A stretch of DNA of 64,000 bases from an uncultured Chlamydiae bacterium. Lineage in GTDB: Bacteria > Chlamydiota > Chlamydiia > Chlamydiales > Parachlamydiaceae. Location of the stretch: the NCBI GenBank assembly GCA_963830365.1, contig CAWHMU010000033.1, positions 1-64,000 of the forward strand. The letters run 5' to 3'. This document shows, piece by piece, positions 1 to 64,000 of this stretch (the first letter of the stretch is position 1; each line of letters starts with the position of its first letter). The position numbers and the translations under genes are program-made. The notes under the pieces are model-generated. The model was not told where the DNA came from. It saw only the letters and a program-made list of their open reading frames with translations, and searched no databases.

Positions 1-3
1 TTT

Positions 4-2580
4 ATGTCACTTGATCCTGTTATGCGACAAGTTAATTTACTTGCTCAAGCTCCCAATGTAACTTATGTTGTTCTCGGTGATGGTGATGGCGCTGAGATTC
101 AAAAGTCAGGACTAGCCAGAAGGATATTCGAAACCATTCGAGGATGGCTGGGTTACGCCAATCGGACAAATCGAAAAATACTTGAATGTCAATTGATTAA
201 AGTCATAAAAAAAGGTGTCGATGAGGGGAAATTACAGTTAGATCATTTAGGAAAAATCTTGAATGCCGCAAAAGCGAGGAATTGATCCCCTTAGATAAAA
301 AAAGTGTGGCTCAGCATCAAGAGCTTTACACCCTCATTCAATCGATCGTTAAAGGAAGCTCCTCATTTCAAAATCTCGGTGTTAAGATTCATGCGTCGCC
401 AGGTGGAGCTCATGATATTGTAGAAATGCCAGCACCTTGTGAGTCTTTAGGGGGATCCTCATGGCTGTCTCAGGTTATTCAGGCACCCTCCTCCAGCCAG
501 GCCATAACCTCAACTGCTGACATGGCCGATACAGTTGCCCTTAACGTTATAATGAAAACGCAGGATGACGGCGATAATGAAGACAGGTTGCCTTGGTCTG
601 CTGGCTGCCAATAGCGCAACTGTTTTGGAGTCTGAAGTTAAAAAAAATGCGATTGACGAAAGCGACTCCTCCCAGGGAAGCCCTGCTGAAAGGAAGAATT
701 TTCAAGTTCCTTGGCGGAAAGTTGAACAACTGGCCTCAAATGCGCTCTCAGAGGCGCTTAGTGAAGAGAATGATTCTGTCAACTTTTCAAACGGTAACCA
801 AGAAGAAATGCATGATAAGCGCTTAGACAAAACTCCACCTATAAACCGGACTGCTAAAAAACAAACAAGGAGAATGGCATCCAAAGCGAAAGTGATCGGT
901 ACACTTTTTTGTTGCTTGCTAGGGGCGGGATATCTCATCAATCAAGGTTTACCGGGAAGCAGTCCCGAGCATAGCCATGGAGGTTTGTTTGGGCAGCCAA
1001 ATAGCCTCAAGTTAAGCCACAATCTGACCAGTATTTGTCCACTGCGTAGCCAAAATCTGGCAGCATACGATCAGCTACTGCTCGGCGCCAGCAACCAGGC
1101 TGGAGGAAAGGCCAACATTCAATCTGTGGCTGAACATTTCGAAAACCTAAAAACTGCTACCACTAAAGAACAAGTCGTGCAAGAGCTGGATGCCCTTCGA
1201 TTACAGGGGGATTTGCTTAACCGCCGCTCGAATCAAATTGGACAAAGCAAACAATGGCCTTACAGTGCTAAATATTTAACCCAAAAGAGCCTTGCTTTTC
1301 TGGATGCCATTGAGCAGGTCACAGAAGATGTTCGCCAGTTAAAGCCCCAAAAGGATGCGGGGTGGTCTCTTTCAAGTATCACAGATGTGGCCCTCAAGAC
1401 AATAGGCATGGGGAAAAGGGGCTATCTTAGTAAATTTCCCTCCATCAGCCACGCCGAAAGTCTTTTGAAAGAAGTCACAACCTTTCAAGACTACCTCACA
1501 AAGTTTCCTGATGCAGCGATTGCCGATCTTTATTTTCTAGGGAGTGAATCAATCGATCCTATAATCCAAAAAGATGGCCAGCATTTCTAATGGGCCTTGA
1601 AGAACAAGTGCAGGAAGGGCAAGTGTCTAGGGGACGTGCCGATGAGCTCTGTAAAAAGGTTCTGGGAATGAAAGAGGCTGGAGACCTTCCGACATGGTTA
1701 GCCTTTTATTTAAAAGGTGGATTCTGTCGATGATACAATCAAGGCGATCGAATCATTAGCTAGCATGAAGGGTAGGAGATCCTGATCTGCAAATCGCAGA
1801 GCAGCTGGAACTGCTTCCTCAGTCAAACCTCCCATCGCTCCTTAAGAAATCCCTGAAGGCCGTCGGGGAAATGCATAAAATGGATAATAGATTGTCTGGG
1901 GGGATTGAAGAGACGTATTGGACACTGCATGGACTGGGATTTAAACCGAAATTCATAGGCTTAAACGTTACTGGGAAAGGAGTTTGAAGCTTCATATGAT
2001 TTTAATCCGCCTGTTGAAAAGCCTATTTTCGCAATTGATGGTTCTAATGGCGGAATAATACAACTGGGCGTTCACAAATATGCACGTTTTAGTGCGAACT
2101 TGACGCTTTCACACACCATTGATGGTGGAATAAAAATGCAACTTTCGTTTGTTGCTGAAGACAAAAGTAAGTTCTGGAAGGGCCTAACTGAAAATGTACG
2201 TTATCTCGACAAGATTGGCGCTCTTCCTTTAGACTCTTACACTCCCTCTAAATCAAATGAGTTCAAGCTAGTGTGGTTGGTCACAGACCCTGCAAGACTA
2301 GAGATCATGATGGAAGAAATTGGCCACATTGTTAGGCGGCCTCGACTAGGATATTCGATTGACAATACGGTTGCATCCGTAATGTTAAAAGAAACATTTG
2401 AGAGGGCGGAAAAATTTCATAGATATGATGTCTTGAATAAAATATTGAACTCACAGCGACAGACCTCAAAGATATAGAACAAATGTCAACAGCTGTAGCT
2501 TCAGCGGTTCAAGGTAAGCAAGCGTGGAACTCCAAGATGGAACCATGGGGCATGTATTTCAGGCGCCATTTGGATCGACT
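4..2580 (+). pseudogene. Fragmented large hypothetical (effector-like, one TM segment) gene(s)
   Basis: ORFs 4-285, 282-614, 565-1590 and 2100-2477 are all on +. Protein-like reading continues in shifting frames across 1575-2100 (WPAFLMGLEEQVQEG..., KVDSVDDTIKAIESL..., DPDLQIAEQLELL..., VEKPIFAIDGSNGG...). Confidence 0.45.
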
Positions 2581-2616
2581 AGCAATTCCTGAGAGATAGG
2601 GGGCCGGGCCCTCCTT

Positions 2617-3040
2617 TCAGTTCAATTTCGCCAAATGCGCTTCAAGGGCCTGTAAAGTGATGGGGCTGATATAGTGTTCGATCCCTTCTACATCGGTGGC
2701 CACGATGTGTGCCGGAATGCCTAACTTGAGCAGAAAAGTCGATAGGGTGAGATGCTTCTTTTTCGAATAGGCCGCCATCTCCTTGCCTTTGGCTGTCAGC
2801 TCAATCAAGGGATTGACATGATCTATCAAATAACCGTCGCGGATAAGCTTTTTGATCGTTTTAAGGACGCTGACATGCGAAATACCCATTGCGCGTGCCA
2901 GATCGCACACGCGGGCCTTGCCCTGCACAGCTATTAAATCGGCAATCATCTCAGTGTAATCTTCTGCCAATTCACAAAGGCGTTGCAGTCTAGCCTTTCT
3001 AAAGTGAATCGCGCGCGCTGCCTGCTTCTTGATCTTCCAT
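2617..3040 (-). CDS. mntR: MntR (DtxR-family) manganese-dependent regulator; 5' end frameshifted
   Basis: EDYTEMIADL..G.ARV.DLA..MG.S..V...KKL...G and DVEGIEHYIS match proteobacterial-type MntR. The ATG at 3040 joins the main frame only if one base near 3021 is removed (MEDQEAAARAIHFRKAR...ELAEDY). A TTG start at 2970 gives 117 aa. Confidence 0.85.
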
Positions 3041-3107
3041 GTTCACGACGATGCCATAGCCCAAATAAAAAATAAATCCAAATATGATTGTCAAAAAGTG
3101 AAGACAT

Positions 3108-3141
3108 ATGTAACTTCGGTTACATGTAACCAATGCTACAT
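3108..3141. promoter_or_regulatory. Tandem palindromic operator (candidate MntR boxes)
   Basis: ATGTAAC-TTCG-GTTACAT (3108-3125) overlaps ATGTAAC-CAAT-GCTACAT (3124-3141). Geometry resembles TAGC-N4-GCTA MntR boxes. Lies between divergent mntR and the 3172 gene. Confidence 0.7.
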
Positions 3142-3171
3142 ATCTAAATATCTATTAAAAATGGTTTAAGC

Positions 3172-4443
3172 ATGAGTGTCGAAATGAATGCCTTAATTGT
3201 TGCAGGTTCGTGGCCGCGGGATCACAGCCATTGCGATCTTGAAAATCAACTGACGCTGACTATGGCTGAAGAAAATAAAGCTGAAAGCGACGAGAAGATC
3301 ATCCGTTTAGCTGGACAAAGCTTGAGTTTTCCCGCGCATGGAAGTCAGCTAAAAACAGCAGAGCTGACAGAAGAAAATAAAGATGACATGGCCATTATTG
3401 GTCAACAAAGCCTTAAACAATTCGAGATGGCACAGCACATGCAAAAGCTGTTGGATGAGATTGATAAAAATTCACAGTGGTCAGCCATTGTTCTGGCCAG
3501 CCGGGCATATTGTGAGGAAGCCAAAAACAAACCTTTACTGACGATTATAAAAGGTATTGTTTCACTGGGGATATTAAGTGCGGTTTATCCCGCCATCATC
3601 GGTAGCTGGGCATGTTTAAATTCTAATCGCGTGTATGCGGTAAGCGAAATCGGCTCGGCTGATTTCGATACTGCCAGCAGCGCCGTCCAAGGACTTAGTA
3701 ACATGGGCATGGCTGTGACTTATTTGGAACAGTTGAAACACTTTGTGGCGCTGCCGATGGCGGCTTTGCTATTTAGAAGACCTTATCACCAGAAAATTTG
3801 TGAGAAAATTATCGCCGCGTACAACCAAATGCTTTTGGAAAAACGCGCGCTTTTGAGCCATGAAGAAGTGGCGTTTCTGATCGAAAGAGAGAATATGGCT
3901 CTGTCTCGTTGGGGTGGATTGGCGGTGGGAATGATTGCTATCGAGTCCATTCAACAACAAATCGATCAAGCCAAGCATGATAAACTCTCTATCAGAAACT
4001 TAGTTTGCTTAATCGGCAGTCAAATCGGGAATGATATGAGAAAATCTTCATGTGGAGAAATCATAACAAAAATTGTTAAGTCGGCGCTGCTGATTTCTGG
4101 AGTTGTGGCAGCGCAATATCCTTTAGCTATTGGCACTTATGGCAGTTATGCCTCATTTATGGTTCAGGATGCTACTGATTTAGCCTCTGCCAATGCCACA
4201 ACCATGGCGAACGCCACCTCAACGCATTCCAATGACGGACATGGTCTTGAATATATCGCCGTAGCGCTCTGCTTGAACGTTGCCGCCCTTAAGTCTTTAC
4301 TAGGAAATCAATATAAAGCTCTCATGCTTAAGGGTATAGAAGAGGCTTATAAGCCCTATCTCGAAGATAAAAGCCTGCCTCAAGAAGCCAGCGATCTGCT
4401 TTACAGGCGCAGGCGGCAGGAGCTGGCCCCTTACCAACCTTAG
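3172..4443 (+). CDS. Hypothetical membrane protein with two internal repeats, each with paired hydrophobic segments (Inc-like)
   Basis: 423-aa ORF. IIKGIVSLGILSAVYPAIIGSW...YHQKICEKIIAAYNQMLLEK is echoed by IVKSALLISGVVAAQYPLAIGTY...YKALMLKGIEEAYKPYLEDK. Confidence 0.75.
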   Translation: MSVEMNALIVAGSWPRDHSHCDLENQLTLTMAEENKAESDEKIIRLAGQSLSFPAHGSQLKTAELTEENKDDMAIIGQQSLKQFEMAQHMQKLLDEIDKNSQWSAIVLASRAYCEEAKNKPLLTIIKGIVSLGILSAVYPAIIGSWACLNSNRVYAVSEIGSADFDTASSAVQGLSNMGMAVTYLEQLKHFVALPMAALLFRRPYHQKICEKIIAAYNQMLLEKRALLSHEEVAFLIERENMALSRWGGLAVGMIAIESIQQQIDQAKHDKLSIRNLVCLIGSQIGNDMRKSSCGEIITKIVKSALLISGVVAAQYPLAIGTYGSYASFMVQDATDLASANATTMANATSTHSNDGHGLEYIAVALCLNVAALKSLLGNQYKALMLKGIEEAYKPYLEDKSLPQEASDLLYRRRRQELAPYQP

Positions 4444-4510
4444 CGACTTAGGGGTTGAACTTTACTGCAAATGTTAATTTGTGTTAATATTAAGAAAGCA
4501 GGAGGCATTT

Positions 4511-4774
4511 ATGAGACAACAACCACAAACGCCCAGTCGCCTAAACTTTGAATTTCCGGAAGAGGCACGTAGGCATCTAAAGATACAGGCCATTAGATTA
4601 GGGATAAGTGTGCGCGAATTAGCGACACAAGCAATTTTGGAAAAGCTTGCCGAATTAGAATTACAAGAGGATGTTGAAGCTGCAGAGCAAGCCTGGGATC
4701 GACATGTAGCAGATGGAAGCAAAACAATTCCCCACGCCGTGATGATGAAAAAAGTAGGATGGGATGAGTTATAA
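4511..4774 (+). CDS. Antitoxin, ribbon-helix-helix type
   Basis: GGAGG RBS before ATG 4511. RHH-like RLNFEFPEE..RHLK..A...G.SVREL, acidic tail with EDVEAAEQAW. Overlaps the toxin gene. Confidence 0.8.
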   Translation: MRQQPQTPSRLNFEFPEEARRHLKIQAIRLGISVRELATQAILEKLAELELQEDVEAAEQAWDRHVADGSKTIPHAVMMKKVGWDEL

Positions 4775-5024
4775 AATTGACTACGACATCAACTTAGCGA
4801 AAGCATTAGAGAAAGTACCCAAACGCGACGCCAAATCAATCAAAGAAAAAATAGAAAGTCTGGCTGATGATCCTAGGCCACACGGATCACTCAAGCTATC
4901 GGGCAAGGAATTATACCGCATACGATATGGTATTTACCGAATAATATATAGAATTTTTGATGGTAGGTTGGTTGTGCTGGTCTTGGATGTTGCTGGCAGA
5001 AAAGACGTTTATAACAGGCTATAA
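4764..5024 (+). CDS. RelE/ParE-family toxin
   Basis: 86 aa with LADDPRPHGSLKLSG..LYRIRYGIYRIIYRIFD..LVVLVLDV..RKDVY. Confidence 0.9.
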   Translation: MSYKIDYDINLAKALEKVPKRDAKSIKEKIESLADDPRPHGSLKLSGKELYRIRYGIYRIIYRIFDGRLVVLVLDVAGRKDVYNRL

Positions 5025-5689
5025 AAGCAAAGACCATCAGCCTCGTCCTTCCAATCCACCCTGCCCGTTAAGTCAGCCTCACCCTCTTTTATGGCTCATC
5101 ACACAAATGAGTGGTTGAAAAGTGGTTCATCATTTTTTGCAGGCATGGACAAATCCATCTCTTTGTAGCCCGTCAGCTAAGGCTTGCGAGCGAAAGCGAA
5201 GACAGCCGCAGCTACGGGAGCAGAAAATTGACTGCTTAACCCCATCGAGACAATTGCAGAAGTGACAATAAATTGTTCTAAATTGAAGTTATTGTGAATT
5301 CTTGAAGTAAAGCTCGAGTTTTTGTGTAGTTTTGAGCGTTCTAGCATCGATTCATTTTGATCCCGGGTACGATTGACTTCCAAAGAATCGCTGTATAACT
5401 CGTGAAATACTTTTGCAATTGTCTCCATCGGGGTTCTTCTCTTTTTAATCTATTAGGGTGTAAGGACATAAAGAGAAGAACCCCGATGGGGTTGTTTTTT
5501 TGTTTGTAAAACCCGTAGCTGCGGCTGTCTTCGCTTGCGCTCGCAAGCCTTAGCTGACGGGCTTCCGAGTAACAATAGGTTGAATGCTTACGAAACTTAT
5601 GCCGGCGTTATTGGCGGATCTTTCATCATTTCCCCTGCTTTTGGAGTCGAAGAGCATTAATCATTAAAAAGGCGGAGGAAAGAACATAA

Positions 5690-5810
5690 TGCCAGGCGAT
5701 CTTCCGAACGGGATAGCTATGCTTCCCAATGATATTATCGCGATTCTTTCCGACCAAGCTACAAAACGGGCACTTAGCACCAGTGCTCGATGGGTCAATT
5801 TTTTCCACGA
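5690..5810 (-). ncRNA. Candidate IS110 bridge/seek RNA core
   Basis: On the minus strand, two hairpins are each followed by CCC-GT plus a 7-mer ending in AG: TTTGTAG (5759-5765) and TCGGAAG (5701-5707). These are complementary to CTACAAA (7379-7385) and CTTCCGA (5562-5568) at the element junctions. Outer stem GCGAT/ATCGC. Confidence 0.6.
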
Positions 5811-5856
5811 ATTTTTGATTACTGCTATTCAACCGGTCTTGCTTTTCTTGTCTTCT

Positions 5857-7254
5857 TTACGCTGTTACGGCAACTAGTTTATAACCTAATTTTTCAGCTT
5901 TTTTGTGCAATCCGATCAGGCTTTTCATTGCATGCATTTTTTCATTATATTCTGCTCCTTTTTCATAATATTGCCAGCCTTCCTTACACATGTGATATAC
6001 CATAGTCGCTAGCTTATGCGCGCCGGCCTTAATCCCTTTAGAGTTGTCCGTTCGGCCGCATATGCGCCTGATATGTGCTCCTAATGCAGCATCTGATTTT
6101 TTAGCTGCCACTGCAGACATTCTTAAAGCCTGTGAAATATAATTGGCACTTGGTTTTTGCCTTTTGCTTTTACGTCGTTTACCTCCTGAAACATTATTGC
6201 CGGGGGACAGTTTTAGCCAGGACGAAAATGCTTTTTCGCTATTCCAGGCGCTTACGTCAGTCCCTCCAAGTTCTGAATAAATGAGTAGTGCAGTACTATC
6301 TGCTATGCCTGGCAGCGCTGTCAGGTCTATTCCTGTTTTTCTCCAGAGAATGGCTCTGACATCAAAACAAAGATCATTTTTCTTAGGTTTTTTGAATTTA
6401 GAAAACTGAGGACGCTTTTTTATATCTTTATGGTTCTTTGGTGGAGGCGTATTGACTACATCTGGAAATCGCTCAAGCTCCTTCTGAATGCACTCGTCAC
6501 ACTCGTCCAGCTGTTTATGTGCAAAATCGTATTGATCTAGGGCTTGCTTTAGCGAAAAAATATGTTCTTCTTGATAATTCCCTGTCAGGGCTGCTACAAA
6601 TAGGCTCTCTTCCTTTTTGCAAAGCTTATTCCTCATTGCAGCTAACTTATATGGATCTCTTTCACCGGCTGCTATTGCTCGTGTTATATTTAATCCGGAG
6701 ACTCCCGCTATATCGCTTACAGCGGTGCTCAGCTTGATATTCATTAACTGCAAGGCTTTTTCCATATGCAGAAGTGCATATTGCTTTGTTTTGATGACAT
6801 TCATGCGCTGCCTTACATATGCCCGCAATTTTAAGCGATCGCGTGGTGGGCGATAAGCAGCTCTTAATAGACCACTAGAATATAATGTTTGAATCCACTG
6901 AGCATCCACCACATCAGTTTTTCTGCCAGGTGGATTTTTGACATTTTTAGCATCGACCAAGACTGGTTTTAAGCCTGATTCTTCCATAATTTCATACAGG
7001 GGAATCCAATAAACACCCGTAGCTTCCATAACACCAATTTCCACATTAGCCTCTTTAAGAACTTTGACTATTTCACGGAGTTCAGGTGTCGTTGTACCAA
7101 ATTCCCTCACGTAAGAACCACCTTTACCATCGGGAATAGCTATATGGATTCCCTTATCTCCTATATCGATGCCAGCAACAGTAGGATCGATGTATCCAAG
7201 TTTGTTTTTATGTTGTTGTTTTTTGAAATGATTGGAATTGCTACTATTAGACAT
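5857..7254 (-). CDS. IS110-family transposase/recombinase (DEDD RuvC + Tnp20)
   Basis: AGIDIG, MEATGVYW, GRKTDVVDA, LPGI...IYSELG, SGGK, AHKLA motifs; AAGGAG RBS. Confidence 0.95.
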   Translation of the reverse strand: MSNSSNSNHFKKQQHKNKLGYIDPTVAGIDIGDKGIHIAIPDGKGGSYVREFGTTTPELREIVKVLKEANVEIGVMEATGVYWIPLYEIMEESGLKPVLVDAKNVKNPPGRKTDVVDAQWIQTLYSSGLLRAAYRPPRDRLKLRAYVRQRMNVIKTKQYALLHMEKALQLMNIKLSTAVSDIAGVSGLNITRAIAAGERDPYKLAAMRNKLCKKEESLFVAALTGNYQEEHIFSLKQALDQYDFAHKQLDECDECIQKELERFPDVVNTPPPKNHKDIKKRPQFSKFKKPKKNDLCFDVRAILWRKTGIDLTALPGIADSTALLIYSELGGTDVSAWNSEKAFSSWLKLSPGNNVSGGKRRKSKRQKPSANYISQALRMSAVAAKKSDAALGAHIRRICGRTDNSKGIKAGAHKLATMVYHMCKEGWQYYEKGAEYNEKMHAMKSLIGLHKKAEKLGYKLVAVTA

Positions 7255-7533
7255 GAACGATCTCCTTATTAGCTTTTGTTTTGGTAAAAAGAAAGCTTAT
7301 AAGAGATCGTTCTTTTTCTGAAGATGGCATCTAATGACACCGTTACTTTTCAGATATCAGCGGTAAACCGCTTGGGCGCTACAAAGAGATGGGCTTCGCC
7401 TAGTAACATCTCTATACTCTACTTCACGTCTTTGGCCCCAAAACTGGATGAATCTCTTTTCTTGGCGCCTTTTGGTTGTTCTTTGTGTTTAATTTTATGC
7501 CATAGAAGCACTATTTGCAGCCTTCATCCCTTA

Positions 7534-8481
7534 TCATTCATCCTTCAGCTTTGCCCTCGGATGGGCTTGGTGGTAGACCTTTTGCTTAAGCTGGTTCGAT
7601 ACTTTAGTGTAGATGGTGGTGGTGGTGAGGCAGCTGTGGCCGAGCATCGTCTGGATGGTCTTTAGGTCCATGCCGTTTTCCAGCCAGTGGGTAGCGATGG
7701 TATGGCGGATGGTGTGGGGCGTGGCGCGGCCTGCCAGGCCGCTTTGTTTGAAATAGGCTTCGAAATGGCGGTCGATGGATCTGGCGGAAAGCCTTTTGCC
7801 CAGCTTGTTGAGAAAGACGGCCTCGCCATCGGCTTCGGCGCGATGGCCGTCCATATCGCGGTAGCGTTCGGCATTTTCCAGATAGGTGGTGAGCCAGTGC
7901 ACGGCATTTTGGGTGACGGGGACAATTCTTTCTTTTTTGCCTTTGCCTTTGAGTTTGATCAGGCAGGCGCGCGTATCGATGTCGTGGCGGTTCAAGGCTA
8001 CAAGTTCGCTGATGCGTAGTCCTGAGCTATAAAATAGCTCCATGATGGTGCGGTCCCTAAGTCCGAGCAAGCTTGTGATATCGGGCAGTTCAAACAGCTG
8101 TTTGATCTGTTCGTAGGTGAGGGGGGAGGGGATCTTTTTGTCGATCTGGGGGGTGTCGAGCATTTCGGCGGGGTTGGCCGGGATCAGCTTGTTTTCGAAG
8201 GCATATTTGAAGAAGGTGCGCAGTGTAGAAAGTTTTCTCACGATGGTTTTCCTGTTCTTCTGCGCGGCATGCAGATGGGCCAGGAAGTTGCGGATGGCTT
8301 TGCGGTCTATGGCCGCTAAAGCAATGGGGGTGGCGGCAGCGTGTTTGTCCGGCGAATTTTCGTTCAGCAGATAATTCCGGAAGCTTTTCAGATCGATGGC
8401 ATAGTTTCTTAGCGTATGTTCCGAAGCGTTCTTGATGATTTTGAGATGTTCTATGAATCGCTTAGCGGCGCAATCGTACAT
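7534..8481 (-). CDS. xerC: Tyrosine recombinase XerC
   Basis: RD..IMELFYSSGLRISEL, KGKGKKERIVP, PHTIRHTIATHWL, LGHS..TTTIY. Start placed at ATG 8481, just after the rnz stop. Confidence 0.9.
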   Translation of the reverse strand: MYDCAAKRFIEHLKIIKNASEHTLRNYAIDLKSFRNYLLNENSPDKHAAATPIALAAIDRKAIRNFLAHLHAAQKNRKTIVRKLSTLRTFFKYAFENKLIPANPAEMLDTPQIDKKIPSPLTYEQIKQLFELPDITSLLGLRDRTIMELFYSSGLRISELVALNRHDIDTRACLIKLKGKGKKERIVPVTQNAVHWLTTYLENAERYRDMDGHRAEADGEAVFLNKLGKRLSARSIDRHFEAYFKQSGLAGRATPHTIRHTIATHWLENGMDLKTIQTMLGHSCLTTTTIYTKVSNQLKQKVYHQAHPRAKLKDE

Positions 8482-8482
8482 A

Positions 8483-9391
8483 TCATTTGTCAAAGGGGAA
8501 AGTTTTGAAGTCTTCGGCGATGAAGACATTGGGAAATACCGTTTTAGCTTCGATTTCAAAGCTTTCCAGGTTCTGGTAGCGTGCGGAGAAGTGGGTGAGG
8601 ATGAGCTGTTTGACCCCGGCTTGCTTGGCGATGGTGGCGGCCTGCTTGGCTGTCAGGTGGAAGTGGTTATAGGCCAGTTCCTGGTGTTCTTCCTGATAGG
8701 TGCTTTCGCACAGCAGCACTTTGGCATTTTTAGCGATATCGATGGCATTTTGGCATAGGCGCGTGTCTATCACCACGGCGATGCTGTCGCCCTGGCGGAT
8801 CCAGCTGACATCGTCCAGCGTCACGCGCTGGCCGTCGGCGAGGGTGACTTCCCCCTTTTCGATCAATTCGCGCACCAAAAGGCCGCGTATGCCGCGGGCG
8901 GTGAGGGCTTGTGGGTCGAATTTGCGCGTGTCGGGTTCGGTGATGCGCCAGCCGATATTTTCGACGCCATGTTCCAAAAAGGTGGCCATGATGCGGAATT
9001 TGCCATCATCTTCCACCAGGCCGGCCTGGGTGACGGGATGTTCGACGACGTGGATCGTTTCGTGATAGATGGTGCCGTAGCGCAGGCGGTCGAAATATTT
9101 TTTGCCACTGGCAGGGTAGTAGCAGTGGATCGGATGGGTAACTTTGTCCAGATTCAGGCGCATCAGCATCGAGCCCAGGCCCAGGCAGTGATCGCCATGG
9201 AAATGGGAGATGAAAATGCGCGTCACCACGGTAGGGGCGACATTGGCAAAGATGAATTGCCGCTGCGTCCCTTCGCCGGGGTCGAAAAGCAAGCCCTCAT
9301 CGTTCCAACGCACGAGGTAGGCGCCGTGGTTGCGAAAGCGCGTGGGCTGCTGACTGGAGCAGCCTAATATGGTGATGTCTCTTACGCTCAT
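8483..9391 (-). CDS. rnz: Ribonuclease Z
   Basis: [31 protein letters not shown]. Confidence 0.95.
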
Positions 9392-9400
9392 ATGCTTGTC

Positions 9401-10570
9401 CTATGTTTTCCAGGAAAAGAATGATAGCCGCCCCAACAGGGCGCCGAAGGCGGCGCCGGCCAGGTGGGCGGTATTGGCAATGCCGGGGGAAATGGACATC
9501 TCGTGGTTAATCTCCAAATAAAATGAAACCAGCTGGATTGAAAGCATGGCGAGGATGAAAAATATCATGAAGTTAATCGTCGCTTTTTGCAACGGATATC
9601 CTTCCCAGGCGGCAACTTTCTGGCGCATCCAAATAAATGTCAGCATGCCGCAGATGATGCCCGAATAGCCGATGAAATCAGGGCCGCTCATCAGATACTG
9701 GCAGGTGTTTGAAAAAATTCCCGTCACCAGCGCAAATAGCAGGTAGCGGCCGGCGCCGAGGCGCTGTTCCATCTGCTGGCCGAGTACGATCAGCCATAGC
9801 ATATTGAAGAGTAGATGGAGAATGTCGTGGTGCATGAGGCAAGGGGAGAACAACCGCCAGAACTCGCCTTGGCGGATCTTTTCGAAAAGCGTGGGAGTGA
9901 TCTCCTGAAGTGTGTCTGCCTGTGTGCTGGGATGCATAAAGAGGGCGTAGGCCCCATGCCAATAGGGTGTTTTCTGTAGCTGTGCCAGCAGGTATTTGCC
10001 ATGGGCTGGCAGCTCTTGAGGCTCTTGCAGCTGGCCGATGCCATAGAGGTTGACCAGCTTGTCGGCAAGCTCGTATGTCAATGGATAGTCGTAGAGGGCG
10101 GCCTTCTCCACCGGTGATGCCATCTGGGGGAGGGCTGGCAGATTTGTGGCGATGGCCGTTATGTGGGGGGCTGTCATCATATCGATGAAAAATAACAGGC
10201 TGCAGAGCAATATCAAATAAATCGTGGTGCTCTTTTGCGGCAGATGCTGGGATATTTTGCTTGTTGCGGCCGCATGGCCTGCGGCCGGCAGGGGGGCATT
10301 TACAGGCGTAATGACGGGCGCCACATGGGATATCCTTTTTAGAAAGACGGGGTTGTCGGGCTGGGCTTTAAAAGCTGAGATCCACTTCTCGGCTACCTCG
10401 ACCTGGTCCTCGTCATAAATCCATAGATGGCATACGGCATCCCCATATTGCGGGCTGCCCCAATCGGTATTGGTGGTGATTTCCAGCTGATTTACCACGC
10501 CTTCGGCAGTCAGGAAGGTCGATAAGATGAGCGCCTGCTTTTGGTCATTGAGGGTGTAGATGAGTCGCAT
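9401..10570 (-). CDS. Rhomboid-family intramembrane serine protease (GlpG-like)
   Basis: WRLFSP.LMH..ILHLLFN, GYSG, ANTAHLAG; soluble N-terminal domain. Confidence 0.92.
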   Translation of the reverse strand: MRLIYTLNDQKQALILSTFLTAEGVVNQLEITTNTDWGSPQYGDAVCHLWIYDEDQVEVAEKWISAFKAQPDNPVFLKRISHVAPVITPVNAPLPAAGHAAATSKISQHLPQKSTTIYLILLCSLLFFIDMMTAPHITAIATNLPALPQMASPVEKAALYDYPLTYELADKLVNLYGIGQLQEPQELPAHGKYLLAQLQKTPYWHGAYALFMHPSTQADTLQEITPTLFEKIRQGEFWRLFSPCLMHHDILHLLFNMLWLIVLGQQMEQRLGAGRYLLFALVTGIFSNTCQYLMSGPDFIGYSGIICGMLTFIWMRQKVAAWEGYPLQKATINFMIFFILAMLSIQLVSFYLEINHEMSISPGIANTAHLAGAAFGALLGRLSFFSWKT

Positions 10571-10571
10571 A

Positions 10572-11078
10572 TCATTTTCCTTGAGACGGCAGTGTGGCGA
10601 TTTTTTTTAGGATCTGTGAGGTGGATAGCCCCGGCACTAGCTTGACGATGTGAATTCGACCGCCATGCTGCTGGACGGTGTCGGCCTCCAGACAGTTTTC
10701 CCCGTATTCGGCGCCATTGACATGCACATCGGGCTTGATAGCACCCAACAGGCGGCGGGGGTCGGTCTCCTCAAACCAGGTGACGTAATCGACGAAGCCC
10801 AGGGCTGCCATCAGCTGCAGGCGGTATTCCAGCGGGATGATCGGTCGGTCGGGGCTCTTATAGGCTTTGATCGACGCGTCGCTATTGAGAGCCACGATCA
10901 GCACATCGGCCACCTGTGAAGCTTCATAGATGATCTGCAAATGTCCGGCATGCATCAGGTCAAAGGAGCCATTGAGCGTGGCGATGGTACGGCCTGAAGA
11001 TCTGATGCCGGCAACTTTCTCGCTCAGGCAGGCGGGGTCAAGCAGCTTGCGCTGATAGGCTTCGGACCATGCTTCCAT
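10572..11078 (-). CDS. Nucleotidyltransferase (HldE/RfaE domain II-like)
   Basis: NGSFDLMHAGH, ALNSDASI..YK..DRP, KPDVHVNG.EY, GLSTS. Confidence 0.9.
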   Translation of the reverse strand: MEAWSEAYQRKLLDPACLSEKVAGIRSSGRTIATLNGSFDLMHAGHLQIIYEASQVADVLIVALNSDASIKAYKSPDRPIIPLEYRLQLMAALGFVDYVTWFEETDPRRLLGAIKPDVHVNGAEYGENCLEADTVQQHGGRIHIVKLVPGLSTSQILKKIATLPSQGK

Positions 11079-11100
11079 AGATTTATATCACCCTTTCGTT

Positions 11101-13590
11101 TTATTGCGCGTGATCCGGAAATGCGAGGCTGAAGACCTCATCATAATGTTCTACGAAATGCAAAGTCAGCCCTTTCTTGAGGTATTCAGGCAACTCATCG
11201 CAATCGCGCACGTTGTCTTTGGGGAAGATCAATACTTTCAGCCCTGAGCGACGGGCCGCGATCAACTTCTCCTTGACGCCGCCGATGGCCAGGATTTTGC
11301 CTGTCAGGGTAAGCTCGCCGGTCATGCCCAGGTTGTCGAGCACCGGGGTGTCGATCAAAAGGGACAGCAAGGCCGTGACCATGGTAATGCCGGCCGAGGG
11401 GCCGTCCTTTGGCGTGGCGCCTTCCGGAATATGGATATGCACCTGGGCCTTTTCAAAGAAGGTATAGCCGGCAGCATATTTATGCACGGAGCTATGCAGG
11501 TAGCTCCAGGCGATTTCGGACGATTCCTTCATCACCTGTCCGGCCTGTCCGGTGAGCTTCATGCCGGTTTTTTCTCCGGCCACCTTTATGGCTTCGATAT
11601 AGAGAGTGGCGCCGCCCATGGCGGTCCATGCCAAGCCCATGCATACCCCGACCGGTGTGCGCTCATAAAAGCGGTCGGAGGTGAAGATGGGTTTGCCCAG
11701 ATATTCGCTGAGATTGGCGGCCGTGATGCGGTATTTGATATCCGGGGCGGTGATGGCTTTGGTTTTGCTTTTCTTTGACGGCTTGGCTTCCGCTGCTTCC
11801 TGCAGACGCACCACTTTGATGGCGATTTTGCGCATGATTTTCTTTATCTGGCTTTCCAGGTTGCGCAAGCCGGCTTCGCGCGCATAGCCATTGATGATGG
11901 CGCGCAGAGCTTCATCGCTGATCTGCACCTGACTGGCTTTCAGTCCCATCGATTTGCGCGTGCGCGGCGTCAGATATTTCTTGGAAATCTGCACCTTCTC
12001 CTGGATGATGTAGCCGGAAAGTCGCATGATATCCATCCGGTCTTTGAGCGGCTCGGGGATGGTATCCAAGACGTTGGCTGTCACGATAAAAAGGATGTCT
12101 GACAGATTGCAGCGCACATCGATATAATGATCGAGGAATTCCACATTCTGCTCGGAATCCAACACTTCAAGCAGCGCTGACGCCGGATCGCCATGATAGC
12201 TGCTGCCCATCTTGTCGACCTCATCGAGCATGATCACAGGATTCATCGTCTGGCAGTATTTCAAAGCCTGGATCAGCTTGCCGGGCATGGCGCCGACATA
12301 GGTGCGGCGATGCCCTTTGATTTCGGCCTCATCGCGCATGCCGCCGACGGAGAAACGATAGAATTTGCGGTTGAGGGCGCGGGCGATGCTTTTGCCGATG
12401 CTTGTTTTGCCTACGCCGGGAGGGCCGACGAGGCAGAGGATGCTGCCCTTGACAGTGCCTGAGAGCTTGGCGACACCGATGAATTCCAGGATGCGCTGTT
12501 TGATATCCTCAAGGCCATAGTGGTCGTGTTCGAGGATTTTTTCAGCTTCGGCAAGGTTGTGGCTTTCGCTGCTGTAGATGCCCCAAGGGATGATGGTCAG
12601 CCAGTCGATATAGCCGCGCACTACGCTGTATTCGGCTGATTGGACTTCAAGCACGCTCAGTTTATCCATTTCCTCGTTGATGACTTTTAGCACGTCAGGC
12701 GGAACTTTGCGTTCTTTGAGTCGCGCTTCGAATTTCTCGCGGTCGACCAGTTTGTCGTCTTTCTCGATGCCCAGTTCTTTTTTTATTGTCTTCAGCTGTT
12801 CGCGCAGGAAGAAGTCTTTTTGGCTCTTAGTGATGGTGGCATCGATTTTTTGACTGATGCTATTTTGCAGGATGCTTAAGTCGAGTTCTTTTTTTAGCAG
12901 GATCAGGGCCTTATCGATGCGTCCCTGGATGTCGAAAGTCTCCAGCACGCCCTGCAATTCTTCCCTTGAGGCTGTCGTCAAAGCCACAGCGAAGTCTGCC
13001 AGCTTGCCGGGTTCGGTGAAATCTGAATGGCCGAGGAAGATTTGCAGTTCCTCTTTAAAGAGGGGATTGAGTTTTAGCAGTTCTTTGATGGTGGAGATGA
13101 TACTGATGGCATAGGCTTTAAGCTCATCGGTTAGTGTTGGCGCATCTTCAGAATATTCCACTCTGGCATGCAGGCATTTGGCTTTTGGCAAAGGCTCCAG
13201 CACGCGCATGCGTTTTTCCATATTAAGGATGACCTGCGCCCCCCCTTGTTCGGTGGGGATGATGCGCAGGATGCGCGCCAGCACCCCTACTTGATAGAGA
13301 TCGTCGAAGCCGACTTTATAGGCATCGGCCGATTCCGATTTCGTTAGCAGCAGGCCAACGCATTTGTGTGTCGATTTAGCTACCTGCTTAAGGATTTCGT
13401 AAAAAGGACCGGGTTCGATGACGATCGGGGCTGCCATGCCAGGGAAGAATGGGCGGCGGATCAATGGGAAGATATCAATCTGATCCGGTGCCGGGGTGAT
13501 TTTTTTAGTGTTCCGATGTTCTTCGTCAAGAGAACTCAATACAGCATTTTCAAGTTCTAAATCAAAGCCGTTATCGCCTTCAGTGTTCAA
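11101..13590 (-). CDS. lon: ATP-dependent protease La
   Basis: DHYGL, GPPGVGKT, LDEVDK, PKDGPSAG, IGGVKEK; TTG start with AAGGA RBS. Confidence 0.98.
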   Translation of the reverse strand: MNTEGDNGFDLELENAVLSSLDEEHRNTKKITPAPDQIDIFPLIRRPFFPGMAAPIVIEPGPFYEILKQVAKSTHKCVGLLLTKSESADAYKVGFDDLYQVGVLARILRIIPTEQGGAQVILNMEKRMRVLEPLPKAKCLHARVEYSEDAPTLTDELKAYAISIISTIKELLKLNPLFKEELQIFLGHSDFTEPGKLADFAVALTTASREELQGVLETFDIQGRIDKALILLKKELDLSILQNSISQKIDATITKSQKDFFLREQLKTIKKELGIEKDDKLVDREKFEARLKERKVPPDVLKVINEEMDKLSVLEVQSAEYSVVRGYIDWLTIIPWGIYSSESHNLAEAEKILEHDHYGLEDIKQRILEFIGVAKLSGTVKGSILCLVGPPGVGKTSIGKSIARALNRKFYRFSVGGMRDEAEIKGHRRTYVGAMPGKLIQALKYCQTMNPVIMLDEVDKMGSSYHGDPASALLEVLDSEQNVEFLDHYIDVRCNLSDILFIVTANVLDTIPEPLKDRMDIMRLSGYIIQEKVQISKKYLTPRTRKSMGLKASQVQISDEALRAIINGYAREAGLRNLESQIKKIMRKIAIKVVRLQEAAEAKPSKKSKTKAITAPDIKYRITAANLSEYLGKPIFTSDRFYERTPVGVCMGLAWTAMGGATLYIEAIKVAGEKTGMKLTGQAGQVMKESSEIAWSYLHSSVHKYAAGYTFFEKAQVHIHIPEGATPKDGPSAGITMVTALLSLLIDTPVLDNLGMTGELTLTGKILAIGGVKEKLIAARRSGLKVLIFPKDNVRDCDELPEYLKKGLTLHFVEHYDEVFSLAFPDHAQ

Positions 13591-13619
13591 AGGTGCATCC
13601 TTTTAAAGGTTATAAGTCG

Positions 13620-13784
13620 TATACCATGATCTAGTGAGAATTTGACATATTGGACAGCGCGAAAGCTCCCGGGGTTGCATGATCGTAAGCCACCCAATAT
13701 TAGCAATATGGGGTGGCTTACAATCATGCAACCCCGGGGCTTTGGCGCGTCCAATATGTCAAATTCTCACTAGATCATGGTATA
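13620..13784. repeat. 165-bp fold-back palindromic element (MITE/REPIN-like)
   Basis: Perfect 36-bp outer inverted repeat TATACCATGATCTAGTGAGAATTTGACATATTGGAC, with near-perfect pairing continuing to the centre; TA at both ends. Confidence 0.9.
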
Positions 13785-13995
13785 ATATAATGAATCTTAT
13801 TCTCGCGTTGAGTTTAAGGCTTTTTGCCAATCATTTCAACCCCAACAAAATTTTGAAAGAACATTTCATGGTTTTTTATCAACAGCCCAACCATATAATT
13901 GCATTGAGGAACATTCTGCGATAGGCTACAATCGTCGTCGAAATTGAAATAAAATCCTATCGAATCGCAAATTCATAGAATAATGCATAGGACAA

Positions 13996-16011
13996 TTGAG
14001 TATGGCAAATCCTTGCAGCACTGCCACACAAAAATCCGTGTTTGGGCTTCTCATCACCCCCGTCAAAATACCACCCCATCCGATTGGCCATGTACCGCTA
14101 ACAGCCGATCCCCGGTTACTTGCCTCTCGTGCCGAGCAAGAGACCACAGTCAGTAAAAAGCCTGGCAGTTTGCGTGATAAAGCCGTTACAATCAATGGGA
14201 TAGGTGTTGGCGGCGGCTGCCTGCGAGCCTTCAACCAACAGCTGTCATTGATACCCAACTACACCAGGGACATGGCCAAAAAAGTCATGAGGCTTGCCTT
14301 AAGTACACTTAGTCTGGGTCTAACTGTAGCACGGCATGAAAAATCAGCGCAGATAGGCCCCATGGGGATAGCGGCTGATGCGCAGCCGCCAAAAGGCAGA
14401 TGTATCCCGCTGAGGTATGTCTTATGGATGCCTTTGCGAGCCACAGCAGCTGTGGCGAACCTGCTGCTGCACCGGTTCGGTGCAGCTTTCAACATAAGGC
14501 CTCAAGCCGACCAGCCTCCTCTACCGATGTCTGTTTCATGCCTTGCAATAGCGCCCAGTAGCGAAATACAAAGCGAAAGCCCCCCCCAAAAAGCTGCTGA
14601 TTTCAATAAACAGGGTTTTGTAGCCAGGCTGGATGATTGGGAAGAGCCATTAGCTGAAGAGTCGACTGATGACACCGCCGATGTTGATGAGGCTGCCGTA
14701 GCCGGCTTTGATGAGGGCGAAGCTGAGTTTGGCGATGCCGAAGAGGAAATGCCCTTGCCAGAATCAGGCCCCGCCGACGTTAACGTGCCAAGAGCTCCCG
14801 ATATGCTCGCTGAGTTGATGGCTTTCTTTGACTGCGGAAAAAGGGCGCAGGTGAGAAATTCGCTAGCTAAAGCTTTTCGAGGCCTGGAAAGCCCGCTACA
14901 ACGCACAAAACTGCTTAAGGCTTTGCTGTGGCTGCTTAAAGAGCAAAACACCGATGGCTTTCTTTACATTCTGCAAACCTTGAGGATCATGCCTCCCCGT
15001 CAAAGGAGTGCTGCGGTGGCTTTCATGTCTACGCTATTTAGAAACGCTTCTGACGATGACCGTCAAAAGGTGCTGGCGGCATTGGTGGCTGTGGCGGCAG
15101 GGCAGCGCTTTGCGTTGATAGAAAGCATCTTGCCTCTTCTCAAAGATGCGCCTGAAGCGGATATGCGCATCCGGTTGATTGTGGCTATGGCGAAGGTGCC
15201 TGAAAGCGGCAGGGGAAAGGTTGTTGAGATATTGGTGTCAATGCCGCCTGCGCAAAGATTAAAAGCCTTGATAATGGCAACAGACATAGCTGCCAGCCCG
15301 ACACCTAAATATATCGATATCATCCTTGCAATGAGTTCGATGGCATGTTTGGAAGATAGGGTCAATGTGGTGAAACTTGTTGAAGCACAGCAAACGGGCA
15401 TGGGTGAGAAAAAACTGGTGATAAATGAGTCTCATGGCAGTTTTTTGATGCTCATCGCCTTGTTGACAAAAGAGCCGTTGGGCTGGCTTGTGCAAATATT
15501 ACGGCACCTGCCCGAAGAAAAAGTCCAGCTCTTTGCCCATTTCATCGCTGAACTCCTTAAAGAAGTGTCTCCTGAAAATGCCTATGCCCCCCTCATCAAG
15601 GTGGTACACAACATGCTGACAGAAAGTGATGTCGGCGTCACTGCCAAATTCATAGAACTTATGCTTTTGCTGCCGCCCCAGCAAAGAGAGAGTAATATCG
15701 AAAATATAATGATCATCTTTAATGGCATATGCCGCGAACTGCATGATAAGTCGCTTGTTGATAAGTTGGCTGCCATTGATGAAATGATTCAAGCATTGCT
15801 GCATACGGCAGATGAAAAGAAAATATTCATTCTAAAATTTTATGTCGAATGCTGGCAGCCTAGGAGCAACCAGCCCGGATCCTATTTCATCAATGTTTTA
15901 GAAGAAATGATTTCAAACCATGATGAAGATGATGGCGATCATGGACTTGATAGGCCTAGTCTCGGCCTTTTTGATTCCTATGTATCAGTGCCGCACTTGC
16001 TGCATAGGTAA
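13996..16011 (+). CDS. Hypothetical effector-like protein with acidic linker and helical (HEAT-like) repeats
   Basis: 671 aa; acidic tract, then recurring units LRIMPPRQR, MAKVPESGR, LVSMPPAQR, LRHLPEEK, MLLLPPQQR. Start uncertain. Confidence 0.65.
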   Translation: MSMANPCSTATQKSVFGLLITPVKIPPHPIGHVPLTADPRLLASRAEQETTVSKKPGSLRDKAVTINGIGVGGGCLRAFNQQLSLIPNYTRDMAKKVMRLALSTLSLGLTVARHEKSAQIGPMGIAADAQPPKGRCIPLRYVLWMPLRATAAVANLLLHRFGAAFNIRPQADQPPLPMSVSCLAIAPSSEIQSESPPQKAADFNKQGFVARLDDWEEPLAEESTDDTADVDEAAVAGFDEGEAEFGDAEEEMPLPESGPADVNVPRAPDMLAELMAFFDCGKRAQVRNSLAKAFRGLESPLQRTKLLKALLWLLKEQNTDGFLYILQTLRIMPPRQRSAAVAFMSTLFRNASDDDRQKVLAALVAVAAGQRFALIESILPLLKDAPEADMRIRLIVAMAKVPESGRGKVVEILVSMPPAQRLKALIMATDIAASPTPKYIDIILAMSSMACLEDRVNVVKLVEAQQTGMGEKKLVINESHGSFLMLIALLTKEPLGWLVQILRHLPEEKVQLFAHFIAELLKEVSPENAYAPLIKVVHNMLTESDVGVTAKFIELMLLLPPQQRESNIENIMIIFNGICRELHDKSLVDKLAAIDEMIQALLHTADEKKIFILKFYVECWQPRSNQPGSYFINVLEEMISNHDEDDGDHGLDRPSLGLFDSYVSVPHLLHR

Positions 16012-16059
16012 TATTTGATCCTAACTAAAGTGTACAACAAGCCACAGAGTGTAAATAGT

Positions 16060-17157
16060 ATGAATTTAATAACCAGCTCAACATCAACACTGACGCCAGC
16101 CGATACTGCGATGTCGCCATCATGTCGGCAGGTATCAATTCATGGCGGGCGAATTTATTCTTCCCCATGCCAGCAGACTCTTTCCCCTGAATCCAAAGCC
16201 TGCGCGATATCAGACGAGCCTTTTGATAATGATCGTGAAAAGCCTGCCAAATCGATTATCATAAAGACTGCTTCAATACCTGATATGGAAGCCCATATTT
16301 TTAGCTTCTTTAACAGCAAAAATCTAGTGCAACTGCAGCGCGAATTCGCTGCCGAAGATGTTTCGGCCTTGGCGCCAAGTGAGATCGTCATGAATCGAAA
16401 TTTAGTCAAAGCTCTACAAGCGGGGATTTTTAGAGCAAAACTCGACATGCTTGCAGCCACCAAAAATTGTGTGCTGGCTGGTTTGATGAAAATAGAGTCG
16501 TCATCCCAGCAGCATGCAGATGTGGCTGGCGCATGCTATGCTGAGAAACCGCTAAAATATGCCAAGGAAATCGCAGCCATAAAGGCAATAGACAAAAACG
16601 AGGTATTTAAATGGCCTGCTTTCAGCGACAGTGCACGCAGCGTGAGTGATGCCGAAGCTAAGCTTTGTATCGAAATCGCCAAAATTTGTGGCATTCATGA
16701 TTTGCCAGAATTTAAAGCCCAATTATCACAAAAGGAACAGGAATTAATCAGCATCAAAGAGATATTGCTTGTGTTGATCACTTTTGAAGCCTATTTCCTG
16801 AGCTTCGCTCCGCTGGAGTTGAGAGCCAACACCGAATTTATGCTGGCGGTGGTCAAGCGCAATGGCATGGCCCTTTGCGATGCGCCAGCATGGTTGCAAG
16901 ATGATGAAACGATCGTCGCAGCGGCGGTAGCCCAGAATGGCAGAGCGCTTCGGTTTGCCTCTGAAAGATTGCGCGATAATTTTGAGATTGGGTTAAAGGC
17001 CGTCATGCAAAATGGTTTTGCTTTGGACCTTGTATCCGAAAGATTGCGAGATAATGAAGAACTCGTATTGGCTGCCGTCCGGCAAAACAAATATTCGCTT
17101 GACTCGGCATCACAAAGATTGCAAAAGGATAGCTATCTTTTGGCTGCCGGCGGCTAA
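16060..17157 (+). CDS. DUF4116-repeat protein with F-box-like motif
   Basis: C-terminal repeats xAVxQNGxALxFASERLRDNxE; IPDMEAHIFSFFNSKNLVQL near the N-terminus; Ser/Thr-rich N-terminus. Confidence 0.8.
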   Translation: MNLITSSTSTLTPADTAMSPSCRQVSIHGGRIYSSPCQQTLSPESKACAISDEPFDNDREKPAKSIIIKTASIPDMEAHIFSFFNSKNLVQLQREFAAEDVSALAPSEIVMNRNLVKALQAGIFRAKLDMLAATKNCVLAGLMKIESSSQQHADVAGACYAEKPLKYAKEIAAIKAIDKNEVFKWPAFSDSARSVSDAEAKLCIEIAKICGIHDLPEFKAQLSQKEQELISIKEILLVLITFEAYFLSFAPLELRANTEFMLAVVKRNGMALCDAPAWLQDDETIVAAAVAQNGRALRFASERLRDNFEIGLKAVMQNGFALDLVSERLRDNEELVLAAVRQNKYSLDSASQRLQKDSYLLAAGG

Positions 17158-17212
17158 ATGGCTAAAAACGGCACCAGCTGTCAATCAACGTTTAGAGGGA
17201 TATTTAAACATT

Positions 17213-18184
17213 ATGATGGCATCTTATGCGACTTCATCACCTATGATAAGTGTAGCTGCGGCAGATCCCATGCAGGCCAGGCCGACCGATAATGACGGCG
17301 ACAGTTTCTCCACTGTCGGTTCCTTTCAGTCTATTCAGAAAACAAAGGAAGTTGCTCATTCAGCCCTGACTTCCACGGCCACATCCTACGCAGGGCACAT
17401 CAACCCGCCTGTATTTTGTGGTGGGATTGAAGTCATTATTTCTAAACCGAAAGCTGCGGATGGCCCAGACGCAGATGTCCCAGACGCAGATGGCTCAGAC
17501 GACGAAGTCAAAAATGAGATAGGAAATGAAAAAGCCGCAAGTCTTCGCACATTAAAAATCCTGCGGCTTGACGAGCTTCAAAACAAAGTAATTGATGCGT
17601 TGATGGCGATGGGAAGGCAAATCGAGGGTGAAGAAAGTAAAGGGGTAGCGGGAGCAGCATATCAATACGCTAATGAAATTAGCGCGATAGGCAACTGTGA
17701 TGTGCCGTCAATAGATGCTTATTTGGATAATAGTAACATTGATCTCAGACAGGCCGAAATCGAGTTCTGTCGCGTCATGGCAGAGATTCTAGGGCTTGGT
17801 TACGATGAGTTGTCTGCAAAAGCCAAGCTGTGTGAGTCGATTTCAGAAAGGGAATGGGCGCTATTGAATAATGCAGAAATCGGCAAGGTGCTTGTTACAG
17901 GCTTTCCGTTTATACTGCAATTCTTAGCCGACAAATTACAAGATAGTATTGAAGTTGTGGATAGCGCTTCCAAAGCCGATCCCTATGCTATGGAATTTGC
18001 TTCTAAAAGAATACAATTTGAAAGTCTGCGGCGGTATGGGACAGCGATTAAATTTATGCCGAATTTACAGCATGATCTGCAGGCTGCTAAAGTGGCTGTC
18101 AAACAATCTAAGGAGGCTTATAAATATCTCTCCTACAAGCTTAAAAATGATCCGGCCATCTTAGATCTCCTGCCGCAAAATTAA
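17213..18184 (+). CDS. DUF4116-repeat protein, paralog of the upstream gene
   Basis: GAGGG RBS before ATG 17213. Shares VAGA..Y..EI.AI / AE..C...A.I.G / SxxExxL..EI..VL with the 16060 gene; degenerate DUF4116 repeats. Confidence 0.75.
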   Translation: MMASYATSSPMISVAAADPMQARPTDNDGDSFSTVGSFQSIQKTKEVAHSALTSTATSYAGHINPPVFCGGIEVIISKPKAADGPDADVPDADGSDDEVKNEIGNEKAASLRTLKILRLDELQNKVIDALMAMGRQIEGEESKGVAGAAYQYANEISAIGNCDVPSIDAYLDNSNIDLRQAEIEFCRVMAEILGLGYDELSAKAKLCESISEREWALLNNAEIGKVLVTGFPFILQFLADKLQDSIEVVDSASKADPYAMEFASKRIQFESLRRYGTAIKFMPNLQHDLQAAKVAVKQSKEAYKYLSYKLKNDPAILDLLPQN

Positions 18185-18383
18185 AAACAGGATAGGCCAG
18201 ATAGTCAGGATAAAGACATTAAGCCCTGGCTACGGCGGTAGAATCTCCTAACAAGTTGTCGCCATAGCCACGGCAACAATCACCTCACACATGCCCTGTC
18301 TGCGCGAAATACGGCATTTGCGTTTAAAGAGACATATTAGTTAAGATATAATTCTCTTTAAGTCTTAAATTAAGTGACGCATA

Positions 18384-19565
18384 ATGAGCCGCTTGCCACA
18401 TAAAAATTCCCATCCAGCCGCCGACAAGCCAAAGGTGGAGGACATCCTGCATGCCTACCGCCAGCGGGCCGAGCAGCAGGAGGACGTCAGCTTGCATCCC
18501 AATGCTGCCCATTCCAGCCGGCATAGCCGCTATTTCGGCGCCGAAGAGGACCACCGTTTGCCCTATAAGCGGGATGTGGACCGTATCGTGCATTCCAAGG
18601 CCTATGCGCGCTATATCGATAAGACGCAGGTGGCCTATCTGATTGCCAACGACCATATCACCCATCGCAGTTTGCATGTGCAGCTGGTGAGCAGTTTTGC
18701 CCGCGGCATTGCTGAGATTCTGGGACTCAACCTCGACCTGGTAGAGGCCATTGCGCTTGGTCATGATGTGGGGCATCCGCCATTTGGCCATGAAGGCGAA
18801 GGGTATCTGTCTGAGTTGTCGCAAGAATTCGGCAATGGCGTCTTTGCCCATCCATGGCAGTCGTGCCGGCTCTTCACCGCTATCGAACCGTTAAATTTGG
18901 GACTGGCCGTCTATGATGGCTTCTTATGCCATGACGGGGGCATGTGCGGTACTAGGCTAATGCCGCATTTCGGCAAAACCTGGGCCGAGCATTTTGCGGA
19001 AAAGCAGCAAAAGCTAATTGATCCCGACAAAAACATCTGGCCGGGTACGCTTGAAGGCTGCCTGGTCAAACTCTGTGATACCATGAGCTATCTTGGACGC
19101 GATATGGAGGATGCCATCAGCCTGGGCATTCTAAAGCGCCATGACGTGCCAAAGACCCTGCTCGGCATGACCAACCGCGAAATCTTGAGAGTGCTGTCGC
19201 AGGATGTAATTAAAAATAGCTATGGACAGGATTTCATCGCCCTTTCAGATGATGTGAACGCAGCTTTGAAGGTGCTGCGCAAGTTTAACTTCGACGCCAT
19301 CTATACCCACCCCAAATTGAAAGTCGAATCGGACAAAATTCGCCGCAGCTACCGCATTCTTTTCGAGTTGCTGCTGGATGACTTTGAAAAACAGCAGCAA
19401 AATAGCTACCTGTGGCGCAATTTCTTGCATAACAAGGCGGCATCTTATCTGACAGACACAAGCCCTGTACAAATGGTGGTCGACTACATCGCCGGCATGA
19501 CGGATAGTTATTTCATCAGGACGTTAGAAAAACTTATTGTCCCTCAAACGATAGAATTGCGATGA
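18384..19565 (+). CDS. HD-domain dGTP triphosphohydrolase-like protein
   Basis: RDVDRIVHSKAY, KTQV, R..H, LGHDVGHPPFGHEGE, DYIAGMTD. Confidence 0.9.
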   Translation: MSRLPHKNSHPAADKPKVEDILHAYRQRAEQQEDVSLHPNAAHSSRHSRYFGAEEDHRLPYKRDVDRIVHSKAYARYIDKTQVAYLIANDHITHRSLHVQLVSSFARGIAEILGLNLDLVEAIALGHDVGHPPFGHEGEGYLSELSQEFGNGVFAHPWQSCRLFTAIEPLNLGLAVYDGFLCHDGGMCGTRLMPHFGKTWAEHFAEKQQKLIDPDKNIWPGTLEGCLVKLCDTMSYLGRDMEDAISLGILKRHDVPKTLLGMTNREILRVLSQDVIKNSYGQDFIALSDDVNAALKVLRKFNFDAIYTHPKLKVESDKIRRSYRILFELLLDDFEKQQQNSYLWRNFLHNKAASYLTDTSPVQMVVDYIAGMTDSYFIRTLEKLIVPQTIELR

Positions 19566-20245
19566 TACAAACTCTAGTGCTAGACACTTCAACCGAACGG
19601 GGCATGCTGGCTCTCATTCAGAATGGAAGCGTTCTGTTTCATAGCAAGCTGCCCTTCGGCCTGCAAAATTCCCAGTTTCTTTTGCCCGAACTGCAACGAG
19701 GATTTCTGGAAACTGGACTGGATATGCGCCAGCTGACTTTTATTGGCGTCGGCATAGGCCCCGGCTCATACACCGGTATCCGCGTGGCTGCCACCGTCGC
19801 CAAAACACTGGCCTTTGCCTGCCATCTCCCTTTAATCGGCGTCTGCACACTAGAAACTTTTGTGCCAGAGCAAGATACCGCCTTCGCCGCCATCATCGAT
19901 GCTAAAGTCGGCGGCGTCTACCTGCAAAAAGGCGCATGCACGCGCGGCGTCATCAGCTACCATTCCGCACCCCAGGTGCTGCCGTTGGCAGAAGCTGTGG
20001 ACCTGTTGTGCGATGTGCCTGTGCTCATCACTCCCAATGCCGTGCAGCTAAAGGCAAAGCTTGGCGCAATGGCTCCAGCGGCAACTTGGCAGTGGCAGGA
20101 ATGCTACCCTTCACCGCTGCATCTGGCCGCGTTGGCGCAAGCCAAATTTAAAAGCGGCGCCTATGATAAGGAGGGCGCGCTCGACTTGCTCTATATGCGC
20201 AAAACCCAAGCCGAAATCGAACGCGATCTGCGGCTAAATCGCTGA
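19562..20245 (+). CDS. tsaB: t6A biosynthesis protein TsaB
   Basis: LDTST, GIGPGSYTGIRV, IIDAK, LYMR. Confidence 0.93.
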   Translation: MIQTLVLDTSTERGMLALIQNGSVLFHSKLPFGLQNSQFLLPELQRGFLETGLDMRQLTFIGVGIGPGSYTGIRVAATVAKTLAFACHLPLIGVCTLETFVPEQDTAFAAIIDAKVGGVYLQKGACTRGVISYHSAPQVLPLAEAVDLLCDVPVLITPNAVQLKAKLGAMAPAATWQWQECYPSPLHLAALAQAKFKSGAYDKEGALDLLYMRKTQAEIERDLRLNR

Positions 20246-20271
20246 ATTCCCGCCTTGTTAGCGCGCAGGAT

Positions 20272-20441
20272 CTAAACTGAAATTACGTGCCCGCGCCTGC
20301 GCCTGCGCCTGAATTCCTGAATGCTTAGGCCATACCTTTTTCGTGTCCATACCCGAATGTGCGAATGGTTAAGCCATTGCTCTTTATGACCGAAGCCTGC
20401 TGGAATCCGGGCTCGGGCGCAGGTACGTAATTTTAGTTTGG
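20272..20441. repeat. Intergenic palindromic repeat
   Basis: AAACTGAAATTACGTGCCCGCGCC pairs with GGCGCAGGTACGTAATTTTAGTTT. The right arm recurs at about 60643-60673. Confidence 0.65.
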
Positions 20442-20643
20442 CTCTCGTTCACTAAGAATGCGAGGCACAAACATTATGGAATTCGGGCACGGGCGGCACA
20501 ATTTTCGACTTATGCTTGATTTATAATACGAGGAGCAGGTATGATGTTACCATCGACGCAACGAAGCTGTTGTGAGTGATCCTTGCGTAAGCAAGATGTT
20601 AATTGAAACTATTTTTAACTTGTAAAATCAGGATCTTAGCTAG

Positions 20644-20823
20644 ATGACAATCGTTAAAGTTCGAGTCGGCGATTCGATTGATAAAGTTCTGCGAGCCTTG
20701 AAAAAGCGCTTAGATAAAGAAGGCGTCATGAAGTCTGTAAAAGCCCATCGCTTTTATGTGAAACCTTCGGTTAGGAAGCGCGCTAAATCTAAAGCTGCTC
20801 TGAAATATCGTAGACAGCGTTAA
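20644..20823 (+). CDS. rpsU: 30S ribosomal protein S21
   Basis: Read manually (below ORF cutoff): [59 protein letters not shown]. Confidence 0.97.
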
Positions 20824-20825
20824 TT

Positions 20826-20860
20826 AAGAAAACAGGCATTTATTGCCTGTTTTTCTTTAT
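20826..20860 (+). terminator. Intrinsic terminator after rpsU
   Basis: AAGAAAACAGGCA-TTTAT-TGCCTGTTTTTCTT. Confidence 0.8.
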
Positions 20861-21014
20861 TTGCTGCTTTTCATTATCGGTTTTTTTTTGCTGCAATTAA
20901 ATAATTTTGAATTTTTTTCAATATTCTTTTTATCAGAATTGCTTTTAATTCTGATTTTTGATAATTTACTTCTTTTTACGCTAATAAACTATGTAAACAC
21001 TTAATATTTGATGG

Positions 21015-22190
21015 ATGGTTGTGATGGCTGACTACTATGAGATACTGGAAGTTCAACGTACCGCCACTCCTGATGAAATTAAGAAAGCTTACCGCCAAAA
21101 AGCCATAAAATTCCATCCCGATAAAAATCCCGGCGATAAAGCCGCTGAAAACCGTTTTAAAGAGATTTCTGAAGCCTATGAAGTCTTAAGCGACGAAAAA
21201 AAGCGCCAAATCTACGACAGGCACGGCAAGGCAGGCCTCGAAGGTGGCGCTGGTATGCACGGCGGTGGTGGTGCCGGTGGACACGGCTTTGCTTCCATGG
21301 ATGAAGCGCTGCGCACCTTCATGGGCGCTTTCGGTGGCGGCGGTGGTTCCGATTCGATTTTCGATAGTTTCTTTGGCGGCGGCGGCAATGGCGGCGGCGG
21401 GGCTGCGGCACGCCGGCAGGGCGCCAGCAAGCGCGTGAATATTACCGTGAGCTTTGAAGAAGCCGCCAGAGGTGTCGATAAAGAACTTGCCATCACCAAC
21501 TATATCACCTGTAATACCTGCCGCGGCAAAGGCTCGGCTTCTGCCCAAGGCATCAAAAAATGCACCCGTTGCAGCGGTTCCGGTCAGGTTTTCGAGCAGC
21601 GCGGCTTTTTCAGCATGTCGATGGCGTGTCCACAGTGCCATGGCGATGGACAGGTGATCACCGATCCCTGCAAAGAATGCCGCGGCGAAGGTGTCGTCAA
21701 AGAAAAGCAGCATGTCAAAGTGCATATTCCGGCCGGTGTCGATAGCGGTATGCGCTTAAAGATGGGCGGTCATGGCGATGCAGGGCAGGGCGGCGGCCCG
21801 GCAGGGGATCTGTATGTCTTCATCCAGGTGGATGCCCATCCTTTCTTTGAAAGGGAAGGCGATGATGTCATTCTCGATCTGCCCATAAGCTTCACCGAAG
21901 CTGCCCTTGGCTGCAAGAAGGAAGTTCCCTCGCTATTCAACCACACCTGCCGATTGACGATCCCCGAAGGGACCCAAAATGGCAAAATTTTCCGCGTCAA
22001 AGGCGAAGGCATGCCCAATGTGCATGGCCACGGCAAAGGAGATCTGCTGGTCAAGCTGTTTGTCGAGACGCCCACCAAGCTTAGCGAGCGTCAAAAAGAG
22101 CTGCTGCAGGAATTCAGCCTGCTGGAGAGCCCTGCCAATATGCCCAAGCGCAAAGGCTTTCTGGACAAAATCAAAGGCCTTTTCACCTAA
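21015..22190 (+). CDS. dnaJ: Chaperone DnaJ
   Basis: J-domain HPD, G/F region, four CxxCxGxG repeats; alternative ATG at 21024. Confidence 0.98.
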
Positions 22191-22388
22191 TGTAGCGCAG
22201 ACGTTAGTCTGCGCATGTTTTGTTACCCAACCTCATTAATATAAAAAACATTTTACATTTTTCATTGATAAAGATCTAGTTTAAGCCGAAACTTGGTAGC
22301 TCCTTGCGCCATCGTGTTTCCTCTGCGTCTCTGCGTTGAAAAGGATTCAGGGTGTTTTTGACTAAAACCGCGAAATGTCAATTAGCGG

Positions 22389-22416
22389 TTTTTCCTCCAT
22401 CATTAAGGAGGAAAAA
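22389..22416 (-). terminator. Probable terminator downstream of the monooxygenase
   Basis: TTTTTCCTCC-ATCATTAA-GGAGGAAAAA hairpin. Confidence 0.45.
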
Positions 22417-22534
22417 CTACTCGTTCGACCTGCCATAATGTGGAAGTAAACGAATGCTATAGAGGCTTTCTGAATCAAAATATGATTAAATGAAAAGGAT
22501 GATTGGAATGTCGCCCATAGTCTGCCTTTATCCT

Positions 22535-23710
22535 TCACTCATACTCAGGCAAGACAATGGCATTTGATACAACTTTTATCTCGTGCAAAAACCTATGTGA
22601 TCGCTCCTCTGCAATTTCTTGGGAAACGTCATCTGAGACAAGAAACGACTCGCTTACAGTGACTCCAAATTTTTGGGTAGCTTCAACGAATGGCTGTAAT
22701 AGTTCGTTATAGCGCTTAAAAGCGCGAGCATGATCCCCTTGCGCTTTTTTCAATTCTCCTGCAAGAATATAAGCGCCTACCAGTGCTAAATTATTACCTT
22801 GTCCTGAAAGTGGAGAGGCACAGTAGCCTGCATCCCCCAGCAATGCGACCCGACCTTTAGTCCACGATTTCATTTTCACTTGTGTGATTGAGTCAAAATA
22901 AAAATCATCACAGGTAGTCATAAGCTCAAGTATTTTTAGCGTTTCCCAACCAAAATTCTGATAAGTAGAGCGCAAGAATTGCTGCTGTTCAATTTCATCA
23001 CGAATGTTTTTTAAGGTGTGCTGTGAGCGAAACATAAACCCAGCTCTCGCCATCTTTGGATCTTTGTCGCTAGCGATAGATGCCAATTTTTGATTGGTCT
23101 CACACAACACTTCGATGTGACTTAAATTAAGATAATTCGGAATGCTAAACGTACTCAAATAGGAACCGAGATGGACCAATTTATATTCTTCCTTATCAAA
23201 AACCATGCGCCTTGTTGCAGAGTAAATACCATCGGCGCCAATGACTAAGTCATAATGCTCGTTTTTGCCATTATTGAAATGAACTTTTATGCCCTCATCA
23301 TTCTGTTGAATGCCAGCAACCATTTGATTAAAATGACAGGGGATACCTTCAATAGCCTCCATCAGGATTTCGGCTAAATCACCACGCAGAATTTCAACAT
23401 CTTCTCCTTGCCTAAAGCCAAACCTTTCGCCCATTTCTTCATGCAAGATGTTGCCCTCAGCGTCCACATAACGGCCCACCTCGACTCGCGTGCGCATTTC
23501 GCAAACTTGTTTATAAATCCCCATTTTTTTAGCGAGATCGATGGCAACGCCTCGAAGGTCTAACGCCTGCCCCCCTTTTCTTGTAGTAGCAGATTTTTCA
23601 ATCAAAACAGGCGAAAAGCCAAATCTTTTGAGCCAATAACATAGCGCAGGTCCAGCAATACCTGCTCCGATCACGAGAATTTTATTTATAGAACCCATTT
23701 TTGTATCCAT
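22535..23710 (-). CDS. FAD-dependent monooxygenase, tetracycline destructase (Tet(47)-Tet(56) type; Tet(56)-like)
   Basis: GAGIAG, RKGGQALDLRG, FGFRQGEDVEILRGDL, ADGIYS, DFYFDSITQVKM, GDAGYCASPLSGQGNNLA, C-terminal EIAEERS helix. Matches recalled Tet(56) along its length; no alignment computed. Confidence 0.85.
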   Translation of the reverse strand: MDTKMGSINKILVIGAGIAGPALCYWLKRFGFSPVLIEKSATTRKGGQALDLRGVAIDLAKKMGIYKQVCEMRTRVEVGRYVDAEGNILHEEMGERFGFRQGEDVEILRGDLAEILMEAIEGIPCHFNQMVAGIQQNDEGIKVHFNNGKNEHYDLVIGADGIYSATRRMVFDKEEYKLVHLGSYLSTFSIPNYLNLSHIEVLCETNQKLASIASDKDPKMARAGFMFRSQHTLKNIRDEIEQQQFLRSTYQNFGWETLKILELMTTCDDFYFDSITQVKMKSWTKGRVALLGDAGYCASPLSGQGNNLALVGAYILAGELKKAQGDHARAFKRYNELLQPFVEATQKFGVTVSESFLVSDDVSQEIAEERSHRFLHEIKVVSNAIVLPEYE

Positions 23711-23750
23711 TTAATGTAAAAGAAGATCTAAATTCGGTGTATTTGGTAAC

Positions 23751-23920
23751 AATCACTAAGAATGACCCACCTCGCGATCACTTAGAATGACCCACTTGGC
23801 GGTTTCTTTTGAAAATTGAAGTGTCGATCACCGAGAATGACCCACCCTGCAATCACTAAGAATGACCCACTTGGCGGTTGCTCTTGATGTGCTCGGTGTC
23901 GATCACTTAGAATGACCCAC
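23751..23920 (+). repeat. IS21 end repeats (five ~19-bp copies)
   Basis: ATCAC(T/C)NAGAATGACCCAC occurs five times; typical IstA binding sites. Confidence 0.85.
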
Positions 23921-24012
23921 CTCCAAAAACACGCAAAACAACCCTCTATCTTCAAGGGTCCTTCAAACTAACGAAAAATCCTAAATACTACTTAGTTGTC
24001 CAATTTGGTTTG

Positions 24013-24780
24013 TTATTGTTGCGTTTTCTTTACTTTCGCGCAAGTTTTTTTGAACTCGGCCAATCGGTAGCTGTCACCTTCCACAATGACCTGTACCCCT
24101 CTATGAACCAGTCTATCCAAAGCAGCTGTTCCAATCAATGGATTAGCAAAAATGCTAGGCCATTCATCGAAATCTCTGTTACTTGTGATGATCATCGAGT
24201 TCTTTTCATACCTTTCGGCAATTAATTGATATAAATCCTGCTGCTGTGCCTCGTTAATGGCTTGTAAGCCAAAATCATCTAGGATTAACAGGGGCGTTTT
24301 AATTACCTGAGCAAGCCTCTTTTTATGTGTTCCATCACCTCGCCCTGCATATATCCACTCAAAGAGCTGGTATGTACAGTAAAAAAGCACATCATATCCC
24401 CTACGGCATATCTGATGCCCTAACCCTTGTGCTAAATGGCTTTTCCCTACACCGCTAGGGCCGAGGATGAAGATGTTTTGTTTTTTTTCAATGAAGCCTC
24501 CTGCAGATAACTCCCGAATTATCGCGGTAGGGGCCTTTGGATTGAATTCAAAGTTGAAGGTCTCGATGGTCTTATCAGGGTCTAATCGACTCTTAGCCAT
24601 CCTTAAAAGCAGTTGCTTGTTTTCTCTGCGTTCGATCTCATCCGATAGCAGTATCTCAAGAAATGTTGAGTAGGCCCATTTTTCTTTCATAGCCTCTTCC
24701 AACCGTTGTGCTAGCGTTGTTGATATTCCCGTCATTTTCAAACGGCTCAGTTTTTTGGCGATAAGTTCGGTGCAATCCAT
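24013..24780 (-). CDS. istB: IS21 helper ATPase IstB
   Basis: GPSGVGKSHLA, LLILDDFG, ITSNR, LDRLVH, GDSYR. Confidence 0.95.
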   Translation of the reverse strand: MDCTELIAKKLSRLKMTGISTTLAQRLEEAMKEKWAYSTFLEILLSDEIERRENKQLLLRMAKSRLDPDKTIETFNFEFNPKAPTAIIRELSAGGFIEKKQNIFILGPSGVGKSHLAQGLGHQICRRGYDVLFYCTYQLFEWIYAGRGDGTHKKRLAQVIKTPLLILDDFGLQAINEAQQQDLYQLIAERYEKNSMIITSNRDFDEWPSIFANPLIGTAALDRLVHRGVQVIVEGDSYRLAEFKKTCAKVKKTQQ

Positions 24781-24845
24781 TTTTTCTCCTTGGGTTTATG
24801 ACACCTGCTTGGCAGGCTCCACTTTATTGAAAATTATTTTTTCTG

Positions 24846-26520
24846 TTACAGGACAACCTCTCTTGTGATCTGATCTGCCAGTAGAGCTTCATAAGCCCCC
24901 ATCATTGCGTTTCCAGAGGTCGACATAGGATGGAGCCTCACCAGCTTTTCTTCAAACGTCTCTGAACATGAGTAAGTAGTCTTGTAATCAGCGGGATCTC
25001 TGGCAAATCGAAGAGGCTCTATGGAGGATGCTCCTTTTGCAACTGAGTTATCCAAAGCCTCTGTTTGCAATTTCTTTTCCAAAATACTTTTGACGCTGGC
25101 ATATGAGAATAGCTTGCAAGTTAGTGCCCTCTCACAAGCAAGTTCCAGGTCTCTTATGGAGTAATTTTCTTTTAATTTGAGGAGACATCGAACGGGTTTC
25201 AGCTTGTCTACTAACGGATGGTTGAGGATCTCCTTAACCATCTGATGGGTAAATGGACCAATCGCTTCAGATAAATCAATCAATCCTTCCCTTGTGCATT
25301 GCAAAACAGCTTCTTTGAATGGAGGGGCATGCTCAGATTTACGTTTATAGTCCCACTTCTTGGTTGTTCTGCCGTGCAATGCCACTTCTTTGCTTTCGTA
25401 AAAGATTCGCAACAATGAATCTGTCACACATACTTGAACGGTTTTTCCTATCAATTGATATGGAACAGAGTAAAATGCGCCGTCAACCATAATGCGCCAA
25501 TCTCTTCGCACATTGCATTGTCTCCATGAAGTTTGTTCCCAGCGAGTTTTAGGAAGAGGACCTAAGGCAATTTTCTCCTCAGAATTAAAAATCTCTAAAG
25601 GAGTTCGACCTACGCCATAGATAATTCTCTTATCAGCAACCTCTCGACACCAACTTTCAAGAGCATTTTTAAGATCACTAATAGAAGACGTTTCGATTTC
25701 CAGTATTTTTTGGTTAGCAAGAAAATAAGCGAGAAAGTTTCTTTTTACGTACTTGACATCTCCTTCAACCCCACCTTTGTGCTCAGGAGTTCGTGGTGCG
25801 CAGGGGGCTATGACAAAGCCATAATGTTCTGCAAAATCCTGATAGCTGCGGTTAATCATGTCATTATCTGTTGTAGGTCGTATAACAGCGGCCTTTAAAT
25901 TGTCTGGAATACATTTCTTTGGCACCCCATGAAAGTATTCAAAGGCATTGATATGGCCTTTAAGAAAAGTCGATAGCGTTTGATCCAGAACAATCTCTCG
26001 ATGTGCCTGCCTGGAATGTCGAAGGCGAAGAGAAAATAGCCAAACTCTTTTAATGACTCCAGCGTCATCGCGAAAACGTCCAAGTTCACCAAAATCAAGT
26101 TCTAGATCACTACCAGGGGTGGTTGATCGTACCATAATAGGGGTCAATTGGATTGGGGAAATGCTTCGCTCGGTATCGTCTGATTGCCTGCACATCACAG
26201 ATACATTTGTCCTTCAACAACTGATGGATAACAATAGAGGAAAGTCCATCCTTATTCCAGGCTTCTAGCTGCTCTTTATGCTCGTCAAGTAGATGAGATC
26301 GGTCTTTTGTCTTTACATTCCACTTATCTGTGATTTCTTCATCGCTTGGCATAGGAGCCTCTGAGTCTAGCCAATGCTGGATATGAGATAATTCCTGTAC
26401 TGCTCTGATGATTGTCCGATGTATGCCGAGCTCTCGTTGGATCTGTCTTTGAGATTGACCAATCTTAAGGCGCTGAATGATGCTACGAATTTGAGTCATT
26501 GTCTTTACTTTTCCTTTCAT
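24846..26520 (-). pseudogene. istA: IS21 transposase IstA, frameshifted
   Basis: HTH N-terminus (26110-26520) and DDE core (LDFG, DNLKAAV, KGGVE) lie in different frames. An extra base in the C4 run at 26140-26143 breaks IDP-IMVR. Confidence 0.88.
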
Positions 26521-26629
26521 GTGTATGCCTTGCGTTAAGTTGAGGCCTGGAGTTTAGTCGTGGCTTCATCAAAACGCGTTAGTAAAAATCAGTATCGAAG
26601 GAAGTTAAGCCCTTAATTTGAAAATAGTA

Positions 26630-26827
26630 GTGGGTCATTCTAAGTGATCGCGAACGAGTATTGCCGATCACGACCGCCAAGTGGGTCATTCTAAGTGATT
26701 GGAAGGTGGGTCATTCTTAGTGATCGACAGACGACCTCATCAGGCGCTGCCGCCAAGTGGGTCGTTCTAAGTGATCGCGAGGGTGGGTCATTCTAAGTGA
26801 TCGACAAGTGGGTCATTCTTAGTGATT
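26630..26827 (-). repeat. IS21 end repeats (six copies)
   Basis: GTGGGTC(A/G)TTCT(A/T)AGTGAT occurs six times. Confidence 0.85.
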
Positions 26828-26875
26828 GTTACCATTTACCATATCTTTTATTCCACACACCCATCAAATTGCTTC

Positions 26876-28485
26876 TTAACAGAATTGGCGGATCCAAGCA
26901 TCTGCGTTTAATGGTTGGTCAGTAGCAGAATAGACTAATTCATTCCAATCTATACGATTACCTTTGTAAAAAATTTTTTTCTTCAACCATTCCCCGACCT
27001 CGTTAGAATCAAGATTTTGAACTCCAGTCTCCCTAACTAGGCTTTCTTCTATAGCTGAGGCGAACATTTCTCCTAGTAAATAACTAAATGAATAAACAGG
27101 CGCCAAACCAATATGAAATTTCGCAGCCCAATCATTTTTGCCTTCACGTCCTTTAGGTATACTAATTTTTTGATATTTATTCACTAGGTTCCACCAAAGT
27201 TGATTCAAGTCTTGATCCGGTTTGCGATACAACTCTCTTTCAAAAAAAGTTAGAACTAGTACAAAACGACTTAAAATGAGCTGACGACGTTTAAACGACT
27301 CTTCGGCTTTTTTCATCAAAGGTTCTTTTCCTATGGTATTAACAATAAGTTGGCAAAGTGAGTTATAGCGATAGGCCTGACGGTTCAATAATAATGCTAC
27401 AGCTTCGGTAATAATACTGTTTGGTGGTGCACGAAGAAGCCAAGGCAGCTTGTCATCAAAACCTAATTCGTATATGGCATGACCAAGCTCATGTAAAAGA
27501 CCATCAAGCCAATTTAAATAGGGTTTTATATTTGCAAGTATACGAACATCTCTAGCGCGATCAATATTAATACAGAATGCATGTTGATTTTTTCCTGGAC
27601 GTTCAAATAAATCACTCCGCTGAAGAATAGGGTTCACATCAAAACCTATTTTTTTGAAATAACCTTCGCAAGCAGCAATAATGTCTACATCGCTTACCAG
27701 TCCATCAAGAGTACCATCGTCTAAAGGATCATTTTGGCAAAATGGATCACTCCATGCCCAAGGACCTAACTCTTCTTTTTTAACACCAAATCTTTGCACT
27801 CTGTTGTTGTTCGATTTCATTGCATCATTTCGGCGTAGGCACTTTCGGACTGATGGATCAAATTCTCAAAGGTACTAATCAGCCATTCTTCATTGACTTC
27901 CTCAATTTCAATTTTCATCTGAAAGTAATTTGTGTACCCTAAATGTTGAGCTTGCTTGATTGCGTAGAACAACAAGACCCAAAATTTGAGAAGCTAAGTT
28001 ATCTCCTATAAATTTAGAAGCTTCCCAGACTTTTTGACGGCGCAATGGACTTAATTTCATCCTTAAAAATAGCTAGAATATCATTTTCTGATGGTAGCTG
28101 AACTTCAAAATTAGGACGAAAATTAGCATAAGATTGGCTAAGCATTGCCTCTTTTTTAGTAATCTCTTCTATTAATGATTTAGGTACTTGGTTATACTTA
28201 AAAGCACGTATTAACTCATTAAGTTGACGCTTTAAAAGAGGATCCTTTAAAGATTCATCCTGATCCCAAGTTAATAACTGTTGATATATTTTACTATCTT
28301 CGTAAAAGAGCTGTTCTTCCGCCGCCTAATTTAGCCGCTAAAGCGACTGCATCAGGAGAATTTGTTGTCTCAAGCAACCAAACAGCTTCGCAATGCTGGT
28401 GTCTTTTTTCAGCTACTTTTGGAATAAATGATTTTAAAAATACTTCGAAGTAGTGTTCTTTGTTATTCGTAAATTTATTGATCAT
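26876..28485 (-). pseudogene. M2/M3-type zinc metallopeptidase, 5' half fragmented
   Basis: C-terminal ORF has GKNQHAFC, HELGH, TEA, WAAKFHI..APVY. The upstream portion is split (28294-28485, 27681-27878). AT-rich. Confidence 0.8.
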
Positions 28486-28563
28486 ATTAATTTAAACACT
28501 TCATTAAAAAAAACAATTTTAAATGAATCACAAGTTGTTTTTAACTATCGTTATCTATACTGT

Positions 28564-29121
28564 CTATAGTTCTTCTATTGGTTTTAGAATTCGATAAACA
28601 GTGGCTTCGCCTATTCCAAGCTGCTCAGCAACTCGTGCTTTTGTCATACCACTGTTAACAAGACGTCTAACCTCTTGTTGGACTTCTAATGCAATCGGTT
28701 TTCGCCCCTTATACCTGCCTTCAGCCTTTGCTTTGGCAATTCCCTCTCGCTGACGTTCTAGCATGATTTCTCGTTCAAATTGTGCAATACCTCCCAAGAC
28801 CGTCAGCATAAGCTTTCCAGTAGGGGTATTGGTATCCATTCCAAGATTGAGAATACGCAATCCAACTTTCTTGCTTTCCAAATCTTGGATAATCACCATT
28901 AAGTCTGATACTGATCTCGCCAATCTATCAAGTTTGGTAATTACCAAAAAATCACCTTCTCTAACTAACTCAATAGCAGATTGAAGTTGTGACCTAACGT
29001 CAACAGATGAAGCCTTCTCTCGGAAGATTTTTTCACAACCAGCTGCTTGAAGTTCTCTTAGCTGAGCTTCAAAACCTGCAATTTGATCTGCTGTTGAAGT
29101 TCTTGCATAGCCAATAATCAT
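28564..29121 (-). CDS. tnpR: Serine recombinase (resolvase)
   Basis: IGYARTST..Q, KLDRLARS, AQFEREIMLERQREGI, GRK, C-terminal HTH; divergent from tnpA. Confidence 0.93.
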   Translation of the reverse strand: MIIGYARTSTADQIAGFEAQLRELQAAGCEKIFREKASSVDVRSQLQSAIELVREGDFLVITKLDRLARSVSDLMVIIQDLESKKVGLRILNLGMDTNTPTGKLMLTVLGGIAQFEREIMLERQREGIAKAKAEGRYKGRKPIALEVQQEVRRLVNSGMTKARVAEQLGIGEATVYRILKPIEEL

Positions 29122-29127
29122 TTGCAA

Positions 29128-29245
29128 TCACTAAGGTTTAGATGTTATGATCGATCGTCGATCATAATTCATTTTGGACTTTATTGATAGGTCTTTCGAC
29201 GATTATAATCTCTATCTTTAGAGCTTGGCCTATTGGTAGGCCTTG
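29128..29245. promoter_or_regulatory. Probable res site / divergent promoters
   Basis: Lies between tnpR and tnpA; palindromes TTATGATCGA..TCGATCATAA and GGCCTA-TTGG-TAGGCC. Confidence 0.55.
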
Positions 29246-29296
29246 TCCACTAAAAACAGACACCGGCTAACACTTTGTCGAAAAATCAAGCCATTC

Positions 29297-32200
29297 ATGA
29301 CCAAACAATACAAAGACCGTTTAAAGATTCTCGAAGACCATGAAATCGACGAACTGTATGGACTGCCTCGTTTCGACCCTGACGAGCAATCGTATTACTT
29401 TTCCATGACGCAAGAAGAGCGAGATCTTGCCAATAGTCATCGATCAATTGAAAACCGTGTGTTGTTCATTTTGCAGGCTGGGTACTTCAAAGCCAAGACA
29501 ATGTTCTTCTCGTTCGAATTCAACGATGTTAAGGACGATATTCGGCATATTCTGCGGCAACATTTCCCTCTTTCCGCTGATACTCACATGGTTGAACCGG
29601 TTCTTCGGCAAACTAAGCACGTCCAGCAACAAAAGATTCTGAATCTATATGGCTATCGCGCTTGCAGTGCAGCAGAGCGAGCCAGCTTGATGGAAAAGGC
29701 TCGCCATGTAGTCAAGATATCTGCCAAACCGATCTATCTATTCCAAACATTGATTCACTATCTGGAGGCCCAGAGGATTGTCACGCCTGGGTATAGCTCC
29801 TTGCAGGATGTTGTCAGTCAGACTTTGGCTGTAGAGCGTGAGCGGATCTCCGAGATTATTAAGCAATCGCTGGACGACAAGACTCGAACTATACTTGGCG
29901 ACCTGTATATCAGTCGCGATGGCGTTTATGCAATTACAGCGCTGAAACACGAACCCAAGGATTTTTCTCTCAAAGAAATGAAATCCGAGATCACAAGATG
30001 CCGATCAGTGGCAGCCTTGTATCAGACTGTGCATAATCTATTGCCAGCGCTAGGCATCTCGAATGACAGTGTAGCTTACTATGCAGCGTTAGTCGATTAT
30101 TACACGGTTCAAAAGCTGCAGAGAATGCCTACAGACATGGTGTATCTGTATTTGCTGTGCTTCATCTTGCATCGTTACCACATACTTAATGATAATCTGA
30201 CCAATGCTGTGATTTTTCATGTTCGCAAGGTGATCGAAGCCGCCAAGGCTGCGACAAAAGAGAAGATTTTTTCGCGACAATTGGAAACTAAAGAGAGCAT
30301 TCAACACGTTAGCCAAATTCTTGATTTGTTTTTGGATGAATCCATTGAGAACAATGTTACATTCTGCGAAGTCAAAATGCTGGCCTTTGACATTTTGGAA
30401 CGAGATAAATTTACGCTGGTATCGCAATTTTTAAAAAACCAGTCAGTCGAGGACGCTGTTTTCGAATGGGAATTCATCGCCGCTTTTGCACCGGCATTTA
30501 AGCAACATATCCGTCCGCTAATCATGCAGGTGTCATTTGCAGGCCATCGTAGCGATGATGGCTTAATAGAAGCCATTACATTTTTAAAGGCAAGTTTTGA
30601 GAAAGGAAAAAGTTTGAACCGATACCGGTTTGATCAAATTCCAAAAGCCTTTATTCCGACAGGCATGAAGACCTACATATACGAAGAGGATGAATTCGGC
30701 AAGAAGCGCATTCACCCAGATAAATACGAATTCTTAGTCTATCGTCTATTGCGCAATTACCTTGAAGCAGGAGATATTTATGTGAGCGATTCCCTGCGTT
30801 TCCGTAGTTTTGAGGATGATCTGATTCCCATCAAAACGTGGCAGGCCAGCAAGGAAAAAATCCTGAAAGAAATTGATATACCTGACTTGGCCAAGTCGAT
30901 GAATGTGCTGCTGGTAGAATTGGAAACAGAGTTGGAGGCTAAATATATCGAGGTAAATCGGCGCATTCAGTCTGGTGAAAATGCGCACATCAAGCTCACT
31001 AAACGACGCGGCCAGATTACTTGGAGTCTGCCTTATGTTCGAGACGAGGATATCGTCAATAATCCTTTTTTCGACAGCCTGCAACAAATCAACATTGCGC
31101 ACCTACTACAGTTCGTCGATTCCAGATGCCAATGCCTGGAATCTTTCACCCATATTCTTAACCGCTATGTGAAGACGCCGATGGACAAGCAAGCGATCAT
31201 AGCCTGCCTGGTTGCGTATGGGACGAATGTTGGACTTGGCAAAATGGGTGAAATATCGGATCTGAATTACCAAACCTTGTTTGCTGCTGCCAACAGTTTC
31301 CTACGCCTTGAAACGCTACGCGAATCCAATGACCGTGTAAGCAATGCGATGGCAAAATTGCCAATCTTCCGCCACTATGATATCGATGATTCGATTCATT
31401 CATCGAGTGATGGGCAGAAATTCGAGACTCAATTTTCTACCATAGGGGCTCGTCATTCACCGAAATATTTTGGTTTGAAGAAGGGCATTAGCCAGTACAC
31501 AATGGTAGCGAACCATGTACCTGTCAACGTTCGCATTTTTGGCGCGAATGAACATGAAAGCCATTATGTATTTGATGTGTTGTACAACAACACCACGGAT
31601 ATTCAGCCGACTATCCACTCCACAGACACACATGGCGCCAATCAGGTGAATTTTGCCATTCTGTCACCATTCGGTTATCAATTTGCGCCGCGCTACAGAG
31701 ATATTAGGAACAAGATGGACACTTTGTATGGTTTTAAAAATCCTAGCGATTACGATGAAAAATTTTTATTAAAACCCACTAGCAAAGCCAATACTCGCTT
31801 GATCATTGAGGAAGAGGATAATATTCAGCACATCTTTGCCTCGCTTGCACTCAAGGTAACCAGCCAGAGCGTTATTATTGGCAAGTTGAGTGCATATGCA
31901 AGGAAAAATCATACAAAAAAGGCGTTGTGGGAGTTGGATAATATCCGACGAAGTTCTTACTTGCTGACTTACGTCGATTCCCTGGCGATGCGCCGAAACG
32001 TCCAGCGCGCACTAAACCGGGGCGAATCATATCACAAGCTCAGGCGTGCAGTGGCCTACGCATATTCTGGTCGTCTCAGGGTGAAAACGGATTTGGAGCA
32101 ACAGATTTGGGCCGAATGCTCCTGATTACTTGCCAATTGCATCATCTACTACAACGCTTGCATACTGTCAGAATTGTTGGAGCGCGCAAAGTGGCGAGGG

Positions 32201-32365
32201 GATCACGAACAAGCCGATCAAATCAAGCGCATTAGTCCTGTGAGCTGGAAGCATGTTAATTTTTATGGGCAATACGACTTTCTGAATGCCGCTAGCAACA
32301 TTGATCTTTCTGCGATTGTGGATTGGTTGGAGGAGATCAACGGCGGTAAAAAAGCCCCTAATTGA
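29297..32365 (+). pseudogene. tnpA: Tn3-family transposase TnpA with in-frame nonsense codon
   Basis: SSSDGQKF, STDTHG, LNRGES.H.L.RA. TGA at 32123-32125 sits in frame with the downstream LLANCIIYYN...ISPVSWKHVNFYGQYDF. Confidence 0.92.
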
Positions 32366-32572
32366 CATTTCGCGGTTTTGGTCAAAAACACCCATTCACA
32401 GCCCATTGACTAGGTACGATGATTCAAGTTTTTCTACATTGCTACTTTCTAGAAAATTTAACGCAGAGACGCGGAGGAGACGCGACGACGCAAGGAAATA
32501 CATGCACATTTTTTTTATTTTGACGACGTCGGGTTTTAACCTGCGCTTGTTTTTAAGGGTTTTGACCCACTG

Positions 32573-33349
32573 TCAAAAGGCGATGGCTTTGCTGATCATA
32601 TCTTGGGGGGCCACGCACATATCGACCGAAATGCCATTTTCCTTAAGGATATCTTGTACGACCTGCAGGGCGACTTCCGGCGTGTTGCATTCGCTGGATA
32701 GGTGGGCAAGATGCACATGCTTCAAATTGGGATGCGCTACCTGGCTGAGCAGCTGTCCGCAGGCCTCATTGGAAAGGTGGCCGCTGCGGCCCAAGACGCG
32801 TTGCTTGTAGATCATTGGACGGGCAGAGGCATGCACCATAGAGGGTTGGTGATTGGCTTCGACATACAGATAATCGCACTCACGCAGCTGATTGGCGACA
32901 AGCGAGGTGACAAAGCCTAAGTCGGTGCAGAAGCCGAGCTTCAGGCTGTTTGTGCGGATGGTGAAGGCTACGGGATCGACGGTGTCATGCTGGATGCTAA
33001 ACGGGTGGATTTCCAGATCACCGAATTCAAAGGTTTCGCCGGTGGAAAATATTTTGAATTTGGGGCAGTCGTGGAAGTGCTCCACGATGGCTTTGGCCGT
33101 TTCGGTGTTGGCAAGCACCGGAATTCCTAAACGATAAGCGAGGACTTTAAGACCTTGAATGTGATCGGTATGTTCGTGGGTGATGAGGATGGCGTCGATA
33201 TCGCCGATATCGACATTGATTTGGGCAAGCTTAGCGGTGATGGCTTTGCCGCTTAAACCTGCATCGATCAGCACCTTAGTCTGGCCGGTTCCCAAATAGA
33301 CGCAATTGCCTTTAGAACCCGAGGCTAACGGACAAAATCCTTTCATCAT
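32573..33349 (-). CDS. MBL-fold hydrolase (YycJ/WalJ-like)
   Basis: LASGSKGN, THEHTDH, HD, EANH, GHLSN, LAHLS; lies near ftsK as in chlamydiae. Confidence 0.9.
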   Translation of the reverse strand: MMKGFCPLASGSKGNCVYLGTGQTKVLIDAGLSGKAITAKLAQINVDIGDIDAILITHEHTDHIQGLKVLAYRLGIPVLANTETAKAIVEHFHDCPKFKIFSTGETFEFGDLEIHPFSIQHDTVDPVAFTIRTNSLKLGFCTDLGFVTSLVANQLRECDYLYVEANHQPSMVHASARPMIYKQRVLGRSGHLSNEACGQLLSQVAHPNLKHVHLAHLSSECNTPEVALQVVQDILKENGISVDMCVAPQDMISKAIAF

Positions 33350-33485
33350 TCCATCCCTAAATTTGGCCCTATTTATATAGTGAAAGGGAATAATCAGGAA
33401 GGGAAAAAACATCTAAAACATAATGTTGATTGACTGGAATGATTTCTTTAATCACAATCGGCTAATATGTCGCTATCAAGGGAAT

Positions 33486-33848
33486 ATGATGAAAAAAGCT
33501 GAAGTAATTTTGGTCCAGATGGATGAGCTTCTCAACCTGCTGATCGACAATGCCAACAAGCTGCTGGCTCTTTCGCAGCAGGTGATTGCAGAAGAGGAAT
33601 TGGCTCCTTTGCAAACGAGCCAGCAGGAACTGCTCGATGAACTGGTGGCGCAGGATGAAGCTTTCCACAAAACACTCCCAAGCCCCAGCCACAACTATCA
33701 GTCCCCACTGCGCAGTCAAATCAATGCCAAGCTCGATCAGTTCGAACAGTTAAATGCCAGCTTCATCGAAAACATCACTTCCGCGCACGGTCTCATCCAA
33801 TTTGAAAAAGGCAAACTCAAAAAAAGCCTTAAAAAAGTCAGCCCTTAG
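33486..33848 (+). CDS. Hypothetical helical protein (FlgN/FliT-like appearance)
   Basis: About 120-aa amphipathic helices; AAGGGA before ATG 33486. Confidence 0.6.
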   Translation: MMKKAEVILVQMDELLNLLIDNANKLLALSQQVIAEEELAPLQTSQQELLDELVAQDEAFHKTLPSPSHNYQSPLRSQINAKLDQFEQLNASFIENITSAHGLIQFEKGKLKKSLKKVSP

Positions 33849-34068
33849 GCCCTAATATCAGGGGTATTCGACTGGGCAAAGGCGTTACTAGCGATGCTTA
33901 TATTTTTCATTTTGCAGCCTGGGGTGTTAGCGCTGCCATTCAAGCTAACATTTTGAATTTTTACCATCTTCCCAGACTGCTTACAGTTTACAACGACCGA
34001 ATAATTAAGGCTTACCAAAATCTGAGGACTTATATCTGCCAAGGGTTCTGATTAGTCGGATGAACCTT

Positions 34069-35457
34069 TTAAAAGCTAAATGAAGAAAACATGGATGTAA
34101 AACTACTTTTTGTCAAAAGTAGAACAGCTTGTTGATTCTTGCATTTTTCAGCAATGTCTTGGGCTGTGCCGGAGTTTTTTCCGCGAGCCGAGATGTCGAT
34201 CTTGAGAGAGGATTTGTTATCCAGTAAAAATTCGAGTAGTTTTAGATACTTTGGATCGGTGGCGGACTGTCGCAGCAACAGATTATAATCTCGTTTTGCG
34301 ATAGATTGTTTTAAAGTCAATTCGTTGGGATAAGTTGAAGCCATCAAGTTGTTAAGTTCATCAGTGCTGCGATGATTTTTTCCTTTTCCGCTCTGAATTC
34401 CATAAAGGGAGTTGAAAATCTCCTTAGTGTCGTTGATATACTCGCCGGTAATGCCTGAAAAAACACGATCGGAGTCTTTACATTCCGGGAAATCTTCAGT
34501 TGAACCATGAGCTCTTTCCAATATTTCGACAGCTTTTTGATTGCTGCATTTTTTGGCAATGTCCAAAGCTGCGCCGGATTTTTCGCCTTGAGAGGAGACA
34601 TCGATATTGAGAGGGGTCGTATTATTCAGCAAAAACTCAAGTAATTTCATGTATTTTGGATCGGTAGCAGATTGCCTTAACAACAGGTTGAAGCTGTTTT
34701 TTGCCAGTGATTTTTGTAGTGTAATATCGTCAGGGTAATTGGAGTCGATCAAATCGCTTAGTTTTAGGATTGCCAGCTGTTCTTTGCTTAATGGCTGCCT
34801 TCGGGCTTGAATAGGCAATTTGAGTAGTCCTTGCTGTTCCAGGGCTTGCATTTTTGCAATGCTGTCGATTTCAAAGTAAGGAATATCATGTTCGGAACGG
34901 TTGGCCTCTCTCATTTGAAATAGAGGAATTTGATTTTTTAACAAACCTGTTTCGAGACTGTGATTCCAATCAGCATCTTCTCTAAGCTGCAGGTATTCTA
35001 GTCTGTCATTGATGAGATTCTCCTTTAAAAGGCGCACATCTCCGTCACGGGCATTAAAGGAAATTTGTGATGGTTGAGAATCATGATCGTTGGATAATGC
35101 AAAGGTCTTAAAGTTAATGCCGAGCATTTTTAGGGTCTTGAAAATTCCAGCTTGTAGATTTGTAGAAGAGTGGTCGTTGGCCGGGCTGAAGACCTTTGCC
35201 GTAAACATAGAAGGATATATTGAGCTGTCAAATTTCTTTTCGAAGATTTCGATGATTTTGGGCATGACAGAAGCGATGGCTGTATGTTTATCAACATAGG
35301 CAAAGATACCAATTTTAGATTTGGCATCATGCAGAGCGATCACCACCGTATTTGCCTTAAGGACCGGTGTCTTGAGCATGTAGGCTTTAGTATTATCTCC
35401 GTTAACAACGGCTAGTTCTCCCGGCAAAACGATACGCGTTTGACATATTGAGCTCAT
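34069..35457 (-). CDS. Effector-like protein: CheD/NTAN1-like N-domain plus two ankyrin-like repeats
   Basis: VLPGELAVV...LKT..L...VVIALHD..SKIGIFAYVD; duplicated ~80-aa unit NLLLRQSATDPKY.KLLEFLL...ID.S..G..SG.A.DIA. Confidence 0.65.
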   Translation of the reverse strand: MSSICQTRIVLPGELAVVNGDNTKAYMLKTPVLKANTVVIALHDAKSKIGIFAYVDKHTAIASVMPKIIEIFEKKFDSSIYPSMFTAKVFSPANDHSSTNLQAGIFKTLKMLGINFKTFALSNDHDSQPSQISFNARDGDVRLLKENLINDRLEYLQLREDADWNHSLETGLLKNQIPLFQMREANRSEHDIPYFEIDSIAKMQALEQQGLLKLPIQARRQPLSKEQLAILKLSDLIDSNYPDDITLQKSLAKNSFNLLLRQSATDPKYMKLLEFLLNNTTPLNIDVSSQGEKSGAALDIAKKCSNQKAVEILERAHGSTEDFPECKDSDRVFSGITGEYINDTKEIFNSLYGIQSGKGKNHRSTDELNNLMASTYPNELTLKQSIAKRDYNLLLRQSATDPKYLKLLEFLLDNKSSLKIDISARGKNSGTAQDIAEKCKNQQAVLLLTKSSFTSMFSSFSF

Positions 35458-35690
35458 AACAATCCTAGGTTCGATTTATGCATCAGCGCAGGTTATTCAT
35501 ATCACCTGCAGAAATAAATTTCGTTTAGATTTTTACTGGAGATATTGAATATTGTCTATGCTTTTTTAAAAAAATAAATGAAGGGTCGCGTGCTCGCATG
35601 AACATAGACAAGATGGACATTTATGAAAGTCTATGCCAGGGTCTTAGGGATAATTGGAGCGGTCGTCCATTTAGTCAATGTTGTCCATGC

Positions 35691-35906
35691 CTATTTCACG
35701 GCGCTTAGGCAAAAGGCTGCCATGCAGACCAGCATGGCGGAGATCATGTAGCAGGCTTGCTGCTGGCTGGCACTTTCTGGATAGGCGTAGGCCAGGTAGG
35801 CGTAGCTGCTGAACAGCAGCGCGAGAGCCAGGAAGACGGTGCCGATGGCGCGCAGCTGGCGTAGACGCGCCTGGCGGTGCTTATCCCAATTGTTTGGATA
35901 GGTCAT
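35691..35906 (-). CDS. Small two-TM membrane protein
   Basis: 71 aa; ATGA overlap with the ftsK stop; two hydrophobic helices. Confidence 0.65.
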   Translation of the reverse strand: MTYPNNWDKHRQARLRQLRAIGTVFLALALLFSSYAYLAYAYPESASQQQACYMISAMLVCMAAFCLSAVK

Positions 35907-38548
35907 TCCAACACTTCCTCAGCCGCAAGATCGGCCAGGGCGTCTTCGACATCGTCTTTGGGGCCGCCGCGGGCAGCCAGCACCTTGCGCGCCTTGCTGC
36001 CGTCGGCCGGGCCGACGACGCCCTTTTGTTCGAGCACGTCGATGAGGCTGGCGGCACGGGCATAGCCGATTTTCAGTTTGCGTTGTAAGAAGGTGGTAGA
36101 GGCGTTGCCAGTGCTGATGACCACATCAAGGGCCTGCGAATAGAGGGCATCGCCTGAGCTATCATCTCCAGCGGTATCAGAAAGCTCCATGTTGCCGATC
36201 TTATCGAACGATTCGATGACATAGCGCGGTGGGGCCTGTGCACAGATGGCTTTGACGACGGCATTGATATCTTCATCGCGGATGAATGCGCCCTGGGCGC
36301 GCATGAGGTGGGATGAGCCGGGAGGAAGGAACAGCATGTCGCCGTTGCCGAGCAGCGATTCGGCGCCGTTATCATCCAGCACGATCTGGCTGTTGACGCG
36401 GCTGGAGACTTTAAATGAGATGCGCGTGGGGAAGTTGGCTTTGATTAGGCCTGTGATGACTTCGCGCGAAGGGCGCTGTGTGGCCAGGATCAGGTGGATG
36501 CCGACGGCTCTTGCCATCTGGGCGATGCGGGCGATGGGGGTTTCGATATCGCTGCTGGAGACCATCATCAGGTCGGCCAGCTCGTCGATGATGCCGACGA
36601 TATAGGGAAGGCGTTCGGGAATATCGAAGCCGAGGGTGGCTTCAAACTCTTTATCGACGGTGCGGCTATTGAAGGCATCGATATTGCGTGCGCCGATGAT
36701 TTTCAAAAGGTCGTAGCGGCGTTCCATCTCTTTGACCAGCCAGTTGAGCGCAGCGCAGGCGCCGTGCGGCTCGGTGATGACAGGCGCCAGCATATGCGGC
36801 AGGCGCGTGTAGGGGGTGAGTTCGACTTTTTTGGGGTCGACCATGACGAGTTTGATCTCATCGGGCTTGGCATTCAGCAGGATCGACATGACGATGGTAT
36901 TGATGCATACCGATTTACCGGAGCCTGTGGCCCCGGCGATGATGCAGTGGGGCATTTTGGTAAGGTCGCTCATCACATAGTCGCCATTGACGGCTTTACC
37001 GAGGAGAATGGGGATGTGGAATTTGCGGCCGGCCTGCTGATAGGCTGCCAGCATATCTTTAAAGCCGACTTCTTCAGGCTGGGCATTGGGCACCTCGATG
37101 CCCACCACGGCTTTGCCGGGAATGGGGGCGATGATGCGGATGGATTTGGCTTCCATATTGAGGGCGATGTCGTTTTCCAGCGCTTTGATCTTCTGCACTT
37201 TGACGCCGATGGCGGGGTGCACCTCGAATGAGGTGATGGTCGGTCCGCAGTTGATCTGGCCGACTTTGGCTTCGATGCCGAAACTGCCCAGCGTTTCTTC
37301 CAACACCTCGGCTTTGCGGCGCAGGTCTTTTTTCAAGGAGGAATGATCCATCTTCTTGGCATTGGTCAGCAGGGAGGTAGAGGGGAGTTTGTAGTTGCTG
37401 AAATCGCCATTATGCACCCTTTGGGCAGCGAGCGCAGCTTCGCGGCGCTGTTTTTGGGGGTTCACGGCGGGTTGTGCGGGGGAGGCTTCCTGCGGCAGGG
37501 CGGGAATGAGGGCTTTTTCCAAGACTTTGCTGGCAAAGACTTTGTCTTCGAAGGGCTTTTCGGCAGCTTTATCGGCAGTTTTCTCGTGAAATTTCTCGTG
37601 TGGTTTTTCGGCTATAGGCGTTTCAGTTTGGGCCTTGCGCGAGAGGGAAGGGCGGGCGGTGGGGTTGCTTTCGGGCTGGATGGCCAGCATCTCTCCTTGC
37701 TGCGAAGGGTGGTGTTGGTCGGTGGACAGCGGGGTCATGCCCTGAGAGCCGGGGATGCGCAATTTGACATACCGCAGGAAGTCGCTGACGCTATCTTTTG
37801 GGGGTTCCTTTTCCTTGGGAGGCTCCACCACCTTTTCTTTGGGGAGGGGAGGGAGTTTAAAGGGTTCGGTCCTAAGCGGCGGCTGTTCAGGCGCTGCGCG
37901 CGGCTGTGTTTCATATTCAGGGAATGAGGGAAGTTTTATCTGTTGCATGAGCTGGCGCAGACTGCCGATGAGCATGAACGGGTTGATCTTCAGCAGAAAG
38001 AAGACGCTGGCCAGCCAGGTGGCAGAGAAGATCAGCAGCACGCCAAGGGCATTGAAGATATACAGCAGGTTGAAGCCCGGCAAGTCGTGATACAAATAAA
38101 AAAATGGGGCTCCACCCAAGTGAAAGTGGACTTTACGTTCCCAGGCGCTGGGGTAGAAGGTGCTGCCCAGCCAGGCGATATTGGCAGGATAGCGGTCTTC
38201 AACCAAGCTTAGCAGAATGCAGGTGGAAGAAACGCATAGCACCAGCCAAAAAGCTTTGCCCAGCAAATTGTCGATGGGTTTGCGCAACAATAAGCGCCAA
38301 CCCATCCAGCCCAGAAAGATGCAGATGAGGTAGCTCCCCAGTCCAAACAGCGCCGTAAAGCTCCAGCCGATGGTGTTGCCGACGACGCCCAGCCAATTGC
38401 GGCTAAAGGTGCCGTGCAAACCGAAGCTGATTAAACTTAAAAAGATGGCCAGCGCGAGCACAAAAATGATCAGGCCGCGCAGTTCAGAGGTGTCGGGGTT
38501 TTTAGCGCTATTGCCGCTAGGCTTCTTCTTGGTGGTTTTTTTTGCCAT
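35903..38548 (-). CDS. ftsK: DNA translocase FtsK
   Basis: N-terminal TM domain, GATGSGKS, IDELADLM, ATQRPS, gamma domain LQRKLKIGYARAA. Confidence 0.97.
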   Translation of the reverse strand: MAKKTTKKKPSGNSAKNPDTSELRGLIIFVLALAIFLSLISFGLHGTFSRNWLGVVGNTIGWSFTALFGLGSYLICIFLGWMGWRLLLRKPIDNLLGKAFWLVLCVSSTCILLSLVEDRYPANIAWLGSTFYPSAWERKVHFHLGGAPFFYLYHDLPGFNLLYIFNALGVLLIFSATWLASVFFLLKINPFMLIGSLRQLMQQIKLPSFPEYETQPRAAPEQPPLRTEPFKLPPLPKEKVVEPPKEKEPPKDSVSDFLRYVKLRIPGSQGMTPLSTDQHHPSQQGEMLAIQPESNPTARPSLSRKAQTETPIAEKPHEKFHEKTADKAAEKPFEDKVFASKVLEKALIPALPQEASPAQPAVNPQKQRREAALAAQRVHNGDFSNYKLPSTSLLTNAKKMDHSSLKKDLRRKAEVLEETLGSFGIEAKVGQINCGPTITSFEVHPAIGVKVQKIKALENDIALNMEAKSIRIIAPIPGKAVVGIEVPNAQPEEVGFKDMLAAYQQAGRKFHIPILLGKAVNGDYVMSDLTKMPHCIIAGATGSGKSVCINTIVMSILLNAKPDEIKLVMVDPKKVELTPYTRLPHMLAPVITEPHGACAALNWLVKEMERRYDLLKIIGARNIDAFNSRTVDKEFEATLGFDIPERLPYIVGIIDELADLMMVSSSDIETPIARIAQMARAVGIHLILATQRPSREVITGLIKANFPTRISFKVSSRVNSQIVLDDNGAESLLGNGDMLFLPPGSSHLMRAQGAFIRDEDINAVVKAICAQAPPRYVIESFDKIGNMELSDTAGDDSSGDALYSQALDVVISTGNASTTFLQRKLKIGYARAASLIDVLEQKGVVGPADGSKARKVLAARGGPKDDVEDALADLAAEEVLE

Positions 38549-38634
38549 TGTCGTTAAATAGTTCCATAGCGGTGAGTTTTGTTTGTTATTATGAATAAAG
38601 TAAAGTTAAATAGTTGTCAATAGCTTTGCAGAGC

Positions 38635-39429
38635 TTAATATGCAGTTTGCCATGAAAAATAGGCTGTGGTGGCAAGTCCCAAAAACAAACAATACCAGGC
38701 AAAATAGATGAATTTATTGTGGGTGGCGACAAAAACAAGCAGACGCAGCGCTGCCACTCCGACGATGAAGGATGTGAAAAAACCGATGAGATAGTGGGCG
38801 GCAGCCACGCTGGCTACGGCTTCAGGATGTTTCCACAGCTTAAAAAGTTCTAGACACGTGCCGCCAAGCACGGCCGGAATGGCCAACAGGAAGGAGAAGA
38901 CAACCGCATCTTGCGCGCTCCAGCCGAGCAGGCGCGCGCCGGAAATCGTCGAACCGCTGCGCGAGACGCCGGGCAGGATGGCCAGCGCCTGCCAGGTGCC
39001 GATCACCAAAGCATCGCGCCAAACATGGCGGCAGCGTTGGCTTTCGGGGACGGTCTTACCATAAAAGACCCCAAGGAAAAGGATCGAAGCTGTCAGCAGA
39101 AAAAAAACACCCAAATACGCCGGCTCGGCATAGGCTGCCTGGATGGGCTTCATGATGAGCACCAGCGGAAAAAGAGGGAGGGTAGCCAGTGCCACCTGGC
39201 GCATGTGCGTCGTCTGGCCGACGAAGAGATTGGCGATGGCGCGAAAGAAAATAAGCGCAATGGCCAGCAAGGTGCCTAAGTGGCAGGCCAAATCAAACAG
39301 CAGATAATGATCGAGATTTTGCAAGCCAAGTAAATGCTGCACAAGTTTTAGATGGCCGGAAGAACTTACCGGCAGAAATTCCGTCAGGCCCTGCACTATG
39401 CCGAGGATGATAGCGTCGAGAGTTGTCAC
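38635..39429 (-). CDS. uppP: Undecaprenyl-diphosphatase
   Basis: QGLTEFLPVSSSGH, PGVSRSGSTI, FSFLLAIP; GTG start at 39429. Confidence 0.95.
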   Translation of the reverse strand: MTTLDAIILGIVQGLTEFLPVSSSGHLKLVQHLLGLQNLDHYLLFDLACHLGTLLAIALIFFRAIANLFVGQTTHMRQVALATLPLFPLVLIMKPIQAAYAEPAYLGVFFLLTASILFLGVFYGKTVPESQRCRHVWRDALVIGTWQALAILPGVSRSGSTISGARLLGWSAQDAVVFSFLLAIPAVLGGTCLELFKLWKHPEAVASVAAAHYLIGFFTSFIVGVAALRLLVFVATHNKFIYFAWYCLFLGLATTAYFSWQTAY

Positions 39430-39485
39430 GCGGCCATTCCTAAATTGGGATATCGATTTGAATGAAAATAGTAGTGGGAAAAATG

Positions 39486-39560
39486 GGCGATCGACGGGAT
39501 TCGAACCCGCGACATTTGGAACCACAATCCAACGCTCTAACCAACTGAGCTACGACCGCC
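39486..39560 (-). tRNA. tRNA-His (GTG)
   Basis: G-1 then GCGGTCGTAGCTCAGTTGGTTAGAGC-GTTGGATTGTGGTTCCAA-...GGTTCGAATCC-CGTCGATCGCC; anticodon GTG. Confidence 0.97.
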
Positions 39561-39836
39561 ATAAGAGGGCTTGTTAACATCAAGACCCTGCAAGAAGTTA
39601 CTGATAATCTGAAAAATAGGCTTTTTCGTCAAGCGCAATTCTCAGCTTTCAGCATTTTTCTCTGACGGTTGTAAAAAATGTGAAAAACTCCCTGAATGCT
39701 TGTCACCAAAGGTGGCAATTTTAGTAGCGGAACAACAGCCTTGTCACTAGGCTGAAAGAAACATTCTCTGAAGAGGCATATGCAAAACTAGGAAAAGGCG
39801 GTCTTTTGGATCTTTTTCGATTGGAGGCAAAAACAT

Positions 39837-40083
39837 GGCTCATCACACAAATGAGTGGTTGAAAAGTGGTTCATCATTTTTTGCAGGTTAAAGATGTGAA
39901 GCAAGGCATGGACAAACCCATCTCTTTACAGCTCGTCAGCTAAGGCTTGCGACCGAAAGCGAAGACAGCCGCAGCTACGGGCTGCAAAGAGATGGGCTTC
40001 GCCTAGTAAAATCTCTATACTCTACTTCACGTCTTTGGCCCCAAAACTGGATAAACGTCAACCACGCATTTGTGTGATGAATC
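39837..40083. mobile_element. Palindromic MITE-like element (copy 2, no IS110)
   Basis: ~26-bp terminal IR GGCTCATCACACAAATGAGTGGTTGA / TCAACCACGCATTTGTGTGATGAATC; internal hairpin CCCATCTCTTT..AAAGAGATGGG; homologous to 5093-7454. Confidence 0.8.
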
Positions 40084-40198
40084 TTTTATAGGATCTTTCA
40101 TTGTTAAACTAGCTATTTACAAATTAATTAAATAATAATACAATTAACATGGAAAAATATTTAATACATCAGGAAAAGTTTAAAAAAAGGAGTTTTTC

Positions 40199-41287
40199 AT
40201 GTCAATACCTAATAACTTACCCCGCAATGACCTTCTTTATGCAGTGGATGAGGCAATAAAACAGGGAGCATCTCCAAAAGATGTAAAGATAGTGAATGCG
40301 CTCTTTTCTGCAGTTCAAACGGGAAATATGGCCGCTGCTAAATGCCTTTTAGACTATAAAGTTGATGTCAATTTGCCACTCAGGACAGGACAGGCTCCTC
40401 TTACTTATGCGATGAACTCTTTAAATCCAAATATGGTTAAGCTGCTTTTAGAAGCAAAAGCTCATCCAGATCATAAGTATGGGATTGATAGACTCACCCC
40501 CATTGAATTGACTATGGAAAACCTTTACCCTGATAACATATTGGCAGCGCTTTTGAACGGTAATGCTGACCCTAATAAAAAAAGTCACCCCATACAGAAC
40601 CCACCACTGATTCAAGCTGTTTGGAAAGAGAAAGAACACGCTGGGAAAATAAAACTCTTACTCGATTCTAAGGCCAATCCAGATAGTACTAGAATTGAAG
40701 GCCTTGCCCTTGCTTCCTCGTTTCCAGACGAAACTGCCCTTCATTTAGCAAGGACCCCTGAAGTACTTAGTTTGTTGCTTGATGCCAATGCCGATCCTCG
40801 CAAAACAGATGCAAAGGGCCGTACACCTCTAGAAGCAGCGGCTCAGAGTGATGATTATCAGAAAATGGTGTGCCTATCGGATGCGTCAAAAGACGCCCAT
40901 GACCGTTTGCTTAAGGCGTTGACGGCTCAAGTACAACCTACCTCTACCTCATCTCAAAGCGCTTCTTCATCTAATCAAGAAAACGATGTTGTTTCAAAAA
41001 AGAGATCTGTACTCCCCTTGCGAACCTCTGGGGGAGAGATTCGAGTTTTTGAGTTTGTTGCTGAGTATGCCTCACCAAACAGCCATTGGCACGTCACGCG
41101 ACGCGAAGATGAAGCGAAGCGCATCCAAAGCCGACAGGAGAACTTAGATACAACTCAAAATCCGATCAAAATTTCGGAAGAAAAAAGTGAAGAGGTTAAA
41201 TCCGACGATCCTAGTAGAGCTCCACCACATCCCGAAAACCCCGACGAACCTAAGAAAAACTGCAACAGCAACTGCGGAATTATGTAA
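40199..41287 (+). CDS. Ankyrin-repeat protein with C-terminal CaaX motif
   Basis: Repeats GQAPLTYA, TALHLA, GRTPLEAA, LL.A.A.P; ends KKNCNSNCGIM; AAGGAG RBS. Confidence 0.9.
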   Translation: MSIPNNLPRNDLLYAVDEAIKQGASPKDVKIVNALFSAVQTGNMAAAKCLLDYKVDVNLPLRTGQAPLTYAMNSLNPNMVKLLLEAKAHPDHKYGIDRLTPIELTMENLYPDNILAALLNGNADPNKKSHPIQNPPLIQAVWKEKEHAGKIKLLLDSKANPDSTRIEGLALASSFPDETALHLARTPEVLSLLLDANADPRKTDAKGRTPLEAAAQSDDYQKMVCLSDASKDAHDRLLKALTAQVQPTSTSSQSASSSNQENDVVSKKRSVLPLRTSGGEIRVFEFVAEYASPNSHWHVTRREDEAKRIQSRQENLDTTQNPIKISEEKSEEVKSDDPSRAPPHPENPDEPKKNCNSNCGIM

Positions 41288-41290
41288 ATA

Positions 41291-41329
41291 AAAACAACCC
41301 CGAGGGATTACCTCGGGGTTGGAAAAAAA
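41291..41329. terminator. Terminator hairpin between convergent ankyrin gene and 5S rRNA
   Basis: AACCCCGAGG-GATTA-CCTCGGGGTT with an A-tract upstream on + (U-tract for the minus-strand 5S transcript). Confidence 0.75.
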
Positions 41330-41443
41330 TCTGGCGGCTACCTACTCTCCCAGTCTCTTGAGACTAGTACCATCGGCGACGAGGGTCTTGACTTCTGAGT
41401 TCGGGATGGGATCAGGTAGTTCCCCCTCTCTATGACTACCAGA
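41330..41443 (-). rRNA. rrf: 5S rRNA (orphan copy)
   Basis: TCTGGTAGTCATAG...CCTGATCCCATCCCGAACTCAGAAGTCAAG...GCCGATGGTACT...GGGAGAGTAGGTAGCCGCCAGA. Confidence 0.96.
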
Positions 41444-41660
41444 AAAACTTGAACTTACTGCGGCTTCGATAAATTGATGCGGCAGCTAAGTCGTCTAAAT
41501 TACAGGCATTGTTCATTAATTTGAATCGGCTCTTGAAGATGGCTCGAAAAAAACAAGTCAAGTCGTTGGACCGAAAACATTAAAAGGTAACAATCAGGTG
41601 TTTACCATTTTTATGTTTTTTGCCTCCAATCGAAAAGCCTTTCAAAATCCCGCTGTTTTC

Positions 41661-42275
41661 CTAGTTTTGCAAAAGCCTCTGAAATGTACCAAAAACTACG
41701 GCCGCAACGCACGCCGTATCGATTGCCGTTGAGACTAGTACGGTGATGCTGGCGATGCCTGCTACGCTGGCTGTGCCGGTAGCTGCTGCTAACGCAGTCC
41801 CTCCAATCAATGCCATACCTGAGGCTACGCCCCCCACCGCTGTTAATGTCATGTCGACTGCTCCCACGGCCCCACTAATCTTTCCCAGATTGACCAGGTT
41901 TTCCGCTGCTGTCATCACACCTATGGCCCCAGGTATTAATGCTGCCGCTCCTTTGACGACGGATGCGGTAATGGCCGCAATCATGAGATCTTTTACTGTC
42001 GAGGTTATATTTCTAACGACCTTTTCACTCCATTCGTTTGGTAGAGGCTTTCCATCAGGACCCATGGCAACTTCGTTTCGACAAGAAGGGCATTTACTTG
42101 AATTTTTCAGACAGTTAAGAGCGCATTGTTCATGTATCGGATGCTTATGTCCTTCATCGGCATGCACCACAACTTTTTGACCATTTCGTAATTCCATAAG
42201 ACAAACAGGGCACGTGTCATCTAAACGTTGATCAGCATCGTGATCCCTGTAAGGAGAAACTCCGGAAGGATTCAT
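41661..42275 (-). CDS. RING-finger protein with hydrophobic C-terminus (candidate E3 ligase effector)
   Basis: CPVC-x12-H..GHKHPIHEQC-x10-CPSCR, then long Ala/Gly-rich hydrophobic segments. Confidence 0.85.
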   Translation of the reverse strand: MNPSGVSPYRDHDADQRLDDTCPVCLMELRNGQKVVVHADEGHKHPIHEQCALNCLKNSSKCPSCRNEVAMGPDGKPLPNEWSEKVVRNITSTVKDLMIAAITASVVKGAAALIPGAIGVMTAAENLVNLGKISGAVGAVDMTLTAVGGVASGMALIGGTALAAATGTASVAGIASITVLVSTAIDTACVAAVVFGTFQRLLQN

Positions 42276-42376
42276 AATAAAACATCATAATATAAAGTTA
42301 TGCCGGTATCTTTAATTATAATTAACTGCGTTTATAATAAGCAATAGTGTGATTAATTAATAATTGTGTGCGTGGT

Positions 42377-43960
42377 TTACAGTATCCAAGGAGCCGACAG
42401 GCTGTGGCGGTCGGTATTTTCTTTGTAAAGGATGCCGATGGCAAAGAGGAGGGACAAATAGACAAATAAAAGGGTAGCCGGAATTTCAGCTACATACCAC
42501 ACGCTGTCAAAGGCTTTGGGCAAATGGAAGGTGAAATTAAGCAGGAATTGGGTATAGTGTTCATTGGCGGCATGTAGCCAGGAGCTTAGCCACGAGCCAA
42601 CCCACGGCATGGGAGTCACTAGCAGCGCAAGTAGCAGTAGCAGCATGGAAAAGCTGGCCATCAACGGAAAAAAAAGATTGTAGGCCAAGCTCATCAAAGG
42701 AAATTTGTGGAAATGGTAGAGCGTTAGCGGCAGCGCCACCAGATTGACGGCCAGTGTCAATGCCAGGCCCTGGCGCAAAAAGCATAGTACACAGTAGGCA
42801 TGCTGGTTCAGCCAGCCGATATCGACGACCTGGCTTAAGGTTCGCTTGGGAAATAGCTTTTGCATGAGGGCGTCGCAGGGGGCATAGCCCAGTAATATCG
42901 CCGCCGTCACGCCGAAGCTGAATTGGAAAGCCAGGGACTGGATCAGCAATGGGTTCCATAAGGCAATGACTAAGATGGCCAGGCCAAGCGAATTTAGGGC
43001 CTGGCTGCGTTTGCCTAGCAAAATCCCGGCCAAGGCAATGGTGATGGCCATCCAGGCGCGCAGCACGGAGGCTGAGTGACCAAGGAATAGAAAATAGCCG
43101 CTTAGCAGGAGTATGACGATTAAGGCCGACAGGCGATGGGAAATGAAGGCGCAGAGGAAACAGCCTAAAAAGGCGGCTAGAAGGGAGAAATGCAAGCCCG
43201 ATATCGCCATGAGATGCTGCAAGCCAAAACGCCCAAGTTCAAATGAAAGCTGATGGTCATCGAATTCTCCGGTAGCCATGCCGGATAGGAAGGCGGCTAC
43301 ATGCTGGTTGCTGTAATGGCTTTGGATATGATGTTTAAGAACTGTCTTGGCTGTCAGACGCCATTCCGCCAAGCTGAAATGGCTGTCTAGTGACTGCCAG
43401 GAGGCGTTTTTCAGGGGAGACAAGGTGTAGTTGTTATGGCCGTCGTCTTTAAGGCGGCCTTTGATCCGGTAGCGCCGGTCGGCTTGCGGCCGTTGTCCTG
43501 CCATAGTCAAAGGCAGTATAATGCGCACCGGGATATTTCTCGCTATGAGCTGCGCGTGGGTGTTGTCCTCCACAAATGAAAGCAAGGTGGCTTTATAGTT
43601 CCAGGCCGTCCCAAAATGCGAAGTCGAAGTAGAAACTGCCGACATTTCGACTTCAGCGAGGCCAGTGGTAGCAGCCTCGCCGGGCGGAAAGAGATAGCGG
43701 CTGTGGGTTAGATAAAAGCTCGTCAAAGCTAGACACAGGGCTAGTGCCAGCCGCATGTGCACATTTTGCAGCGGCTTTGCCAAAGTTATTGCCGGCAGCA
43801 TCAGCAGGGCCGCGAGGAATAGATAAAACGCCAGCCAGACCGGGTAGAGCGCAAGACATGCGCCAATCAGGGTAAATAGGCCGTATAGCAAAGCGGGATG
43901 GCGATACCAAAACTGGTCGAGGATCTGCTGCAGCATTTCAAGTGCCGGTTTTAGGTTCAA
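42377..43960 (-). CDS. comEC: ComEC/Rec2-family competence membrane protein
   Basis: GLQHLMAISGLHF, SVLRA, FQFSF; many TM helices; no MBL domain. Confidence 0.9.
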   Translation of the reverse strand: MNLKPALEMLQQILDQFWYRHPALLYGLFTLIGACLALYPVWLAFYLFLAALLMLPAITLAKPLQNVHMRLALALCLALTSFYLTHSRYLFPPGEAATTGLAEVEMSAVSTSTSHFGTAWNYKATLLSFVEDNTHAQLIARNIPVRIILPLTMAGQRPQADRRYRIKGRLKDDGHNNYTLSPLKNASWQSLDSHFSLAEWRLTAKTVLKHHIQSHYSNQHVAAFLSGMATGEFDDHQLSFELGRFGLQHLMAISGLHFSLLAAFLGCFLCAFISHRLSALIVILLLSGYFLFLGHSASVLRAWMAITIALAGILLGKRSQALNSLGLAILVIALWNPLLIQSLAFQFSFGVTAAILLGYAPCDALMQKLFPKRTLSQVVDIGWLNQHAYCVLCFLRQGLALTLAVNLVALPLTLYHFHKFPLMSLAYNLFFPLMASFSMLLLLLALLVTPMPWVGSWLSSWLHAANEHYTQFLLNFTFHLPKAFDSVWYVAEIPATLLFVYLSLLFAIGILYKENTDRHSLSAPWIL

Positions 43961-43963
43961 ATG

Positions 43964-44608
43964 TCAAAGCTGGATTTCGTAGAGACGCTTATTCAACGCA
44001 TTCAGATCAAAGCTGCCAGAGATTGACCCTGCAGAGTCTGCATTCGGCTGCACAAATTTCTCGATGTAGGGGAAGATGTCTTTTTGCGGCGCCGCGCAGC
44101 ATTTAGCAGTGTTCTTTTGGAATGGATTGCGGTCGAGCATGGGAAATGAGGGAGGTATTTTTGTTTTGACGCGCAAAGCATCCACTAAGGTTTGCAGTCC
44201 GACGGCAAATTCAGGTTCCTGAAAGGTCAAAATTGGCTTTGAGCCTGACACAATGACCAGATACTGATAAGAAACGGTGTTTTTGTTGGAAAGCTGGATT
44301 TGCTTTTTTTTCTTATCGATGGTTGTCATTTCGCCAAGCAGCACAAAGGCTTCACCCGAAAAAGAAAAAGCATTGGAGTTTATCAAAGGTGGCGGACTGT
44401 CTGACAAGGCGGAGTCTTTCAGTTGGTAAAGGCGCGGCTTTGCCGAAGCATGGGTTTTGTCGAGAAAGACGACTTCGGCAAATATCAAAGATTCCCAGTT
44501 GGTAGAAGATCTTCTATCCCGGTAGTCACCACTGATGCTTTGTGCTTTTGAAATATCCATCTTGCTCTTTGAAAGTTGATTCAAGAAAATTTTAATTCCT
44601 GGATTCAT
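43964..44608 (-). CDS. Hypothetical protein with partial FAD-oxidoreductase-like motif
   Basis: IDKKKKQIQLSNKNTVSYQYLVIVSGS resembles the I.YD.LV.ATG motif, but there is no GxGxxG. Confidence 0.55.
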   Translation of the reverse strand: MNPGIKIFLNQLSKSKMDISKAQSISGDYRDRRSSTNWESLIFAEVVFLDKTHASAKPRLYQLKDSALSDSPPPLINSNAFSFSGEAFVLLGEMTTIDKKKKQIQLSNKNTVSYQYLVIVSGSKPILTFQEPEFAVGLQTLVDALRVKTKIPPSFPMLDRNPFQKNTAKCCAAPQKDIFPYIEKFVQPNADSAGSISGSFDLNALNKRLYEIQL

Positions 44609-44844
44609 TTTAACATCTTCTTTCTATAAATGCTATTAATATTTTTAGCAATATTTATAGAATCTTAACAATCGATAGCATCCTGCTCCCAAAGAAAACA
44701 TATAACGCCCCTTGGGCTCTCTATTACTCACATCTTTTTGAACATTTTGAGCATCTCCGCTGTTGAAAATATTCAAAAACAATTAGCTACAAAGGGCGAT
44801 ATCATTTTAAAACTTGCTGTGATGACCATCGCTAAGGTAAATAA

Positions 44845-44983
44845 CTGTCTAGTCCAATAGAAAATGGTGCCGGACGTTTCGGGAACTTTCGAGGGGAATT
44901 CGCGGATTTTTAGGCGATACCCTTCTCCGAAGTCCCAGTTCCCTCATTGATTACGGCTTGACGGAGCACAAGTCCAGACATAG
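44845..44983. ncRNA. Candidate structured RNA (rod-like, possibly 6S-like)
   Basis: Nested pairings TGTCT/AGACA, GTGC/GCAC, GGGAACT/AGTTCCC, TTCG/CGAA, TCGC/GCGA; a GC-rich patch in an AT-rich intergenic region. Confidence 0.35.
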
Positions 44984-45060
44984 CCTCTTTTGTATTTCTA
45001 TTTTATAGTGGCTTTGCTAAAAGTTTATCTAGGGTTGCATTTCAGTTCGAGGAGTTCGCC

Positions 45061-45870
45061 ATGGATCGTCACATCAAAGAATATTACCATCAGTCTTCGG
45101 ATGAGGCGCCGCATGGGAATTTTCATTCGATTATAACCCTGCACGAAGCCCCCGATATAAAATGGGAGGCGATCAGTGCCAAAGTACCCAATCTGCCGCG
45201 CGGCTGGTATGAACTGGCGTATCTGCCCACTAAAGACCGCATCGAATTTATTCACGACTACTGGCAGGTAAAGCTGCCCTATCGGGCAGGTTTCACCGAA
45301 TTCATCGACCATTTTTTTGCTTCGCTGGATGATATCGGGGTGTTTCTGAGACAAAAGAAATTCGACGACCCCTATGACGTAGATTTAGTTTATAGTCTTA
45401 AAGAAAATCGCGGCTTTTATCGCGGCAATCCCCCCGTTACGCCAAAAAATCTCGAGCAGATGCTAAAATATTTTGCCAACTTCACTTTGCCCAGCGATTT
45501 TCTAGCTTTCTTGCAGATTCATGACGGTTTTTGCAAGACCACCGACTGTACCGGTGTGACGCGTACGATGGAAATGCCGAACTCTTATAAACAACTGCAA
45601 GCTTTGATCCAGCAGCATGAACCGTTGATTACCAGTAAAGGCACGATGGTAGATCCCAAAATGTTGATCCCTTTCTATGAATCCTTCGGCATGCCGTTCT
45701 ACCAATGCTTTTGGGGGGAATGGTATCCGGAGCAGGAAATGGGCAATGTCTATTATTCCTATGAAGCCAAAACTATCTCAGATGTGTACGGTCAGGAAAT
45801 CAGTTCGGCCAGCATGGCATTTCCAACTTTCGTTAATTGGTTGAAATTTTATCTCGAACGTATTGTATAA
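45061..45870 (+). CDS. SMI1/KNR4-family chlamydial protein
   Basis: LPSDFLAFLQIHDGF and FPTFVNWL..YL; located upstream of ptsH/ptsI as in chlamydiae. Confidence 0.8.
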   Translation: MDRHIKEYYHQSSDEAPHGNFHSIITLHEAPDIKWEAISAKVPNLPRGWYELAYLPTKDRIEFIHDYWQVKLPYRAGFTEFIDHFFASLDDIGVFLRQKKFDDPYDVDLVYSLKENRGFYRGNPPVTPKNLEQMLKYFANFTLPSDFLAFLQIHDGFCKTTDCTGVTRTMEMPNSYKQLQALIQQHEPLITSKGTMVDPKMLIPFYESFGMPFYQCFWGEWYPEQEMGNVYYSYEAKTISDVYGQEISSASMAFPTFVNWLKFYLERIV

Positions 45871-45910
45871 TGCCCGCATATCCTGAATTTACGCGACTGT
45901 GTGACTAAAT

Positions 45911-46879
45911 ATGTACCTAGTAGAAGACCTCTATAAGCGCCATGGCAAACGCTTGGGCCTGGAGCTTATCGCCGGCGAAAAGGGCATGCAACGCCGCATA
46001 AAAATTCCCGAAGCGCATCGTCCGGGGCTCAGCCTCTCAGGCTACCTTAAGGGACATGCCGGCAAGCGCATCATGATCTTCGGCAAGGGCGAAGTCGAAT
46101 ACCTGCGCGATCTGCGTCCCGATGTGCGCATCAAACGTCTTGAAGCTATCCTTGGAGATTCCTCACCCACTCCCGCCGTCATCATCGCCAGGCGGCTGCG
46201 TCCTCCCAAAGAGCTTGTGGATCTATGCGAGGAGTATCAGATTCCGCTGTTGCGCGCCAGCATGACGACGATGAACCTGCTGAGCAAACTGACCCTGCTG
46301 CTGACTGAAGAGTTCTCCCCCAGCATGAACTGTCACGGCACACTGGTGGAGGTGTTCGGGGTGGGCGTGCTCATCCAGGGGGATTCGTCGGTGGGCAAGA
46401 GCGAGGCGGCCCTCGGCCTGATCGAAAGGGGGCACCGCCTGATCACTGATGACGTAGTCAAAGTGCGCAAAAGAGAGGGCGACTATCTGGAAGGCTTCGG
46501 CGCCGAACTCACGCGCCACCATATGGAAATACGGGGCATCGGCATCATCAACGTGGCCCACCTTTATGGCGCCGTCTGTGTGCGCGACCATAAGAGCATT
46601 GATATCGTCGTAAAACTCGAGGCCTGGGATGACCATAACTTCTATGACCGCGTGGGTATTGAAGAGAAATACTGCGATATCCTGGGCATGAAGCTGCCTT
46701 ATCATATCCTGCCCGTCAAGCCGGGACGCGATGTGGTTTTGCTGCTGGAGACCATCGCCCTCAATCACCGCCTGAAGCGCATGGGCTACAACTCTGCCAA
46801 GGAATTCAACTCCAAGCTGCTTGAAATGATTGCTTCAAAACAAAAGAAAAGGATTAAAGCTAGTGAAATTAGTTCGTAA
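45911..46879 (+). CDS. hprK: HPr kinase/phosphorylase
   Basis: RPGL, HGTLVEVFGVGVLIQGDSSVGKSE, GHRLITDD, MEIRGIGII. Confidence 0.97.
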   Translation: MYLVEDLYKRHGKRLGLELIAGEKGMQRRIKIPEAHRPGLSLSGYLKGHAGKRIMIFGKGEVEYLRDLRPDVRIKRLEAILGDSSPTPAVIIARRLRPPKELVDLCEEYQIPLLRASMTTMNLLSKLTLLLTEEFSPSMNCHGTLVEVFGVGVLIQGDSSVGKSEAALGLIERGHRLITDDVVKVRKREGDYLEGFGAELTRHHMEIRGIGIINVAHLYGAVCVRDHKSIDIVVKLEAWDDHNFYDRVGIEEKYCDILGMKLPYHILPVKPGRDVVLLLETIALNHRLKRMGYNSAKEFNSKLLEMIASKQKKRIKASEISS

Positions 46880-47129
46880 GGTCAGAGTCAAAAACACCCT
46901 TGGATTACACACACGGCCGGCGACAGTCATCGTCAAGCTGCTCCAAAATTGCAAAAGCGATGTGACCTTTGCCCTTAAGCGCGAAATTATCAACGCCAAA
47001 AGCATCCTGAGCATCTTGATGCTCGCCGCCGTAAAAAACTCACAGATTACCATGACTGTGGAAGGTGTCGATGCAGAAGAAATCCTGGAAAAACTAGTAT
47101 CTGCCTTTGATAGCGGATTCGGAGAGTAA
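46863..47129 (+). CDS. ptsH: Phosphocarrier protein HPr
   Basis: GLHTRPA (His15) and NAKSIL (Ser46); GTG start. Confidence 0.95.
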   Translation: MKLVRKVRVKNTLGLHTRPATVIVKLLQNCKSDVTFALKREIINAKSILSILMLAAVKNSQITMTVEGVDAEEILEKLVSAFDSGFGE

Positions 47130-47134
47130 TATCC

Positions 47135-48901
47135 ATGCCCCAATGCCAAGAAATCCTCCTTGCCGGTACGCCCATCTGCCGCGGTATCGCCATCGGGCGC
47201 CCGTTCTTTTTTACGCTGGTCGAAACGGACGTGCCCGAATTTTCGATCGCTGACGCTGACGTCGAGGGTGAAGTCACCCGCTACCAACGCGCCATCCACA
47301 AAGGCCTGGAAGATATCAAGCGCCTGCAAAAAAGGCTGCACAACGAACGCATCCTTGACGGCGCTGCCATCCTCGATGGGCACCTGCAGATGATGCAGGA
47401 TGCCCTCCTCACCACCTGTGTGGAAGCGCAGATCCGCAGCCAGCGCAAAAATGCCGAATTCGTCTTTCAAGGCATCATCAGGGAATGCCAGGAAAAATTT
47501 GATTCCATTGCCGATCCTTTCTTCCGCGAACGTTTTAAAGATATCCAGGATATATCGCAGCGCGTCTTGGGGCATTTAAGAGATAGCGTGCGCATTTGCC
47601 TGGCCGATATCCCTAACGATTCCATCATCTTCTCCAAAGACCTCACCGCTTTTGATACCGCCGAAGCCAATAGCAGCTGCGTTTGCGCCTTTGTCACCAA
47701 AGACGGCGGCGCCACCTCGCACGCCGCCATCGTCGCTAAAGCCAAAGGGATCCCTTATGTCAGCAGCGTGGAAATCGAAGGCCTAGCCGTCGATAAAGAC
47801 GCCTGGGTGATTGTCGATGGCCGGACCGGCGAGATCATCCTGCACCCGTCGGCCGAGACGCTCAAGAAATATCAGCAATTGCGCAATCAGCTGCAGATGC
47901 ATCTTTTGAAGCTTAAGCAGACGGGGAAGCTTTTGGCAGAGACTTATGACGGCTACGCCATCCAGTTGTCTGCCAATATCGAGATGGCGGGAGAGCTTGA
48001 CATGCTGCACCAGGCCGGCGGCAGCGGTGTCGGTCTGTTCCGCACCGAATCGGCATTTTTAGACCGGGATGAGTTTCCTGCCGAAGAGGAGCAATTTAGG
48101 CTCTACCGGAGTTTTGTCGAGAAGATGAATGGCCTGCCCATCGTCATCCGCACCTTCGATGTGGGCGGCGACAAGTATTTGCGCAACCAGCAATCGTTAC
48201 ATGAATGCAATCCGTTCTTGGGCTGCCGGGCCATCCGCTTTCTTTTGCGCGAGAAGGAGATCTTCAAAACGCAGCTGCGTGCCATCTTGCGGGCCAGCGC
48301 CTATGGCGAAGTGCGCGTCATGTTCCCCATGATCTCGGCACTTTGTGAACTTATGGAAGCCAAAGAGATTTTGGAAGGCGTCAGGCAGGAGCTCATCGCT
48401 CGGGGCGAAAACATTCCGGCCTACATCCCCATCGGCTGCATGATCGAAGTGCCGTCGGCGGCCATCATCGCCGATCTGCTGGCCAAAGAATGCGACTTTC
48501 TCTCCATCGGCACCAACGACCTGGTACAGTATGCCCTGGCCGTAGACCGCACCAATAACGCCCTAAGCCACCTCTACACACCCACCCATCCCAGCGTCAT
48601 CCGCCTGATACGGCTCATCGTCAATGAAGCCAACCACCACGGCATTCCCGTCACCGTCTGCGGTGAAGTCGCGGCCGACCCCAGGTTCACCCCCCTGCTG
48701 CTCGGTCTCGGCGTGCATGAGCTGTCCGTTGCCTCCCGCTATATCCCCATGGTCAAAAATGCCGTGCGCAATACCAGCATCGTCGCTGCCAGCAAGCTGG
48801 CCGAACAGGTGCTGACATTGTCTTCGGCAGGCGAAATTGCCGAGCTGCTGACGCGCGAATACCGCCGCAACGTGCCCGAAGACTGCTTCTACAACTGCTG
48901 A
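47135..48901 (+). CDS. ptsI: PTS enzyme I
   Basis: GGATSHAAI, GVGLFRTE, RTFDVGGDK, SIGTNDLVQY, CGE. Confidence 0.97.
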   Translation: MPQCQEILLAGTPICRGIAIGRPFFFTLVETDVPEFSIADADVEGEVTRYQRAIHKGLEDIKRLQKRLHNERILDGAAILDGHLQMMQDALLTTCVEAQIRSQRKNAEFVFQGIIRECQEKFDSIADPFFRERFKDIQDISQRVLGHLRDSVRICLADIPNDSIIFSKDLTAFDTAEANSSCVCAFVTKDGGATSHAAIVAKAKGIPYVSSVEIEGLAVDKDAWVIVDGRTGEIILHPSAETLKKYQQLRNQLQMHLLKLKQTGKLLAETYDGYAIQLSANIEMAGELDMLHQAGGSGVGLFRTESAFLDRDEFPAEEEQFRLYRSFVEKMNGLPIVIRTFDVGGDKYLRNQQSLHECNPFLGCRAIRFLLREKEIFKTQLRAILRASAYGEVRVMFPMISALCELMEAKEILEGVRQELIARGENIPAYIPIGCMIEVPSAAIIADLLAKECDFLSIGTNDLVQYALAVDRTNNALSHLYTPTHPSVIRLIRLIVNEANHHGIPVTVCGEVAADPRFTPLLLGLGVHELSVASRYIPMVKNAVRNTSIVAASKLAEQVLTLSSAGEIAELLTREYRRNVPEDCFYNC

Positions 48902-48921
48902 AAAGCAGGCCCAGCGCTATA

Positions 48922-48984
48922 AAAATGGACCATATGGACAGCGCGTCAGACCATGATTTGTCCATATGGCCCATGCTGTCCATT
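48922..48984. repeat. ATGGAC/GTCCAT palindromic repeat family (also 35596-35690, 50607-50651)
   Basis: Tandem ATGGAC units facing tandem GTCCAT units, located 3' of genes. Confidence 0.6.
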
Positions 48985-49173
48985 GCAAGCAAAATCAAGT
49001 TATTTTGAAATTTTCTGGGTAATTCTCACCCCTTTTGAATTTGTGCATAAGTGATCGAATATATGTAAAAATAAAAATATAATTTATTAATTGTAAAAAA
49101 CTTCTTCTATGTTATAATCAAAACAGTCCGATTAGACTTGTGTTGATGTTTTTATTGTTGTTACATATGCAAT

Positions 49174-50415
49174 ATGGAGGGTGTTATGAGCATACCAACC
49201 GGCGGCAGCCCTGGTTTTCAGCCCGTTCCCATGGGACAAATACCCGTGGGAGGCCAAGAAAGTAAAGGGGCAACTGTTTCATCTGGTAAAATCGATACCC
49301 AAAGTGCCAAGATTCAGCAGGATATGAACGAAGTTATAAACTATTTAGATAAGCTGTGTTCCGGAGGCAGCGGGTTTCGAGAACAAGATGCCATAAATAG
49401 CCGACTCAAAGATTTGAATATTGAAGGTTTACAATACTTCGCTAGCCCCGATACTTATTTTTTCTCAAAGCCAGATGATGCTGGAGGTTTTCTCATAGGA
49501 AGTGGAAACTTTAATGTACCCATAGATTTTGATAAAGGTGCCGAGAAGATATATGATATCCATATAAAAGCGGATCAAGTGCAGAATTTTATAGATTCAG
49601 TATATGGAAAAACTCCGGCCACAAACTCACCCACCACAGCGTCAACCTCAACGCCAAGCCCGCCAGCGGCAGGTCATGGCCCTTCCAGCGCGTCCTTGTC
49701 CTCGCCCTTGAAGAATCCGGACGCCACCCATGCTTCATCAGGAGCCGAGGCAAAAGTAAAGTATGAAGCCGCCTTAGGGGGCTCAAATATAAAGTTTATA
49801 GAGAAACTTACGAAGGGTGATTTAACCTATGGTGAATTTAAAAATAATAGAGCTGAAGCCCAGAAGGCTTTAAATAGTTCGTCTAAGCTAGGGTTTGTAT
49901 TATATAAAAGTTCACTATCAACGCCAGATGCACCAAAGTTTGGCCTCTTATTGAACGAAAAATTGCAAGGGGGCGCCGACCCAACGTTACTCGACGGCAA
50001 GCAAAATCTTGAAAAGCAAATATATGATAAGGCTGTCTTTTTAAAATCTAAATTAGCAGGATCGGATAAAGTCTATTCAGAATTTCATAAATTTCTTTCT
50101 GAATCTAAGGATGTTATCACAAATATTAAAGCTGGATTTAAAGACGAAGGTCTGTCGGCCGGTGTGGCAAGTAGCGAGAAGTTTCTGGGTATGGCAATGG
50201 GTAAGGTGGTTGATAATTTAATCTCAAATTTTGGTAAATTAAGTCCGGAAGCGGTCAAGAACATGACCAATGATGACAAAGCTGTTATTCAAAAGATTGT
50301 CGATAATTGTGATAACGTAAATTATTATAGTCCAAGTAACGATGATGTGAAGAGTTTAAAAGGCATATGTATGGCTTTAAAATTAGATCAAACAAACTTG
50401 CCTGATATCGATTAG
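49174..50415 (+). CDS. Hypothetical effector-like protein (P/G/S-rich N-terminus, S/T/P linker, SH2-like segment)
   Basis: 413-aa ORF with GGAGG RBS before ATG 49186; AT-rich coding. Confidence 0.7.
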   Translation: MEGVMSIPTGGSPGFQPVPMGQIPVGGQESKGATVSSGKIDTQSAKIQQDMNEVINYLDKLCSGGSGFREQDAINSRLKDLNIEGLQYFASPDTYFFSKPDDAGGFLIGSGNFNVPIDFDKGAEKIYDIHIKADQVQNFIDSVYGKTPATNSPTTASTSTPSPPAAGHGPSSASLSSPLKNPDATHASSGAEAKVKYEAALGGSNIKFIEKLTKGDLTYGEFKNNRAEAQKALNSSSKLGFVLYKSSLSTPDAPKFGLLLNEKLQGGADPTLLDGKQNLEKQIYDKAVFLKSKLAGSDKVYSEFHKFLSESKDVITNIKAGFKDEGLSAGVASSEKFLGMAMGKVVDNLISNFGKLSPEAVKNMTNDDKAVIQKIVDNCDNVNYYSPSNDDVKSLKGICMALKLDQTNLPDID

Positions 50416-50503
50416 TCGCAAGCTTATAATTCTGATGATGGTTAGGTTGGAAGATCGGCGTCAAGATCGGGTGTCAGATCTGACATCCTGACATCCGTGT
50501 GAT

Positions 50504-50540
50504 AAAAAAATCCCGGGAAGAAATTCACGGGATTTTTTTG
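50504..50540. terminator. Bidirectional terminator
   Basis: AAAAAAATCCCG-N12-CGGGATTTTTTT between convergent genes. Confidence 0.75.
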
Positions 50541-50688
50541 TTTTATGGGGGGCTCTTAAACGAGAATTGCGGACGATGCGGACAGGAGCGGACGAGGCGG
50601 ACAATTGATGGACTGATGCGATGTCCATATAGTCCATGCTTGGTCCATTTTTCGTCCGCTAAGTCTGCCTGCCCTCCGCTGTTCTGTT

Positions 50689-51351
50689 TTAGTTGAGCGG
50701 GTGTCCCCATGCTCCCGAAAAGAAATTGTTTTCCACAGGCAGGCGCGTGCGCGGCTCATCGTCAGTTGCTGCCTGGGTATCTTCATAGCCGATGGCGATG
50801 ACGGCCAGCGGGGTGTAGCCGGCGGGTAGCTGGAAATCTTGCTGGATGGCTTGGGCGTCAAAACCGCCGATTTGATGGGCCATCAGGCCGATGTCGGCGG
50901 CTTGCAGCGACATGGCCAATGCGGCCGCGCCGGTGTCGTAGTGGGCCCACTCGTTAGCTTCGCCATTATAGCGGAATTCGGTGCGGGCGATGACGACCAC
51001 AAAGAGAGCGACATTCTCAGTCCAATCCTGGCCGTAGATGCTGTCGGCAACTTTTAGATAGGCTTCGGTATTTGCGAACCGGTCACAGAAGATGAAATTC
51101 CAGGGTTGGTCGTTAAAGCTGGAAGGGGTCCAGCGGGCAGACTGGATGAGGGCTTGGAGCTGCTCTTGCTCCACAGGGTGGCTGACAAAATTTTTGCCGC
51201 TATGTCTTTTAATGAATATTTCCGATAGCAAGTTGGAATTGTCATATAACGCTCTTGAGGCTGTGCCGCCATCCGTCGTGGTTGCAGCGGGCAGTGTAGC
51301 AGAGCAGGCTATTGCTAAACAAAAGAGTATTTTTACTATAATTTTCTGCAT
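50689..51351 (-). CDS. Nitroreductase-family protein with N-terminal signal peptide
   Basis: RHS, ARWTPSSFNDQPWNF, YDTGAA, HQIGGFD, IAIGY, R.R. N-terminus MQKIIVKILFCLAIACSATLPA. Confidence 0.9.
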   Translation of the reverse strand: MQKIIVKILFCLAIACSATLPAATTTDGGTASRALYDNSNLLSEIFIKRHSGKNFVSHPVEQEQLQALIQSARWTPSSFNDQPWNFIFCDRFANTEAYLKVADSIYGQDWTENVALFVVVIARTEFRYNGEANEWAHYDTGAAALAMSLQAADIGLMAHQIGGFDAQAIQQDFQLPAGYTPLAVIAIGYEDTQAATDDEPRTRLPVENNFFSGAWGHPLN

Positions 51352-51389
51352 TGTCTTTCCTTTATTATATGGATTTTAACAATCATCGA

Positions 51390-51566
51390 TTACTTTTTAG
51401 GTTTCGTCGCTTTGCTGGCACAGTCGAAGAGATCATTCATTTTAAAGCTTTTGGCTTTCGTAAACGTATCGTAGGCAGATGACAAGATGGTTTTGTTGGA
51501 CGCACTGAAAAGAGAAGTTGAAATAAGGCCGGCACTGACGATTAGTATTAGATAAATTCTGTTCAT
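51390..51566 (-). CDS. Small exported protein (58 aa) with flavinylation-like motif
   Basis: Read manually: GGAG RBS, then MNRIYLILIVSAGLISTSLFSASNKTILSSAYDTFTKAKSFKMNDLFDCASKATKPKK. Confidence 0.7.
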   Translation of the reverse strand: MNRIYLILIVSAGLISTSLFSASNKTILSSAYDTFTKAKSFKMNDLFDCASKATKPKK

Positions 51567-51702
51567 TAGATTAACTCCAGTTAATATTATTAAGGTATAT
51601 AGACTGTAAAAGCTTATATATTATTTAATCGCGGAATTAAAATCAATTTATTTATTATGGTGAATGTGTTATGCTTGAAAATTAAACTAACAAAATGGTT
51701 TG

Positions 51703-52722
51703 CTGATGATAGATTCAAAGATGTTTAAGTTTGTGGTTGTTTGCATTTTATTGCTGCTGATTGTGAGCAAAATACCTGTGCACCATACAGACATAAGTCA
51801 GGTGCATACTTTTGACGGCCGTGAGATGACCATCGACTATCGCATTATTGTCGGGATGAATGAAGATGACCGGCCTGAGCTTGATGGGATCATCAGCCGC
51901 ACCTTTGGGGAAATCGACCGCATTTACAATAAATGGAATCCCCATTCCGAAGTTTCGAAGCTTAATCGCTTACGTGCGCATGAGGTAGCTGCCATCTCGC
52001 CCGAGCTTGAGACTTTTTTGCAGATGACAGCAGAGATGGTTAATTTGAGCGGCGGGCGCTTTGATCCGACTATTGAACCGCTGCAACAAATTTGGAAGGA
52101 TCACCTGGAGCTGGGAAAAATCCCTTCTCAGCAAGTCATTCAAGACATCTTGCCAGTCGTTGGCTGGGATAAGCTGCATTTTGGTCGGGGTGAATTTTAC
52201 AAGGATCATGATATGACAAGCTTTGATCTTGGCGGCATTGCCAAAGGCTATTGTGTCGATCTGCTCCTCGAAAGGATCGTGGCGGCCGGTTTTGACAATG
52301 TCCTGGTCGAGTGGGGAGGGGAGATCCGCGCTCACGGCAGGCATCCCGATGAGCGCCCCTGGCGAGTTTTTGTCGGGCGCTTTGATGACGGCGACCCACA
52401 GCATGCCATCACCCATCTCGGCTTAACTAATCAGGCCATCGCCACTAGCGGCGATTATCTGCAAAATTGGAGTGTGGTCGAGGATGGTGCTGAAACCGTC
52501 TATTATCACATCATCGATCCCTTGACGGCCCAGCCGCTGTCATCGACCATGGCAAGCGTTGCCAGCGCCACGGTCGTCGCCCCCACCTGTGTGCAAGCCG
52601 ACGCCTTGGCAACCGTAGCCATGATGCATCCTTCCCTCGCTGTCGCAAGAGCATGGGCCGATAGGATCAGTCAACAAAACCCCGCCATCAAATTCTGGCT
52701 CATTTCACGTGAGGAACAGTGA
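51703..52722 (+). CDS. apbE: FAD:protein FMN transferase
   Basis: FDPTI, DLGGIAKGY, GGEI, ATSGDY, HIIDP, ADALAT; N-terminal membrane anchor. Start uncertain (51700-51721). Confidence 0.93.
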   Translation: MMIDSKMFKFVVVCILLLLIVSKIPVHHTDISQVHTFDGREMTIDYRIIVGMNEDDRPELDGIISRTFGEIDRIYNKWNPHSEVSKLNRLRAHEVAAISPELETFLQMTAEMVNLSGGRFDPTIEPLQQIWKDHLELGKIPSQQVIQDILPVVGWDKLHFGRGEFYKDHDMTSFDLGGIAKGYCVDLLLERIVAAGFDNVLVEWGGEIRAHGRHPDERPWRVFVGRFDDGDPQHAITHLGLTNQAIATSGDYLQNWSVVEDGAETVYYHIIDPLTAQPLSSTMASVASATVVAPTCVQADALATVAMMHPSLAVARAWADRISQQNPAIKFWLISREEQ

Positions 52723-53181
52723 ATGATACATGCTGAATAATGTAATGTATTGATAATAAGCTGTTCGGGTGTTTATTTAGCAGGCTTGCCAGTCGGTCGG
52801 TGGTTTTATAAACTGTCATGGATCAACGGGTTGCGCAAATCGTGCATATTGCGTGCATTGTTGGTTTTTCGAAGGTAAGACGCTAAACATTAACCACTAG
52901 ACGCTATTTTCAATCGTTCTACCCCGTAGTTATTAGTGCAACTGAAAAGTACAGGATCTAATCATGCCGAGCATAAAATATTTGTCTAATGACCGTCGGT
53001 AATGACAAGTTATTGTTTCCTCTCTAAATTCTTATCAATTTTTATGATTAATTAAATAAATCATTAAGTGAAAAGTTAAGGTTTTAAAATATTCATAAAT
53101 TTATTTAATTTGCTTTTAAGCTGTTTTTTTTCATATCTTCTTCCACAACCATCTCTAACCCTGTTTAAGCCTAGGAAATCT

Positions 53182-56100
53182 ATGATCAATCTCGAAGATC
53201 TAATGCCGAATACTACGGTTCCGGGACTCTTGCCAGCTAACGTGCAACCTGGAGGCTCGGTTTGTGAAGGCGAACCATATCAGCAATTTTCACAAAATGA
53301 TTCAATCGCCGCCGCCGCTGTTTTCTTGCACCGCATGTTGGGGCAAGACGATCTTGTATTTCAGTGCGCAGAGAAATATGTGCACAGCCGGATCTACGCG
53401 GATATGAACTTTGTGGAGTTGCGGGAAGCGCTGGTTTCTTGTGAGCCAAGAGAAATCGTAGCGCAGGTGCTAGGCTTTGCACCATTCCAGGTTAATGTGT
53501 TGAATGGAAATTACGATCAATCGATGATGCAATGGTGGCCAGGACATTTCGAAAAAATTTGTGCGACATTGGCGAAAACTTCTGATTTGCCGATCAAACG
53601 CTTTTGCTTTATGGACGATACAGAGCGCGAATTGGTGGTTAATACTTGGAACCAAACACAATGGGATTTTCCCGACTGGAAAATGCTCCACGAATTCATC
53701 GAAGAGAAATGTCAAGAGGCGCCCCATCGGGAAGCTGTGCGTTTTGCAGGTCGAGGGATTACCTACGAGGAACTTAATGCCAGAGCAAATCAACTGGCAC
53801 ATAGCCTACGCTCCGAAGGGATAGGTAGAGATAGCCTAGTAACTATCTGCATGGACCGTTCGATCGAATTGGTGGTCGGCCTTCTTGCCATCTTAAAAGC
53901 CGGCGGCGCTTATGTCCCGATGGATCCAAGCTATCCCGAAGAGCGACTGCTCTATATCCTCGCTGATTCCCAATCGAAAGTATTGCTTACGCAAAGATCC
54001 TTTGCGCCCCGCTTCGCTGATACAGCTGAAAAGGTGATCTTCATCGATCAGGCCGAAGATCTTTCATGTTACAGTAAAGAAAACCCGGAAATCATTAACA
54101 CTGCTGACGACCTCTGCTATGTGATTTACACATCAGGGTCCACAGGCAAGCCAAAGGGGGCTGGGAACATACATAAAGGCGTTGTCAACAGAATTTTATG
54201 GATGCATGATCAATACCGTTTGGATATTTCAGACCGCGTGCTGCAGAAAACACCATTCGGTTTTGATGTGTCGGTATGGGAATTCTTTTGGCCTTTGATG
54301 GCAGGGGCGACATTGGTCATGGCAGAACCTGAAATTCATAAGGACGCAGAAGCCTTGGCCAGCTTGATCGAGCGGGAAAAGATTGCCATCCTGCATTTCG
54401 TTCCTTCCATGCTCGATCTGTTTTTGGAGGCCGATGTCTCTGCAAAATGCGGCTCTTTGAAAAAGGTGTTTACTAGCGGAGAAGCTCTTTCTAAAGATAT
54501 TGAGAAGCGTTTTTTTAATATACTGTCTGCCGAACTGCATAATTTGTATGGCCCTACGGAAGCCTCAATTGATGTGACTTATTGGCGTTGCCAGCCGCAT
54601 GATGCACACATGACAGTCCCCATCGGCTATCCAATAGCAAATACTCAAATCTATATTCTCGACGAGTTTTTGCAACCCGCACCGATCGGTAGTCCCGGAG
54701 AGCTTTATATAGGCGGTACGGGGCTTGCCAGAGGCTATAGTAACCGTCCGGAATTGACGCAAGAGAAGTTCATTGCACATCCGTTCCAAGCAAACGCGCG
54801 TGTATACCGTACAGGCGATTTATGCCGTTTTCTAGGGGATGGCGCGATAGAATATATTGGCAGAATCGATCATCAGATTAAGCTGCGAGGGTTCCGCATC
54901 GAGCTTGGCGAAATCGAAACAGCGCTTCGCAAACACCCCCAAGTCAAAAGCGTGGCTGTCATCGCACGTGAAGATGTCCCGGGGCAAAAGTACTTGGCTG
55001 CTTACATTGTATCTTTGGATCAATCTATAGAGGCTGAGCTGATTTCACGGCTCCAATGTTCGCTGCCTGAATATATGGTGCCAAGCGCCTTTGTTTTCCT
55101 GCCAATTCTGCCCCTGAGTCCAAATGGAAAATTGGATGTCAAAAATCTACCCAAACCAAAAGAACAAGGGCACAGATCGGAAGTGCCCGTCGTCTTACCC
55201 AGAAATGTGTTGGAGTCGACCCTGCGCGAGGTCTGGCGCGAAGTGCTTGGGATTCAAAATGTCTGCATTCGCAACGGCTTTTTTTCACTCGGCGGCCACT
55301 CCCTGAAAGCCATGCAACTCGTATTGCGGATTAAACGGAAGCTTAACAAGCCGATCTCGTTGCCCGAAATTTTCTCCCACCCAACGATCGAACAGCAAGC
55401 CGAGCTGCTCCAAAGCAGGGAAGAGAATGATGCCAAGGAACAGGGATTGCACAGCGACCCTGTCAATCGTTGGGAGCCATTTCTTCTGACAGATATCCAA
55501 AAGGCATACCTCATCGGCAGAACCGAGGCTTTTTCGCTAGGCGGTATCTGGTCCCATGTTTATGCCGAGAATGTCCGCGGCCAAATAGATCTTCCCCGTT
55601 TGGAAAATGCTCTCAACCTGTTGATCCAGCGCCACGATATGCTAAGAGCCGTCATTCTGGAAGATGGCACGCAGCGTGTGCTAATCCAAACTCCGCGCTA
55701 TCGGATCAGAGAGGAACAAAAGGAAAAAGAACAGGTCCGCGAAGAAATGAGGTCAAAGCAATGGCGATCAGACGCCTGGCCTCTTTTTGATGTCCGGGTT
55801 TCAAACGATCGAGTCCATTTCCTGTTCGACCTCTTAATTGCCGATGGAACAGGGTTGGAAATTATTTTTGAAGAACTTTCCAGGCTCTATGATAACAAAA
55901 AAATGGATCTTCCTCCGCTGAAAATCACCTATCGCGATTGCATTCTGGCAATGGCAGCGCAAGAGCATGAAAAAGCCAGAAAATATTGGTTTAACCGTAT
56001 AGACACCCTTCCGGATGCGCCGGAACTTCCTGTACGCAATTCTGCTCAGGCAGGTCCATTTATGCGCCACAAAGGAGAGCTTTCAGCCAAGGAATGGAAA

Positions 56101-59100
56101 GCTGTCCAGCAACGGGCTGCCAATGCCGGTGTAAGCCCTGCGGCCTATCTTGTGACACTTTATGGCGAAGCTATTAAAGCTTACAGCCGCTCGGCTCACT
56201 TCACACTGAATGTAATGTTCTTCAACAGGCCTCCACTCCATCCCGATATCGATCAGGTGGTAGGGAATTTTAGTACCACGCTCCTTCTGGAAATGGACTT
56301 AAGAGATCAAGGTTCCAAAGCGCAAAAGGTACAGCAGCAACTCTTGGAGGATCTGGATCATGCTGCTTTCAACGGCATCAAGGTCTTGAATGAAAAGAAC
56401 CGCCGGCAAGGGGGCTCAACGGCAGTTGCCATGCCCATTATTTTTGCCTGCGCGTTGAATTTAAGGCCTGAAAATGGTTCGTGCCGTGTGGGTCAGCGTT
56501 TCGAATGGTATGGTAAAACCGTTCCCTACAATCATCTGGAGACTCCCCAGGTGTTGCTCGACCACCAGGTTTTTGAGGAAAAAGACGGCAGCCTGTGTTT
56601 TCACTGGGATGTCCGCGACGGTCACTTTTGTCATGGCGTCATTGAAGCGATGTTCCAAATCTACCTGGATCTCCTCAAAGAAGAGAAAAATAGCAAGAGA
56701 CTTCCGCTGCATGGGCATAAGGAAATAGATCGTATTTCTCCGGCTCCGGCAGAAAAGTGTCTGCATGAGGCGTTTTTCGAGCGGGCCTTACAGCACCCTG
56801 AGCGGGCTGCCGTTATATCCCGTAAAAAATCATTGACTTACGGGCAGCTGGCGGCAACCTCCCTGCATCTTTCGGAACGTCTTGAAACGCTCTCACTGCA
56901 AGCCGATGACCACATAGCGATAATCATGGAAAAAGGATGGGAGCAGACTGCGGCCGTGTTAGGGATCCACGCAGCAGGGGCCGCCTATCTGCCTATCGAT
57001 TCAGCCCTTCCTGAAGCAAGGATCCGTAATATGCTTTCAATTAGCCAGGCCCGGGCGGCGATTTTGCAGCAACCCCTTCCTTTTGAAATCGATATTCCAT
57101 GTTTTTTTATCGAACTGAAGGAAAATGCAAAAGCCTTTACATGCAAGCAAGACCCTTCCGATCTCGCCTATACCATTTTCACCTCAGGCTCGACAGGAGT
57201 GCCGAAAGGCGTCATGATCGAGCATAAATGTGCTCTCAATACTATCGATGCCATTAACCGTAAATATGGTGTCAATGAAAACGATCGTTGCTTTGCTTCG
57301 GCATCCTTATCATTCGATCTCTCGGTCTATGATATTTTTGGGTTTCTCAGCATCGGGGCCTCCATGTATATTCCTGGAAATGAGGAGGATCCGACCACAT
57401 GGTTGCAAACGATCCAAAAGCATCAGATTACCATATGGAATTCCACACCTGCACTGGTGCAAATCCTGGCCGACCGGGCCGATCTGTATCCGCCGGAGAA
57501 GTCGACGGTGCGTGTTTTCATGATGAGCGGCGACTGGATCCCAGTTCCTCTCCCTGATCGCATCCGCAAGCATTTCTTGGCTGATGTTTATAGCTTAGGC
57601 GGCGCAACGGAGGCGTCGATCTGGTCAAATGACTATCCAATAGGTAAGGTCGATCTCTCTTGGCCAAGCATTCCTTATGGCAAGGCACTTGCCAATCAAA
57701 CGATGGTGGTGCTCGATGAGGAACTTGAACCGCGGTCTGTTTGGGCTACAGGGATGATCTATATCGGTGGCATAGGTTTGGCAAGGGGATATCTCAATGA
57801 TCCGGAAAAAACAGCCAAAAGTTTTATCGTTCAACCGCGGACAGGACAGCGCCTATATCGCACGGGAGATCTCGGGCGTCTGCATGAGGATGGCAACATC
57901 GAATTTTTAGGTCGCGAAGACTTGCAAGTTAAAGTGCAGGGATACCGAATCGAACTGGAAGAGATTGAATCTGCCATCTACCGCTATGAAGGTGTCAAGC
58001 AAGCTGCCGCCCGTATTGTTGGAAAAAAGAGCGAAGCTATAAGGATTGCAGCCTTTTTTACGGCCTCGACAGCGATTGAATCCTCTTTATTGGAAGGGCA
58101 TCTTGCGCAGCTGCTGCCCTCCTATATGATTCCCCATCAGCTGCTTCAGCTGGAAAGCTTCCCACTCAGCCCAAACGGAAAAGTCGATGTGCAAGCGCTT
58201 GTTTCCAAATTTTCCGGTTCGGCTGCCACTTCGAGAGTCTATGTGGCCCCAGAAGGGGCTCTTGAAGAGAGCATGGCCGAGATCTGGTCTTCGCTGCTCA
58301 ATCTGCCCAACATCGGCCGAAATGATAATTTCTTTGCCCTGGGAGGAACGTCATTTCTCGCCTTTCGCATGGTATTCCTTATGCAAAAGGAACTGGGGCT
58401 TGCCATTCCTATCGCGGCCCTTTTCCAAAAGGGGACAATTGCGGAATTGGCCCATCTTGGAGAAGTGCATGACGACCCCTCGTTTGTGCCGCTGCAGATG
58501 AAAGGGACAAAAGAACCTGTTTTTCTTGTCCACCCATCCGGCGGAGGGGTGCTTTGCTATACAGAACTCGCTTCACTTTTATCCGGCCGCCCCATCTATG
58601 CATTTCAGGCGCCCGGTTTGCTTGATGGGCGGATCGCCTTATCATCGATAGAAGCCATGGCGGAACACTACCTCAAAATTCTCTTAAAAAAACAACCGAA
58701 CGGTCCCTACTTTATCGGAGGGTGGTCCTTAGGGGGAGTGGTCGCGTTTGAAATGGCGCAGAGGTTGCAGAAGATGAACAAGGAACTTGCCCCTGTTCTC
58801 TTGATTGATTCACCTTCTCCTTATACTGGCAGCAATATACCCGATGCTGCTATGCTCTATCGCTGGTTTGAAGAAGATTATGGGGAAGCGTTATTAGTGT
58901 TTGATAAGGATACGAAGGAATCACTCTTCAAGGTCTTCTGTGCGCACTTGCTGGCGCTAAGAAACTACGGCCCGTCCAGGGCCCCCATCGATTTGATTCA
59001 GCTGAAGGCTGAAGTTGCCTCGGTGGAGCATTTAGAAAGGCATCCAGACAAAATGACTGCCGATTGGGGATGGAGCAGAATCAGCACGGGACGTATTGAA

Positions 59101-59190
59101 CACTATTCATTTGCGGCAACCCATGCCTCGATTCTCCAATCACCATGCGTGCAGGAGATTTCGGCAAAAATCGCTTCTATATGGGGATGA
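53182..59190 (+). CDS. Bimodular NRPS: truncated C - A(Ser) - T - Cy - A(Cys) - T - TE
   Basis: Two A domains (YTSGSTGKPKG, FTSGSTGVPKG); T domains GGHSL and GGTSF; Cy signatures PFLLTDIQKAYLIGR, DLLIADG, TPQVLLDHQ; TE GWSLGG. Hand-read specificity codes DVWHFSLIDK and DLYNMSLIWK. Confidence 0.93.
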   Translation: MINLEDLMPNTTVPGLLPANVQPGGSVCEGEPYQQFSQNDSIAAAAVFLHRMLGQDDLVFQCAEKYVHSRIYADMNFVELREALVSCEPREIVAQVLGFAPFQVNVLNGNYDQSMMQWWPGHFEKICATLAKTSDLPIKRFCFMDDTERELVVNTWNQTQWDFPDWKMLHEFIEEKCQEAPHREAVRFAGRGITYEELNARANQLAHSLRSEGIGRDSLVTICMDRSIELVVGLLAILKAGGAYVPMDPSYPEERLLYILADSQSKVLLTQRSFAPRFADTAEKVIFIDQAEDLSCYSKENPEIINTADDLCYVIYTSGSTGKPKGAGNIHKGVVNRILWMHDQYRLDISDRVLQKTPFGFDVSVWEFFWPLMAGATLVMAEPEIHKDAEALASLIEREKIAILHFVPSMLDLFLEADVSAKCGSLKKVFTSGEALSKDIEKRFFNILSAELHNLYGPTEASIDVTYWRCQPHDAHMTVPIGYPIANTQIYILDEFLQPAPIGSPGELYIGGTGLARGYSNRPELTQEKFIAHPFQANARVYRTGDLCRFLGDGAIEYIGRIDHQIKLRGFRIELGEIETALRKHPQVKSVAVIAREDVPGQKYLAAYIVSLDQSIEAELISRLQCSLPEYMVPSAFVFLPILPLSPNGKLDVKNLPKPKEQGHRSEVPVVLPRNVLESTLREVWREVLGIQNVCIRNGFFSLGGHSLKAMQLVLRIKRKLNKPISLPEIFSHPTIEQQAELLQSREENDAKEQGLHSDPVNRWEPFLLTDIQKAYLIGRTEAFSLGGIWSHVYAENVRGQIDLPRLENALNLLIQRHDMLRAVILEDGTQRVLIQTPRYRIREEQKEKEQVREEMRSKQWRSDAWPLFDVRVSNDRVHFLFDLLIADGTGLEIIFEELSRLYDNKKMDLPPLKITYRDCILAMAAQEHEKARKYWFNRIDTLPDAPELPVRNSAQAGPFMRHKGELSAKEWKAVQQRAANAGVSPAAYLVTLYGEAIKAYSRSAHFTLNVMFFNRPPLHPDIDQVVGNFSTTLLLEMDLRDQGSKAQKVQQQLLEDLDHAAFNGIKVLNEKNRRQGGSTAVAMPIIFACALNLRPENGSCRVGQRFEWYGKTVPYNHLETPQVLLDHQVFEEKDGSLCFHWDVRDGHFCHGVIEAMFQIYLDLLKEEKNSKRLPLHGHKEIDRISPAPAEKCLHEAFFERALQHPERAAVISRKKSLTYGQLAATSLHLSERLETLSLQADDHIAIIMEKGWEQTAAVLGIHAAGAAYLPIDSALPEARIRNMLSISQARAAILQQPLPFEIDIPCFFIELKENAKAFTCKQDPSDLAYTIFTSGSTGVPKGVMIEHKCALNTIDAINRKYGVNENDRCFASASLSFDLSVYDIFGFLSIGASMYIPGNEEDPTTWLQTIQKHQITIWNSTPALVQILADRADLYPPEKSTVRVFMMSGDWIPVPLPDRIRKHFLADVYSLGGATEASIWSNDYPIGKVDLSWPSIPYGKALANQTMVVLDEELEPRSVWATGMIYIGGIGLARGYLNDPEKTAKSFIVQPRTGQRLYRTGDLGRLHEDGNIEFLGREDLQVKVQGYRIELEEIESAIYRYEGVKQAAARIVGKKSEAIRIAAFFTASTAIESSLLEGHLAQLLPSYMIPHQLLQLESFPLSPNGKVDVQALVSKFSGSAATSRVYVAPEGALEESMAEIWSSLLNLPNIGRNDNFFALGGTSFLAFRMVFLMQKELGLAIPIAALFQKGTIAELAHLGEVHDDPSFVPLQMKGTKEPVFLVHPSGGGVLCYTELASLLSGRPIYAFQAPGLLDGRIALSSIEAMAEHYLKILLKKQPNGPYFIGGWSLGGVVAFEMAQRLQKMNKELAPVLLIDSPSPYTGSNIPDAAMLYRWFEEDYGEALLVFDKDTKESLFKVFCAHLLALRNYGPSRAPIDLIQLKAEVASVEHLERHPDKMTADWGWSRISTGRIEHYSFAATHASILQSPCVQEISAKIASIWG

Positions 59191-59837
59191 GGACAGCCAT
59201 AAGTTTTTATGAGTTTGATCTTTCCTTATATTCAATGGAAAGTGCTTTGCGCCTATTAGCTGCGGAGGAACTGAAGCGCCTTGCGGAATATCACCCTGGG
59301 GTAATTCAGTGCAGATTTGCAATTGGACGAGGTCTGCTGCGTGCCGTGTTGGGGCAGTGGTTGGGTGCCGATCCAAGGGCTGTGCAAATTCGCCATGGAA
59401 CCTATGGAAAGCCGGAAACCAATGGGGTTTTTTTCAACCTCAGCCATGCGGAGGAGAAAATGATTTTGGCTCTTAGCCACCAAGGACCTGTTGGCGTGGA
59501 TATGGAAAAATATGATGAAAGCGCCTGGTCAGAAGAGCTCGAGGATGCTCTTTTGTCGACGGAGGAGAGATTGAATCTTGCTGCCATGCCACCGCAGCAA
59601 AGGAAATATTATTTTTTTTCTCTATGGACAATGAAAGAAGCATATCTAAAGGAGAAGGGGTGTGGGTTGATTTCAGATTTAAAAGAGGTCGATACAAAGA
59701 ACCTCAGTCAGCATACACACTGGATGTCTCTTCCCGTAGAAGCTCCCTATATAGCCTATTTAACAACATCTTATGAGGTATCACATGTCATCAAGTTTGA
59801 GTCTTGCAACCCATACATCGAAGCCAGAATGGCCTAA
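59187..59837 (+). CDS. Sfp-type 4'-phosphopantetheinyl transferase
   Basis: YGKP, FNLSH, VGVDME, WTMKEAYLK..G.G; ATGA overlap with the NRPS stop. Confidence 0.93.
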   Translation: MRTAISFYEFDLSLYSMESALRLLAAEELKRLAEYHPGVIQCRFAIGRGLLRAVLGQWLGADPRAVQIRHGTYGKPETNGVFFNLSHAEEKMILALSHQGPVGVDMEKYDESAWSEELEDALLSTEERLNLAAMPPQQRKYYFFSLWTMKEAYLKEKGCGLISDLKEVDTKNLSQHTHWMSLPVEAPYIAYLTTSYEVSHVIKFESCNPYIEARMA

Positions 59838-60546
59838 AATTACGATTCTGTATGACAACCGCAAAGCAAATGCAGAGCTTAAAGAAGGTTTTGGATTTTC
59901 CTGCTTCATCGAGTGGAATGGACGGAAGATCCTATTCGATACGGGAGGCAAAATCAACGCCTTTTTTGATAATGCCGAAAAGCTTAAAGTTCCTCTTGAA
60001 AAAGTGACAAGTGTCGTTTTCTCTCACCATCATTGGGACCATACTGCCGGGATCGAGCAGGTGTTAAATAGAGTCCCCTTATTGACCAAAGTCTATCTCC
60101 CCGATCCTTTTTCTTCTACGTTAGAGGGGAAGATCCCCCATCAGGTCCAAGTCAAAAAGGTCGCGGAATTCGAAAAGATTGACGAGGAGGTCTACCTGCT
60201 TGTTCAAAGTGGAGGTTATTGGCTTAGCACGATTTATGAACAGGCAATCCTGCTGAAAACACCTAAAGGTGTGGTCATCGTAACCGGTTGTGCACATCCA
60301 GGGATTATCAACATCATCCAAGAAACTCAGAAGAGGCTCGGCAAAGTGCATATGGTCATCGGCGGCTTTCATCTCCATCACAAATGGAGCTGCAGCTCTG
60401 CCAAAATTGTGAAGAAATTTCAAGAACTCGGCGTAGAGAAAGTCGCGCCCTGCCATTGCGCTGGTGATACAGCCATCGCCCAATTCGAAGAAGCATACAA
60501 GGTTAACTTCCTCCGGATTGGCACAGGCAGTGTTATTGAAGTTTAA
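59785..60546 (+). CDS. MBL-fold hydrolase
   Basis: LFDTG, SHHHWDH, TGCAHPG, GGFH, PCHC; overlaps the PPTase 3' end. Confidence 0.88.
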   Translation: MSSSLSLATHTSKPEWPKITILYDNRKANAELKEGFGFSCFIEWNGRKILFDTGGKINAFFDNAEKLKVPLEKVTSVVFSHHHWDHTAGIEQVLNRVPLLTKVYLPDPFSSTLEGKIPHQVQVKKVAEFEKIDEEVYLLVQSGGYWLSTIYEQAILLKTPKGVVIVTGCAHPGIINIIQETQKRLGKVHMVIGGFHLHHKWSCSSAKIVKKFQELGVEKVAPCHCAGDTAIAQFEEAYKVNFLRIGTGSVIEV

Positions 60547-60729
60547 GTTCAATGAGGCTGGATAAAATTACGAGGCCGCCTACATGCTCGAATGCTAGAA
60601 TGCTTAGCCCCCGATGGAGAGAAGACCTAAGTCTCCTAAAATTCGGGCGCGGGAATGTAATTTTAGTTTGGCTTCTGAATCCAAGCAATGCTCGGCGTCG
60701 GGCTCTGTGGTGTTTGACTATGTCAGCCT

Positions 60730-61806
60730 CTACAGCCTGGCGAAGCGCCAGCCGAAGAAGGCGAAGAAACAGCTGAAAGGCAGCCAGATGGCGATGGCCG
60801 GGGCGAGCACCTGCCGTTCGCCCAAGACGACGGCGGCATCCATGGTGAGGTAGAAGGCCACCAGGCCGAAGAGGCTGGCGGTATAGATGAAAAATACCGG
60901 TAGGCCGCGGCTGAAGCGTGTGCAGAAAGGGGCGGGGGCAATGACGGCCAAAAGGCACAGCCAGGGAAGGGCTAGCTTGTAGTAGTAGGCTGTGAGCAGG
61001 CGGGCTTCCTTTTCGCTTAAGGGCTGGCCGTGCGCCGGCAGCTTCTGGCTTAAGGTGGAGATGGCGTAGTCGCCTGGCGAGGTGACGGCATCAAGCAGCT
61101 TGGTCCGGTTGAAGTGGATCTCGGGAAAGGCTTTTTGATCCAGAAATTCCGTCACCAGCATTGCGCCTTCGGCATTGCGCTGTAGATGTTCGATAGAAGT
61201 TCCTAGAGGTGTAGCTGTAGACAGCGAAAGATTCTTAATGCGGTAGATATCGTCGATGGAACGCACCCAATAGGCGTCGAAAAGGCTTTCGCTGCTTTCG
61301 TCATAGTTTTGGAAGATCAATGAAGAGTTGTCTTCAAGCGCCAGCTGCTGGATATAGGGATGGTGGTGTTTTTTTTGCTTGGCTTTGGCGCGGCTTTGGT
61401 CGCGCTGCTTATGGTATTTCAAAGCCTTGGGCTGCAGCACTTCGCTATTGAAGTAGATCAGGGCGGTGAAACATAGGCCGAAAGCTACGAACGGCCAAAG
61501 CAGGCGCTTTAGCCTGATGCCGCCGGCCATGAGGGCGACAAGTTCGTTATGGGCATTCAAAGTGCATAATGTCTTGATGCAGGCGATCAGGATGGCAAAG
61601 GGGATCAGCACATCCATGCGCGTGATGAATTCATAGCCGTAGAAACTTGCCACATCGAAAAAGGTGAAGCGATAATTCTGGAAGCTGCGCGAATGCGTGG
61701 AGTAGTCGATAAGCACATACAGGGCATAAAATCCGAACAGAAAAAGAATGAAAACCTTGATGATTTCTTTTAAAAAATAGCGTTCCCAAATCGTTTTAAA
61801 TGGCAT
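60730..61806 (-). CDS. lptG: LptF/LptG-family permease (LptG)
   Basis: YFLKE, NELVALMAGGI, C-terminal AIWLP; paired with the upstream paralog. Confidence 0.85.
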   Translation of the reverse strand: MPFKTIWERYFLKEIIKVFILFLFGFYALYVLIDYSTHSRSFQNYRFTFFDVASFYGYEFITRMDVLIPFAILIACIKTLCTLNAHNELVALMAGGIRLKRLLWPFVAFGLCFTALIYFNSEVLQPKALKYHKQRDQSRAKAKQKKHHHPYIQQLALEDNSSLIFQNYDESSESLFDAYWVRSIDDIYRIKNLSLSTATPLGTSIEHLQRNAEGAMLVTEFLDQKAFPEIHFNRTKLLDAVTSPGDYAISTLSQKLPAHGQPLSEKEARLLTAYYYKLALPWLCLLAVIAPAPFCTRFSRGLPVFFIYTASLFGLVAFYLTMDAAVVLGERQVLAPAIAIWLPFSCFFAFFGWRFARL

Positions 61807-61819
61807 GGATTTTTTTCCC

Positions 61820-62965
61820 TTATTCTATTCCATGCGCTATTCTGCGCAAGGCCAGCATTGAAGCTGTGCAGATGATGACGTGGGGCACAAGATATAGCAG
61901 GCTGGCGCCAAGCAGGGCATGGTCGAAGCTTTTGGCGGCAAAAAAAGTGATCAAATACAGCGATGTCAGCACGATCACGACCAGCAGGCCGCGGCTGGAG
62001 CGCTTTCGGCTGATGCTGATGCCAAAGGCTACGCCCATCAACGTAAAGCTGAATACGGCCAGGGCCACCGAAAAGCGTTTGAGGATCTCTGTATAGCAGC
62101 GGTTGAGGGTGTACAAGGCTTGCTTAATTTGGTCTTTGTCGGCAAAGGTGCGCGCATGCGCAAGTTCTGCGCGCGACTCGTCAAGACGCACCAGTAGCCG
62201 CGGCAGGGTCAAATGGTCATTGTTGATCGACCAGATCTTTTTTTCCAGCATCTGCGAGAAATCTTCGATGGTGGTGGTGGATTGCTGCATGTTTTCCACG
62301 ATGAGATTTTCAAAGTCCTGTTCGGATGATTGCTTCTGACCTGTCAGCAAGGTGACATACTGTCCGGAAAACATTTCCGGCGTAGCCTGCAATTGCCTGG
62401 CGACTAGCAGGTTGAGACGGTTGCTGTGCTTGCCGGGGGAAAGGAAAATGATATCTTTGGCAAATTCTCCTACGCGCGATGGTCCAAGCGTATCGAAATA
62501 AAACCCTTTGATTTGCATCACATGTTTATTCTGCAGCAGCAGCAGGGGGTTAATGGAGCGCAATTGGTTTTTCATCTGCCCCGTATGCAAATGTGCATTA
62601 GGGGAGAGCTCCGACATAATATAAAAATTTGCCGCCGAAAGAAAGCATGCCGCTAGCAGGACGGGAGCCAAAATATCGCGCAAAGCAAAGCCGCAGGCGC
62701 GCATGGCCGTCAGTTCATGGGAGTGGGAGAGATGCTGGACGAGCAGGATCGAAGCTATTAAAGCCGCCACGGGCAGGGCGATGGGTAGGATATAGGGGAT
62801 CTGCTGCAGGATGAACCATACGATGTGCTCAGCTTGCGGACCGAGTGTTGCGAAATAGGCGATTTCATCCAGACGCATAGTCAGCAAAATGGCGATAAAG
62901 GTCACCACGCATAGCACGAAGGTCTTCAAATAGTGACTGAGTAGATAGCGCCACAGCAGGGGCAT
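61820..62965 (-). CDS. lptF: LptF/LptG-family permease (LptF)
   Basis: LWRYL, IPYILPIALP, ELTAMRACG. Confidence 0.85.
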   Translation of the reverse strand: MPLLWRYLLSHYLKTFVLCVVTFIAILLTMRLDEIAYFATLGPQAEHIVWFILQQIPYILPIALPVAALIASILLVQHLSHSHELTAMRACGFALRDILAPVLLAACFLSAANFYIMSELSPNAHLHTGQMKNQLRSINPLLLLQNKHVMQIKGFYFDTLGPSRVGEFAKDIIFLSPGKHSNRLNLLVARQLQATPEMFSGQYVTLLTGQKQSSEQDFENLIVENMQQSTTTIEDFSQMLEKKIWSINNDHLTLPRLLVRLDESRAELAHARTFADKDQIKQALYTLNRCYTEILKRFSVALAVFSFTLMGVAFGISISRKRSSRGLLVVIVLTSLYLITFFAAKSFDHALLGASLLYLVPHVIICTASMLALRRIAHGIE

Positions 62966-63157
62966 TTGTATTGTTCCTAACTTCATGCATGGTTTGGGAT
63001 TAGACTTCCAGCCAGTCCCAAATCTTTATATTCCATAATATTAATCTAGTAATACGATACAATAAATCGCCTATTTGTTACAATGCAACTCATTGGATCT
63101 ATAGGGTGTGCTGAGTAAAATTAATGACAATGGCTTGCATTATTAGCCTAAGTTTGA

Positions 63158-63318
63158 CGCAAAGGAACTAACAGCCAAGAGGTGCAAAGGTGCAAAGGCG
63201 CAAAGAGCGCCCATATAGCCAAGTTTATACCTGGTATACATGAGGTGTGGCTTGTCAGCTAAATTTGTTTTGCCGCTGGTTACTTTGCGTCTCTGCACCC
63301 CTGGCTGTGCCTTTGCGT
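63158..63318. repeat. ACGCAAAG-type palindromic intergenic repeat
   Basis: ACGCAAAGG..ACAGCCA.GAGGTGCA..GCAAAG pairs with CTTTGCGTCTCTGCACCCCTGGCTGTGCCTTTGCGT. Confidence 0.65.
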
Positions 63319-63345
63319 GGAATTTATTTTATATATAAAAAATAT

Positions 63346-63687
63346 ATGCAAAAAATCTGGTATATCAAAATTGACGGGCAGCGCGAAGGGCCGCTTTCTG
63401 TCAGCGACCTCAAGCGCGACCGCCGGCTTACTCCCGATACGCTCGTTTGGAAGGAGGGTTTTAAGGACTGGCAGCCCATGCGCGAGGTGCCTGAGCTCAA
63501 AGAAGTCTTTGAGGATGAAAATCCGCCGCCAAAACTATCCCCCCAAGATTTATTGCAGGGCAAGCCTGCGCTGCCTGACGATGAGTTGATACTCGATTTC
63601 GGGCAGGAACCGCCCTACCTGTTCTGGCTGCTTGCCGCCCTGCTGGCAGTGATGTATATGCTGCAAAAACTGTATTGGCCAAGATGA
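63346..63687 (+). CDS. GYF-like (DUF4339) domain membrane protein
   Basis: WYIKIDGQREGP...LTPDTLVWKEGFKDW....VPEL; C-terminal TM. Confidence 0.85.
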   Translation: MQKIWYIKIDGQREGPLSVSDLKRDRRLTPDTLVWKEGFKDWQPMREVPELKEVFEDENPPPKLSPQDLLQGKPALPDDELILDFGQEPPYLFWLLAALLAVMYMLQKLYWPR

Positions 63688-64000
63688 ACGACGTCTTAAC
63701 ACCGCCTGTCTTTGGATTCCTGAAGCGCCATCATGACAAAGCACGCCCGCTGCTGCTGGCTTTTTCCGGCGGTCCCGACTCCTTGGCCTTATTGCATGTG
63801 CTGCTAGCCTATCGCAAGGCATATCCGCTTTCACTGGCATTGGCGCATGTCGACCATGGCTGGCGCTCAGAAAGCGCCCATGAGGCCGAGTCCATTGCAA
63901 AGATGGGCAAAGAACTAGCGGTGGAGGTGCATATCAAGCGCTTGCAACCCGATGCCATGAAAGGCAATCTGGAAGCTGCCTGCCGGCAGGAGCGGTTGGA
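63684..64000 (+). CDS. tilS: tRNA(Ile)-lysidine synthase, 5' part (runs off window)
   Basis: Read manually: ...LLAFSGGPDSLALL...AHVDHGWR...NLEAACRQER. Confidence 0.93.
   Translation, partial: MNDVLTPPVFGFLKRHHDKARPLLLAFSGGPDSLALLHVLLAYRKAYPLSLALAHVDHGWRSESAHEAESIAKMGKELAVEVHIKRLQPDAMKGNLEAACRQERL

Follow-up and report, generated by a model that had tools for sequence, protein, structure and literature searches.

Within an environmental chlamydia of the Parachlamydiaceae, a gene for a 58-residue peptide with a flavinylation-like C-terminal motif lies between a second apbE gene and a gene for a predicted exported nitroreductase. Sequence comparison confirmed that this small ORF represents a real, coding and conserved gene family. 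Because the peptide is encoded between a spare apbE and the nitroreductase and is fused to the latter in one genome, it likely obtains a covalent flavin, which it would lend to the enzyme. Our preferred reading, put forward tentatively and with rather less than an even chance of being correct, is that of a split covalent flavoenzyme, in which a separate Lys-motif peptide, flavinylated by its own orthogonal ApbE paralogue, would plug FMN into an exported nitroreductase. The window, i.e. the whole stretch of 64,000 nucleotides analysed here, corresponds to G000:C33:1-64000 and belongs to a host genome of 2.73 Mb that is 82% complete.

Organization of the locus

The three ORFs described in a first-pass annotation of this DNA, and the 38-bp gap between two of them, were verified. 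The nitroreductase gene occupies positions 50689 to 51351 on the minus strand (220 aa; PF00881, E 4.7e-20) and is preceded on the same strand, with this spacing of 38 bp, by the peptide gene at 51390 to 51566 (58 aa). The apbE paralogue runs divergently on the plus strand from 51700 to 52722 (340 aa from a TTG codon; PF02424, E 2.9e-61), with ATG codons following its TTG start at 51706 and 51721. We refer to these genes as the module.

The peptide has no Pfam family and consists of a hydrophobic N-terminus, a variable linker, a C-terminal flavinylation-like motif and a basic tail, its C-terminus reading F-D-C-A-S-K-A-T-K-P-K-K. The candidate motif D48-C-A-S-K-A-T54, assigned from sequence and alignment, is encoded at 51405 to 51425 on the minus strand, with the codon of the predicted FMN acceptor Thr54 at 51405 to 51407. 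A ribosome-binding-like GGAG word is found on the same strand at 51575 to 51578, 8 nt upstream of the peptide ATG. The GGAG, the N-terminus (judged by hydropathy) and the C-terminal D-C-A-S-K-A-T agree with what had been annotated; the additional, weaker motif D-T-F-T-K-A had to be abandoned, as it is without an acceptor residue, because a Lys follows, and is not conserved in the homologues. The signal peptides of all module proteins were assessed by hydropathy alone.

The divergent intergenic region at 51567 to 51699 is AT-rich (23% GC) and contains weak sigma-70-like matches on the minus strand at 51610 to 51583 and 51681 to 51654, which are consensus matches only. A hairpin flanked by A7/T7 at 50504 to 50539, between the nitroreductase gene and a convergent 413-aa gene, is the likely terminator of the peptide-nitroreductase transcript; it is absent from the list of the terminator scan. 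The Pfam scan revealed an NRPS encoded just downstream in the window. Among the ORFs listed around the modules of G026, G007 and G073, none was NRPS-sized or NRPS-like as judged by length and first residues, and no membrane redox or electron-transfer gene was present in any module locus inspected. A role of the nitroreductase as oxidase of the adjacent NRPS was considered and rejected in view of a SagB score of 27 (cut-off 78) and a neighbourhood that is not conserved.

A rare and conserved peptide family

When the peptide was used as a query against 61 genomes, only weak matches came back, yet the top two adjoined apbE genes. Profile searches and locus inspection gave a family of ten distinct homologues of 46 to 93 aa with a hydrophobic N-terminus: the window peptide, those of G026, G073 and G007, the fused L058, and L143, L146, L147, P0125 and P0126. 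Counted once were L058, which is the same sequence as G077:C140, the L147 peptide, which recurs in L149, and G026, of which L144 is a repeat. The idea that relatives would carry the small ORF with its motif conserved was borne out by ten homologues; of the eight peptides with DNA context, seven adjoin apbE. Purine words comparable to the GGAG of the window precede six of the seven other homologues for which DNA was available.

Among the ten aligned members, the linker differs greatly both in length and in sequence. The peptide tail is basic (+3 to +4). Third codon positions hold 137 of the 250 pairwise differences in the motif codons, and whole-gene dN/dS values ranged from 0.14 to 0.51 in four of six pairs, the other two being saturated. 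In a chance control, whose criteria were chosen after the window peptide had been seen, a relaxed C-terminal motif combined with a hydrophobic N-terminus occurred in 2 of 23,966 ORFs of 30 to 100 aa from the same genome, the window peptide being one of the two. The most deviant member is the G007 peptide, with Arg at motif position 5 and the tail T-R-S-K, which may be in decay. In L147, the longer reading of the peptide is interrupted by a stop at codon 4.

The family is rare. Strong matches were found in 5 of 73 genomes of the window's taxonomic family, spanning four genera; three extra weak matches among these 73 genomes align with the hydrophobic start alone. In an order-wide search of 400 genomes with a four-row profile, strong matches were confined to the window's family. 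A Pfam scan of six peptides gave nothing below E 0.1 and no FMN_bind, DUF2271, DUF3570 or NqrB carrier domain. Viral contigs yielded no matches, the plasmid search returned two distant nitroreductases (32-33%), and the best score in the ESM Atlas (0.87) belonged to an unnamed entry that gave no lead. In the sequencing-run search, no RNA run was listed as a carrier and a single DNA contig was recovered with 241 bp covered, which provides no evidence either way.

A basic residue at the Gly position of the motif

All ten peptides keep D-x-x-[S/A]-[K/R]-A-[T/S]-K, with D48, A53 and K55 (window numbering) invariant. When compared to the canonical D-x-x-[S/T]-G-A-[S/T], the Asp at position 1, the Ala at position 6 and the Ser/Thr acceptor at position 7 are present in every peptide, the acceptor being T in seven and S in three. 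Position 4 is S in eight and A in two; in NqrC of relatives, this residue is A, T or S. Position 5 is K in nine peptides and R in one, so that neither Gln nor the canonical Gly occurs in any of the ten.

The Lys had been flagged as non-canonical, and rightly so. According to the available text of PMC12052999, the canonical ApbE motif carries Gly at position 5, exchange of this Gly for Ala halves flavinylation, and a 7-residue terminal tag suffices for ApbE; our literature search found no report of Lys at this position in any tested substrate. Yet the chlamydial NqrB does not carry Gly either: D-G-[Y/F]-[S/T]-Q-A-T or a close variant was seen in 27 of 30 loci, the other three being unparsed, and Gly in none. 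The NqrC of the lineage retains its Gly at position 5. The Gln-containing stretch of NqrB would be its flavinylation site, judging from its position after the aligned segment and from the motif D-G-Y-S-G-A-T of Vibrio NqrB; our literature searches found no text on this chlamydial variant. Since chlamydial NqrB has Gln there, a residue other than Gly weighs less against flavinylation than first feared. Summed over all readings that require it, flavinylation of the peptide appears probable.

A dedicated ApbE paralogue

The window ApbE reaches 207.8 bits against PF02424 (cut-off 25.6). Its catalytic Ser/His/Asp residues S250, H270 and D301 align with motifs of the Vibrio cholerae enzyme, and the position that switches between transferase and hydrolase is occupied by an aromatic residue, W79. 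Hydrolysis of FAD to FMN is carried out by some ApbEs, and a bulky aromatic residue at the switch position was reported to block this hydrolysis and still to allow transfer (PMC4436053, available text). The genome contains a second apbE on contig C38, behind folD and an nqr operon.

A survey of apbE genes covered 64 loci from 59 of the 73 family genomes, all of which were inspected. The peptide was found in none of the 55 folD-linked loci versus four of the nine others, where it lies divergently upstream of apbE. Of the five remaining loci, one is a lipoprotein copy that has been relocated and one a broken gene fragment; another is half of a folD-linked gene cut off by the contig edge, and two are copies of 30% identity. 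The four module ApbEs keep the catalytic motifs and group in one clade, with an SH-aLRT of 97 in one quick tree and 98 in another. This clade is distinct from the housekeeping ApbEs that the same hosts encode, and the partial ApbEs of L143 and L146 have a module ApbE as first match. The lipobox Cys column is filled in 54 of 55 housekeeping ApbEs; the window copy has Val, and one of the four module ApbEs has a Cys in this column, outside a typical lipobox context. Taken from sequence and gene order, these data support a dedicated paralogue that travels with the peptide.

In G073, the gap between folD and trxB is 10 bp on a continuous contig, the arrangement elsewhere being folD-apbE-trxB, and the sole ApbE found is the module copy. 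Neither G073 (80% complete) nor G026 (89% complete) gave a match to FMN_bind, NqrB/RnfD or DUF2271, the domains searched. The pattern in G073 suggests that ApbE was retained for the peptide. The ApbE of L147 carries no signal and falls outside the module clade, monophyly not being rejected (AU p 0.48), and the genome with the fusion, G077 (96% complete), has a folD-linked ApbE only.

The predicted exported nitroreductase and its link to the peptide

The window nitroreductase scores 72.9 bits against PF00881 (cut-off 23.5) and retains the FMN-phosphate residues R49, S51, R201 and R203; three of these, R49, S51 and R203, are unchanged in every one of the 119 homologues aligned. The subclade enzymes thus keep residues suited to ordinary non-covalent binding of FMN, which counts against a flavin supplied by the peptide. 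Its nearest relatives in named records are from Parachlamydiaceae, and every match to the named equivalogs NfsA, NfsB, BluB, RutE and SagB stayed far under the NCBIfam curated cut-off. The hydrophobic extension of about residues 1 to 22 is read as a Sec signal and the enzyme is predicted to be exported. The signal-like extension noted in the first-pass annotation proved to be a family trait, with a hydrophobic N-terminus in 103 of 120 homologues versus 28% of the genome's own long ORFs (hydropathy). AGGA precedes the ATG, and the only other candidate start upstream of the domain, the TTG of codon 41, has no RBS-like word. No twin-arginine motif was present in these N-termini; the enzymes would therefore be exported unfolded and loaded with FMN outside the cytoplasm. 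In that location, they are unlikely to work as plain NAD(P)H nitroreductases, and a different donor would be needed.

All nine peptide-linked nitroreductases fall into one subclade (SH-aLRT 96; 42 of 69 rows). This Parachlamydiaceae subclade is acidic, with a median net charge of -13 versus -3 in the other homologues; the L147 enzyme is not (+1). A substitution of the enzyme's second phosphate-binding basic residue by the peptide Lys was considered and discarded, as enzyme position 53 is Lys in six of the nine.

Seven of the eight peptides with DNA context adjoin or are fused to a signal-peptide nitroreductase; these loci share common descent and cannot be counted as independent observations. 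The fused form, L058, is a single chain of 249 aa with a signal, the motif F-D-G-V-A-K-A-T-K, a 40-residue linker and the enzyme domain. It is one metagenome-assembled sequence; a search for further long fused forms returned this fusion only, and the motif is in cis in 1 of 120 nitroreductase homologues. The model of L058 shows an N-terminal helix (residues 3 to 16), an unstructured motif region (pLDDT ~54) and a nitroreductase fold that matches 2FRE (E 3e-16); a single-chain model cannot reveal docking because the FMN site forms in the dimer. L147 has a different gene order, with peptide, nitroreductase and apbE co-linear on one strand. The contigs of P0125 and P0126 are equal in size to those of two more such nitroreductases, which suggests that these peptides adjoin nitroreductases as well.

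Among the 21 family genomes that match the nitroreductase profile, the peptide is carried by four of the five with the best-scoring enzymes and by none of the other 16. Because these 16 have neither the subclade enzyme nor the peptide, nitroreductases with a signal do occur in its absence. Within the subclade itself, two enzymes with known context, L057 and L145, have no peptide. Conversely, G007 (99% complete) has the peptide and a module ApbE and gave no PF00881 match. The earlier proposal of a tie between peptide and nitroreductase therefore stands in part: the natural fusion and the second gene order speak for it, but on this evidence the association is not obligatory, G007 and most signal-peptide nitroreductases lacking one of the partners.

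Discussion

We give slightly less than an even chance to a mechanism in which a peptide arm flavinylated by ApbE occupies the FMN site of the nitroreductase in trans. All three module proteins would be exported via Sec, the domain-less peptide likely being released or held in the membrane by its N-terminus. The ApbE paralogue would move FMN from FAD onto Thr54, tolerating Lys where Gly is usual. Once flavinylated, the basic peptide tail K-A-T-K-P-K-K would bind the acidic nitroreductase dimer and seat the flavin in its normal pocket, as the in-cis motifs of ApbE-associated FMN_red proteins do. The advantage would lie in retaining FMN on an enzyme whose folding takes place outside the cytoplasm.

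Other readings have to be weighed against this one. The peptide-FMN may instead be a tethered electron shuttle, a substrate-like redox partner that links the membrane to a nitroreductase holding its own non-covalent FMN. The enzyme retains every FMN-phosphate residue, a reductase outside the cytoplasm must draw its electrons from a source other than NAD(P)H, and in G026, L143, L146, P0125 and P0126 the hydrophobic stretch is followed by Y-N-T or Y-N-S with no cleavage site obvious by eye, so that these peptides resemble an uncleaved anchor on a short leash. The module loci, however, are without a membrane redox gene, G026 and G073 gave no Nqr match, and a bare peptide has no pocket for tuning the flavin; we regard the shuttle as unlikely, if still the strongest of the alternatives. 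About equally unlikely is a peptide that is not flavinylated at all. Its Lys/Arg could make it a pseudo-substrate that binds the ApbE paralogue and regulates it; alternatively, it could be a small anchor or accessory protein in which the likeness to the ApbE site reflects descent only. ApbE might instead release free FMN for the nitroreductase. This would fit the basic residue at position 5 in ten of ten peptides, never Gly or Gln, the drop in flavinylation already seen upon Gly-to-Ala exchange (PMC12052999, available text) and the FAD-to-FMN hydrolysis known for some ApbEs (PMC4436053, available text). Such a role is difficult to reconcile with an acceptor position that varies solely between Thr and Ser, with the Trp of the module ApbE, where a bulky aromatic reportedly blocks FAD hydrolysis, and with G073, which shows no other substrate on which the retained ApbE could be regulated.

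A flavinylated peptide could also serve as a periplasmic flavin store or as the cofactor arm of proteins other than the nitroreductase, which would be one optional, hitch-hiking client. G007, with peptide and ApbE and no nitroreductase found, would be explained in this way, as would the absence of the peptide beside most nitroreductases of the family. Against it, seven of eight peptides with DNA context adjoin or are fused to a nitroreductase of one and the same subclade, and the G007 peptide is the most deviant and may be decaying; we consider such a store improbable. The least likely explanation, a chance intergenic frame next to an ordinary cytoplasmic nitroreductase near apbE, could only draw on the lack of a Pfam or Atlas family. 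It is largely refuted by the conservation of frame, RBS-like word and motif across four genera and several metagenome contigs, by dN/dS values below 1, by the in-frame fusion and the homologues reported as proteins by gene callers, and by the contrast between the hydrophobic N-termini of 103 of 120 nitroreductase homologues and the 28% in long ORFs.

The split flavoenzyme that we favour has several relatives among known systems. ApbE systems and the tethering of flavins to existing flavoproteins are already known. The closest likeness is to the ApbE-flavinylated FMN_red (PF03358) and Flavodoxin_4 (PF12682) proteins of Huang, Meheust, Barquera and Light (2024; PMC11334425, main text), in which an apbE-adjacent flavoprotein of a normally non-covalent kind has gained the motif. 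An extension or loop without fixed structure carries it and brings covalent FMN to the flavin site already present. In those proteins, motif and flavoprotein share one chain, the folds are others and the hosts mainly Firmicutes, whereas the module has a PF00881 fold, a separate peptide gene (in cis in one fusion only) and Lys/Arg at position 5; neither 'nitroreductase' nor 'chlamyd' occurs in that main text. The FMN_bind (NqrC/RnfG), NqrB/RnfD, DUF2271 and DUF3570 substrates of Meheust et al. (2021; PMC8238504, main text) share a D-x-x-[S/T]-x-A-[S/T] site, a predicted extracytosolic location and an apbE neighbour, but they are folded domains or membrane proteins, unlike the domain-less window peptide. 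The same two words are absent from that main text. The supplements of both surveys may list loci of this kind, as orphan apbE loci in the case of Meheust et al.

Engineered systems resemble parts of the proposal. A 7-residue terminal Flavin-tag is flavinylated (PMC12052999), and the covalent nitroreductase BtNR is active with FMN tethered through its phosphate by ApbE (PMC10722498); as far as the available texts go, both differ from the module in being artificial, in cis and built on the canonical Gly motif. The cyclodipeptide oxidase AlbA/AlbB likewise combines a nitroreductase-fold enzyme, covalent FMN and a small partner gene, but has an 8-alpha-S-cysteinyl link to the flavin ring, a folded AlbB partner, a filament and a biosynthetic cluster; the available text of PMC11055893 mentions neither ApbE nor a phosphoester link, and in 2024 singled out AlbA as the sole NTR-like protein reported to carry covalent FMN. 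In the open-access main texts covered by our literature search, we found no domain-less natural ApbE substrate, Lys motif, ApbE-linked nitroreductase or module of this kind.

If the split flavoenzyme is confirmed, it would be the first natural ApbE-type covalent FMN that our searches could trace in the nitroreductase superfamily and a case of cofactor tethering in trans, of which the fused form would show the step to cis. An ApbE substrate could then be a bare peptide of about 50 residues that motif and domain searches miss, which may in turn explain some of the 'orphan' apbE genes counted in 4% of genomes (Meheust et al. 2021; PMC8238504, main text). The motif could carry Lys, so that the second ApbE might be specific for a tag of its own, and this specificity could yield an orthogonal Flavin-tag pair; nitroreductases, which find use in biocatalysis and prodrug activation, might acquire a tethered flavin in trans. 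For the environmental chlamydiae, the finding points to a predicted exported nitroreductase family that has no named function and would need an electron donor other than NAD(P)H.

Relatives of the nitroreductase and of ApbE

A signal peptide was predicted by hydropathy in 103 of the 120 best homologues of the nitroreductase, and a large family of such enzymes with a predicted signal was seen among environmental chlamydia-like sequences (P0006-P0120). In the subclade nitroreductases of 395-428 aa (P0002-P0005, P0009, P0015, P0030 and the peptide-less enzyme L145:3-1124), an N-terminal domain of about 200 aa stands in place of the signal; neither of the two scanned gave a Pfam match for this domain. 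These long enzymes clustered in the tree with the fusion of peptide and nitroreductase in one chain. Since the fusion gene's neighbours (L142), judged by their first residues, resemble an integrase gene, a nuclease gene and a umuDC pair, its surroundings suggest a genomic island.

As for other apbE copies, G022 holds two divergent ApbE-like genes (L137 and L139, approximately 30% identity), both without folD linkage and without the peptide. In G026, the intact module apbE is followed 2 kb further downstream by a broken apbE fragment (L135:2046-2558, G026:C137). At the putative flavinylation motif of chlamydial NqrB, Gln replaces Gly in 27 of 30 loci (L001:3-977 from the window's own genome, G000:C9, and L225-L254) and an insertion of about 20 residues precedes the Gln-bearing motif. 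Literature searches found no mention of this Gln variant.

Genomic surroundings of the module

Beside the nitroreductase, the intergenic region at 50440-50690 folds strongly (z -6.1). It contains a long imperfect, GCGGAC-rich inverted repeat in addition to a terminator-like hairpin, and is possibly a repeat element. Downstream of the module, this chlamydial genome encodes a 2026-aa NRPS and, after it, a phosphopantetheinyl transferase (53110-59837). The NRPS has two adenylation and two carrier domains, together with a single condensation-type domain and a single thioesterase domain. The condensation domain contains D-L-L-I-A-D, a sequence similar to the heterocyclisation signature. Finally, an ankyrin-repeat and a RING-finger protein are encoded at 40199-42275; such eukaryote-like genes are typical of host-associated chlamydiae.
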